Shown: one piece after another, positions 1 through 64,000 of the stretch | How the letters are laid out: the number at the start of each line of letters is the position of its first letter | Numbering within the stretch: the stretch's first letter is position 1 | Source: Podarcis vaucheri | Lineage: Eukaryota | Length of the DNA stretch: 64,000 nucleotides | Reading direction: 5' to 3' (one strand) | Assembly: GCA_965113315.1 (NCBI GenBank) | Contig: OZ220375.1 | Program-made: the position numbers and the translations under genes | The notes under the pieces: generated by a model | The model's input: only the letters and a program-made list of their open reading frames with translations | Told to the model about the DNA's origin: nothing | The model's database searches: none

Positions 1-281
1 GATGGATATCATTTAGCTCCCTCATAATTTTAAGCATTGCTCCAGAGAGCACAGATTCCCACATCAAGTTTTATGTAGCTTGGGGAAAGGTTTGGATGGG
101 CATGTGACCTTCAGTGCACTGAGACCCCAACTTTTCTCAGTGTGGCTGAACTTTCGGGGCATTGTCTTGAGAAGTCAGCAGCTTCAGCTGTGTTGGAGGG
201 TCTTAGGGCACTGGGGCTTATTTACAAACAGTGCTTGGCTTCCTCTAATTTGCCTTTTCCCTTTCCCCCCTTCTAATACAG

Positions 282-314
282 AGTGGAGACATATATGGGA
301 GCTACACAGTCAAG
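282..314 (+). CDS. Putative 33-nt penultimate exon of an unidentified upstream gene
   Basis: Long polypyrimidine tract + tacAG acceptor (280-281) and strong AAG|GTAAGC donor; open in all frames (e.g. SGDIYGSYTVK); product not recognised. Confidence 0.35.
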
Positions 315-1278
315 GTAAGCAAATGGAGGTGCCTGGGCCTAAATCAGTGGCTTCATAAATATGACCTTTGGGGCTCAACAGTGGGCTGGATAGCTTCATG
401 TTAAAGGGGGTATTAAGATTTGCAGTAATGTACAACAATGTGAAGTGGAGGGGAGCAGAGTCCTAGGACAGGGATGTGACTCTAAGAATTGTGGGTGTGT
501 AATTCATACTTTCCAATCCTTGCCATATATTCAGTTGCGTCTCCCTCTCTACTGTACCACACATGCAAAAAACAAACAAAAACCACAAATTTAATCTGAC
601 CACTCGTATTTTGAAAAAATCCAGCCTTTTGTGAGGATTGCTTTCAGAAGCTGAGGGCACTGATTCTACATTTTAATACTGTGTCTTTTCGTGGTTTGCT
701 ATTTAATGTTGTGTCCTAGATGTGTTTGAGTGCATGTGCTCCATAGTTTTGACGACATAACTGGTAGGAGGTGCTGGCTTTTGATCATCTAACACAAGTT
801 TCAAATTACACTTTGAAAATGTTTCTGACCCCACATCATTGCCTGGAGAACTCGAGTCAGTGACACTGAAGACAAGTGCCACTGCCAGCCTAGGCCCATG
901 AGCCAGGCAGGTTTTCTATTCATGTAGTAGCAGGCAGGAGCAGGTAGATGCTATCTGAAAAACTGGGGTGATTGGTTCTGTGCAGTATGGGGAGGTGAAT
1001 AAACTGGACCTTGTGAAGTCATGTGATGGGAGATAGGAAAGTAGAGCGGCTGAAATCCACAACTATCTGATGTTGGATGTGGAGCTGCCTTAAACAATTA
1101 AACCAAATCACAAAAGAGCAGATTAACGAAGGGTCTGTTCTGTGGCCAGCCACTGAGGATAGTAGGGGGGAGAGTGGGATTTTGGGGTGTGTATGTATGT
1201 ATGTATGCACATTATCTGTGGCACATCTCCCTTCAAGGCATTGTTCCTGTTGCCATCACTATTTCTTTTTCCATCTAG

Positions 1279-1622
1279 ATCCTAGCAGAGTGACGGTCTA
1301 CACAGACACCTTTGATGGGAAGGGTTAACTTCAATAATTCCCAGGGGAAGCACCGCTAAGACATGAGGGGGACATGGGGAGAGGCAAGATGCCCACCCCA
1401 CCCCCCTTGAAGACTGGAGAAGCCCAAGCATCTTGAAAGGGGAAGCTCTGCCACCTGCCTACCTCCCTCCCTTTGCTGTTATAGCTCAAATTGTCTCAGT
1501 GGGGCTAATGCCTCACCTCTCTTTTTCTCTCTTGCTCTCTCTCTATTTCTCTCTGATTTAATGCTCTGGTTTTTAATTTCTTCACATGGTTTTTAATTTC
1601 TCTGGATTCCCCTGAAAATAAA
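1279..1622 (+). other. Putative terminal exon / 3' UTR of the same unidentified gene
   Basis: Acceptor tttctttttccatctAG (1277-1278); stop at 1291-1293 (ILAE*) or 1326-1328 depending on frame; AATAAA near 1617-1622. Confidence 0.3.
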
Positions 1623-2989
1623 GGCAAAAAAAGAATTTATTTAAATTCACTTCTCTTGCCTTGTCAGTGTCTCGTTATTCATCGCTACACAGGTGTGTTA
1701 CCAGCATGGGGTAGGTAGTGATGTGGCTCAAGGCACGGAAAATGGTTTGGGAGGGAAATTATTTTAAGGGGTAGAGATGGGAAAACGTGAGTGAATTTTT
1801 GAAAGCACAAAGGAGAAGCTTTGGGAGGTTTACCACAAGGAACTATTGATATATGGCTAAGAAATAGTTTTATTTGTTTATCCACTGAAGAATTTATAAG
1901 CTGCATTCTCATAAGTATTGACAAGGTGGTATGCAACATACAAGATAAAACCACCAAAGGCATCATTAAAAACACCAGTAAATACTGGTTGGTCACAAAG
2001 GAAAAAAATGTGAAGGCCTGTCTATAAACAGTTTTCAGAAGATGTCTTCAAGAAGGCAGGGGTGATTTCTACTGAAATTATGTGACTTGATATTTGCTCA
2101 GTGTTTCCTCTGCCAGCATAGTGACGAGATTATGCTCAGCATAACTTTACTTCTAGGCATCTTTTAGAGATACAGTGCTAGTTTACCTAAATGCTAATTA
2201 ATGGTTCGATACTCTTTATTTCTATTCTCATTTGCTGAGTTTCTAAGCTGGTTGCCACTATAAAAAAGCTCCTCACTTTTAAAAACAAGATTGCCATCTT
2301 AAAAGCCAGTGAACTGATGTGGCCAATTTAGTGAAGAGTAAACCCTACAGAGCACAATGGCTTCTCAGTAAAGACGCTTAGTTGCAGTGGTAATGAGGAA
2401 GTGTGTGAAATAAATCCCCACCACAATTTATCATGAAAGCCAAAGGAAGGAGCCACCTGTGTCCTGTTGGGTAAGAGTGCAATGTTGATAGCCTTCATAG
2501 GGGCAAAACATTTTCTTAGCCCAGCTGTTTCGTAGAAAAATACAGAAAGCTATGAGCCCAATCTCCCCCCCCCGCCCCCCAAAATGGTATTAAAATTAAT
2601 GGGAAAGGTCCAAGTAAACATCGTACGGTCTGAATTGCTTGCTTATTTGAACCTGAGCCTCCTTTTATACAAACCTGAGCCTGGGTTGCTTTGCAGTTAC
2701 TCTTTTCTGGGCTTAAAAACACAAGTAGACAAGTAACAAAAAATGAGCCATATAACTTACTGTTCCTGACCTGCACTGGGCGAGGGGGAGGAGAAAATGC
2801 GCTCTTTGTTGGTTTGCCTCTTTTAAAAGGTGAATATTTCATAAAGAGTTGACCTAAATGTAGCTAAAACCGTTTTTGACGATATAATATATTAATGATC
2901 TATAAATAAGTACTCTTTGCCCTCGACCAAAATGGCTCTCAAAGCTTCCAGTAGTTGTAGCTCTATGCTCTTCGGAAGACTCTCCTCTA

Positions 2990-3338
2990 TGGTCCCGAGC
3001 AGCCGTTATCCGGGAAGGCGCGCGGCCTCCTCCCTTCCGAGGCCTAAGTCGATGACGTGATTTACAGTGTAGGGAGCGGCACTGTTTCTATGGCGGAAGG
3101 GCAGCGCGGGGCGCGTGCGCGCCTGTGCGTCACTTGAAAGCGCCCATTCGCCCGCGGATTGAGAGTGGCGCGGAGGAGTCTCGCCTGCGCCTGCGCCTGA
3201 GAGTAATACCTGATAGGATTCCTTTGCAGGAGTTAGGAAATGGGTGTGCGCAGCTGCCTCTTAAAGGGACAGAATCCCCGAGTAAAAGGGGAAGTCGCCT
3301 GAGCGCCAGCCTGGAGGGCTGTAGAGAACAGGACGGAG
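2990..3338 (+). promoter_or_regulatory. TMEM219: CpG-island promoter and non-coding exon 1 (assigned to TMEM219, possibly shared with the Harbinger-derived ORF)
   Basis: Dense CpG cluster; TGACGTGA CRE-like site ~3053-3060; NRF1-like GCGCGTGCGC (3111-3120) and TGCGCCTGCGC (~3186-3196); strong donor GAG|GTAAGA after 3338; nearest promoter-type CpG island upstream of TMEM219 coding exons. Confidence 0.65.
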
Positions 3339-3549
3339 GTAAGATAAGGTTGCACTTTTCTTAACTGTGTACCATTCTTGCATTTCTTCCCCCGGGTCTG
3401 TTCTCCATCTGGTTATTCTCATCTAAATCCTTTTGTTCAGCTATTAGGCTGGCTTTTGGAACAAAATACGCAAAGATTTAGGTTTCGAAGAATGTAGCCC
3501 CTTGGGGGATAAAATAGGGGGTTTTTTTGCCCTCGTTTGCTGCCTCACA

Positions 3550-3700
3550 CCAAGTCAGCCCATTGGTCCATCTTGTATTGTTTACTCTGACTGGCAGCTG
3601 CTCTCCATGGTCTTTCTCAAGCTGAACGCTTCTAGCTGCATATGGCCAGAGGTTGAACTTGCATTTTCTGAATGCAAAGTATTGACTTTGCCTCTCAGTC
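3550..3700 (-). mobile_element. Degenerate tRNA-derived SINE with CR1-like tail
   Basis: gctgcctcacaccaagtcagcccattggtccatct...ggttgaactt; resembles reverse complement of copies at 39660 and 60200; ends approximate. Confidence 0.4.
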
Positions 3701-4099
3701 AGGGAAAGTCACACACACGCCACAATCCTTTGCATATATATGCCCAGAAGTGAGTGGAGCTTATTTCTTAGTAAGTATGCATAGAATTGCAACCTTGCGT
3801 GCATACATTGAGAGAGATTAATACACTCCCATATTTCTGGAGCTTAGACTATTTACAAGTGAATGCATTTTTTTCTCAGTGCACAGCTGAAAAAGAAGTT
3901 ATATGTCTACCTTCCATGTGAAATCCTGCATTTCCCCATTATCATTAATTGTTCCTAAAGCACTTCTTAGCAAGCAATCCTGGTTTTCAGTGTTCTTCTT
4001 GTCACTTTGGAAGTCAGTCAGCCACATCATTGTTTCTCACCATGCTTGATGGACTTTTGCCATTAAGAAAGTTTGTACCTGGATCTCATAACCCAATTC

Positions 4100-4678
4100 C
4101 TGTGGTGCTGCGGGTGATGTGCCAGACTAGGACCGGGGAGACCAAGATCCAAATCCCCATTCAACTAGGGTGGTCAGTCACTATCTTTCAGCCTAACCTC
4201 ACCCACAGGGTTGTTGTTAAGATAAAATGCAGGGACAGCTATGTATGCCTCTTTGAGCTCCTTGGAGGAAAGGTGGGATAAAGGTAAAGGTAAAGGTACC
4301 CCTGCCCGAACGGGCCAGTCTTGACAGACTCTGGGGTTTGTGCGCCCATCTCACATCTATAGGCCGGGGGCCAGCGCTGTCCGGAGACACTTCCGGGTCA
4401 CGTGGCCAGCGTGACAAGCTGCATCTGGCGAGCCAGCGCAGCACACGGAACGCCGTTTACCTTCCCGCTGGTAAGCGGTACCTATTTATCTACTTGCACC
4501 TGGGGGTGCTTTCGAACTGCTAGGTTGGCAGGCGCTGGGACCGAGCAGCGGGAGCGCACCCCGCCGCGGGGATTCGAACCGCCGACCTTTCGATCGGCAA
4601 GCCCTAGGCGCTGAGGCTTTAACCCACAGCGCCACCTGCGTCCCTGGAAAGGTGGGATATTGTGTATTAAATGAATAA
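4100..4678 (+). mobile_element. Old tRNA-derived SINE (Squam3/MIR-like) split by a Sauria SINE
   Basis: Core 'tcagcctaacctcacccacagggttgttgttaagataaaatg...tgagctccttggaggaaaggtgggata', resuming as A/T-rich tail after 4659; ends approximate. Confidence 0.55.
4281..4645 (-). mobile_element. Full-length Sauria SINE (Squam1)
   Basis: Minus strand starts GGGACGCAGGTGGCGCTGTGGGTTAAA with B-box GGTTCGAATCC, ends in (ACCTTT)n tail; 14-bp TSD GGAAAGGTGGGATA at 4267-4280 and 4646-4659; CpGs retained (young). Confidence 0.92.
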
Positions 4679-5199
4679 CACACTGCTGTACAACACTAAC
4701 CATTTTCACACGTGCTTACTCATATTTCTGTCTAACCTAAAAGCTTATTTTGAGCTGGGAGCTTAACCTGCCTGGAACCTGTTTTGAGTGCTACCACTGA
4801 ACCATGAAATAACAGTAAGCCTTGCTGACTAGTTCTCATCTGGCAAGGGGGCTCTGGTTTGCACATGGCATGCTGCCTTTTGGCCTTCCCTCCCCAGACT
4901 CATTAGCTGAGCAGGCAGTTTTCGTAAAGATAGGGCAGGATTCAGTTATCCTATTTCACTAGCAGACGCCAGCACAAAGACTTCTACTAGCCTAATGGGG
5001 CTTCACCCACCTTAGGCCTCTCCCAAATCTGCTCTGAAGGGTCATGAGAACCCCCAGAACAGTTCACAGGGAGGAGAGGGGAAATTGTTCTGTTTGCTGC
5101 TTGCTTGATGGAACAATCTCCTTAGCCCTAGCCATAATTCCACCCATAGTTGTTTTTTAAATCACAATTGTCCCCTCACTAATTTATTAAGAGAAAGCT

Positions 5200-5410
5200 G
5201 GTGTAGTGTAGTGCCTGAGAGACTGAGCTATGAGTCAGAAGTCAGGACTGGTTTGGATCTTACCTCTGCCCTGAGCTCACAAGGTGCCTTGGGGAAGCAG
5301 TTCTCCCTCAACCTCACCCCTCTTGCCATATTGGGGGATAATACCGACTTACAGGCTTGCAGCTGGATGATGCATGTGAACTACTGTGAGCACTTGAAAG
5401 CAGTCTAGGA
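5200..5410 (+). mobile_element. Degenerate Squam3/MIR-like SINE
   Basis: gtgtagtgtagtg...gccttggggaag...ggggataatac...gtgagcacttgaa; ends approximate. Confidence 0.45.
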
Positions 5411-5513
5411 ATATGAGGCATTGTCATTAACAGGGCAAAAGACACCTCTACAGTTGTAATGTGAGCAGGCTGTGTGCTCCCATTGCACATTAGTGTCTGT
5501 GCATTCACACGTG

Positions 5514-5649
5514 CAGGCACCCCCAAACTCAGCCTCCCAGCTGTTTTGGGACTACAACTCCCATCATCCCAAGCTAACAGGAGCAGTGGTCAGGGATGGT
5601 GGGGATTGTAGTCCCAAAACATCTGGAGGGCCAAGTTTGGGGATGCCTG
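5514..5649. mobile_element. hAT-type MITE (136 bp, palindromic)
   Basis: TIR CAGGCACCCCCAAACT / AGTTTGGGGATGCCTG, internal ggactacaactcccatcatccc hairpin; 8-bp TSD CACACGTG/CACACGTA. Confidence 0.85.
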
Positions 5650-7155
5650 CACACGTAGGTGCACTTGAGATGAAACACACCTATAGATTCAACTGTGTGT
5701 GTTTGTGTGTGAGAGATGAATGCTGGAGAATGAGAGCTCTAGTATGTGATTGCTAACGTGATTTTGGTAACAAATTCCCAAAGGCAGGGCCACACCTAGA
5801 AAATAGGGACGGATGGGATGGATAAGGAGTTTCCCAGTAGATCCTTTGTTAGAGTTTAAACCAAACCACTTTCTGTCTCCAGACTATCTGTCTTTCCATG
5901 CCACTATCTTGGCCATCCTTCCCCTCTTCCCTATGCCAAGTCACTGTTCTTTCTTCTCTTCATTGTCTTTGGCAACTGAGTATGGGATGATGATCAGATT
6001 AAATGCCTCTCAAATAAGTATTTAGAAGATACAGTGGCTTGTACAGAACTATGTAGGAACCCAGGCTGCTATTGAAGCTGGTACCTCTATCCGTAATGGG
6101 GTCCCAAAGCTCTCTCTATCTATGTGGTTTGCATCCAGCCCTAACCATGTTATTATTTAAAAGTAAGTACCACTGAGTTCAGTGCGATTTGCTTCCAAGC
6201 AAGGATGCACAGGGTTGCAGCCCTAATGTACTGAGGACACACGGAAAACTGTGTTGCATGAGAAAAATCAATATTCCCTGTGGAAGGGGGAGTGGGGGAG
6301 TTATTGTAGCAGAGAACATGTAGATCAGTTCCCGATGTTCTTCACTGTTTTTGTAGTAAGTCAAAGCTGGGCATTAAATGACTTCTGGGCGTTTTGCTAA
6401 GGATGGTGGAAGAGCAACTGAACTGAATTATTTGGGTCAGTAGGCCAACAGAACTGCTCTGATTCTGTGAGCTTTAAGCACTGAGAACACATTAGCATTC
6501 TGCTCATTTCACAGAAAAGAGGATTTAAAACTGTTCATTTCGCTGTAGTCATGGTTCAAATGGAATATTTGGGGGGAAATAAAATGCAGCTGTCTCACAA
6601 ACTTGAGCAGAGGTGGAGCTCTGGAAAAGTGGTAAGATTTTAAATCTCACAGGATTTACCTCAGAACCTGATTTTCAAGACTCAGCCTAATTGCCTCTGA
6701 GTATGTATAGAGCGCTTTCCCATCACTGCTGAGTAACTCCTGTTGGGCTGAGCACATCTGAAACAAGCAGGGATGCTGAACCTTTGAAGCCAATTAAGTT
6801 ACAAATCAGATATCAGGTGGTTGACCAGTTTTGAGATAAAGTCCTAGCTTCAGAGAGTAGACAGTTACTGGAGGTGGGTGTGGGTTGATGTAAGACGAAC
6901 ACTATGGGAGTAATATAGCAATGTCATTGAGGGGTGGTCAGCTGGAAGACTATTTATGGGCACTGGAGGGAAGCTGGGGTGGGGAAGACAGAACAGAGCC
7001 ATAGGCAACTCTGAAACCTTTATGAATTTTGGAATGTAGAATGGGCAGAGATTGGACCTTTCCCAAGTGTGGTGGAATAATTTTCTTATGCTCCATCTAT
7101 TTTGCTGTTTAGAAAAGGCCTTCACAGTTGAAATACAAATATGATTCAGTTACAA

Positions 7156-7170
7156 TATATTGCCCTTCAG
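7156..7170 (+). promoter_or_regulatory. Candidate splice acceptor for the transposase-derived exon
   Basis: atattgcccttcAG at the transition from AT-rich intron to GC/CpG-rich sequence, 172 nt before the ATG. Confidence 0.45.
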
Positions 7171-7342
7171 CTCAACAGCAGCTTTCCGGCCGAAGCACAA
7201 GGACTGGTGATGTCTTGTCCCTGCCCAGCGACGTCATCCCTGCCTTGGCTAAGGGTGTAGCAAGGGGAAGGTTTTTCTCGTAGCACCTTCACGCCACTTC
7301 CTCCCGAGCCTTCTGCAAGCTTCTTCAAGAGCGGCCGGATAA

Positions 7343-8698
7343 ATGGATCAGGAGTGCCTGGCTCTGGTTGCTGCCTGCGTCCAAACCTCCCAGTTGCTGG
7401 TGCAGCAATGGATGCTCAACAGGCGCACGGTGATTTTCGCCATAGCGAGGATTCTGCAGAGGAGGCGCTTCCGCAGGTCGGCCGCGGTGCTCAGGCGCAT
7501 CCTCTCGGCCAGCGTCCGCCGCAAGAGAGCCCTGCTGCGGCTTCACCGGAACGCCATCGTCTCCGTGGTCACCATGGTGTACTCGTCTTCTCCCGCGCTG
7601 CACTATGAGCACGAGCTGATGGCCTTGTCTGAGCGCTCCCACTGGATGCTTCCGAGGTGCAGCGAATGGTGGGAGCGGATGATCAACTCCGAGCAGGACG
7701 ACAAGTGCTGGATTTCCTTGTTCAGGATGTCGCGGTCCACGCTGATGTACATCGCTGAGGAACTGCGCCCTGCCCTGCAGCGCCGGGACACCGGCATGCG
7801 GTCTCACATCCCTGTGGAGAAAAGAGTCGCCATGACTATCTGGAAGCTGGCGCACCATGACAGCTACAAGACCGTCTCAGAGCTCTTCGGGGTGGGGATT
7901 TCGTCAGCCTGCTCGATATTTGAAGAAGTGTGCGAGGAAATAAACAGCAGGCTGCTGAACCAAATCATTAAGCTGGGAGATCCGCAGGAGATCATTGAGG
8001 GCTTCAAGGAGATGGGTTTCCCCAACTGCCTCGGCGCAATCGATGCAATCCACATTTCCATCCTCTGCCCCCCGTTCTCTGCCGACTCCTACATTAATTG
8101 CAAGGGTTTCTATTCTATGGTGCTGCAGGCCCTGGTGGACAGCAAATCCCGGTTCACCGATATCTACGTCGGCTTTCCGGAGAGGTCCCACGACTCCCGC
8201 ATCTTGCACAACTCTCCGTTCTTCAACAGCATGGACGAAGGCACTTTTGGGCCACAGGCGCCAACAGTGCTGGAAGGCGTTTCAATGACCCCTATCATAA
8301 TCGGGGATCCTTCCTATCCGCTTCGGCCCTGGCTCATGAAGCCGTACCCAGCGCCAAAAACCGGGGCCCAGGAAAAATTCAACGAGAGGCTCGCTAAGTG
8401 CCGCGTGTGTGTGGAGAGAGCTTTTGGGGTCCTGAGAGCTCGCTGGAGGTGCCTGCAGATGAGGCTGGATGTGAGGGAGAAGCTCATTCCTGTGGTCATA
8501 GCCACCTGCTGTATCCTGCACAATATCTGCGAGATCAAAGGGGATGAGTTGCTGGAGCCGTTGGAAAGCCCTGCAGTGGCTGAAAGCCAGAATGCTTCAG
8601 CCAGGCCAAGGGTGCCCTTGTCAGAGGCTGGACTGACCAAGAGAGCTTGCCAGATCAGGGCTGCTTATTGCTCCTATTTTGAAAAGGACCCTGTGTAA
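7343..8698 (+). CDS. PIF/Harbinger DDE transposase-derived protein (HARBI1/ALP1-like, DDE_Tnp_4 type), intronless, 451 aa
   Basis: Uninterrupted ORF with Harbinger motifs: FRMSRSTL; HTH region IPVEKRVAMTIWKLA...VSELFGVGISSACSIFEEVC; GFPNCLGAIDAIHI (D1); YINCKGFYSMVLQALVD; HDSRIL; IIGDPSYPLRPWLMKPY (D2); FNERLAKCRVCVERAFGVLRARWRCL (E); CCILHNICE. Confidence 0.93.
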   Translation: MDQECLALVAACVQTSQLLVQQWMLNRRTVIFAIARILQRRRFRRSAAVLRRILSASVRRKRALLRLHRNAIVSVVTMVYSSSPALHYEHELMALSERSHWMLPRCSEWWERMINSEQDDKCWISLFRMSRSTLMYIAEELRPALQRRDTGMRSHIPVEKRVAMTIWKLAHHDSYKTVSELFGVGISSACSIFEEVCEEINSRLLNQIIKLGDPQEIIEGFKEMGFPNCLGAIDAIHISILCPPFSADSYINCKGFYSMVLQALVDSKSRFTDIYVGFPERSHDSRILHNSPFFNSMDEGTFGPQAPTVLEGVSMTPIIIGDPSYPLRPWLMKPYPAPKTGAQEKFNERLAKCRVCVERAFGVLRARWRCLQMRLDVREKLIPVVIATCCILHNICEIKGDELLEPLESPAVAESQNASARPRVPLSEAGLTKRACQIRAAYCSYFEKDPV

Positions 8699-8820
8699 AA
8701 TGGGGTGGGGGAAGCAAAGCAGGCTCATTTGTCCATGTAATTTCATGGGTGTGTATGACCTGGTTGTAGCATGCAGACCCTGCATTGCTGAAGTCTACTG
8801 TGGTAGTTTTCTACATGTCA

Positions 8821-8826
8821 AATAAA
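8821..8826 (+). terminator. Poly(A) signal of the transposase-derived gene
   Basis: AATAAA ~120 nt after the stop codon, followed by GT/T-rich sequence. Confidence 0.6.
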
Positions 8827-9171
8827 AAGGCTATGATTTTGAGTGGTCTGCTGCTATATTTTCTAAGAGATGGGATTTTTAAAAAGGTAATTGCTATGGT
8901 AAAAGCATAGGGTGGGACTTGAACCAATGCTGGTGTAAAACAGAAGAGTGAACAGTTTTTCTTAAAGGGGATTTACATACCCACCACTCTATCTCTAAAA
9001 CATTAAGAAAAGGACACAGTATACCTGCCTAATGAAAATGGAAGTTCATGGACAAATTTTCTAGCCCGTTAGAAAGTACACTGGTTGCAATCCTATGCAC
9101 ACTTACCTGGGACTACGTCTTACTGAACTCTCTGGGACTTTCTGTGTAATCCTATCATGTTCACCCAGAAA

Positions 9172-9357
9172 CATAGCTGTCAACTTTCAGATTTGAAAAT
9201 AAGGGATCAGCAGCCTCGAAAATAAGGGACCAGCCTCACCTGTCCCGGGGACAGTGTATGGAATATCTAACAATCCGGGATAGCAGTGGGAAGCAGCGGG
9301 AAGCAGCGCTGGAATAAGGGAATTTCCCGCAAAAAAAAGGGAAGGTTGACAGCTATG
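9172..9357. mobile_element. hAT-type MITE (186 bp)
   Basis: TIR CATAGCTGTCAAC(T/C)TT at both ends; perfect 8-bp TSD CCCAGAAA (9164-9171, 9358-9365); internal AATAAGGG repeats. Confidence 0.88.
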
Positions 9358-11464
9358 CCCAGAAATATTTCAAGATGTTTCAGTTGGCTAGTCCAGTATC
9401 CAGCTGTTTATGGGGGAAATCAACAAAGATCATGAAGATGCATGCTACTCCAGCCTCTCCAATACTAAATGCAGGTTTTATGCTACTTTGCTACATGAAG
9501 ATATCGTCTTCTGGGTGTCATCCAAAAGCGGTTTCAGTGTTGCAGGTTCATCTGGAGACCCAGGGATTTTTAAGATGAGACACATGGATTTCAAGGGGAA
9601 TGGCTGACATGAGATTTATATGAACCAGTAACCATGGAGCCACATAATGAAACAGGTTGGACAGTCTTATTAAGCTAAGATACGAACAAGACTTTTGTTC
9701 ACACTAAAACCAGGAATCTTCTAATCATAATTTTCTGGTTTGGTAGGGTTGCCATATTTCAAAAAGTGAAAACACTAAGTTGTGTTTTGTTGTTATATTT
9801 TTGCTAAATTGCAAAAATGGCTCCTTTTTAAGGGAAATCGACACTGCTGGCTTTACTGGTTTAATTGCAGCTTTCAGGGAAAAGTGAAGGGACTGTGTTC
9901 AGGGGCAAAAAGCTTATGCATTTTTTCAGCCTAATAAGTCTAATAAGATATTACTAATAAGATATGACTGTCTGAATGCATTTGATAACTCCCACTTTCC
10001 ATATCTGGGCAGACATGGTTTTATCCTGGCTTGCAAACCAGAAATGTCAGCAACACTGAAACCACTGTTTCTCAGTTCAGATGTCAAGTGAAGCTGATTT
10101 AACAAACTGGGAATCTTCCCCTCCTATGGGGCACATGAGAGAGGAAGCACTCATACTCATGGTTCGCTCCTGTTCTTAAAAATGAATAAATCACTGAGCT
10201 GCTTTACAAAACACTTGTCCTTCCATATTTAAGATTTTTCTAGGAAAGTATATTTTTTCAATTGATAGGGAAGCCAAACACAGAATAAATGCATTCATGA
10301 TAATGGTCATTGTGCTTAATGCCCTGTTTGCTAATTGCTAGGGATGGTCTTCAAGGGGAGACTTCTGAAGCGATAGTGCAAAGCAGTAACCAGTGTACTT
10401 TGGTTGCAAACATGTTCTGCTGATCCTTTCTTTCACAATGCAATATTGTGCAGACACACAGAATGTGTAGAAAGTAGCTTTTGACAATTATGTGCCATTT
10501 GCCACAACTGCAACGTTGAACAGTTAGTGGGATCATTTTAACAAAATGGCTTTAAGCAAAAACTGTAGCATGTTCCTCCACTTCAAAGTAAAAAGATTTG
10601 TTACATTTCCTTTGCTTCCGTAGGCAGCAGTCTGTCTTAGTGTCGCCAGGATTGAATTTGTAGCAGAACTCCCCTAAGCTTAGCACTAGAGCACAGAGGT
10701 TGCTCAAGAGAGTCTCTGGGTTGTATCCAGCTAAGTTCTACTCTAAAGGAGACCTGAAATTATTGAACCTAAGATAGTCTTGTCCATTCAGTTCTTTGGG
10801 TCTGTTCTGAGTACAGCTACTACTGGAGACAATCCTCTCCCTCACCACTGAATGCCACTTCCCCTGTTACAAGTGCTGGAAATGTATAACCCACATTAGA
10901 AAATGGTGGGCAACAATCGCATGTGTAGAATTGTTGCTGCATAAACAGACTTTGAAGACCACCAGGAGTGTACTTGCCACATGTGATAATCTTTATGTGC
11001 TCACCATGTTGTTTCTTACAGAGGACTCGCCTCCTGTGTGTTGTGTAATGTAGGACGCAATCCAGAAAAGCCACAACTATTGCCCCCCAGCAGCACCACA
11101 AACACTCAATCAAGCAATACATATCTAAAGATCAGGGCTTCTCCAGCCAATGCCTTTTCATTTAATCTGCGATTTAGAAGAAAGATGCTAGGAGGTAGAT
11201 ATGAAACAGTGGGGTGAGGGGAAGGAGGCAACATACACATTGTCTTAGCCTTTTGAGGATATGGTGGCTGCTATGTGGATCATAGTGGGATCTGAGAAAT
11301 CAAAAAGGACCAAGTGTCCCTCAGTTGTCCAGCACTCTATTTTTGAAAGTGTATAAGTTGATTGTTCTGTATTTAGCAGTTACCTTGGGACACTTAGGAG
11401 GGTGTTGGAGAAGTTGGTTGTGAGGATCACCAGGCAAAATGGCGTTAGCAGAACTTTCAGTGTT

Positions 11465-11760
11465 GGAGAACATCAACAGCTTTGCTGAATCAGGTGAAAG
11501 GTCCATCTAGTCTGGTATCCCCTTTCCCACAGTGGTAAACTATATGCTTCTGGGAAGCTCATAAACAGGTATAGAAGCAATAGCTGTCACCTGTTATTAC
11601 TCCCTAGTGACAGTATTATCAGGCATGCTATGTCTTAAGTTTGGAGGTTGTATGTAGACTTCCCTTACACTAATAGCAAATTCATTCTCCCAAGTGTGGA
11701 TCCTTGTGCAGCTAAAAGCGCATGATGAGTGCTCATGGAAGAGTTATTCAGGAAGAACTG
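11465..11760 (-). mobile_element. CR1 LINE 3' end fragment
   Basis: agaacat...gctgaatcagg...aaggtccatctagtc...tttcccacagtgg pattern, reverse complement of CR1 tails at 30930 and 31830; ends approximate. Confidence 0.5.
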
Positions 11761-13311
11761 AACATGCTCAGTGGCTATAGAAAATTGACTCTCAGTTGAA
11801 TGGAGGGCGGAATGGACAAGCGGGAGGAGGGAAAATGGAATATCCAGGAAAAGGGCATGGCTGGCTGGCAGGAATTCCAAATAGGAGCCTCCATACTGCA
11901 ACTTTTTGTTGCAGGTTCCACTTGTCATGATTAACAGCTAATGGTAAAACACATTAATTCTCCATGAAAGTGTGTTTAATCCATCTATGCTAGAACCATT
12001 TGTGGACTTAATGTCTATCGGAAGTCTGCAAGCAGGGTCTGAGCACAACAGCCCTGTCCTCACATACAATTCCCTGCAGCTGACATTCCCAGCAGCGAAG
12101 GTACAGGAGATCACATGCTGCACAATGATCTTGCTAGCAGTTCGCTGCAGTAACTGCTAGCAAGTTGATTGTGTGATGTAAACACACCAACATTTGTGGG
12201 ATATACAGCACAAGTCTACCATGAAACTACGCATTCACATGCAATTCTTAAGAAATATGGGGAGAAACTGTCTCACAAGACCCGAAGACTCAAAGAAGGG
12301 AAGCCTTATGTAACAAAGGAATGGAACAAAACTTAAGAAATCAAACAAATGTGGTGTTCAGTTTCCCACAGTTTATGCTGCTTATTCATTTTGTGGGGGG
12401 TTCTCTCTTTTGGTGAATTTTGAGGGGACACACAAAGCTCAGCATCCCCATATTCCTTTTTTAAAAAAAACTTTATTTAAACAAAGGGAAAAATAATGTG
12501 ATCAACAACAGTACATCATGTGGCACTTTAAGATTTGACAGAGATTGTTAAAAATAACCTCCTTATAAAGTTTTCCCCCTTCCTCATCCCCAACAAATAA
12601 CACCACACTGCGAGAAGACTTGGCAATGATGAGATTGCCATGTTGGGTGGAGCAGATGAAGCAACTATGGGTTGCAAATATCCAACTTTCACCTATAATT
12701 CCAGCTCTTTCTTTCCAACTTGTGTTGAAATTTACCACCTTCATCAGAAATATAGAGAAGTAGGAAAACCTGTCAAGTAGGAAAACCTTACCTGTATATC
12801 CTTGAGTGTGACGTTCTTTCATACAAGCAGAGTCATCCAGACAGTTGAGATGATCAAGAATCTAGTGGTTGCTAACTTCAGAAGTTGGCACTTTTAAGTC
12901 CCCCCCCCCCAAATGCATAGATTTAGAGCTAATTTAAACAATGAGGTGTATGTAGTGCAGTCTTCCCTGAGAGCCTTACTGTGTCAAGATACACGTGGGC
13001 AGTGGTTACTTGTCTAAAAACACCCCACAGTCAAAATATATTCATTTTATTAATTTTTGAATTACCTTTCACATGTCTCAATCTGAATTACAATATAAGC
13101 AACTAACATACTTTTAAAAGCAATACAAGATGGAGACCTTTTCATCCAGATGGAAATGTTTGTTGAAACAAAATGTCTTCAGGTATTTTTGGAAAGCACA
13201 TAAAAAATGAATACGAAGTTGCAGCATATCATCTTTCCATTTACATGGCGATCTTGAGGCAGGGGCAATCTCAAGGAAACCAATTCCCACTTTATTTTCA
13301 GCAAGTTTAGT

Positions 13312-13704
13312 CCAGTGTGGTATAGTGGTTAAGAGCAGTAGTCTCGTAATCTGGTGAACTGGGTTCGCGTCTCCGCTCCTCCACATGCAGCTGCTGGGTG
13401 ACCTTGGGCCAGTCAAACTTCTCTGAAGTCTCTCAGCCCCACTCACCTCACAGAGTGTTTGTTGGGGGGGAGGAAGGGAAAGGAGATTGTTAGCCGCTTT
13501 GAGATACCTTAGGGCAGTGTTCCCCAACCTTGGGCCTCCAGCTGTTTTTGGACTACAATTCCCATCATCCTTGACCACTGGTCTTGCTAGCGAGGGATGA
13601 TGGGAGTTGTAGTCCAAAAACAGCTGGAGGCCCAAGGTTGGGGAACACTGCCTTAGGGTAGTGATAAAGCGGGATATCAAATCCAAACTCCTCTTCTTCT
13701 TCTT
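13312..13704 (+). mobile_element. tRNA-derived SINE (Squam3-like) with (TTC)n tail, interrupted by a hAT MITE
   Basis: A-box-like TGGTATAGTGG, B-box-like GGTTCGCGTCT, core gggtgaccttgggccagtc...tcagccccactcacctcacag, 3' gataaagcgggatatcaaatccaaac + ttc tail. Confidence 0.8.
13515..13650. mobile_element. hAT-type MITE (136 bp, near-perfect palindrome)
   Basis: TIR CAGTGTTCCCCAACCTTGGGCCTCCAGCTGTTTTTGGACTACAA and exact inverse; perfect 8-bp TSD CCTTAGGG (13507-13514, 13651-13658). Confidence 0.92.
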
Positions 13705-13989
13705 TAGACAACCAGACCGCATGCACGCTAAATATTTAAATCACCTCTGAGCAATTTATGAGATTGAATGAATATATTTTGGTGTTATTTCCATTCACAT
13801 TTCTGGGACATGATTTGTTTCTTAAAATTTATTTAATAAAGTAATGCTTATGATTGTAGCACACAAAATGCAAAGGGGAATAGGTAGCCCACTGCCTGCC
13901 TTTTCGTTTCCCTTGATTCTGGCTGTTCCAGCTTCTTCCAGTGCTGGGATGACACTGCAACCTTCTCACCCTCATTCCTAGGGCTGACC

Positions 13990-14148
13990 ATGGTCACCTG
14001 CTCCCTGCTGGGCTCCCTGCGTGTCTGCCTGGAGCGACACCCACCTCTGGTCACCTTCTTCTTTTGCCTCCTTTCGTTGGCTGTTGCCTTTGTTGGTTTT
14101 GCTGCCTACATCCAGTCACATGATGTTCAGAATCCTGATGTCAAAGAG
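13990..14148 (+). CDS. TMEM219: TMEM219 (IGFBP-3 receptor) coding exon 1
   Basis: Acceptor at 13981, gaccATGG; MVTCSLLGSLRVCLERHPPLVTFFFCLLSLAVAFVGFAAYIQSHDVQNPDVKE resembles TMEM219/TMEM248 N-terminus (CL..HPPLV, TM helix, PD); donor GTGAGC; adjacent to TAOK2 as in mammals. Confidence 0.88.
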
Positions 14149-14967
14149 GTGAGCTAGAGATGATCACCTTAAGTAGAAAATCAGACCAAAATGCTGGGGA
14201 TGGAATTGGGTTGTGGTTGTAAAGGACGCATGAGAGACTTTAGGAGGCAATGGTGGGTGCTCTACCTTCTCCTTGGTCTCTTAACAACTGTTTAGGCTCA
14301 GCAACTGAGTGGTTCTCTGACTGAAACTTTCAGGATGGTTGGGTTTCTTCTCGGATAAAACGCACAGAATTTCCCTAACAATTCTGGGCTATGACAGGTA
14401 TGTTGGGTGTTCGTTGTAGAGGCAGACTTCTTTTGGCAATTGTTTTTATTTATTTCCATTTTCTAACAGACGAGAGATTTACCCGAATTTGAACAGCTGC
14501 ATTGATTTGCTCTCAAAAATAGTGTTGCCTGTGTTGGCTGCTGTTATCATACCATAATGACCCAAGCTAAACATTCATGAATTACAAAGGGTTGGGTGTT
14601 GTTGGTTTTTACAAATACGCTATAAGAAACTGTCCTTGAAAAGATAGTCCTGAATGGTTACTATCAGAAGAAGTGGGGAGCAAAAGAATAGGATATACAA
14701 CAGTACAAAATTTTAAATTAGTAGGTGCAGCTATATCTGAAATATTCAACGATCCGGGTGTTCTGAGATGTTTTATGGTACTTTTATAATACAGTTCTGA
14801 TCTTTCAATTTTCTAGCTGTTAAGAGCAAAAGGGAATTTTTAGAGGCAAGATTGGGTGAAATTGGAAAGGTACTTTAAAAGGCAGAAGCAAATGAAAAAA
14901 TTGCAATCAAAAGAATAGAATCAACTAAGAGTCAATTCTCATTCCTTTTCCCTCCCTCATCTCTAAG

Positions 14968-15190
14968 GACTGGAATTCTCTGCTAAAGTCTCTGGCACAC
15001 TTAATGTTCTGTATCCCAAATAAGACGCAGGAAAGTGCCTTGACACCAGCTCCCTCCACAACCACTGCTGAGACCCCTACAACAGTCTCTGTCATGGTTG
15101 CCTTGACCTTTGACTTCCACAATGGCACAGATCCTCCCAATGGTACACGCCTAGGTCTGACAGTCACTGGGGAAAAGCTGGGTCTCAAAG
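14968..15190 (+). CDS. TMEM219: TMEM219 coding exon 2
   Basis: AG/GT bounded, in frame: DWNSLLKSLAHLMFC...TVTGEKLGLKG; phase 0 to 1. Confidence 0.88.
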
Positions 15191-15302
15191 GTGAGTGATT
15201 TCTCACTCCTGACCAATTGCAACATCCTCCCAAAGATTTCAGGAACTCTGGTTCCATGTCAGTCTCCCCTTGACCTTTCCTTCCATCAACTTCCAACCAC
15301 AG

Positions 15303-15411
15303 GTCTAGATGCCCAGGAATCAATCCACTTCCTGACTATCATCACGAACTCAGTCTCCCATGAGAACTGCCTTAGCATCACTGCACCTTCATCCCTTCTC
15401 CCCAAGACCAG
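15303..15411 (+). CDS. TMEM219: TMEM219 coding exon 3
   Basis: LDAQESIHFLTII...CLSITAPSSLLPKTR; phase 1 to 2. Confidence 0.85.
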
Positions 15412-15479
15412 GTGAGCCAAGATATTTAGTTTCAAGGAGTTCTTAACCCATTAATGCAATACTCCCATCTTGTCCCCAG

Positions 15480-15591
15480 ACAACCACCTAAATGTGTGAT
15501 AGAGGAATGGGACATGCACCAAGAAGAGACAGGAATTTGTTACCAGCCACATTACCAGGCTAATCCTGCCCTGTCCAGCATGCTGGATCAG
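15480..15591 (+). CDS. TMEM219: TMEM219 coding exon 4
   Basis: QPPKCVIEEW...CYQPHYQANPALSSMLDQ; phase 2 to 0; donor GTAAGA. Confidence 0.85.
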
Positions 15592-15706
15592 GTAAGATGA
15601 ATGTGGGCAGTGACAGTATTTGGACCTGGGGATTCTGGGTTTCTTCAGGATGCAAGCTGGATTATAAGGGAAGGAGCATTCACTGTTGCACTCCTTTCAC
15701 TCTCAG

Positions 15707-15835
15707 GCGGATCGTGCCCTCTGCAGCCAGCGGCTCCTGATGACCAGTGCTTTCCTTCTCTGCCTCTGTGCCATGCTATGTTGTGCAGCTGGCCTGTGCT
15801 ATCCTAACCCCAGAGACAAGTGGGGGCAAATCTAA
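15707..15835 (+). CDS. TMEM219: TMEM219 last coding exon (second TM helix)
   Basis: ADRALCSQRLLMTSAFLLCLCAMLCCAAGLCYPNPRDKWGQI*; spliced total 243 aa. Confidence 0.88.
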   Translation, partial: ADRALCSQRLLMTSAFLLCLCAMLCCAAGLCYPNPRDKWGQI

Positions 15836-16054
15836 GCGGGTCCAGCAAATGCCAAACCTATACTGCAACAAAGCCAGGTAGCCTGCCCATTTGCCCTGCT
15901 TTCTCCAAGTACCTGGATCATGCAACGATGCCATATTTCAGATCTGAAATTAGCCCATGTACTGTTGTGACAGCTAAGCTGTGAATAAGAGTTTAAGTGC
16001 TATCTTGGTTCACTGTGGGGTGACTGTATGAACCCCAATGAGAGCGGATGGTGC

Positions 16055-16060
16055 AATAAA
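16055..16060 (+). terminator. TMEM219: TMEM219 poly(A) signal
   Basis: AATAAA followed by T/GT-rich tract (16080-16100). Confidence 0.6.
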
Positions 16061-17654
16061 TAACATACAAATGATAGTATTTGTTTTTTGTATTGTAAGT
16101 GGCTGTACCAGTGACACAAATTGAATCATGTAGTATTTCTCAGGTAGTTACTGAAGGAGCTTCACGTGTGGTTGAGTAGGTTAATGACTACCGTAGCATT
16201 ATCCTAAATGGGATTGCCATGCCTTTGCCAGTAAATATTCTGTTAGAATTAGGATCTTTGGCTACAGGTTAAAATAATTTCATTTTTTAAAAAATGAATT
16301 AAAATAAAAAAACCAGTATATAACATAGTATCACTGATCAATGGGGTCAGGGAATGGGATCATAAGAAATCCAATGTTATTTCTTGCTGGTGTGAGTTCT
16401 GTCATGGTTTGCTTGTTTATTCCTTGTGTTTTATGTATTTATTTCCCACTTTTTAATCAAAAGATGCACAAAACACCTTACAACATTTTTTTAAATGATA
16501 AAGTTACACAAGACTCTATGACAAAGCTTACCAGAACCATAATAAAAGCAGACAGTTTAAAATCAACATTCAGATAAAGAGCAGAGAAGAGTAATTAGAA
16601 TAGAAATATTAAAAACTCACTGGAGTCTTCTGTGACTGCTTGAAGGTGAAATGAAAGCAGCCCAGCAGATCTCAACAGGAAGGGCATTCCACCATTACGG
16701 GATAACCACTGAGGTTTTATCTCAAATACCCACCCAAGGTTCAAGAGCAGAGCATCTGAAGCTGACATATACCTTACCCCATCCCAAAGACTTTACCTTA
16801 TCTCTGTCTCATCAAGACAGTTTTAATAAATACATCTTACATCAAAAGTTCAGAAGATTCACAGGCAAGGACTTTGGTGAGTCAGGGTTAGAGGGAGAAG
16901 ATCCTTGTTCATAACCACCTCCCTAATGTAAGGTGGAGGAGGTTCTGAAATGAGTGCAATTTTGCATCCTACTTCCTAACTGGAGCTGGCTTACAGGCCT
17001 CATTCCTTTGAGCCTGAAGCATTCAACCTGAACTCCCTGTCTTTGGCAGAGAAGTGACCATGGCACAGCGATGCTAGCGGAGTGCTGGTTCCGCCTTAAC
17101 TCTTTACATGAGTCACCCACTGGAAAGGAAGGGTTCTTCCAGGGCATTCCTTTCTACCAGGACAGTAATCTCTCATTAATGTTAATGGGATCACAAGATG
17201 CCATCCTTTTGTACATAAAATCACAATTTTCATGTCATTGATTCCAACTTATGGGTTACTGATTGGTAATTCAACCCAGGTTTCAGCCATACTGCACTAC
17301 CAAATAGGAGAGTCAGTTAACAGGTGCCTGAACCAAAATTTGGCCAGCCATTTAAAATTAATGTGTGAAATTCAGTCATACCACCTCTGCTGCTTCTGAG
17401 TCTTTGAGTCCCTATCCCCCTACTTGCCAGGCTCACAGTGCTGCAGCGACAGCAGAAGCCATAACTGGTAGAATGTCTCTGGCTACACATAGCAACCCAA
17501 TTGCCCCTTGGCTGCTCCCTTCCCTCCCTGTGTAAAGTACCCAGACCCTCCTGTCTCTAACCCTCCTTTTCCAACTCCATGACCCTACCACCCATTGCTT
17601 CCCCAGGCCACTGCCTACTTTGTTCCCCTTCCTTTCTCTACCATGTTTCTAGAT

Positions 17655-17909
17655 CAGGGGTTCCCAAACTGCACTTCACGGGACGCACACACACACACTT
17701 CATTCAGGTGATCCATGACATGATCTGTGGCTACTGAAGACAAGAGATGACATATCCATTGCATTAAATTGTATTACAGTTTGAATTCTATAAAATTGTA
17801 ATGCACAGTGTATTACAGTTGCTAAACAGGCAGAAAAACCATTAAGTGGTCCACCAAGATGCTAAGCAGTTTTCAAGTGGACCACGGATGTGAAGTTTGG
17901 AAACCACTG
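17655..17909. mobile_element. hAT non-autonomous element (255 bp)
   Basis: TIR CAGGGGTTCCCAAACT / AGTTTGGAAACCACTG; perfect 8-bp TSD TTCTAGAT (17647-17654, 17910-17917). Confidence 0.85.
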
Positions 17910-18641
17910 TTCTAGATCACTCTTCCTATTTCTCCTTCCACCTGCCACATAAAATTCTACTCATCTTAAATGCTTTGAAATTCCTTTTGAGATGTAATTT
18001 ATCCTTGTTGCCCTTTCATGTCTCAATTCCCTCTTTCTTACCCTACCTGCAGTTCCTTCTCCTCCTCCTTTTTCTTATTTATTAAATTGACTAGTTACTT
18101 TTTTGCCATGGGAACGCAAAGTGACTTACAATTTTTTAATCAAAAAACAAATACATGGTGTTATAAAACTTATTTGGAGGGGGGTCCACCCCGGGGGGGG
18201 GAGGAGGAGGAGGTAAGGCTGAGATCCATCTTGGAGAGGGAGACGAAAGGGTCTCTTGCACTGCTGTGGACCATGCTGTAAGATCTGGACTCCCCTCATG
18301 CAGACTGAAAGGTGTAAATAGGCAAATAAACCCTATTTCTGAAAGTACAGTCTCCACCGTGTTTTCTGTTCTCCAAAGGGACACAGACCCTGTGTGCGCG
18401 CCTTTGGCACCAAATGCTCTGGCCGCTGCTGGGTGGAGAGAGGGCAGGCACAGGGCTTTTGTAACAATACATTAAAATCTTATTTTTTTAAAAAAAAAAG
18501 TGTTGAAAAAGAAGCCACTTTCTCCACTCTGCCCCTTCATTCAGCTTCCTTGCCTTGGGGCTCCCTGTCCATTAGCTTCTCTACCTCCTCTCAGGGCCAT
18601 CACAATCTTCAACCATTACCCTGCGATGTTTTAATGAATAT

Positions 18642-18670
18642 CAACCAACCAACCAACCAACCAACCAACC
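18642..18670. repeat. (CAAC)n microsatellite
   Basis: About 7 tandem CAAC units. Confidence 0.9.
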
Positions 18671-18799
18671 CCCTTTTCCTCACAGAAGGTGGACCACGAT
18701 CTGCTCTGAACTGTCCCAGCCAATGCACCAGCCCAGCCAATCAGTGTCCGAGACGTCACTGGGCTTAACAATGTACAGGCTGTGCTGCATTAGCATCCG

Positions 18800-20400
18800 C
18801 GGAGTCAACAAGCGAGCCCAAATCACGTGACACTGTGGGGAGGGGGTTGTTCGAGAGCAGGTAGAGCCTTTCGGTTTTGTGAAGATTTCTGGGAGTGTTT
18901 CTATTTTGCCGCCTTTTCATTTTTGCTTGGTTTTGAGGGTTTAAAATTTACGGCCAAAAGGGCGTGCGGTTTATTCCGCCGCCGCCGCCCCCTTGAGAAA
19001 GGGCGGTTATAGCTCGCCTTGGTCCCAATTGCGCAGGTGCCAAGGTGCTGCTGTTCCCATATAAGGCGAGGGAAAGGTCACATTAGGAAGACCGCGCGGC
19101 ACCTGAACATTCCGTCGAGTGAGGGGATCCTGACCCCGCCCTCCTCCAGAGGGGTTCGGGCGAGGGCCCGCGCGCTCGTTCAGTGACGCTTTAAAGTTTA
19201 ACGGTCGCTCACAGTGTCCTTTATTCCTCCCCCTCCCCTTCAACAGCTGTCGTCCCTTCGCCCGTTTTCTATGCGCGCGCGCGCGCCCGTTTTTTCGGAA
19301 TCCTGCCCCAGTAACAGCTGAGCGCTGGAAGCTCCGCCCCCAACAACGCCAACCTACCAATCACATTTCGCCTCCACCGTATGTCCCAATCAAAACTGGC
19401 TAGAGGGCATGTGCCGTCCCAATCTGACTCCTTTCATTGAACAGCTCTTTCCCCTCTCAGCCAACCAGGACGCCGACCTCCTTGTTTGCCCTCGCCCTTC
19501 CCGAAGCCCCGCCTCCTCCAAGCCCGGCGCGGCTTCCTTGCCCCAGGCCCGGTTCCAGACATCCGCCCGCACTCTTTTCGTATTGTCAAGGGAAGCCACG
19601 GTCCCGCCCATCAACGCCGCAGCAACCCAATGAACGCAGGGCCCTCGCGAGCGACTCGGCTCGCTCGCTCCCTTTTATTAGTGCACATGCGCTTTGTCTC
19701 ATTCAGCAACACCTTGTTCCCTCACAGCTCATGCTCGGTTAACTTTCTCTCTCTCTCTCCAGAACGCCCTTACCAAGGCGCAAGTCGTACGCTACGTCTC
19801 CGCTCCGCTCTACGCATGCGGCCGTTCCTTGGCTTCGGAAAGGCGTTCGGCGCGTGTCCAGTCCGCGGCGCATGCGGCTTTCTCCCGGCTCCCTCCCACG
19901 GCTCACTGCGCGTGCGCCCTCTCCTCCGCCGCGCGCCGCCGCTTATGCGCATGCGCCCGGGCTTCTCTCTGCCTTGGTTCCGGTCTGGCTCCTGCCTTGG
20001 GCGCCATCTTGGATTTGGGGACAACTGGAGTGAGTGAGTGAGTGAGAAGGCAGAGGAGCCCGAGGAGGCGAGAGAGGGGAGGGGGGGCCGGATAGCGCCA
20101 GGCCCCCCATCCCCACAGTACTCCACATCACCGACCCCACCCTCTGCCGTAGAGAGGTAGCCCCTCCCTTCCCCCAGCCCCCCGCCCCGCAGGGCTCCCT
20201 GGACGTTGGAGGATTTCTGGGGCTCCTGGAGGACCAGCCCGCCCCCGTCCGCCCACCCCGCCCCGGCCCCTCCTGACCCCCCACCCCAGTTTCCCCGTGA
20301 GGGCGGCGGCGCGTTCCGCTTCGGAGGTGCAAGCCTGAGTCCCCTCCGCATCCATTACCTGTGGGTCCTTTATAGCTCACCCCACCTGAAATATATGACA
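18800..20400 (+). promoter_or_regulatory. TAOK2: TAOK2 CpG-island promoter
   Basis: CpG-dense; TCACGTGAC (18823-18831), CArG CCATATAAGG (19057-19066), CCAAT boxes (~19357, ~19386), NRF1 TGCGCATGCGC (19946-19956), YY1-like CGCCATCTT (20002-20010), GC boxes. Confidence 0.8.
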
Positions 20401-20902
20401 GGGGCTGCGACGTCCCACTTAACCCGCGTCTTCTTTCTCTTAATAGGCTTCCCAAAGAGTCGTCTGTCGGTAGGGCCTCTTGTCTGATAGAGATTTCCCC
20501 TCCTCTAATTTGGGATATTCTCTCTTCTCCTCCCTCCCCCCCACCCACCGCCCTGAAGAGTCTCCGTAGAATTGGGTCTGCTGGGAGACTCCTCATTCAC
20601 CTTTTCAAAGGGATGCCCCCATCCTTCCCCTTTAAGTAGAGCCCCCTGCACGTCTTCGCTTCTGCGGATCCTTTCTTCCCTAGCCAAGCCGGAGAGAGGG
20701 AGATACTCTAGGTGCCCTATGTTTCCTACGCAGAGGCCTCCCTCGTCCAGGGGAGCCAGTGACAGTTCCCTCTAAACCCTCTTCCTTGATTGGAGGAGTT
20801 GGGGAAGAGGAGGAGGAGGTCGGGGGTGTACTCCCCACCCCCAATATCCTGGAGCTGGAGCCGCAAGGGGAACAGTATCAAGGCAGCTGCCGAGACTTAC
20901 AG
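19990..20902 (+). other. TAOK2: TAOK2 non-coding exon 1 (long 5' UTR; start approximate)
   Basis: Extends from the CpG island core to strong donor CAG|GTGAGA after 20902; next recognisable exon at 30580 carries the ATG. Confidence 0.55.
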
Positions 20903-23900
20903 GTGAGACCTGAACGTACTGATACAGGGGAGAGGTGAAGGGATGTATGTTGTGGTGGTGGTGGTGGGGAGGCTGGGAAGATAACAGAAGGTGAACGTTT
21001 GCAGAACAAAGAGGTTGTATGCACCAATTTTGTGGAAATCCGATTTTCTTTCTGTCTGCTTCCCCCGCCTTCCCCCAACAATCATGCCTCCTGTGTTGAG
21101 AAGCACACGCCCTCCCACCCCACCCCAACTCATTTTCTTCTTCTAAAGGCTTAATGAAGGAGTAGCAACTTGCAGCTTTCCCCTGCCACATCTGGGCCCT
21201 CTTCTGGAGAAACCAGGAGTTCTGTTCACCAGAACATGGATCCTGGGTTTCCATTCTGCCACCTCAAATCCTTGTCGTCTTTTTATTGAGAATAAAAGCT
21301 GACACCACCACCCCCATCCCTCCCAAAAACCTCCTTTGCAACCTATCAATTGCATCTCACTATGACTGCTAGACTCATTTCTTGACTTTGCAACTAAAAG
21401 CCCCTGGCTCCTAGTCCTGTTCCTCTCCATTAGGTCTTGTTCAGCTTTTAAGGAAACCTAGAGGCCTGTTTTTATGCTCTTAAATATTTGATGACAAGGT
21501 TGGGGATGTAGGTGTTATCAAGGTAGGTTAACATGATGGACTACTGTTGGCTTCCCTAGGAATCATCATTCAGGCTGAAACTTTGTTGTAAATATTGAGC
21601 ATGCAACCAGGAGTGAATTTTGGGGAAATGGGATGATTGCCCTTGGCTTGTGGTCTGGGGTTGGATTTTAACGTAGCATGCTACCAAAAGTTTTGTAGGT
21701 GTGTTTATAATGGGTTAGGAGGAAGACATGGTGGAACTGTATTTGGATGCAGGGGTGCTTCACACAGATACTGCAGAGTAATGAGGTTTAACATGACCAC
21801 TTGGAAGGAAGGAGGATGAATGGCTTGTCCTAAATGCTGGATGGTGTTCAATTTGACATCCTTTTAAGCTACATGGACCAGTTCCCACTGGGCCTGCTCT
21901 TTTTGTATTCTGAGGAGCAACCAGAAAAGGATTTAATGTCAAAGAAACCCATATTCCACAGAGAGGAAAATAAAATTCAGCATTCAATATAACACTGTAC
22001 AAAAAATTCAATTCTGTTAATATGCAGGAGTTTCACATTTAATTCAGAGTTTTAGATAAATTGAGCCTTATTTAGTACTTGGTGGTGTGAAGGTGCTGTT
22101 AAGAGGCAGTATCTATAAGCAGTGGGGTATGAGAAAACCAGTACTGTACTGTATTCCTTGAGCAATGGCAGTTGTCTGTTTCTTTCCCCCCACCCCCGCC
22201 CACCCTGTGGACCAGGATTGTTTTCAGATACCTCTCTAGAAACTTGGGGGCTAGTACTTTTAAAGAAGAGGTCTTCAGCAGTCTAGATTTCTGTACATGC
22301 CACGTCTCAGAAGATCAATTAATGAATGATGGCATGTTTATCAAGCCCATTAACACAAAGCACAGAAGTTTCAAGACCTCCACTTTCATGGATTGTATTG
22401 CTGCTTGACCTGGGTCCAAAAAATGGGAGTTGGGAATATTACCACCTCAAGGGATTGCACATTTCTCTGGGACATACCAATTTAAGGTAGGAATTTAAAA
22501 TGAGTCTGAGAATAAGGGGTGTTTCTTGTGGTGTGCATCCAACAATTTTCATCGTAGCTTGAATATCATTCCAGAAGGTTTCAGGAAAGGTTTTGTGTGG
22601 CATTCTTCTATCAAGGATGAGTAAGAGTCCTTGAGAGCTATGTTGCTTTTGGGGCTCCTCCATCCGCTGTCCTAATAGGCAGTAGTTTTATCATGCAAGA
22701 TGGGGCCCAGTATCTACTTGGTTGCTTTTTGACAAAGCTTTTCCTGTGATATTTTTATGAAGGTTCTTTCTGAAGTGCTTGGCCACCGAGATAATGGGAT
22801 AAATTGCTTTTCTTTTGTTGACAGGAGCTCCTCAGACTTTTAACCCAGCTGATTCTCTCTTGTGACCAGTAACACTCTTATTTTAGTCTGTTTAGTTGGG
22901 TACAGCCTTGCAAATGAATGTCCCAAAGTTACTAATCTGTCCACATATGCTGATTCAGTCATTTCAATTATATCAAGAGCCCAAAAGAAAGGAAAAGAAC
23001 CAACACTTTTTCCAGTTTCTCTGACTTACAGCACAGTTCTTTGACAAGTTGGAAACATGTCCTGTTGAGTTCAATGGGGCTTATTCCCATGTAAGTGAGG
23101 TTAGAATTGCAGCCCCATTCCCCTAATACACATGTCCATTTAAAACCCTGGTTCTGCCCCTGTTGCTTCAAAGAGCATGACTTCTCAATGACCATTTAGG
23201 ATTTTTCCTTTGCTGGATTTTCCCCACCTATGTTCTTGATTATAATACACTTCTTTCTTCCAGTAATCTAAAACAGACTCATGAGCCTCCTTTCAGCTGG
23301 ACATGTCATCATGAGAGAAGTTTTATCCTGGAATATTCAGATGTTTTTTTTAAAAAAAGATGATTATGATGGTGTAACAAAAGTGTTGCTTTGAGCCAAA
23401 GGACGGCAAACAGGCCAACCCAGACCAAGAATAAAAGCACCCTACCCCTCTTGCCCAGGCGCCACTTAGCGGAGGTGGAGTTGTTTCTATATTTGTGGCT
23501 GCTGATTCTGTGTTAAGAGGCTGCCTCTTTTTGCACATCTCACCACGATGTGACATAAAATAATAATTGGTAACACTCTTTGGTCAGATAAATTTAACAG
23601 CCCAAAGCTTCTAACTTTGATCTTGTCCTTTGTCAGAGAATATGTTGTTAAGAAGAGCTGGCAAGCAGAGGAATGAATGAATGAAAGGACACATGTAGAA
23701 GCTTGAGATACGATTAGAACTTCTCTCTTTCACACACGCACACCCCACCCCCTCGACACATACAAAAGTTCCCCTTTAGACACTATGGAGGACTTGCGAA
23801 AAGTGGAAGTGCTTTCCATAACATCCAACACCAGTCTTGTTTTCTGCCTTTAGTTTTCAGTTGAATCTGGTTTGGTGAGAGTCTGTCTTATGTACATCTC

Positions 23901-37413: not shown

Positions 37414-37542
37414 GGCCACGACAACCTGTACGATGACCCGTACCAGCCTGAGATGGAGCCCCAGAGCTCATCATCAGCTGCCCGGCGCCGTGCCTACTGC
37501 CGCAACCGAGACCACTTTGCGACCATCCGTACAGCTTCTCTG
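37414..37542 (+). CDS. TAOK2: TAOK2 coding exon 12
   Basis: GHDNLYDDPYQPEM...ARRRAYCRNRDHFATIRTASL. Confidence 0.95.
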
Positions 37543-38652
37543 GTGAGTGGAAGGTGAAGTCATGTTTGGACAAAGCATTATTCCCCCCCCCCTCCACCAA
37601 ACCAAGTTCAGTCTCTTCATTGTTCATGGCCCAGCACCTTGTTTTTATGCGGAGGCTGCAGAAACTGCAGGGTTTACACAACTTCTTCCAAGTAGTAGGT
37701 TCTGCTTCCTCCTGAATCCTCATTTCTTAAGATGAGATGGGATTCTTGCTAGCTGTATAAAAAATGAGAATTCATGTCCTGCAGAAGTATTAAGGACTCA
37801 GGATGCAGCCCCCACAACCTGGCACCTTCCACATGTTTCATGCTACAACTCCCAGCAGCCCCAGAGGGTGCCAGGATGGAGGGAAATTGGCCCCAAAGTG
37901 ACCCATTTAGAAAAGGATTCCGGGGGGAAAGATTTGTCATAGACTATTAACATCTATTGTTGTTCTTAGGTACAGCTTCCTATTGTAGGAAAGGAGCAGA
38001 GGGAGAACCATGGAGACCTAGAAGTCCCACGTTCAATACTCTTGCCTTTTGGGCATTTCCCCAACACACTTTGTAACCAAGGGAGGCTAGGAATGTTCTG
38101 TTGGAAAGAAATAAAAGGAAGCTCTGTTTCTGTGTTGGGCTGCCGAAACATAAGCAATGGATTGATTCCTTAATTGATTAATAAATCTAATATATGAACA
38201 AAAAAGTAGCTCCAGAGAGCCACACCATTTTTGATTATGATGCACATGGTGCAGCAGGCACCGTCTTAGAAGGGGGAAGTCTCAGAGAGGGAGTGGGGTG
38301 CAGCTGTGTGCCAAACCTTGGAGTCTCATGGAAGAAAGAGGGGTGTCAATGTGATAAAGTAAAAATAGGGTAGTGTCTGCTACCTGCAACTTTATCAGTA
38401 CCTATAATAATTTAAAAGTTCCAGATTTAATGGTTGGTGGTTGATAAAAATGGATTAATTGACAAGATGTGGCAGGTCTAGTTCTCAGATGACAGGCTCT
38501 TGTAGGCAGGGTGTTGAGGATGGCCCAGGAAAGGGTGGTGCTGAGCTTCCCCCTTAACAGGACGCAGCTCTAATTCAGGAGTAAGCACACAAGCAGTGGG
38601 GCCTGCGAGAGTCAGGCTTGCCTAACTTTTACCTCCTGCCGCCCTTCCCCAG

Positions 38653-38889
38653 GTGACTCGCCAGATCCAGGAGCACGAGCAAGACTCAGCGCTGCGGGAC
38701 CAGATGAGCGGCTACAAGCGGATGCGGCGCCAGCACCAGAAGCAGCTGCTGGCTCTGGAGAACAAGCTCCGGGCGGAGCTGGACGAGCACCAGCTGCGGC
38801 TCGACAAGGAGCTGGAGGCCCATCGCAGCAACTTCTCTGCTGAGGCTGAGAAACTGGCCAAGAAGCACCAAGCTATATTTGAGAAGGAG
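38653..38889 (+). CDS. TAOK2: TAOK2 coding exon 13 (coiled coil)
   Basis: [32 protein letters not shown]...IFEKE. Confidence 0.96.
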
Positions 38890-39659
38890 GTGAGCGCTAG
38901 TGTGGGGTCGCCTTGCCAGAGCCAGGGAGATTCTGTTGGAGACAGGTGCGATGGCTCCAAGCGGCAGGAGGAAGGCAGAGAGCTTGTGGCCTCCCTAGTG
39001 GAGGAGCTCCCGTAGGAAAGTGGAGTTCCTCAGGCTGTTGAATAACCACATACTCAGCACTGGCTCTGGGTTTTGGGGAGCCATTGCCCAGGACAGGTGG
39101 GGTGTTCTTGCAGCAGTGAGCCTTGCTCCTTGCCACCATCATCACCAACTGCTGCTGTTGCTCCTCCTCTTCATCTTTGCTGCCACTCGCTTGACTGCCA
39201 GGCAGTGAGCCATGGAGAGCAAGTAGGCAGTGTCATTTGTGGATCCTCCTTTGCCTACAGCTGCCCCGTTGCCTGGGCCAGGCTGAGAGGCAGTAGGGAA
39301 GAGCAGGCGCAGGGGGTTCTTGTCAGCGGACCCCCTGGAACGGTGCCTAGACCCTCCGCAAATGCCTGGCCTCTTGACACTGGTCCTGCGTGTGCTGGAG
39401 GGGTGCGTTAAAAACCATCCACAATAAAAAGAGTGAAGCTCCTCCTTTTTGGTTTCCCTTTCATTCTGACCAGATTACTTGGGGTGGTCCAGGCTTGTTG
39501 CTGAGAGGGTCTCTTCTTTGGCTCCTGTTATAGCTGTGTCTCCCTTCCCTTCTGGCCACATTAGCTGTGACCTGGTAGTTCAGTGCTTTGGGATCATTTC
39601 AGTGTGCTGCTGCTGCTGCGGGGATCGGTTTTCCTCTTAAAAGCAGATACTTTTGCTTA

Positions 39660-39797
39660 TGGGGAAGGGCCATAGATCAGAAGGTCCCAGGTTCAATCCT
39701 TGGTCGAGACCCCTTCCTGAAATCCCAGAGAGCCAGTGTAGACAATACTGAGGTAGATGGACCAATGGTCTTGACTCAGTCCAAGGCAGCTTCTTAA
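39660..39797 (+). mobile_element. tRNA-derived SINE fragment with CR1-like tail
   Basis: aaggtcccaggttcaatcc...gccagtgtagacaatactgaggtagatggaccaatggtc...aaggcagcttc; related copies at ~50190-50370 (-) and ~60200-60367 (+). Confidence 0.55.
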
Positions 39798-40178
39798 GCT
39801 CCTGTGTTGGTATTAGAGGACATCCAGCTTTGACAATAGCCAGGCCTGAATGCCCTGCTCCCCTCCCTCTACCCAAACACATTAAAAATGGTGAGTTGAA
39901 AACCATGCTAACAGTGCAAATTTGCCTATTTCTGCTAGACATAGGCAGGCTCTTTGAGACTCCAACTCAGTTTCCCACTCTGGCTTTGGACGTTCTGCCA
40001 GTTTGCCCACATCCCCAAACTGGCAATTCCCTTTTCTTTCTCCCACACTTAAAATACTTTCCTGTGCTTGCATGGAGTTACGCTACTACACACGCAGCCA
40101 TGAGCGTGGCCAAACTGTCTTCATTCTTCCTTTGTGGGTGAATTTCCTTTCTTTCTCTCTCACCCATCCCCTGTACAG

Positions 40179-40307
40179 GCAAAGGCAGCCCTGGCTGAGG
40201 AGAAGAAGTTTCAGCAACATATCTTGGGCCAGCAGAAAAAGGAGTTGGGCAACTTGCTGGAGTCGCAGAAGCGGCAGTATAAGCTACGCAAGGAGCAACT
40301 TAAAGAG
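40179..40307 (+). CDS. TAOK2: TAOK2 coding exon 14
   Basis: [23 protein letters not shown]...KLRKEQLKE. Confidence 0.96.
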
Positions 40308-41783
40308 GTACCTGCTTTTAAGAGGAGCAAAGCAGGCAGGGGGGGAGGGGGAGGGGTCACACTAGCTTGGCAGCCTCCTTTTGGAAAGTTCCTGGTCTCT
40401 CATCCCGGCCTCTGTGTTTTCCCCCCTTGTGCTGTCTTCCGATTCCATCTGTAACTGGGAATCCTGTGATGGATGGGTGAGGGATGTGCGGCCTCTGAAT
40501 CTGACACTGCTAAGTTCTGGTTCAGTCTGTGGTACTACCGCCTGATAATTCAGTGACCTGAAATTAGAGTCCTTGAAGGAGCTTATTCAGGAGTCAATCG
40601 TACAGTCTTTAGGGGGGATGCATATAAAATATAAATTTTAAAACGTCAGGGGCATCACATACCCCGCCCTGCGGCAGGGAATATTCAAGAGTTGCCTCAA
40701 TGCTGAAAATTCTCGTAGTTCCCTGCAAGCCATGGCCGACTTCCTGCTTGTGAAGAGTGAGCTAGTGCTCTAGAGCTGTTTCCTTGAGACTGAATGAGCG
40801 GCTCTTCTCTCTCTTTGGTGGGCAGAAGCCCACCATGGGAAATGTTTGGCAGAGGCTGGACTTCCGGCAGTGCCTGCACTCCTCATTCAGTGAGAACAAG
40901 AGGAATGAATGATCCGCTCAAATGAAGGAGCAGTTAGAGAAAGTTTAGCAACAAGTGTATTCTGTGGAAGTTCCTTTGGGACTCTGCAGCTGGTCTGCAC
41001 CCTCACTCTCCAGCCAGCTGCACTCAGATGTTCTTTACCCAGTTTTATGCCCGGGTGTAGGGCAGTAGTGGGGAACCTCTGGCCTGTGGGCTACATCAAG
41101 CCTGGCTGGAGGCCTTAGCTGGCCCATAATGCCATTCTTCCTAAACCACAGCCACCTGGCCCACATTTGATGTCAGGTATTGGGCAGGTAAAGATGTGGC
41201 TGCAAAGATACAACCAAGAGCCCTAAAATGCTCTTCTGGTTGTTCCTTGGCTCACATCCAGTAATTCCAAATTTGGCCCATCCTTGCCAGAAGTGAGCAT
41301 TGCAATTGGCACCAACCAACACTGATTTGAACATCCATCAGTTGTGCTCTGGAGTTCCTGGTCAGGAGCCACCAAGCGCAGCTGATCCTTGCCCAAACAG
41401 AGGGTTGCAACCAGGACCAATCAGTTGACCAGCACTGACTGCAACCCGTGCTGGGATTGGCTGAAGGGATCTTCCTTTGCAGCCCAGCTTGAGGAACGTA
41501 GATCTTCTGCACTGATGGCTTGAATCCCAGCCTGGGCTGCCAAAGAGTTCAGGAAAGAAACAGGAGCACGCTTAGAATGCACCCCGCTTTCTTTGTAGCT
41601 AGGTCACCATGGTGACATCAGGTGATTGACAGGTGGGTGGACCCATCAAGGTGGCCCACGGTGGGAGAGCCCAAGCTCCTTTCCGCCTGCCAGATCCTCT
41701 TCTCCGCCCATGCTGTGTAGGAGGAGATACTATCATCCTTCATTGTGTCCCATTTCTCATGACTTTTTGTTTTCCTCTCTCAG

Positions 41784-41987
41784 GAGCTGCAGGAGAATCA
41801 GAGCACACCCAAGCGGGAGAAGCAGGAGTGGCTGCTGAGGCAGAAGGAGAACATGCAGCACTACCAAGCAGAGGAAGAGGCCAACCTTCTGCGCCGCCAG
41901 CGGCAGTACTTTGAGCTGCAGTGCCGCCAGTACAAGCGCAAGATGCTGCTGGCCCGCCACAACTTGGACCAGGACCTGTTGCGAGAG
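41784..41987 (+). CDS. TAOK2: TAOK2 coding exon 15
   Basis: [22 protein letters not shown]...[12 protein letters not shown]. Confidence 0.96.
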
Positions 41988-42229
41988 GTGAGAGCCTGGC
42001 GTTGGCTGTGGGGAAGGGATGGTTTCACGGGAGGGCCAGGGCTTCATGAGGGGTTGTTTTGGTGAGGAGGTGTCACCACTACTGTCCCAGAAGGACAGAC
42101 CTTGCCAGGGGGTGTCTGGGTATCTGCCCCAGGGAGCCAGCAAGTACGATGCAGCAGGATGTGGAGCAGCACAAGAACAGGAGCTAATCATATTTGTGCC
42201 CCAGCCACTCTGGGCAGCTGCCAACACAA

Positions 42230-42472
42230 TAAAACAGGGCTGCCTTCAGGTGTCTTCTACAAGTTGTGTAGTTCTTTATCTTGACATCTGATGGGAGGGT
42301 GTTTCACAGACAGGGTGCTACTGGCGAGAAGGCCTTCTGTCTGTTACCCAGTAACTTCTCTTCTTGCAACGAGGGCACTGCCAGAAGGCCCTCGGAACTA
42401 GATCTCAGTGTCTGGGCTGAACGATGGGGGCAGAGACTCTCCTTCTGGTATACAGGGCCGAGCCCGTTTAGC
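42230..42472 (-). mobile_element. L2-type LINE fragment
   Basis: gggctgccttcaggtgtcttct...gatgggagggtgtttcacag...gagaaggccttctg...gccagaaggccctcgga...gatctcagtgtctgggctgaacgatgggg typical lizard L2 3' region; ends approximate. Confidence 0.65.
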
Positions 42473-43022
42473 TCTAATGCATTTGTGGCCGCTGGCCACC
42501 TCTGCTTAAATATGGTGTCAGCAAGTTGATCTCTTCTCCGAAACAATGAATTCTGCAGTGAAGCAATACAAATTCTATGTGTGCACATGCAAAATTCTGC
42601 AAAACCTTCACAAACCTCATTATATAAACTGTTATAAACTATTTCCTTGATTTGCTGAGCATCTCCTTTTTATACTAGTCATAGAGCCTAACCACCAACA
42701 CCTGCATTCCAGCATCATCTGGAAGCTTTGCTAGAAAATAGTGTTCTTTAAAATAGAGGAGAGCTGGGTGTTGCTCAAGATGCTGGCTTTTGCCTCCAGT
42801 CCCAAATTCTGTATTTTGATAGGCTTGGAGGGAGAGTGCTTGCAGCCCTTGACATTAGAGCAAGGGGGAATGAGACAATTGTTATTCTCGGGCCCTTGGG
42901 AGAAGAATGGAAACCTGGATGTAAGAAAGAATGCTGACCCTTTTAAGAGCCTTGATGCCAGGAAGAAGCGAGTCTCCATTGGAGGTGCAGTTCTAACGCC
43001 TTTCCCTTGCTTCCTCCCTCAG

Positions 43023-45161
43023 GAGCTGAACAAAAAGCAGACCCAGAAGGACTTGGAGTGCGCCATGCTTCTGCGCCAGCACGAATCCACGCAGGAGCTG
43101 GAGTTCCGGCACCTGCACACCGTCCAGCGCACCCGCACGGAGCTCACCCGCCTGCAGCACCAAACCGAGCTCTCCAACCAGCTGGAGTACAACAAGCGCC
43201 GGGAGCAGGAGCTGCGCCAGAAACACGCCATGGAGGTCCGGCAGCAGCCTAAGAGCCTCAAAGTAGGTGCTACCTACACCCCGCCTTGCTGCCAGTGGTG
43301 CCCTGACGGGCAGGATGCAAGGGGTCTGGAGCCAGGGCAGGGGCACCCAGGGGTTGTGGAAATGGACACAAATGAGGACGGAAGTCTAGAGCCCTTGCAG
43401 GACCACTTGTGTGGGCCTAGTCCCTGTGACTGTTCAGCCAGGGTTCAGAAATGCCCGGCAGATGCAGAATCTAAATGCGCACACTTTGCGCCACTAGACT
43501 CAAGAGGATGTGAATCGGCTGTTTCGGAGTCTGGTAGCCCTTGTCATGATGATCTAGGCCGATGCAAACCTATTGGAGAGGTTCTGGAGCCAACTCAGGG
43601 TGTTGTTGTAGACACAGGAATAAAATGTCCCAACCTTTTAGGGAAGTGTAGCCATGAAATGGGGGTTCTGGAGCCAGAGCTAGACTGCCATGGGCATGTG
43701 GTTTTAGAGTATGGCCTGGAGGAGGAGGAGGATCTAGAACTGGATGCAGTGCGTATTGGGGGTCTTGTACAGGACTGGTCGCCAAAGGGGGTTGGAGAGC
43801 TGGGTGAGCAGGGTTTGGAGGCCTTGGTGCCTGAATCAAAGTGTTCTGGGGACGTAAAGCCTGATTGGCAATGCCTGGCAAGCGAAATTCCAGATGGGCA
43901 GGAAGCTGCTGCTTTAGAGCAGAGACAGGGGTGCCTTTGGCTCAATGGGAAGGACGAGGAAGTCCTAGATCTAGACAGAAAAGAAGGTTGGATTCCAGAT
44001 TTCGGTGAAACAAGCTTGAAACAGCAAGAACACTGTGGAGAGGGAGTTGCTGATCTAGAAGTAAGCCAGAGGTTTTTTGGAGTGCGGGATCACTTTGGAG
44101 AGGGCTCTGGGGTTCTGTTGTCCGTTCGGGGGCGGCCAGGCGTTCCAGAGCCTGATGGGCAAGAGGCTGATAAGCTGGATCCATTCACATGTGAAGGCAA
44201 TTTATACTCTCACGCCTTACCCACTGTCCTCGAAGAGGGGGCCCTGCGAGGCCCAGGAGATGGCTGCCCAGCCCCTGAAGACCCCTACAGCCAGCAGGCC
44301 AGCAGCAAAGCCCACCCCGTCCCACCTCCCGTGGCAGCCATGCTGCCCCATGCTCTCTGCGTGGTCTTGGCACTGTTAGTCTCTGCCTACCCATGTGCGC
44401 CAACTCTCTTGCTGCTCCTCGCGGCACTGTGGGCGCAGGGTGGCGGGTTTCAGGATATCCTCCTGGCCCTTGAAGGGGCTCTAGTGGGCCTGGGGGTTAC
44501 GTACACCTTGTTGCACTCTGTCTTCCTCCTTTCCGGAGCGTCCTTTCTCCTCCTGGCCAAGATGGCGGGGGCAGTGGGTGTGGTGGGGCTGAGTGCCAGT
44601 AGGGAGCGCCTGTACGTTCCTGTCATCCTCCTGGCTTCCTACCTGTTGGCTTCTCCCTGGCTGTTCCTGCCCCTTTACCTCTTGGGGGCACTCGCACGGC
44701 ACAGCCTGAGGGGATTCCCCCGCCGAGCCCGCCGCTTCTGGCTCCTGGCCCTGCTCCGTCTCCCACGCCCGGCTTTCCGCATCCTCCAGCGCCTGGGGCT
44801 GGTCACTGAGCAGGGGCTGTTCCGCCTCTTCCCCAAAACCAACAAAGGCGGCTTCCGCAGCCGCATCCCGGTGCTGTCCCGCCAGCGCCAGCCGTCCCTG
44901 CCCTGGCACCGCAAGGCCGCGGCCCTTCTTGCCAAGCCGATTTACAGCATCAACAAGATCCTCACGGAGGTGATTTGTGCTCAGCTGCCTCCTTCGGCCC
45001 TGCATTGCCTCAAGGGGCTGCATGTCTTGCGAGAGGAAAGGCCTTCCCGTATCCCCCGCCTGACAGCCAGGCCCCGGGGGCATTCTGTAGGGTCAGGGAG
45101 GCGCATTAGTAGGAGGAGAAGTGTGCAAGGAAGACAGCCTGCCAGGAGACCCTGGAGATGA
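43023..45161 (+). CDS. TAOK2: TAOK2 alpha-isoform terminal exon (first 240 nt, 43023-43262, shared with beta; read-through adds acidic linker, hydrophobic TM region and basic tail)
   Basis: [21 protein letters not shown]...QQPKSLK then read-through of donor AAA|GTAGGT; [39 protein letters not shown], ...PWR* match TAOK2-alpha; spliced total 1349 aa. Confidence 0.93.
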
Positions 45162-48055
45162 GGAGCCCTTGGAGGGCTCCACATCCTGTTCTAAAACGGT
45201 GAAACAGTCCATTCCAGTGGGACTCTGGCATCCTGGTCCTCTGGTCTCGCACACAGAATTCTGGGAGGTTGGCCAGTCTCTGGACTTATAGATCAGGCAG
45301 AGCAAGCGACAGTATTTACGCTGAAAACCTACTACTTTCCATCCAGTGTTGTGGTATTGGTATATAGAACCCAACAGCAAGGGGAGAGAATTCAATGTCT
45401 TAAGGCCAGGGATCCCTCTGAGCCTTTGATAAAAGGAGTTTTGAAGTTGCGGGAGGACCAGAAGTTTGTTCTAGCTCCTTATTGGTTTACACAATGGGGG
45501 TGGGGCGGAGCGTTGTTGAGTGTTCATTACCCTAACGAGGAAAGAATCACCTGATGACGCCCTTTTGAGCTGGCTGTGTTTGGGTGGGTTGGGTATTTTT
45601 TGGCTCCCGTTCCAGCCGGCTGGGAGAAGATGTGGAGATGTGGGTTAAGCTGAAGAGATTTCCAAGCCCCTTAGAACTGAGGTGTGAGGTGTGAGGTGCA
45701 TGTGTGCTAGTGTCTGAGTTCGAAAGGTCCTGTTCAATGTTCCCCAATGAAAAGAGGAGTTTGCTAAGGGGGCAGGGGCTGCAGTTTGCAGAATACTCCA
45801 CTCTTGCAACCATTTTCCAGTAACCTCTTTTTTAAAAGTCCAGGCACTCTTGTTTCCATCTTTAACCTACTTTGAGCAATGAGGGGATAAGTACGGTCCT
45901 CCATTTCCTTCAAACATAGAACCCCCAAAGAAGGTAGCGGGTTCTGGGGCTGAATATACAGTCATCAAAATAAATAGGCTTCTGTTCATTATCAGCTCCT
46001 TAAATGGTCAGGATCCATATCACCTTAAATTTTATCATTCTCCCTCCCTCTCCCCCACTGAACCTTGTTTCAATCAATCTGGAAACTTACAAACCTAAAG
46101 GGGTGTACATGTTTCAAGAAATCAGACTCCTACCAGCTCCTAAGGGCTTAACTAATTTTAGGTGATTCTTTCGCCGTTAATATATATATTTCCACCGTTC
46201 TACAAATATATATATATTTATCATTTTCCACCCTAATTGTAACAACCTCCCTTCACTTCATTTTTTTTTTTACTTGAATGTACATATTTCAAGCTGACTT
46301 TTAATTTTATGTTTGTGTATGTATGTGAATTTTTTTTTTTGCTAAGTTTTATATAAAACCAGTTTTTGTGGGGAGGGACAAAGAGCTAATGTGAGATTTT
46401 TTTTATAAAAAAATGACTGAAAACGGGAGAATATTTTTTTTTAATCCAACTTATTGCTACAGGTTTTTCATTTGAAAGCACAATGGGCCAATCAAGCAGT
46501 TCTCACTCTCTTTCTCTCTTGCCCTTATAAAAGAAATCTTCAAATACCACAAGCCAGGACTTTGAAGTAATGGTTAGGGTTTTAACCAGTTTGCTTTAGT
46601 GGACCTATGTAAGAATGGAAAAGTTAAGTTTGCCATTGAGCACCTCCCCAAATGCTGAGATGGTTGGTAGTTTTTCAGGTGGTGAACCAACCTTTTTGTT
46701 GGCTCCTTGCAGCTTGTTGAAGCCCAGGGACCATTCCAGGGATAGCAGTGCCTCAAGCTCTCCTCTTTCCCAGGGAGCCAACTATTCCACCTTTCCTACT
46801 CCAGGATCTGAATGCCCTCATTACTCTGGGATCTCTGTCCTCAGTCACCCCCAGCTTGAGCTGTGGCAATGGCATCAGAGTGCCTGGCCCTTTCACACCT
46901 GGATGAGATGCTTGCCTTTTGTAACACAAGTAACAACCGTGTTGAAGGATTTCTGGGTAATGCAGAAGCTCCCGTAGTCCTGCAGTGATTTACTTGTGTC
47001 ATTTAAAAAAAAAGATTACCTTGCCTATTTTAACTCTCTATCCCAGCCCTTACCATGCCTTGTGCCCACCAGATGTTTTGGACTACAACTCCAGGCCATG
47101 CTGGCTGGGCTGATGGGCCCTAAACATCTGGAGAGCACAAAGGTGGGAAAGGATGCTCTAATCAGGTAACCACCCAGACGCTACAATATCTCAATCAAGT
47201 TCGTATATGAAGAGCGCTGCTGATAGACGTGGTTTCTTTGTTTTTGGAAACAAAACCTGACTTATTTAAAAGTTGATCTTTGGCAGCCAAATAGGCACTA
47301 AATTAACATTTTTTTAAAAAGCCAAACTGGGGTGGTTGAGCTTGAATATCTTTAGAGAGTAATCCTGAACACACCAAATCTGAGAGTAAATCCCATTTTT
47401 GTCACTTGTTTTTACAGCTAGTAAATTTAGATTCCCAGACAAAGCAAGGATTTTTCACATTCCCATGACACGCCAACCGTGTTTTATGCTGTTAAATCAT
47501 TTTGTAACTAACAGCCTACACTTCTGGTTTAATTGGTGCCTCATTTTTAAATTGTTTCCTTCGTGCATTTTTACATTCCCCCCCCCCAGCTTGTGGTCTG
47601 ATTCTGTTACTACAGCCTTTAAAGAAACAAAAAACCCCAAGTTGAGATTATCCCCAACTTAATTCTGCATTTATCTATCTAATTTTGGTCCCATTTTATA
47701 CATCAAGTGCTTGTCCCGTGTTTCTCCCTTTTTTGGTTCATCTGTGGTCTCTTTTTATTTATTTCCTATTTTGTTCAAATCATGGATTTATTTTTTAGCA
47801 TTCCTCCATTTTTTGGCCAAACTTATTTTCATTGATCCAGATTCTGTTTTGTCCATTTTAATAGTGTACTTGTATTTCTTCCTATTTTGTGTGTGTGCGT
47901 TTGAGCTGTGGTTTCCCACTTATCCTCCTTGCATTTTTTTTCTCTGTTAAATATTTTTTATTTATTTCTCCCATTTTGTGCGGGGAAGGTATTCATCTGT
48001 GGTTTATTTATTTCTCCCTTCCCTGTTGTGGATGCATGTGAAACTTTGAAGGAAA

Positions 48056-48061
48056 AATAAA
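48056..48061 (+). terminator. TAOK2: Likely poly(A) signal of TAOK2-alpha (3' UTR ~2.9 kb)
   Basis: AATAAA after long U-rich UTR-like tract (47700-48050), followed by GT-rich sequence (48090-48120). Confidence 0.55.
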
Positions 48062-50426
48062 AAGAATTCTGCACCACACTTCACCACCTCTGTATTGTGA
48101 GTTTTGAGTTTGGTTTTATTTATTTCTCAATTTTTTTAAAAATAAAATGAGGCACTTTGAGCTTAGGAGCTGGGCTACGAGTCTGTTTTCACACCTCTGT
48201 TGCCCCCAAACACCTTGTATTTAAGCTTTCCTCTCCCTGAAATTTTGCACTGTATGTTTGTAAAAGTTTGGAGTATTATTCAAACCTGAATCGGAGGGGA
48301 TCTATGCATTTCCTCTCTGCACCCCAATATTACCTTTGTTTCTCATTAACTCTGAGAAGCTGTAACTGTCCATAACTTTCTACACTCAGGGGCGGTGGGA
48401 ATGTTCCTGAAATTATTTAGAATACCCAAGGAGAAAGGGAGGGGAGGAATGAATCTGGTCAATTTTATTAGCCTGCCTGTTTTACATCATTTCCATTTGC
48501 TGCTATATGTTCTAAAGTGGAACTGCAACCTTTGAGGGCCGTGCCCCACACTCCTGCAACCCCCACCGCCCGAAATGAACAACAGCCCAATCAGCTTGGT
48601 AGCTAATGCACTTGTTTCTAAGGGACATTGGGAAGCAATACATTTGAGTCATGGAAATGTGCATCTGGGTGAGGCAGCTGCCTCAGGCAATCAGTTTTTG
48701 GGTGCCATTTGGGAGGTTGCTTTGGGAGGCTTCTTTATGCATGTAGTACAACCCTCTGCGAACATCTCTGTGAGGATCACTCTAGAATTCCTCCTGGTGG
48801 TTTATGCCCTGTGTGAATACATGGGGGGGGGGGGCGGCTTGACTTGTGCCAGCCTTTATTCTCTGCAATCCGGAGTACCGCAGAATAATTGCACACACAG
48901 CTTCCAAGCAAAAATAACACATGTGGGCTCCAAAATAAACACAGACCCACATTGAGGTGGGTTCCCGCTGCATCATATGATAAAGGTCACCTCTCCCAGA
49001 GGCCAGCCATGGCAGTGACAAAAGTGTGTGTGTTCCTCCTGCCTTACATTAGTCTCAGTTCAAAAAGCACCCTTCTGCTTAATCTTTAAGCATCTTCCTC
49101 CCTGACCTCCCGGCTGTGAGGCTCAGTTTTCCTTCTGAGGCACAAGAGTTTCCTCCCCATGACACCACTGTCTTCCCATTCCTGGCGCCCATGTAAGGCG
49201 CTCGCCCTCATTCATCCCATTCATAACACAAGGGACTTTGGTATTGGCTCTCTGTGTTTGATGATAACATTTTTGTAGACCACCTCCCAACAAGGAGGTG
49301 GCACAGAAATAGAAACTCAACTTTGCCTTCTCCTAACCTCTGACTTCTAACTGGGAAGTTTTAAATGTTTGTGGTGCACCCCATACACTCTCTCCAGCCC
49401 CAGTGCATTCCTTAAAGAACCTGAACACTACTTAGATAAGGAGGGGGCAGAGAAGAGGTATCTTTTTCAAAGGGGTGGCAAGGTTTGAGCCCTCCCCACT
49501 CACTAACCCAAATGGGATCAACCGGAAGGCGTCCCAATGAGAGTCTCGGATAAAGGACGGCTCTGAAACGTGTCGCCTGGTGTACAGTGACCATTCAGTA
49601 AAACAAATGCTGGAGACAAAAATGGATTTTGAACGATTTAAAATATATATATACCTTGCCTTTCAGTTAAACACTAATTTGGTTGCTGGCCTTACCTTGT
49701 GTGGAGTGTGTTTGTGTCTTTTTAGCACTGGACTGGGCTACTTGGGGGCTCAGAAGGCTCAGCCTGTTTCCTAGTGTTTCCCACAGGGGAAAATACACAC
49801 AAAATACACACATGCACACACACTCTCTGAGTTACACCCCTTCCTTACTTTGTGTGAACAGCAGCAGAGGCTCAGCTAAAAAAGTTCTCCCCCTGAGCAT
49901 CTCGGTTGTGGGTGTGAGCCCAAGACGCAAGCAGCTAGGACCTTGAAGAGCGGAAGGGGAGAATTCGAACTTAGCCAATATTTGATCCTACTTGGGGGTG
50001 GAGTGGGGGGTTGAAAAGTCCTTTTGCCACTGTTGGAGCTCATACTAGAACAGGAGTAGTGAACAGAGCCAAGACTGCTGGCCCTTCAGCCAACTCTCAG
50101 CATGGTCCTACTTGGACATTAGTTGCACCAGGACTGCTGCTTTGTCATAATCACCTATACTTCCCCATATATCCTGCCTTTCTCCTATAACGAATATATG
50201 AAGCTGCCCGATTCCAAGTGAGGCTGCTGGTCTGCCCAGCTGAGTGCTGCATATTCTTGGCTGGTATACTCTGGACTCTGCAGGCTTGGGTCTAGTGCAT
50301 CCTCACCATATAGATCCTTTAACTGGAGATGCCAGAGATTTTGAACCTGGGACATTCTGCACTCTAGGAAACACGTCACATTTAAGTGGCTTTGCCTTTG
50401 GCGGGAATTGTCGCTTGGTTAAATGA

Positions 50427-50945
<519 letters not shown>

Positions 50946-51129
50946 TGACCCCTTTCTCCGTCAGCGAGGGGAGAGTTGTGTTCTCGTTATGCTCTTAAAA
51001 ATCAAGCAGCAAAACTTGAGTTTTGTGCCCTTCCAGTGAGAGTATCCCCCATGCTTGTTCCCTTCATTCCAATCTGTGAGAGTATTTTGCAAATAGAGCC
51101 CTTCTGGGTGAATTAACTTGTTTCATCTA

Positions 51130-51366
51130 CAGTGGTACCTTGGTTCTTGAACTTAATCCGGGAGTCCGTTTGACTCACGAAACCATTCAAAAACCAAGGC
51201 GCGGCTTCCAGTTGGCTGCAGGAACTTCCTGCACTCAAGCGGAAGCCACGTCGTATGTTCGGCTTCCGAAAAACGTTCACAAACTAGAACACTTGCTTCC
51301 GGGTTTGCGGTGTTCAGGAGCCGATTTGTTCAGCAACTAAGCCGTTTGGGAACCAAGGTTTGACTG
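51130..51366. mobile_element. Tc1/mariner (Tigger/pogo-like) MITE
   Basis: TA-flanked; termini CAGTGGTACCTTGGTTC / GAACCAAGGTTTGACTG. Confidence 0.75.
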
Positions 51367-52403
51367 TACTTTTGTGGAGGGCACAGCATTTGGGCTTCCT
51401 TGGTGCAGTTTATGCAGCTCTGGCTAGTAGTGAAGGACCCCACCTACCCTAAAAGATGGTGTTGGTTTTAGGCCACTTAACTGTCATGCTTCCTTCAACG
51501 CCACCAAAAAAGAATCCAAAAAAGAAGAGTTTGGTGAGGGATGCCGGCAGTACTCTGAGAGCTCAAGCTCACCTTGCCTAACTACAATTCCCAGGGTTCC
51601 ATGAGAAGAGGGATGGATCACTAAAACATTGAGTTTGTAGTACGGATGTGTCCTGGGTCATACAATGCTCCTGGTGGTGCTTCACCATCTCGTATCACTT
51701 CCTCACTCAAAAGCATCCTTTTGAGGTTGGTCGATCTTAGTTTTTTATTTACTGAGGCTGATGGAGACCCACTTAACCAAAGCTACCTAGTGAGAGTGGT
51801 GACGGCCGAGGTAGAGCTTGACCTCTTGAGTACAAAGGGCCAAGGATCAATATGCCACCTGTTACGCAACAATAAGGTGTGCCCCCTTTTCCCAGGCGTG
51901 TCTCATGTGACTCTCACACCTGCTAGGCAGAAGTTCCACAGGTGTTGCTTCTCTTTGGAAGTGAGAAGGCTCTTCTTCACCTATTGATTCTCCACCCACC
52001 CCACCCCCTTGTTATGTAGCTCTTACCAACCTGCCACACAGAAGCTCCATTTTGATCTATGAACTGTCCTGTGGTCCTTGGATGAAAAACAGTATATTGA
52101 TTAACTGATTACTAAATAACAACAATAACAGCAATCGACCTGGTGCCCATGGGTTCTCCCCCGTGACAGCATTACAAAGCAGGGTGGGGGACCGGTGTTT
52201 TATTTTTTACTGTTCGGGGACAAAGCCAAACGTGTCTGAGCCCTGCTTCAGAAGCTGCTGCTGCAACTGTGGGAGAGGCCTTGTGGCCGTGTTGGGTGAA
52301 GAGCGTCAGCCTTTCTCTCCAGAAACAGCCACCCTCTCCCTCAGTCAGCCCTGAGCCTGCTGTGTGCCTCTTCCTTATCTCCTCCTTTTCTCCCCCCTCC
52401 CAG

Positions 52404-52586
52404 CTTCGGTTGGACGAGACGCAGGAGGCAGAATACCAGGTCCTGCGCATGCAGCTGCAACAAGAGCTGGAGTTGCTCAACGCCTATCAGAGCAAAATCA
52501 AGATCCACACAGAGGCGCAGCATGAACGGGAGATCAAGGAGCTGGAGCAGAGGGTATCCATCCGCCGGGCACTGCTGGAGCAAAGG
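52404..52586 (+). CDS. TAOK2: TAOK2 beta-specific exon 2
   Basis: [33 protein letters not shown]...RRALLEQR. Confidence 0.95.
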
Positions 52587-53163
52587 GTATGTGCAAACAG
52601 CCTTCCTCCTCCTCTTGGAAAACCCACAGTCCTGGTTCCTTAACCCACGGCACCAACCTCTCAGACCTACACGCCTCTCCCCTCACCCAGATGGCTAGAA
52701 GTGTTAGTTTCCCCCTGGTTCCAAGCTCCCAAAATACTAACCCATGATCCCCAAAGGCATCCATCCTTCTGAGGCCGCCTTGCACCAAATCTTTTAATTG
52801 GGATTGAAAGCCTTCACGGCTGCCTTCTCTATTTCTCTCTCTCCCCACCCGCAAAAGAGAACCAGAGTTCTTGCGTGAACTGCACTGGGCTTTGTTAATG
52901 GAATCCCCGGAGCTCCTCGTGAAACTGCACTCTGGGAAAGGGAGAGCCGTGATGGTTTAAACAGCTTTCATATTGATTGCGATGCAAGTCAGCCCTCCTT
53001 AAAAGCTCGGGGAACGGCGGACTTGATGGGCTTGCTGTAAGGTGAATAATGGAGAGGGATCGAAAGCTACAGTTGAAAGCCCATTACACGTTCATTAGGA
53101 AGAGATGAGGTATCGGGGTCCTTCTGCGTAGGCTAGTCCGAAGGGTCTGGTGGTGGCCGGCAG

Positions 53164-53641
53164 TAGAGCTAGGCGATACCTGGTTTTCAACGCTGCAATA
53201 TATCACTTTGCAATATACAGATACAGTGGTACCTCGGGTTACATACGCTTCAGGTTACAGACTCCGCTAACCCAGAAATCGTGCTTCAGGTTAAGAACTT
53301 TGCTTCAGGATGAGAACAGAAATTGTGCTACGGCAGCAGCGGCAGGCCCCATTAGCTAAAGTGGTGCTTCAGGTTAAGAACAGTTTCAGGTTAAGAACGG
53401 ACCTCCGAAACGAATTAAGTACTTAACCCGAGGTACCACTGTATATCACAATGTCTGAAATAAGGGTGGAACTATGTACATACATTGGCTGGCCTCACGG
53501 TTTTTCCCAGCATTGTGATTTTTGCATAGCATGCGCACACGCACATAATGATTTGCAAAATATTGCCAAGTCAAAAATTATGAAACTGATTGCACGATAC
53601 AGACTTCAAGCCGGTTTTGGATGATATATCACCCAGCCCTA
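53164..53641. mobile_element. Older hAT-like non-autonomous element hosting a Tigger-like MITE
   Basis: Termini TAGAGCTAGGCGATA / TATCACCCAGCCCTA; degenerate 8-bp flanks. Confidence 0.55.
53224..53441. mobile_element. Tc1/mariner (Tigger/pogo-like) MITE
   Basis: TIR CAGTGGTACCTCGGGTTA / TAACCCGAGGTACCACTG, TA TSD both sides, internal cttcaggtt repeats. Confidence 0.88.
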
Positions 53642-54343
53642 GCCAGCCATAAGGCTCCTCGGCCAGGATGAGGATTCTGCAGCCCTGCAGGTGCTTTTGG
53701 ACTCCCAACAACTACAGCCAGCGTGCACAGTGGCCAGGAAGGGTCAGAGTCCAGCAGTGTCTGATTTCCTCACCCCTGGTTTTGAGACCGGTTAGTCCCA
53801 TCCTGGGTAAACACTCTCTTCCTCCTTAAACCAAACCCAGGTGTCCGTGCTGTTGCTTCAGTAGCCATTTTCTATAGCTAACTGGGAAGTCCAACCCCAC
53901 TGTCACAATAGCAATATTTATACAACACATTTTTTTTAAAAAGGAAGAAAGCTGTGTTCCCATTATTATACAAGCTACCTCCCAGGTACTCCTGACCACA
54001 GACGTTGCAGCCTTAGAGTACTGGCAAGGAAGTGGATCTTATACGCGCTTACTGGAGAGCAACCTTCATGGAGCTCACTGGGGTCTATTTCTGATGCAGC
54101 AGCCATCGAATCGCATTGTGAGCATTTGCTCAGAGAGCTCTTCTGGGCAGCTGCCATGCTAACAGCACGGCAGAGTCTTACAAAAAGAGCTTGCCAAAAT
54201 GCTTGCTCTGTGCTAAGGGTTTTAAGCTGCTAGCATGGAAGACGTAGTCCAGCAACAACCTTCATGGCTGTCGGCTCCCCATCTCCCTTCTAAACTCACT
54301 CGCTCTGTGTGTTATTTAATTTTTTTGCCTTTTCACCCTCTAG

Positions 54344-54853
54344 ATCGAAGAGGAGATGTTGGCCTTGCAGAATGAGCGATCTGACCGCATCCGGAGCCTC
54401 TTGGAGCGCCAGGCCCGGGAGATTGAGGCCTTCGACTCGGAGAGCATGCGCCTGGGCTTCAGCAACATGGCGCTCACAGGCATTCCAGCTGAAGCCTTCA
54501 ACCAAGGCTACACTGCCCCCCCTCAGCCCTGGCCCTCCCGCCCCGTCCCCCGCAGCGGCTCCCACTGGAGCCACGGTGTCCAGAACACAGCCGGGGCCCC
54601 CCACGCGTGGCGGCAGCCCCCCATGCTTGCCCCGCCCCCTTCGGCTTGGCTCCACCCTCCTTCCTCCTCCCCTTCCTCCTCCTCCTCCTCCACGTCATCC
54701 GCCCCTGGGGGCCGCTCCAATGTGGTCATGCTGAGGAACAGCCCCCAGCCGCTGCGGCGCACAGCTTCTGGAGGCCAGTCGGACCAGGGCATCAGCCGCT
54801 CGGCCAGCGTCACCTCCCACATCCTCAACGGGTCGCACTTCTCCTACTCGTGA
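54344..54853 (+). CDS. TAOK2: TAOK2 beta-isoform terminal coding exon
   Basis: [40 protein letters not shown]...[14 protein letters not shown]...[12 protein letters not shown]; beta total 1018 aa. Confidence 0.95.
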
Positions 54854-57800
54854 GGCGATGGGGAGAGAACAGGGAAACTTTGCTGGAGGGAGACGGGGGA
54901 ATTGGCTGGTGGAAAGGGGGAGGGGAGGAGGAGGAGGCAGGAGGGCGGCGCATTTGCTGGGGCTCAGCAAGCTAGAACTGGGAGAAACCGAACCGCGGTG
55001 TGAAGGATCCTCAGTCGTCATCTGTGGCCTTTGACTTGCCACCCACCTTGCAAGCGCAGAGACACAGAAGATTGGACTGTGCGGTGGAAGGTTGCACTCA
55101 TGCCCTCAGATCGTGGTTTCCTATCCCCCGCCAAATGGATGGAGACACCGAAGCTTGTGAACGTGACGTTGGCAATCGGTTTTTTGCGTCCCTGGTGGTC
55201 GTCAGCCGCTTCCCACAGCGTTGCCACAATCTGTAGATGGAGAGGCAGAGAGCGGTGCCCTGGCAGCGGAGACTAAATTGTGTCTTCAGGATGTGGCTGA
55301 ATATTCCCAGGACGAGGGGTGGGTGGGGAGAAAGGCCCCCCACATCGCAGCAAATCCAGAATTCTTGATTGTGCATCCATAGCTTGCCCCATGCGCTGCA
55401 ATCAGAGCTGATGCGCTCGGGAGAGCCTGTTCTGTGTCTCCTGCGTCATGGTTCCTTTCAATCAGTTCAGGCAGTGAAAGAGAGAGAGAAATTAAATTAA
55501 CGGGCGTGGATTTTGGGAGAACCCTGGATTGCCATTGGTGGCGGCCGATCGGTGCATGCATAGAATTACCAGACTGACAGTGAAAGAACTTTGCCTCCTT
55601 CCTGAGGCCTGGACAGTGGCTTCTGATCCTGCCCGAGTTCACAGGCGACCATAACCGAAATCCGTTGTTTCTGGACTGTTCTCAGCTCCCAGAACCTTCC
55701 TTACCTCACCACAGTCTGTGGCTGGAGAAGGAATTGTAAATTGCAAGCTGCTCTGGGCTCTTTATCTGCATCGCCCCATTTCTCACAGAGGCGGCCTCCT
55801 CCAGCTCCTCCTGTCACGGCGCCAGGCTGGTCCCACGGGATGGAGCGGGGAAAGAGGTTCCAGAACCAGGCCTCACGTTCCTGTCATGAACCAGAATGTA
55901 GATTTTAAACGGTGCCCTCTACATACCCGCCCCATATGTCTGTTTTGAGACGCGGATTTTAGCCCATGCCAGCCCAGGGATGTGTTTTTGTGTTAATACT
56001 CACCACCTTACCCACATGGATTACATCTCTTTCCCCCCTCTGAAGGAAAGACCGCCCCACCACTCTTGCCACCCAGAGGGACTTTGAACGGCAGGCCTCC
56101 CTCTGCCACCCGGTCCTGAGCATTAAATTTAGTTTCCTGGCCCAGCCACAACCTCTGGAAGGTCAGGCTCCCTCCCCGGCCGAGGGCATTGGAGGGTCGC
56201 TTCCTTCCGTTGCACCCAGTTGCTCCCTTAAGCCACCTCCTCCTCCCAGAAACCACCGTGCCCCCCTACAAATTCGCCTCCTGTCATTCCCGTTGTCCTC
56301 CAGCCACTTCTCAGCATCGCTCCCATGCACCCCACCTGCCCAGTTTAGACTCGCCAGATCTGCAGCCCTGAGTTCGTATTTGCATGCAGGAGATCGGCTG
56401 CAGAATCTGAGTGCCCAGCAGAATGAAGGACACCTGTCGGTTCAGAAGCCACCTTCAACCCATCTCCTTCCTATACATTCCCCCCACCCCCAGAACTGTT
56501 CCTACCCCCTGGAAAAAACTTATTTGGTTACATAATACCCAGTATGAACAAACCCCAAGGCCTGCTACCCAGGGTTTGGGATCAGGGTCAGCCTGTCAGA
56601 ATCGGCAAACTATATATCTGTGGCCAGTTGCCCTCCTCTCCTCCTCCTGTACTTAAGAACCAAACCTCTGGTGGAAAATGGGCCCCTAGTTCCTCTAGAG
56701 CTATAATTTATCTGAGTCAGACCCACATATCCCACCAGTCAATAGAGAACACTTCCTGAAGCCGCTGGGGTGGTTTGCCCGGCGAAGAGGGAAGGGAGTT
56801 TTGCAAGTGGGCTGTTTCAACTCTGGCCAGCTAAAGGAGGACTTTTTTGGGGGGGGGTGTGGCATTTTGCATGTTCAAAGCTCTTCTGAGTTGGAGCCCA
56901 ATTGGGAGGGGCGGCATCATGTTGAAATCATGTATGAGAACTCTTGTGCAGAGTCAGCTTTCAGGGGTTGGTCTTCGCCTTTTCGTTTTGTTCTGAACCA
57001 TCTCTCAAAGTTTTCACCATGTAGGGAGGAATACTAGATTCTTGGCCACAGCAGGTGAAGAGCTGTGATCAAACTGTACCATTTGAACCCATATTTTAAA
57101 AAATACCCCTGCTGCTTACATGAAAATTGGAAGCTGGGGAGATGATCTCTAGGGTAGCCTTCTCCTGGCACACTGGCTTTGTTAAATGCATAGCTGTTTC
57201 TTGTTTCCCATTTGGAAGCATTTGGCCATGTTGGCTCTCTGAAGTGGGACAGTGTAGGAAGTTCTACCAGCTGTTTGTGTGAATTAAGCCCAAGGATCAG
57301 CCAGCAGGGTTGGCATTACATTGACTGTACAAAAGGAGCCACATAAACCCCTTTTTCAGGAAGATTGGGGAAATCCAAGCTTTCTTCTTTTGAAACGTGA
57401 AACAAAACTTCCACATCTCACAAATCGCTCCTAGAGACCAGGGGAAACTTTTTTTTTAATCTCATAGGTAGATCACGCAGCTCTGGAAACCATTTCTCGC
57501 TAGTGATGGATGGAAAGTCCGAAGGGTTGTGTGTGGAAGCGGAGGAGAGCCTCATGTTCCTGGAAAGCAGAAATGGGTTATGGAATTATCACAAGTAGTA
57601 AAATGAGCCAGGGAAGATCTGGAAGTAGAAATTTTCCATCTGTTGGCGGGAAATGTGGTGTAGTCCTTCTTTATCTGTGGAAGACATTGTAGTTTCTTAG
57701 ATTTCCGCCCTCATATTTGGGCCAGGAACTGAATAATTTTTTTCCATTGTAAGCAGCTGAAGTAAGTCTTGTCCTTTACAACACACAACCCTATTAAAAT

Positions 57801-58390
57801 CCCCCCTCCTTCCTTACCAACGCTGCTGCCCACACCTGTCCCCCACCCACCCAACCCCAAGGGCACTGGTTTGGCTACAACCATAAAATTATCCTATCTA
57901 AACTTCTCAGACTTCTCCCAGAACCCTCTTCAAGTTCCTCAAGCTAATTTTGTGATTGAACAAGGCCACTGTTTTAAACCAGAGGGGTTGGGGGGGGGTG
58001 GGAGGGGAGAACTGAATGGGATCTTTTGTTACTTCAAGGTGTTCAGTTAGTGATTTCTGCCTGCCTGGGATTGGGAAATGGGGTTTTGGGTGGGCTGGAG
58101 GGGCTTGATGTATTATAATAATTAATCCTTTTGCTTTAAAAAAAATATTTCTGTTTTTTGGTGCCATAACTTTCCCCATGTACAGTTTACCTCTTCCAGT
58201 CTTTTTCTTTTCTCTTTTTGCGCTTTCCTCCCCTCCCCCTCCCCAGTTTTTTTCCTGTCTCCCTCTGTGTGGGTGATTAAAAACTAATGTGAGTGTGTGT
58301 ATGTATGTGTGTATGTCTTTTTTTATATATGAAGAAAAAATGTTGGCGGGGGGGAACTTAGACATATGTGTCCTATGGAATGTATTAGAA

Positions 58391-58396
58391 AATAAA
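58391..58396 (+). terminator. TAOK2: Likely poly(A) signal of TAOK2-beta (alternative AATAAA at 58547-58552)
   Basis: AATAAA after UTR-like AU/GU-rich block 58100-58390. Confidence 0.55.
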
Positions 58397-58899
58397 ACAC
58401 TTTTTAAAAACAAACAGGAACGGGGTGGGTGATCTTGAATCTTACTTGGGAGAGCAAAAACTGGAAAGAGAACACAACGATGGAACTGGTTGCTCTCTAG
58501 AGGGCTACCAGTAGGAGAGATTTTGGGGTGGGGTGAGAAATCTTTTAATAAAAATGTTGACTATTAAAAAAAAAAGTATTCTGTCTCTTTGGGGTTTTGA
58601 GAGGGAGTGTGGTCAAGGCATCAAGATCTTATCCAACCCAGGTTCCCATGGGACAAGATGCTAAAGTTTGTTTTTTTTTTAATGTCTGGATAACTGATTA
58701 ATACGTCAGTTGCCCCCATTTTATACACATACAGGGAGGTTAAAGGATTCTGACTCCTTTCAAGTCATGTTTATGTGTGGGGTGGAGTTCCTGAAACATA
58801 TTAACGTCATTATTGTATACACAACCATGAGTGTAGTGGTCACTCAGTTGAATTAATCTGGAATAACAGGTACTTTTGTCTATATGTATCCTACCATGT

Positions 58900-59402
58900 G
58901 AAATTCGTAAGGCTTGGTTTCCAGACCCTTTATCATCTTGGTCAACCTCCTCTGCACACGTTCCAATTTGTCAGTGTCCTTAAATTGTGGTTCCCAGAAC
59001 TGGAAACAGGTGTGGTCTGACCAAAGCAGAATAGAGTGGGGGGACGACTTCTCTTGATCAGAACAGTATCCTCCTGTTGATGCAGCCTAGAATAACATTA
59101 ACTTTTATTCCTGCAGTATCAGGTTGTTGACACATGTTGAGCAGTCTACTAAGGCACCTAGATACTTTTCACATGTATTACTTGCAAGCCAGGTGTCCTC
59201 CATTTTGCTTGTTCTTGCCCAAGTGTAGAACCTGACATTTGTCCCTATTCAAATCAATTTTGTTAGTTTGCTATGGTCATCTTGAATCCTGAGTCTGTCT
59301 CCAGCGGCATGGCTACCTGTCCCAGTTTGGCGTCATCGGCAGATTTGATTAGCATCCTCTCAATACCTTCGTCCAAGTCATTTATAAAGATGTTGAACAA
59401 CA
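58900..59402 (-). mobile_element. CR1 LINE reverse-transcriptase fragment
   Basis: Minus strand reads LFNIFINDLDEGIERMLIKSADDAKLG (degenerate FADD RT motif), with further decayed CR1 ORF2 sequence. Confidence 0.8.
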
Positions 59403-61724
59403 ATTACGGTGCTTGAGTTCCCTAAATCTATATTCCTTCCTTCTCAGACTTGAAAAAAATATATATTATTGGGCTCAAAAGCAAGTTGAATTCAAGTGAC
59501 CACTAGCCGTATCTAAATATATATGTATGTGTGTGTGTTCACTTATCTGATAAGAACAGAAGGATGCATTTCCTTCTGGAAGACCCTCTTTCCCCTACTC
59601 ACAAGCCTGCTGTTGTATATGTGCTCCATCTCAGCCTCTGCTGGTCTGCCCTGTTCTGCCTCTGAAACATTCAACCCTCTTACATTACAAGGAATTCCAT
59701 CGCCTAGCAACTGGGCTCTGGAAGCATTCCCATGGCAACTGCATCCCTGGCAGTTGGCTACCAATTGAAGGAGCATCTTGGTTGCATCCTACCCCCACAG
59801 GACAGAGCTTGAAAGGGAAGGAAGGGGCTGATGGTTTGTATCTTAACAGAGCTCAAGGGCCTTTTCTGCATAGAAAATGGGAGGTGTGAAGGTGAAGTCC
59901 CCTGAATAGGAAGGGCATTTGCCACTAAGCCACATTGTGTTTCAACTTGCTCAATTTCCAGGCCACCACCTTCGTATTCAGTGAGAGAGTCCTGTCCATT
60001 AAGTGGGGGCTGCAGAGGCATTGCTAGAGGGTGCCTCAAAAAAAAAAAAAATTCTCCTTTTCCTTTTTTAAAAAAACTTTGTTTACAAGGCAGCTGGGAA
60101 TGCTGTAAAGTATAGCGTTGGTAAGACCCCAGGCACTTACCCTCTTTTAAATTTGTTCAGAGGCAGTACTTGTAGTAGCATCTGAGAATTTGTGTCATTG
60201 GGCTGTAGCTACCTGGCTGAGCATACGAGGTCGTGGGTTCAATCCGTTGCAAATCCAGGTAGGACTTGCAGAAGTTACGCCCTGCCTGAAACCCTGCAAG
60301 CCATGCTGCCAGTCAGTGTAAACAGTACTGAACTAAGTAGACCTGACTCACAAGAGCAGCTTCCTAAGCCACCTAGCAAACACCCTTCTTCGTACATCAG
60401 ACTCCCATTTAATGTTGGGCACAGTGGAATCAGCTGACAAAATCCAGCATGTTAGAATTACTTTATCTGTGTAGGGATGTGGAATGGAAGGGAGCGTTGT
60501 CTACCTTTCCCAGTTAAAGCAGTGCACTCACTGGTGCCCTGCCCTTTATCCTGCTTACCATACAGGATGTCATTAGTTGCAGGCTACGTGGTTTCCAGAA
60601 GTACACCAGGTGCTACATCAAGTTTGTGGATTGCCCCTGAGAGTGCCTCCTCCCATCAGTCAGTCCCTCTTACCCTGTTTCTGCATTTTTAGTTGTGGAC
60701 ACATGCACACACAAAGCAAGTAGAAAATTGGCAGTACTCTGCTCATACCACATTGCAAGCAAGGAGAGGGGGAAGTAAAGAGGTATGTGGATTTACCGTA
60801 CATCTTAATTCACAGCACTAGTCATAAACAAGAGAGAATCTTGCCTGCTATAAGAACAAAAATTGCCCTCAGGGAAGGCAGAAGTCTGTAACTTCGTTCT
60901 TTCTGTAACTCTGCTTTCTCCCAAGACAATAGTCTGCACCTGCTGGTTAAAGGAAGGGCAAATCTTGTGTTTTCCCAAAGAGCTCTGTGTTGCCTGCAAA
61001 ATTTCAGTGATGGGTATTTTTTGAGTCATGAAGCTAAGAAGGTTTGGGCCTGGTCATAGGTGACCACCCTTATGCCACCTTGTGTTCCGTGATGGGATAC
61101 AAATGTAAGAAAATAATATTAAGAAACAAAAGCAACAACAAATTGCTTCAGAGACAGGTCCAGAAGCCTTTGAAAGCCACACTTCTTGCAAATATGAACT
61201 TATGCTAACTTACTTTTTTACGGAAACACTAGAAATAAAGACTTATGATCTTTCTCCCCAATATATTTAAAGTTTTTTTATCCCATCCTTTGATAATTAA
61301 AAAGGAATCTAAGACAGTGTACGTTCTAAAATGTCAGTCTAAAATACATGATAGCTAAACGACAAATTGTGTCCTCAACCAGCCGTAGATGCGAACAGCT
61401 TAGACTGGCTGGATCTCTCACGGTTGTGGCTGGCATCCATCCATCTCAAAAGACAATGGAGTGCACTTGCAGGGGTGAATTTCTTAAAGCCATTTCAAAA
61501 GCCATGAAGTGCCTGAAGAAACAAGCTAATCTTTACCTGGTGTTTAAAAATTAAATTTTTCAGCAAGCAGAAAAGCAGGAATTTACATCATTGAAATGTC
61601 TCTAGTCAGAAAGTCCCCACTGCTGGTAAGATGAAAGTCCTCAGCCTTGGGCCTCCTTAAATGATCTCAGTCGCTGGAGAGATTCATGTGAGAATAAATG
61701 GCAAGCAATGTGCTCATCTTTTTT

Positions 61725-61945
61725 TTTATTTCGTTCATTGCATTTATATCTCACTTTCTTCTCCAAGGAACTCAAGGTAGTGTACATGGTTTCCCCTGAC
61801 CCCATTTAATCCCCACAACAACCTTATAAGGCAAGTTAGGCTGAGAGGCCGTGGTTGGCCCCAAGTTACCCAGTGACCTTCATGGCTGAGTGGAGATTTG
61901 AACCCAGGTCCTAGCCAACCCTCTAACCACTAACACTGTGCTGAT
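61725..61945 (-). mobile_element. Squam3/MIR-like SINE
   Basis: tttatatctcactttcttctccaaggaactcaagg...gttaggctgagagg...ttcatggctgagtggagatttgaacccagg...ctctaaccacta; ends approximate. Confidence 0.65.
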
Positions 61946-62250
61946 CTTCCCATAGTATTAGCATTAGCAATGCATGTTGTAGATACATGTCTCAAGTTCA
62001 AAATAATGTGTTCCGGCAATTCAGTGAAGGATAAAAGATACTCTAGCTCAGAATCATCTTCTTCAGGCCCAGTAGAGAGAAAGAGAAATGGCTCCGGTTT
62101 GTGCTCTGGATAGAAGAGTCAAGCCTCACGGCCCAACAACTGCTTCTGAAATGGATTGTTTCAGCCGCTGTTTGCTCCTACTTCTTTTTAACGCCAATTA
62201 CACATTCCTTTCTCTGCCCAGTGTCCATCCTTCTCTTTCTTAGATCCGAA

Positions 62251-62421
62251 ATGGGAGAGAGCTATCGCACCCCCAGGAACAGCCCTCCTCAGGACGATAA
62301 GGCTGCTCCAACTGACTTTGCACCCAGAATATCGGAAGCCATGGCTGAGTACTTGGTGAACACTGTGGCCAGCACTGCCAAAATGGTCCAGGCTTCTGTA
62401 GAAGCGCAGAAGTCTGCTCAG
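62251..62421 (+). CDS. Putative first coding exon of an unidentified downstream gene
   Basis: Acceptor ccttctctttcttAG (62243), Kozak gaaATGG, donor CAG|GTACTT; MGESYRTPRNSPPQ...VEAQKSAQ; phase 0 joins in frame to exon at 63401. Confidence 0.5.
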
Positions 62422-62554
62422 GTACTTGAGCCCAGGCTCTAGCAATGACCAGTGTTAGAGAGACTGAATGAGAGAAATAATTCTCTTGCTCAAAACTCCC
62501 ACGATCATTTCTCAGTCTTTGCACACAGAGAGTACACTGGGAGTTAGGCTGAAG

Positions 62555-62690
62555 CAGGCTTCCTCAAACTCGTCCCTCCAGATGTTTTGAGACTACAATT
62601 CCCATCATCCCTGACTACTGGTCCTGCTAGCTAGAGATCATGGGAGTTGTAGGCCAAAAACATCTGGAGGGCCACATTTGAGGAAGCCTG
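62555..62690. mobile_element. hAT-type MITE (136 bp), inserted in a degenerate minus-strand SINE
   Basis: TIR CAGGCTTCCTCAAA / TTTGAGGAAGCCTG; flanking duplication GCTGAAG; same family core as 5514 and 13515. Confidence 0.85.
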
Positions 62691-63400
62691 GCTGAAGGAT
62701 AGTTTCTAGCCCAAGTCACCCAACCTTGGGCTGAGGGGTGATTTGAACCCTGATCTCTCCCCCCCCCCATTCTAACACTGGCTCCATCCAATGCCCTGAA
62801 CACTTAACAAACTTCAGGGTTCATTGGGGGAAGTAATGCGCTTTAAATGTATGGTGTGTGTACACAGCCACTGTGACAGGTGTGTAACAACCAACTTTTT
62901 TGTTGCTTGTGTCAAGGGGGGGGGTGCTTTTACACTGTGTCACCCATTTTGTGGAAGGAGATCAGGCAAGCACCCAACAATAGGGTGCTTTCACAGACAG
63001 TTAAAGACGTTTCCTTTTTCTTGGGCATTTCCTGACTGTTTTTTTGTTGTTGTTCAGGCTGCTGGAGTTGTTGCAATTATACAGTATGTTGATGTTTCTG
63101 TGGTTATTTGTGGCTTTTAATAGTTTTTGCATATTATGGACTTCTTTGAGATTTATAAGCTTATAAATGAAAAGATATGTAAGATTTGTAAATAAATCAG
63201 TATGTAAGATTTAAAAATAAATGAATAAAATTATTGTCATTTATAAAAGACCCATGGCACAGTTAAGAGTGATAAAAATGAACTCTTTTTATAGCAGTTT
63301 TATGTAGGAATCTTTTGTATCTGGCATGGCTTCTCGAGACAATTGTGTGGGGCTCAAAGCCTGCATAGCTGTGACTTGTCCCCCTCTGCCTTCTCTCCAG

Positions 63401-63587
63401 CTCGCTTGTTTCCATGCAGAACAGTCCCTGGCCCAGGCCCGGCTGAGCTACATGGCAGCACGGGGGTTGGCCGAGCGACTATTGGGGTTCCTGAATCCCC
63501 CTGACTACCAAGGGCTCTTCCAGCTCCTGACAGAACCCCCGTTACCCTATTCTGAATTCTGCACCATCATCCGACGTACAGAAAATG
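63401..63587 (+). CDS. Putative second coding exon of the unidentified downstream gene
   Basis: Acceptor cccctctgccttctctccAG, donor G|GTCAGT, CpG-retaining coding-like composition; LACFHAEQSLAQARLSYMAARGLAERLLGFLNPPDYQGLFQLLTEPPLPYSEFCTIIRRTENG. Confidence 0.55.
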
Positions 63588-63677
63588 GTCAGTATTAATA
63601 TCCCTGTCGCTGGGAGTTTGTTTTCTGCCTGGACACCCGTCGTCTCTGTCGCTGTCCATCTGGATCCTGCCTAAACC

Positions 63678-63809
63678 CTCAGTAGCCCCGCCCATTCTTA
63701 TGGGGGTCACACCCACTGACCCCCCCCATATCTTCACCTACTTCAGGTTCTGCGTGAAGCTAAGAATTCAGTGGGTGTGGCCTCCATAAGAATGGGTGGG
63801 GCTATTGAG
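63678..63809. repeat. Inverted repeat, 42-bp arms
   Basis: 63678-63719 vs 63768-63809, 38/42 identity. Confidence 0.8.
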
Positions 63810-63897
63810 AGAGAGTAGGCAGCGTTCAGATGACGTGTGGCACGGTGAATGGAGCAGCAGAGCCTTTTCGTGGGTGGCCCCTCAACTGTGACATAAA

Positions 63898-64000
63898 CAG
63901 TGGTACCTCGGTTTAAGAACAGTCCTGTTTATGAACAATTCGGTTTACGAACTATTGAAAACTGGAAGTAGTGTCCCGGTTTGAGAACTTTACCTCGGTC
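63898..64000. mobile_element. Tigger/pogo-like MITE, truncated by window end
   Basis: Begins CAGTGGTACCTCGG like the 53224 element. Confidence 0.7.

What the first reader, a model, noticed from the sequence alone, without database searches (positions are those of the whole stretch)
3300..13990. One promoter, two unrelated proteins? Transposase exon as an alternative terminal exon competing with TMEM219
Seen: strong donor at 3338 in the CpG island; candidate acceptor at 7170 exactly where GC-rich sequence begins; AATAAA at 8821; TMEM219 acceptor at 13981 with ATG 8 nt later. An in-frame TAA sits immediately before the transposase ATG (7340-7342), so no N-terminal fusion is possible. Inference: exon 1 splices either to the transposase exon (polyadenylated early) or skips it to make TMEM219, giving mutually exclusive products. 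This parallels the known ERCC6/CSB-PGBD3 exon-trap arrangement but without a fusion protein.
Basis: partly seen in the sequence, partly recalled or inferred. Interest (0 to 1): 0.72.

Follow-up and report, generated by a model that had tools for sequence, protein, structure and literature searches.

The report
Tamed transposase gene inside reptile TMEM219
Lizards and snakes carry, inside the first intron of the TMEM219 gene, an intact jumping-gene enzyme gene that is far better conserved than TMEM219 itself and likely shares TMEM219's promoter and first exon, and several public annotations list it as a TMEM219 variant rather than as a gene of its own.

Summary
Window 7343-8698 encodes a single-copy, single-exon, 451-aa PIF/Harbinger transposase in TMEM219 intron 1. 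It is a domesticated gene: 16 of 16 aligned squamate sequences are 451 aa without indels and keep D234/D322/E358. Across 28 species pairs it averages 95.5% identity, against 76.9% for TMEM219. The 3338>13982 TMEM219 junction is seen in RNA. The 3338>7171 junction was not seen: it is absent from the 15 of 90 joints displayed, and no close-up view was obtained. Support for a shared exon 1 is indirect. NCBI names this protein a TMEM219 isoform in 8 of 15 listed species, and read-depth arithmetic fits a spliced start at 7171 but not an own start at 7185-7330. Both products occur in the same samples, so 'mutually exclusive' holds only per molecule. The layout is known (ZBED1/DHRSX, RBM12/CPNE1); ERCC6-PGBD3 is a looser parallel. 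I found no paper on the gene in 10 searches. This scan had not noted the locus before, only a similar case in HSCB. Verdict: new member of a known kind, interest 0.55.

The parts
2801..3300 (.). CpG-island promoter region, TMEM219 promoter and likely shared with the transposase gene
   Evidence: CpG o/e 0.97-1.07; X5 contig starts at 3199 and X23 sense reads pile up in 3064-3527
3199..3338 (+). Exon 1 (5' end approximate), most likely non-coding here; donor GAG|GTAAGA at 3338; uORF 3240-3302
   Evidence: Junction to 13982 in X5 and X23. RefSeq models of Lacerta agilis, Podarcis raffonei and Anolis carolinensis read ...QDGG|L.M across the same join. ATG 3090 stops after 15 codons in this genome
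7153..7170 (+). Candidate acceptor of the transposase exon (alternatives at 7178, 7181, 7228); use not shown directly
   Evidence: 12/18 pyrimidines; X23 sense-read arithmetic fits a start at 7169-7171 with about 86-96 aligned letters
7171..7342 (+). 5' UTR of the transposase exon, with a 16-codon uORF (7210-7260), GACGTCA (7230), CACTTCC (7295) and in-frame TAA (7340-7342)
   Evidence: X1 contig from 7197 and X9 contig from 7182
7343..8698 (+). Single-exon ORF, 451 aa, PIF/Harbinger transposase-derived; acidic triad D234 (8042-8044), D322 (8306-8308), E358 (8414-8416); predicted 79-residue N-terminal helix
   Evidence: PF13359 E 3.6e-29; single copy; 16 of 16 squamate rows 451 aa, 378 invariant columns; model pLDDT 85.9
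8821..8826 (+). AATAAA polyadenylation signal; likely cleavage near 8840-8845
   Evidence: X1 and X9 contigs end at 8839 and 8834
13914..13931 (+). Possible second, upstream acceptor for TMEM219 exon 2
   Evidence: 13/18 pyrimidines; X9 contig begins at 13932
13982..14148 (+). TMEM219 exon 2, ATG at 13990
   Evidence: junction reads; PF14940
14968..15835 (+). TMEM219 coding exons 3-6 (14968-15190, 15303-15411, 15480-15591, 15707 to stop at 15835); 243-aa product
   Evidence: GT-AG boundaries and open frame; contig pieces; homologues

Best explanation
An intact, single-copy Harbinger transposase gene, conserved across lizards and snakes, sits in TMEM219 intron 1 and likely works as an alternative last exon: the non-coding exon 1 from the CpG-island promoter splices to TMEM219 exon 2, and likely also to the transposase exon near 7171, which is likely cleaved after the AATAAA at 8821. 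SHOWN: the ORF, its single copy, conservation, purifying selection, expression as a discrete block, the 3338>13982 junction, and no upstream fusion frame. INFERRED: the 3338>~7171 junction. A Harbinger element most likely inserted before the gecko/other-squamate split, lost its ends and its Myb-like partner gene, and was kept because its protein became useful. INFERRED function: a nuclear host protein that docks through its long basic N-terminal helix on a Myb/SANT-type partner made elsewhere and regulates chromatin or transcription, as proposed for HARBI1-NAIF1 and ALP1. It keeps the acidic triad but has fixed changes next to it (A235, E280), so transposition is unlikely and residual nuclease activity is open.
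For: Domestication: only self plus one 66% paralogue at DNA level; no convincing terminal inverted repeats among the 25 of 50 pairs shown; no Myb remnant by tblastn (best E 0.34); 93-98% identity to 15 orthologues from geckos, lacertids, snakes, iguanians, a cordylid and an amphisbaenian; mean 95.5% vs 76.9% for TMEM219 over 28 pairs of 8 species; 13 synonymous vs 9 non-synonymous differences to run X1, pN/pS 0.22, p 4e-4. Shared gene: 8 of 15 listed cluster members are named 'IGFBP-3 receptor isoform X1/1'. In 6 species their accessions run on directly into the true 240-266-aa TMEM219 isoforms, with no transposase-TMEM219 chimera among the RefSeq-type isoforms read. 7 of 15 have 2-4 accessions for the same 451 aa, which suggests alternative spliced UTRs. 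X23 sense reads put 4041 letters before 7240 and at most 1415 after it, with depth 1 at 7348; this fits a start at 7171 with a short upstream exon piece. X1 has depth 0 in the intron bins 5848-6775 and 10024-11879.
Against: The 3338>7171 joint is not among the 15 of 90 joints displayed. X1's main contig starts at 7197 and X9's at 7182, neither with exon-1 sequence shown; X9 has no exon-1 depth at all. In X5 one contig runs unbroken from 6004 to 9199 and the exon 1-exon 2 contig is also unbroken, so that sample shows no sign of the transposase splice. The read arithmetic assumes a 5'-type library with about 110 cDNA letters per sense read and fits an unspliced start near 7150 equally well. The acceptor is weak (16% of local YAG sites score as well). 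7 of 15 annotations keep the two genes separate. The rule by which NCBI groups isoforms was not checked. All RNA data come from related species, not from the window's species. Nothing here tests the protein's function or partner.
Confidence: 0.72

Rival explanations
1. The domesticated transposase is a nested gene driven mainly by its own internal CpG-island promoter starting near 7130-7200; it shares only the locus with TMEM219.
For: CpG-rich 5' end (o/e 0.97 at 7401-7700; 0.78 at codon positions 3|1 vs 0.0 in the TMEM219 CDS); CRE-like and ETS-like motifs; X1 and X9 contigs start at 7197 and 7182; an unspliced start near 7150 fits the X23 depths; 7 of 15 annotations are separate genes.
Against: CpG richness is shared by 4 of 4 paralogues. 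A start at 7182-7229 would need sense reads of only 14-78 aligned letters. It does not explain isoform grouping with TMEM219 in 8 species or the several transcripts per identical protein.
Confidence: 0.18
2. The transposase is read from a composite transcript, either by retention of intron 1 (ZBED6/ZC3H11A type) or by splicing onward from its 3' UTR into TMEM219 exon 2 (bicistronic), and this is what joins the two in annotations.
For: X5 covers the intron almost throughout (28 of 30 bins); one 7/9 donor lies at 8736 in the 3' UTR; three GenBank gene predictions join transposase to TMEM219 (P0099, P0124, P0134).
Against: X1 shows zero intron depth on both sides and a contig running through 8736 to 8839. 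X5's flat depth fits pre-mRNA or DNA. The three chimeric predictions use three different joins, which points to predictor artefacts.
Confidence: 0.07
3. The ORF is a recent or horizontally spread selfish Harbinger insertion with no host function.
For: Intact acidic triad; the nearest tree neighbour is a multicopy gecko Harbinger family (P0015, 9 members, support 100/100 on a long branch).
Against: Single copy; no element ends or Myb gene; same length and start in 16 of 16 rows; tied to TMEM219 in gecko, lacertid, snake, agamid and amphisbaenian records; pN/pS 0.22.
Confidence: 0.02

Closest known systems
ZBED1/DHRSX and RBM12/CPNE1 promoter-sharing pairs (PMC2568002, passages read)
   Same: Two unrelated proteins from one promoter and shared 5' exon; the choice is attributed to splicing and polyadenylation. 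ZBED1 is in the paper's table of 24 pairs and comes from a domesticated hAT transposon (PMC3606216, abstract start only).
   Different: Here the element is PIF/Harbinger, the host is TMEM219, it is found only in squamates, and the shared junction is inferred rather than shown.
ZBED6 in ZC3H11A intron 1 (PMC2780926, passages read)
   Same: Intronless, single-copy domesticated transposase in intron 1, common promoter, no sequence similarity to the host, very high conservation.
   Different: ZBED6 is read from an intron-retaining ~13-kb transcript; here X1 shows a discrete exon ending at its own AATAAA.
CSB-PGBD3 exon trap (PMC2268245, passages read)
   Same: Transposase ORF flanked by an acceptor and AATAAA, acting as an alternative 3' terminal exon.
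   Different: PGBD3 gives an in-frame fusion with CSB exons 1-5 and keeps MER85 ends; here an in-frame TAA blocks fusion and no ends were found.
HARBI1-NAIF1 and MSANTD1-4 (PMC9392472, passages); Arabidopsis ALP1 (PMC4671723, passages)
   Same: Harbinger-derived host genes; the transposase-derived protein partners a Myb-like protein.
   Different: Not the HARBI1 orthologue: a HARBI1-like locus (name recalled) lies on contig C1 at 23-33% identity. ALP1 has lost the triad (DGA); this protein keeps D-D-E. No partner gene lies beside it.
Domesticated Harbinger near the squamate harbiTRIM cluster (PMC12262214, passages; fig. S3 not seen)
   Same: An intact, transcribed, apparently domesticated Harbinger of about 200 Myr in squamates.
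   Different: Described beside TRIM and butyrophilin genes, not TMEM219; probably a paralogue. I could not check which.

Membership tests
PIF/Harbinger transposase family | DDE_Tnp_4 domain with family motifs | tested here: met
   PF13359 E 3.6e-29, PF04827 E 6e-16; motif columns align with 63 relatives
PIF/Harbinger transposase family | Acidic catalytic triad | tested here: met
   D234, D322, E358 in 16 of 16 squamate rows; D in 59, D in 55 and E in 48 of 63 relatives. Adjacent A235 and E280 replace G, found in 44 and 61 of 63
PIF/Harbinger transposase family | RNase H-like DDE fold | tested here: inconclusive
   Confident model; Foldseek top hits are DDE transposases and integrases, but best E is 0.0099; no PDB sequence match
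Autonomous Harbinger transposon | Terminal inverted repeats flanking the element | tested here: not met
   No convincing pair flanking the ORF among the 25 longest of 50 pairs in 5700-11500
Autonomous Harbinger transposon | Second ORF encoding a Myb/SANT protein | tested here: not met
   No such ORF of 100 aa or more in intron 1; tblastn with a paralogue's Myb domain gives best E 0.34
Autonomous Harbinger transposon | Multiple dispersed near-identical copies | tested here: not met
   Self plus one 66% paralogue; protein paralogues at 49% or less
Domesticated transposase gene | Orthologous position across species | tested here: met
   Indirect: TMEM219 isoform names and consecutive accessions and chimeric predictions; no other genome DNA was available
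Domesticated transposase gene | Purifying selection on an intact ORF | tested here: met
   pN/pS 0.22, p 4e-4 from 22 listed ORF differences; 93.8-99.1% pairwise identity
Domesticated transposase gene | Transcribed | tested here: met
   Raw RNA run X23 and presumed-RNA contigs of X1 and X9, all from related species
Domesticated transposase gene | Demonstrated host function | not testable with these tools
   Needs knockout or interaction data
Promoter-sharing pair (ZBED1/DHRSX, RBM12/CPNE1 type) | Same first exon spliced to both coding regions | tested here: inconclusive
   3338>13982 seen; 3338>7171 not among 15 of 90 joints shown; indirect support
Promoter-sharing pair (ZBED1/DHRSX, RBM12/CPNE1 type) | No shared coding sequence | tested here: met
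   In-frame TAA; exon-1 open frame stops 7-41 codons after each of 8 candidate acceptors upstream of the ATG
PGBD3-type fusion exon trap | In-frame host-transposase fusion protein | tested here: not met
   TAA 7340-7342; all 16 rows begin at the same Met
HARBI1 orthologue | Orthology to vertebrate HARBI1 | tested here: not met
   A separate HARBI1-like locus (identified from memory of its sequence) on C1, 23-33% identity

The most novel reading that the evidence does not exclude
The 451-aa protein is a still-active, squamate-specific domesticated nuclease: its triad is invariant and it is far more conserved than its host. It would perform a programmed DNA-cutting or genome-defence task in lizards and snakes, with its dose set by a splice and polyadenylation switch against TMEM219, and would be one of a set of several independently tamed Harbinger genes in squamates.
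Probability: 0.12. Interest if true: 0.85.

Novelty: new member of a known kind. Interest (0 to 1): 0.55.

Why it matters
It exposes an apparently undescribed reptile gene that has stayed about 95% identical across lizards and snakes yet is filed as 'TMEM219 isoform X1' in several annotations. Gene-level expression, orthology or selection analyses of squamate TMEM219 that take the longest isoform would be measuring a transposase. It adds a Harbinger case, with the catalytic triad intact, to the short list of vertebrate transposases domesticated on a host promoter without fusion. Together with paralogues that have kept or lost the triad, it makes a long-open question testable: what do HARBI1-like proteins do, and is catalysis needed?

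Tried and rejected
1. Direct view of the 3338>7171 junction. The one read lay obtained was crowded by repeat-derived rows, and no close-up of 6700-9100 is available, so loose ends and start sites there remain unknown.
2. The run search listed no holder on record as RNA among indexed runs; this is no evidence either way.
3. Transposase-TMEM219 fusion protein. Rejected: three GenBank predictions use three different joins, and the only donor scoring 7/9 or better in 7171-8860 lies in the 3' UTR.
4. Coding exon 1. Open in some RefSeq models but stops after 15 codons here; rejected as conserved coding.
5. GC step as evidence for the acceptor or a promoter. Rejected, since it is a family trait.
6. 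Single-sequence fold was unusable (pLDDT 37); the PDB sequence search was empty.
7. Non-squamate orthologue. None among 67 hits at E<=1e-60; the next best is 52% identity. Only the 7995 best word-sharing candidates were scored and only 15 of 44 cluster members were seen, so tuatara, turtle or bird orthologues are not excluded.
8. Literature. Searches listed nothing describing this gene (listings only, except the passages named). The transposase-capture paper by Cosby and colleagues (recalled) was not held, and supplements of it and of PMC12262214 were not seen.
9. No complex prediction was run, because the partner is unknown.
Full report
SETTING. The window lies on a 60-Mb contig of a 1.6-Gb genome. 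The protein is 98% identical to Podarcis muralis and Lacerta agilis records, so the animal is most likely a lacertid lizard. Gene order on the + strand is a KCTD13-like gene (name recalled from its translation), a NUFIP2-like gene (PF15293), TMEM219 (PF14940), then a TAOK2-like kinase (name recalled).

OBSERVATION. All named features are present at the stated coordinates: donor 3338, AG 7170, in-frame TAA 7340-7342, ATG 7343, AATAAA 8821, acceptor 13981 and ATG 13990. The 7170 acceptor is not distinctive: 59 of 361 local YAG sites have as many pyrimidines, and several rival AGs follow it. The GC step is a trait of the gene family.

THE ORF IS A DOMESTICATED GENE. It matches DDE_Tnp_4 and is single-copy at DNA level. 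It has no convincing element ends and no Myb partner ORF nearby. A search of the protein collection returns one cluster of 44 sequences at 90% identity, then nothing above 52%. The 15 members listed, of 40 read, come from geckos, lacertids, snakes, iguanians, a cordylid and an amphisbaenian. All are 451 aa, align without a gap and are invariant at 378 columns. Over 28 pairs of 8 species the protein averages 95.5% identity (93.8-99.1), against 76.9% (69.2-96.2) for TMEM219 and 82-85% in 4 comparisons for a paralogous 483-aa group. Against run X1, from a related species, the 22 listed ORF differences are 13 synonymous and 9 non-synonymous (pN/pS 0.22, p 4e-4); 24 of that contig's 25 differences were listed. 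D234, D322 and E358 are kept in 16 of 16 rows. Neighbouring A235 and E280 replace glycines found in 44 and 61 of 63 relatives. In a tree of 43 selected proteins (38 database proteins, 4 own paralogues and the query; other hits were left out) the orthologues form a tight clade whose sister is a multicopy Eublepharis Harbinger family on a long branch. The model has a 79-residue N-terminal helix and a DDE-type core, with only weak Foldseek matches to transposases and integrases.

TRANSCRIPTS, DIRECT EVIDENCE (four runs from related species, three of them contigs only guessed to be RNA). The junction 3338>13982 is seen in X5 and in 20 X23 reads. In X1 a single contig covers 7197-8839 at depth 27.7, with zero depth in the intron bins 5848-6775 and 10024-11879 and depth 24-27 on TMEM219 exons 3-5. 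X9 pieces cover 7182-8834. So the transposase exon is expressed as a discrete block that stops just after the AATAAA, in the same samples as TMEM219. The junction 3338>7171 is not among the 15 of 90 joints displayed. The weakest displayed rows have a summed support of about 64, so a smaller or split junction would be hidden. In X5 the region is covered at the same flat depth as the intron, and neither contig breaks at the proposed junction. No closer view was obtained, so the junction remains unshown.

TRANSCRIPTS, INDIRECT EVIDENCE. (a) NCBI names the 451-aa protein 'insulin-like growth factor-binding protein 3 receptor isoform X1/1', the TMEM219 product name, in 8 of 15 listed species. In Podarcis muralis, Crotalus tigris, Rhineura, Heteronotia, Pogona and Vipera the accession numbers continue into the real TMEM219 isoforms, and the isoforms read are not chimeric. 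With no coding overlap, the two most likely share a non-coding exon or splice site; NCBI's grouping rule was not checked. Seven of 15 carry several accessions for one identical protein, as expected of spliced UTR variants. The other 7 of 15 annotations keep the genes apart. (b) X23 depths look like a 5'-end library: sense reads pile up at exon 1 and just before 7240, and antisense reads lie downstream. Sense letters are 4041 before 7240 and at most 1415 after it. If such reads hold about 110 cDNA letters (assumed), a start at 7182-7229 does not fit, a start at 7171 with a short upstream piece does, and so does an unspliced start near 7150. (c) The exon-1 donor is conserved between lacertids and Anolis, as shown by RefSeq models that translate across it.

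MECHANISM. I put 0.72 on a shared promoter and first exon with the transposase as an alternative terminal exon, 0.18 on a mainly independent internal promoter, 0.07 on a composite transcript and 0.02 on a selfish element. Each pre-mRNA would give one product or the other, but nothing shows switching between cells or tissues. The in-frame TAA and a start Met shared by all 16 rows exclude an N-terminal fusion. For the protein I infer a nuclear regulatory role with a Myb/SANT partner in trans, by analogy with HARBI1-NAIF1 (PMC9392472, passages) and ALP1 (PMC4671723, passages). This is untested.

COMPARISON. Same-strand promoter sharing by unrelated coding sequences is known: 24 human pairs, including ZBED1/DHRSX and RBM12/CPNE1 (PMC2568002, passages). 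ZBED6 shares the ZC3H11A promoter through intron retention (PMC2780926, passages). PGBD3 is a terminal exon trap that makes a fusion (PMC2268245, passages; PMC5381638, passages). An apparently domesticated squamate Harbinger is mentioned beside the harbiTRIM cluster (PMC12262214, passages). Ten literature searches listed no description of this gene. The library lacks most subscription journals, and supplements of transposase-domestication surveys were not seen. This scan's index held nothing on this locus and one analogous, unchecked note on HSCB.

VERDICT. A real and apparently undescribed, strongly conserved squamate gene in a known kind of layout, whose key junction is probable but not shown. 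Novelty: new member of a known kind. Interest 0.55.

Noticed in passing
L002, L003, L004, L005 (G000 C33:65.08 Mb, C10:113.79 Mb, C34:5.77 Mb, C34:3.07 Mb): Four more intact, CpG-rich single-ORF Harbinger transposase-like genes (38-49% identity). L002, L004 and L005 have lost acidic triad residues. L003 belongs to a 483-aa group conserved at 82-85% across snakes, geckos and other lizards. This looks like a set of squamate domestications.
   Followed up: partly
L002 and L020 (G000 C33:65.074-65.088 Mb): KRAB-like exon, zinc-finger exon, Myb/SANT ORF (PF13837) and a triad-less transposase in one orientation; an Elgaria model joins them into a 1116-aa protein. Gecko records P0051 and P0059 are KRAB-Harbinger fusions.
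   Followed up: partly
L016:8667-9617 and window 280-1340, AATAAA near 1617: A NUFIP2-like gene (PF15293) ends about 1.6 kb upstream of the TMEM219 promoter, after a KCTD13-like gene on the same strand; in human, as I recall, KCTD13 lies head-to-head with TMEM219.
   Followed up: partly
window 13914-13981: Possible second TMEM219 acceptor at 13931 (X9 contig starts at 13932), which would add a 10-codon uORF (13949-13981). Rhineura and Vipera models carry unrelated short N-terminal extensions, suggesting other upstream exons.
   Followed up: no
window about 4280-4645, 5520-5650, 9172-9357, 13312-13704: High-copy repeats in intron 1: a SINE-like element, a 186-bp element with 17-bp inverted ends, and a roughly 147-bp insert nested in another repeat at 13504-13651 that is absent from many other copies.
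   Followed up: no
window 42780-45161 and 54356-54853: The downstream TAOK2-like gene (name recalled) shows a long open terminal exon with hydrophobic stretches and a second, later terminal exon: another alternative last-exon choice next door.
   Followed up: no
P0015, P0025, P0040 clusters: Young multicopy Harbinger families with intact triads in Eublepharis (9 members), Elgaria (38) and Sceloporus (12).
   Followed up: partly

Follow-up and report, generated by a model that had tools for sequence, protein, structure and literature searches.

Domesticated Harbinger transposases

HARBI1 has about 350 amino acids, is encoded by several coding exons and adjoins ATG13. It is usually cited as the only vertebrate gene derived from a Harbinger transposase, and its function is still unknown (PMC9392472); its domestication was described by Kapitonov and Jurka (2004) and Sinzelle et al. 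(2008), as cited in PMC9392472. Harbinger domestication is recurrent: the plant genes ALP1/ALP2 and HDP1/HDP2 and the insect DPLG genes are further cases, in which the transposase-derived protein entered chromatin-associated complexes, usually together with a Myb-like partner (PMC4671723, PMC7282668, PMC5339849, PMC9710019). In Anolis carolinensis, five domesticated Harbinger-like open reading frames (ORFs) of 442-466 aa were proposed that contain the Harbinger motifs and lack inverted repeats and target-site duplications (Novick et al. 2010, PMC3014272). A 2025 preprint (PMC12262214) describes an "apparently domesticated" Harbinger of about 200 My that anchors the harbiTRIM locus in squamates. 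Transposases can also be captured by alternative splicing, as is PGBD3 in intron 5 of ERCC6/CSB (Cosby et al., bioRxiv 10.1101/2020.05.07.082677).

We studied a window of 64,000 nucleotides from Podarcis vaucheri (assembly GCA_965113315.1, contig OZ220375.1), in which an earlier note, made from the sequence alone, had proposed an intact Harbinger-derived gene in intron 1 of TMEM219. Very likely, this is a host gene derived from a PIF/Harbinger transposase that was inserted in that intron on the squamate stem and retained as a single 451-codon exon. It resembles HARBI1 in being a domesticated, apparently single-copy PIF/Harbinger transposase that has kept both its acidic triad and its DDE_Tnp_4 domain, with neither inverted repeats nor a linked Myb ORF. 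It differs from HARBI1 in that it would go back to a younger, independent event limited to squamates, whereas HARBI1 is shared by all jawed vertebrates. It is located in intron 1 of TMEM219, a single coding exon specifies its 451 aa, its N-terminal helix is long and rich in arginine, and its closest kin are reptile Harbinger families.

The earlier note had taken the gene for a candidate domestication distinct from HARBI1. That it is a domesticated gene is upheld by the present data, but it is less new than proposed, given an existing RefSeq model, the study of Novick et al. (PMC3014272) and the preprint PMC12262214. Co-opted transposases of this kind are known, lizard cases having been suspected since 2010, and the present gene is an uncharacterised example. 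Very probably it is one of the five Anolis ORFs of Novick et al.; an Anolis sagrei orthologue is found in the 90%-identity cluster described below. Their study gave no locus, cross-species conservation, selection test or transcript structure, which are supplied here. The harbiTRIM Harbinger likewise occurs across squamates, is intact and transcribed and has an age of about 200 My, but the preprint (PMC12262214) names neither TMEM219 nor TAOK2 and gives no identifiers. No PRY-SPRY or TRIM sequence was found in the window, which reaches 7 kb upstream and 55 kb downstream of the gene. The harbiTRIM Harbinger may be another squamate Harbinger-derived gene, for example one of the "ALP1-like" sequences of group B.

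Coding content of the transposase ORF

The ORF occupies positions 7343-8698 of the plus strand, starts with ATG and encodes 451 aa with no stop codon or frameshift; its identification as a domesticated PIF/Harbinger transposase is based on the translation, Pfam and the alignment of orthologues. Pfam assigns aa 233-394 (8039-8524) to DDE_Tnp_4 with an E-value of 3.6e-29 and 101.9 bits against a cut-off of 24.8, the match spanning model positions 1-158 of 158, and this catalytic domain also appears in the fold matches described below. A second match, to Plant_tran, has an E-value of 6e-16. A putative helix-turn-helix (HTH) region at aa 157-204 (7811-7954) is suggested by predicted helices and by a match to HTH_Tnp_4 that, at 18.9 bits, is below the 27-bit Pfam cut-off. 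The motifs GAIDAIH, IIGDPSY and RVCVERAF are all present. The three catalytic codons, D234 (8042-8044), D322 (8306-8308) and E358 (8414-8416), align with the D, D and E columns of 51 family members, which have these residues in 50, 43 and 37 sequences, respectively, and they are invariant across 16 orthologues. Codon usage is GC-rich (GC3 = 0.75), and the observed/expected CpG ratio is 0.69 in the ORF versus 0.15-0.19 in the flanking intron. The open frame, the motifs with an intact D-D-E triad and the GC3-rich, CpG-retaining coding sequence claimed by the earlier note were thus all found. An antisense ORF of 177 aa (7325-7858) was discounted because the GC-rich codons of the sense ORF account for it.

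Locus and transcript

The exons of TMEM219 were placed solely by tblastn with the database protein P0086; their coding part (13990-15832) is downstream of the transposase ORF on the same strand. The first coding exon comprises 13932-14148, with the ATG at 13990, an AG acceptor at 13930-31 or 13940-41 and the GT donor at 14149, as read from the sequence; the other coding exons are at 14959-15192, 15269-15412, 15463-15606 and 15704-15832. Together with a TAOK-type kinase exon near 34104, they confirm the TMEM219-TAOK2 locus named in the earlier note. At the other end of the window, a plus-strand gene ends near 1330-1620; it gives no Pfam match.

Transcription was followed with RNA contigs from two related lacertids, obtained in three studies, and with raw single-cell RNA reads. 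These data show a spliced mRNA. The gene is transcribed from a CpG-island promoter at approximately 3000-3150. The promoter region on the plus strand was delimited, with approximate boundaries, to 2990-3157 by the CpG ratio (observed/expected 1.0 over 3000-3340), a coincident GC peak and the start of an RNA contig and of raw RNA reads at about 3158. Exon 1 (about 3158-3338) is non-coding except for a short upstream ORF of 20 codons (3240-3302). RNA contig X3 matches 3158-3338 with no differences and stops exactly at the donor, GT at 3339-3340. The plus-strand intron removed from the transposase-derived mRNA (3339-7170, GT..AG) contains SINE-like repeats. The splice joint, aligned as 3336 to 7169 and, with the cut shifted by 2, located at 3338|7171, is covered by one X3 contig and by 44 raw RNA reads, which begin at 18 different positions; three reads show a minor acceptor with an exon start at 7113. 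In X1 and X10, RNA depth is 0 over 5836-6830. The terminal exon (7171 to about 8839, plus strand) contains the rest of the 5'UTR with an upstream ORF at 7210-7260, the entire transposase ORF and the 3'UTR, and is covered by RNA contigs at 7197-8839 (X1), 7169-8985 (X3) and, in pieces, 7182-8834 (X10). An AATAAA polyadenylation signal is located at 8821-8826 of the plus strand, and the X10 and X1 contigs end just past it, at 8834 and 8839. The whole ORF is thus carried by a spliced, AATAAA-terminated mRNA of host type.

The location in TMEM219 intron 1 given by the earlier note is supported, but the gene is not merely nested there, as its coding exon is joined to an upstream, non-coding host exon (GT..AG, 3338|7171). 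Since a single coding exon is spliced to a non-coding exon at a CpG island, it behaves as an alternative terminal exon. No host domain is fused in frame to the transposase, and the ORF uses its own ATG (7343) within the transposase exon. Exon 1 is probably common to TMEM219, as suggested by the NCBI name "IGFBP-3 receptor isoform X1" given to the protein in eight species. If exon 1 is the first exon of TMEM219, the transposase exon would serve that gene as an alternative terminal exon, and each primary transcript would yield either this protein or TMEM219. The arrangement points to capture of a promoter and a 5'UTR without protein fusion.

PGBD3 and the cases of Cosby et al. provide the closest parallel: an intronic transposase ORF gains a splice acceptor together with a poly(A) site of its own and serves as an alternative terminal exon transcribed from the host promoter, such that host and transposase transcripts coexist. 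In contrast to these cases, the upstream host exon of the squamate gene is non-coding and the product is therefore the bare transposase-derived protein rather than a host-transposase fusion; moreover, the squamate arrangement appears to be about 200 My old.

Orthologues and origin

One cluster at 90% identity contains 44 proteins, including the orthologues. The 15 orthologues listed, all exactly 451 aa long, are from three geckos, two lacertids, the amphisbaenian Rhineura, the cordylid Hemicordylus, the iguanians Anolis and Pogona, and six snakes. They align without indels at a mean column identity of 97%, and gecko and snake proteins are 93.8% identical. Eight of the 15, from five squamate lineages, have the NCBI name "IGFBP-3 receptor (TMEM219) isoform X1", which indicates the same locus. 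The orthologues appear to occupy one locus across deep squamate divergences, with synteny resting on NCBI gene naming. In a comparison of the window with Phrynosoma, the TMEM219 exons were 60-84% identical and the transposase ORF 95%. In the tree, 16 orthologues form one clade (starred) with a total length of 0.28 substitutions per site, in which the snakes group together, as do the geckos; a 27-row subtree of a multi-copy turtle family has, by comparison, a length of 4.8.

The closest kin in the tree are reptile Harbinger families, among which the turtle relatives are multi-copy and divergent. The nearest relatives outside squamates are at most 54% identical, and a HMMER scan of 1.84 billion representatives revealed no protein in the interval from 54% to 92% identity. 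In the tuatara, the best protein reaches 39% identity and lies closer to turtle and group-B sequences. Most likely, a transposon was inserted into TMEM219 intron 1 on the squamate stem, which would place the event between the split from the tuatara and the origin of crown Squamata about 200 My ago. The element would then have lost its ends and the ORF for its Myb-like partner and would have been retained since as a single exon of 451 codons.

Domestication could have occurred earlier, in lepidosaurs or sauropsids as a whole, if the gene was subsequently lost, or has escaped annotation, in tuatara, turtles, crocodilians and birds. The long stem of the orthologue clade (0.25 plus 0.46) would accommodate an earlier date, and absence outside squamates was judged on predicted proteomes, which are prone to miss intronic single-exon genes. 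Arguing against an older date are the empty interval between 54% and 92% identity, the affinity of the tuatara protein to turtle and group-B sequences rather than to the squamate gene, and the multiplicity and divergence of the turtle relatives. We consider this dating unlikely, although it is the strongest of the competing explanations.

Selection on the protein

Relative to the sister lacertid genus, a single close pair with about 20 substitutions, dN was 0.009, dS 0.043-0.051 and omega 0.15-0.24; the ratio of about 0.2 is not near 1, the value that would have spoken against the proposal of the earlier note. Purifying selection on the coding sequence is indicated by the omega of this one lacertid pair together with the intactness of the ORF in 16 lineages. 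With transcription and squamate orthologues, it supports the claim that the gene is an independently domesticated, immobilised transposase.

The ORF might instead have been kept mainly for the regulation of TMEM219, by intronic polyadenylation or as a decoy exon, with the protein being dispensable. The alternative terminal exon downstream of a probably shared exon 1 would suit such a role, as would the two upstream ORFs ahead of the main ATG. A regulatory role would, however, neither preserve an open, indel-free frame of 451 codons across 16 lineages nor yield the synonymous excess expressed in an omega of about 0.2 or invariant catalytic residues, and we regard it as quite improbable.

Relation to HARBI1 and to mobile elements

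In Gekko, Thamnophis and Ophiophagus, the NCBI name of the protein is "putative nuclease HARBI1"; it belongs to the same Pfam family as HARBI1 and, like HARBI1, retains the DDE triad. That it is the squamate orthologue of HARBI1 is nevertheless highly improbable. HARBI1 is reported at a conserved locus in all jawed vertebrates (PMC9392472), whereas there was no bird or mammal protein among the 98 named matches to the squamate gene, and it was concluded from this absence that the gene is not HARBI1. Further points against orthology are the gap in identity between 54% and 92% in the full scan, the TMEM219-TAOK2 locus and the position in the tree, built without HARBI1 sequences, next to reptile-specific Harbinger families. 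The distinction from HARBI1 drawn in the earlier note is thereby supported, with relatives at no more than 54% identity.

Two hallmarks of an autonomous transposon were also not found. The best inverted matches in the flanks of the gene did not exceed those of shuffled controls. A scan of open stretches within 3339-13947, which covered the ten longest of 22 stretches of at least 70 aa and a 201-aa ORF at 13114-13719, detected no Myb, SANT or MADF domain. The earlier note's statement that terminal inverted repeats, a TWA target-site duplication and a Myb/SANT ORF are missing nearby, and with it the view of an immobilised gene, is supported. According to database records, the protein of each species is on one contig, and the RNA runs likewise show one contig with even depth. 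That an active or recently active autonomous Harbinger copy is located in the TMEM219 intron by chance, as the intact ORF with its complete DDE triad and the related multi-copy elements of turtles might suggest, is the least credible explanation of all, given inverted repeats at chance level, no Myb-like ORF found, one protein on one contig per species, 451-aa orthologues that are 94% identical between gecko and snake in a tree compatible with vertical descent, splicing to a host exon, retained CpG and a GC3 of 0.75.

Predicted structure and activity

The AlphaFold2 model of the 451-aa protein has a pLDDT of 82.9. It begins with a long, arginine-rich helix at aa 3-82 (7349-7588, plus strand) that is near-invariant in the squamate alignment; pLDDT by blocks is 79-85 over aa 1-70, 68 over aa 71-80 and about 50 from aa 81. 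Confident helices follow at aa 108-223, and those of the HTH region have a pLDDT above 90. The model contains an RNase-H-like transposase fold, as shown by VIA-align matches to the cores of piggyBac (Z 9.6, 236 residues aligned) and Tn5 (Z 9.3, 246 residues aligned); Tn4430 TnpA was matched with Z 8.3. Foldseek matches were weak, nearly all to transposases and integrases, and none in the PDB reached E ≤ 0.001. A phmmer search of PDB sequences returned only chance-level matches, and there is therefore no solved structure of a Harbinger transposase. The structural search with the N-terminal helix retrieved only generic coiled coils and the ESM Atlas search only generic Harbinger clusters. Complex prediction of a full-protein homodimer gave a score of 0.01, which is informative neither way.

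According to the model, four parts of the protein would be retained: the N-terminal helix with its many arginines, the HTH region, a core of the RNase-H type that has all three acidic catalytic residues, and a conserved C-terminal helix. From these features it is deduced that the protein is most likely still able to bind DNA and to cut or nick it. ALP1 has lost its catalytic residues; in the squamate gene, by contrast, the triad is invariant, and the NCBI name "ALP1-like" denotes no more than family similarity. By analogy with HARBI1 and NAIF1, the squamate protein probably needs a partner of the Myb/SANT type. A bolder proposal is that a Harbinger nuclease still capable of catalysis has persisted nearly unchanged for about 200 My in all lizards and snakes on the TMEM219 promoter. 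Each transcript would then lead to one of two products, either a membrane protein resembling a death receptor or an enzyme that cuts DNA, and the enzyme would serve the programmed cleavage or rearrangement of host DNA and not act as a scaffold only. We consider this speculative and rather unlikely.

Implications for vertebrate Harbinger-derived genes

The squamate gene would be a second, independent and far more recent Harbinger domestication in vertebrates with a full catalytic triad. It is a transposase-derived gene that is better conserved than its host gene and restricted to one large clade, and it would offer a clean case in which a host promoter and 5' exon have taken over a transposase with no protein fusion. 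It provides a natural comparison for studying the role of a retained Harbinger nuclease in vertebrate cells, and it lends itself to experiment, as Anolis sagrei and geckos are amenable to gene editing. It also uncovers a recurrent annotation error, in that the same protein is filed as an "isoform" of the IGFBP-3 receptor, as HARBI1 or as ALP1-like.

Intact open reading frame and predicted fold

The open reading frame at 7343-8698 (+) encodes 451 residues from an ATG start, and its product matches the Pfam family DDE_Tnp_4 over the full length of the model (residues 233-394; E 3.6e-29, 101.9 bits), in addition to Plant_tran and, below threshold, HTH_Tnp_4 at residues 157-204. This bears out the intact Harbinger ORF proposed in the earlier note, whose observations on the ORF were confirmed in full: the three motifs quoted for the D-D-E triad are present, with D234, D322 and E358 falling in the D/D/E columns when 51 family sequences are aligned, and codon usage is GC3-rich and CpG-retaining (GC3 0.75; CpG observed/expected 0.69 versus 0.15-0.19 in the surrounding intron). 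An antisense ORF of 177 residues at 7325-7858 (-), overlapping the 5' part of the gene, is best explained as a product of the GC-rich sense codon usage.

AlphaFold2 modeling on the 51-sequence alignment (mean pLDDT 82.9, pTM 0.72) yielded a long, arginine-rich helix that is nearly invariant in squamates (residues 3-82), a helical HTH region (108-223), a core of beta-sheet and helices (229-399) and a disordered loop (409-427) followed by a conserved C-terminal helix. The predicted core matches the transposases piggyBac (Z 9.6), Tn5 (Z 9.3), Tn4430 TnpA (Z 8.3) and ISCth4 (Z 7.5). The structural matches of the N-terminal helix are generic coiled coils only; since it can be aligned with the N-termini of related families (about 25% identity), it is transposon-derived and not host-derived. 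All catalytic residues are kept, and the protein is predicted to retain DNA binding and a nuclease or nicking activity. It may depend on a Myb/SANT partner, by analogy with the Harbinger transposase and its Myb-like protein, HARBI1-NAIF1, ALP1-ALP2 and HDP1-HDP2.

Transcription from a CpG-island promoter

Three assemblies that are probably RNA, from two organisms and three studies, were aligned to 3050-9000 together with the raw reads of one single-cell RNA run. Depth is zero across 5836-6830 in two assemblies, which identifies them as RNA. RNA data, named earlier as a check on the gene, reveal a spliced transcript: one contig and 44 raw reads, the latter beginning at 18 different positions, cross a GT..AG joint from 3338 to 7171, and three reads use a minor acceptor with an exon start at 7113. 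Contigs span 7197-8839, 7169-8985 and 7182-8834, two of them stopping 8-13 nt past an AATAAA at 8821-8826. Exon 1 (about 3158-3338, +), delimited by an RNA contig and reads, lies inside the region's only CpG island (CpG observed/expected 1.0), and its coding content is limited to a 20-codon uORF. The gene is transcribed from this CpG-island promoter as a two-exon mRNA. The 5'UTR holds two uORFs on the + strand, at 3240-3302 (20 codons) and 7210-7260 (16 codons); another uATG lies ahead of the TMEM219 start codon, at 13949.

Because no further GC-rich island appears in the GC profile from 8.9 to 13.9 kb and the TMEM219 ATG (13990) sits in the next exon, exon 1 very probably doubles as the first exon of TMEM219, through a junction that we infer. 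The exon-1 contig of X3, one of the RNA assemblies, ends exactly at the donor, as expected of an assembly-graph branch point, which leaves room for more than a single downstream partner. The transposase exon would compete with the TMEM219 exons for the common exon-1 donor and, with its intronic polyadenylation, would act as an alternative terminal exon. The description of a gene nested in intron 1 holds in that the ORF is intronic and upstream of the TMEM219 coding exons, but it is spliced to the upstream exon 1 and so is not merely nested.

The assignment to the TMEM219-TAOK2 locus stands, with TMEM219 coding exons downstream on the same (+) strand at 13990-14148, 14959-15192, 15269-15412, 15463-15606 and 15704-15832 and a TAOK-type kinase exon near 34104. 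Downstream of the latter, an 806-residue open frame at 42741-45161 (+) without any Pfam domain is probably a long low-complexity C-terminal exon of TAOK2. An apparent 3' end of another + strand gene lies at 1-1620, where segments near 282-315 and 1279-1330 are candidates for its last exons and an AATAAA occurs near 1616; a Pfam scan of it found no domain. Two repeats of intron 1, at 4244-4641 (with a tRNA-like end at about 4560-4640) and 5438-5636, have RNA-contig depths of 10^4-10^5 with many variant copies and are SINE-type elements.

Conservation and immobility

A word-indexed search of 5.8 billion proteins placed the orthologues in one 90%-identity cluster of 44 members (P0001), after which matches fall to 52% identity or less. 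The 15 listed members (three geckos, two lacertids, an amphisbaenian, a cordylid, Anolis, Pogona and six snakes) all have exactly 451 residues and align without gaps with the window protein (97% mean column identity, invariant triad). Gecko-snake identity is 93.8%, and the window protein, 98% identical to those of Podarcis and Lacerta, marks the stretch as lacertid. Eight of the 15 bear the NCBI name 'insulin-like growth factor-binding protein 3 receptor isoform X1' and are therefore filed under the TMEM219 gene; such entries occur in geckos, snakes, lacertids, Rhineura and Pogona. This naming is indirect evidence that the position is conserved and the exon common with TMEM219. Across entries, NCBI variously names the intact protein IGFBP-3 receptor isoform, HARBI1, ALP1-like or uncharacterized. 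In the Phrynosoma gene model P0086, an internal control, identity to the window is 95% for the ORF but only 60-84% for the TMEM219 exons; the transposase-derived protein is therefore more constrained than the host gene. The submitter models P0086 and P0114 (Crotalus horridus) splice out mid-ORF, one joining residues 35-110 to TMEM219 and the other truncating at residue 186, probably as annotation artefacts.

RNA contigs from a sister lacertid differ from the window ORF at 22-23 sites (12-13 synonymous and 8 non-synonymous codons), with amino-acid changes matching those of the Podarcis protein P0102. For this one short, noisy lacertid pair, three methods gave dN of about 0.009, dS of 0.043-0.051 and an omega of 0.15-0.24, not near the value of 1 that would have spoken against domestication. 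The low omega and the lack of stops and indels in 16 lineages jointly exclude neutral evolution of the ORF.

The absence of TIRs was upheld, since the ORF has no flanking pair of inverted repeats and its flanks, scanned specifically for them, yielded nothing above shuffled controls. Nor was the second (Myb/SANT) ORF found: Myb, SANT and MADF domains were absent from the open stretches scanned in 3339-13947, namely the ten longest among the 22 with at least 70 residues and a 201-residue ORF at 13114-13719. The data show an immobile, conserved gene that evolves under purifying selection.

Origin and relation to known Harbinger genes

Among 1.84 billion representatives at 50% identity, a filter-free HMMER scan returned 20,819 relatives, none between 54% and 92% identity; ten of its 150 listed matches were given names. 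No bird or mammal protein occurred among the 98 named matches of the word-indexed search. The best match from tuatara, P0116 (39% identical), is nearer to turtle sequences and to a second squamate group, group B. In a maximum-likelihood tree of 98 rows, the 16 orthologues group in a single starred clade (tip branches 0-0.03, total length 0.28, stem 0.25 plus 0.46), within which snakes (98, starred) and geckos (85) are each monophyletic. Its successive neighbours are other squamate Harbinger-derived groups and then a multi-copy turtle family (27-row subtree, length 4.8). This pattern of tree and distribution agrees with a single insertion on the squamate stem and strong constraint thereafter, and neither with a mobile family nor with HARBI1 orthology. 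The gene is distinct from HARBI1, as claimed, by hit pattern, locus and published facts (PMC9392472), on which the comparison was based. Synteny, outgroup absence and selection are based on indirect or limited data (gene naming, predicted proteins, one close pair). In the leopard gecko, P0015 (Eublepharis LOC129323443, 320 residues, 52% identical) is placed as sister to the TMEM219-nested clade on a long branch (1.0) and may be a duplicate of the gene in decay.

HARBI1 has been listed as the sole transposase-derived Harbinger gene of vertebrates (PMC9392472, 2022). Five Harbinger-like ORFs of 442-466 residues, without inverted repeats or target-site duplications, were described in Anolis carolinensis and called likely domestications (Novick et al. 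2010, PMC3014272), a set to which the present gene very probably belongs. In squamates, a preprint of 2025 (PMC12262214) mentions a Harbinger that is intact, transcribed and 'apparently domesticated', with an age of about 200 My, next to a TRIM/butyrophilin cluster at the harbiTRIM locus; this may be the present gene or another squamate Harbinger-derived gene. No PRY-SPRY or TRIM sequence was found in the window. The capture mechanism fits a published model, 'transposase capture by alternative splicing' (bioRxiv 10.1101/2020.05.07.082677), and the arrangement resembles PGBD3-in-CSB, except that here the captured host exon is non-coding. No link between TMEM219 and a Harbinger gene was found in the literature searched. 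The feature is real and its reading as an independently domesticated transposase gene is supported: the kind is already known, and the gene is a new member that has had partial prior mention.

Other squamate Harbinger-derived proteins

Group B ('ALP1-like', about 470-515 residues; database proteins P0003, P0005, P0006, P0008, P0010-P0012, P0014 and P0016) is squamate-wide and forms one clade (support 100, starred) with short tips and 83-85% gecko-snake identity. At the third catalytic position, geckos, Varanus and Rhineura have E, but Pogona, Phrynocephalus, Thamnophis and Anolis carry D or G. Group B has the look of a further domesticated gene, possibly that at the harbiTRIM locus. A third group, P0004 (Anolis R4G9P6), P0024 (Varanus) and P0113 (Phrynocephalus, 1125-residue model), with 68-79% internal identity, is probably catalytically dead because its triad is altered to D-G-T or D-G-A. 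Finally, a KRAB domain and a Harbinger DDE_Tnp_4 domain are combined in single predicted proteins of Paroedura (P0051), Heteronotia (P0059) and Salvator merianae (P0118), candidate KRAB-transposase fusion genes of geckos and a tegu.
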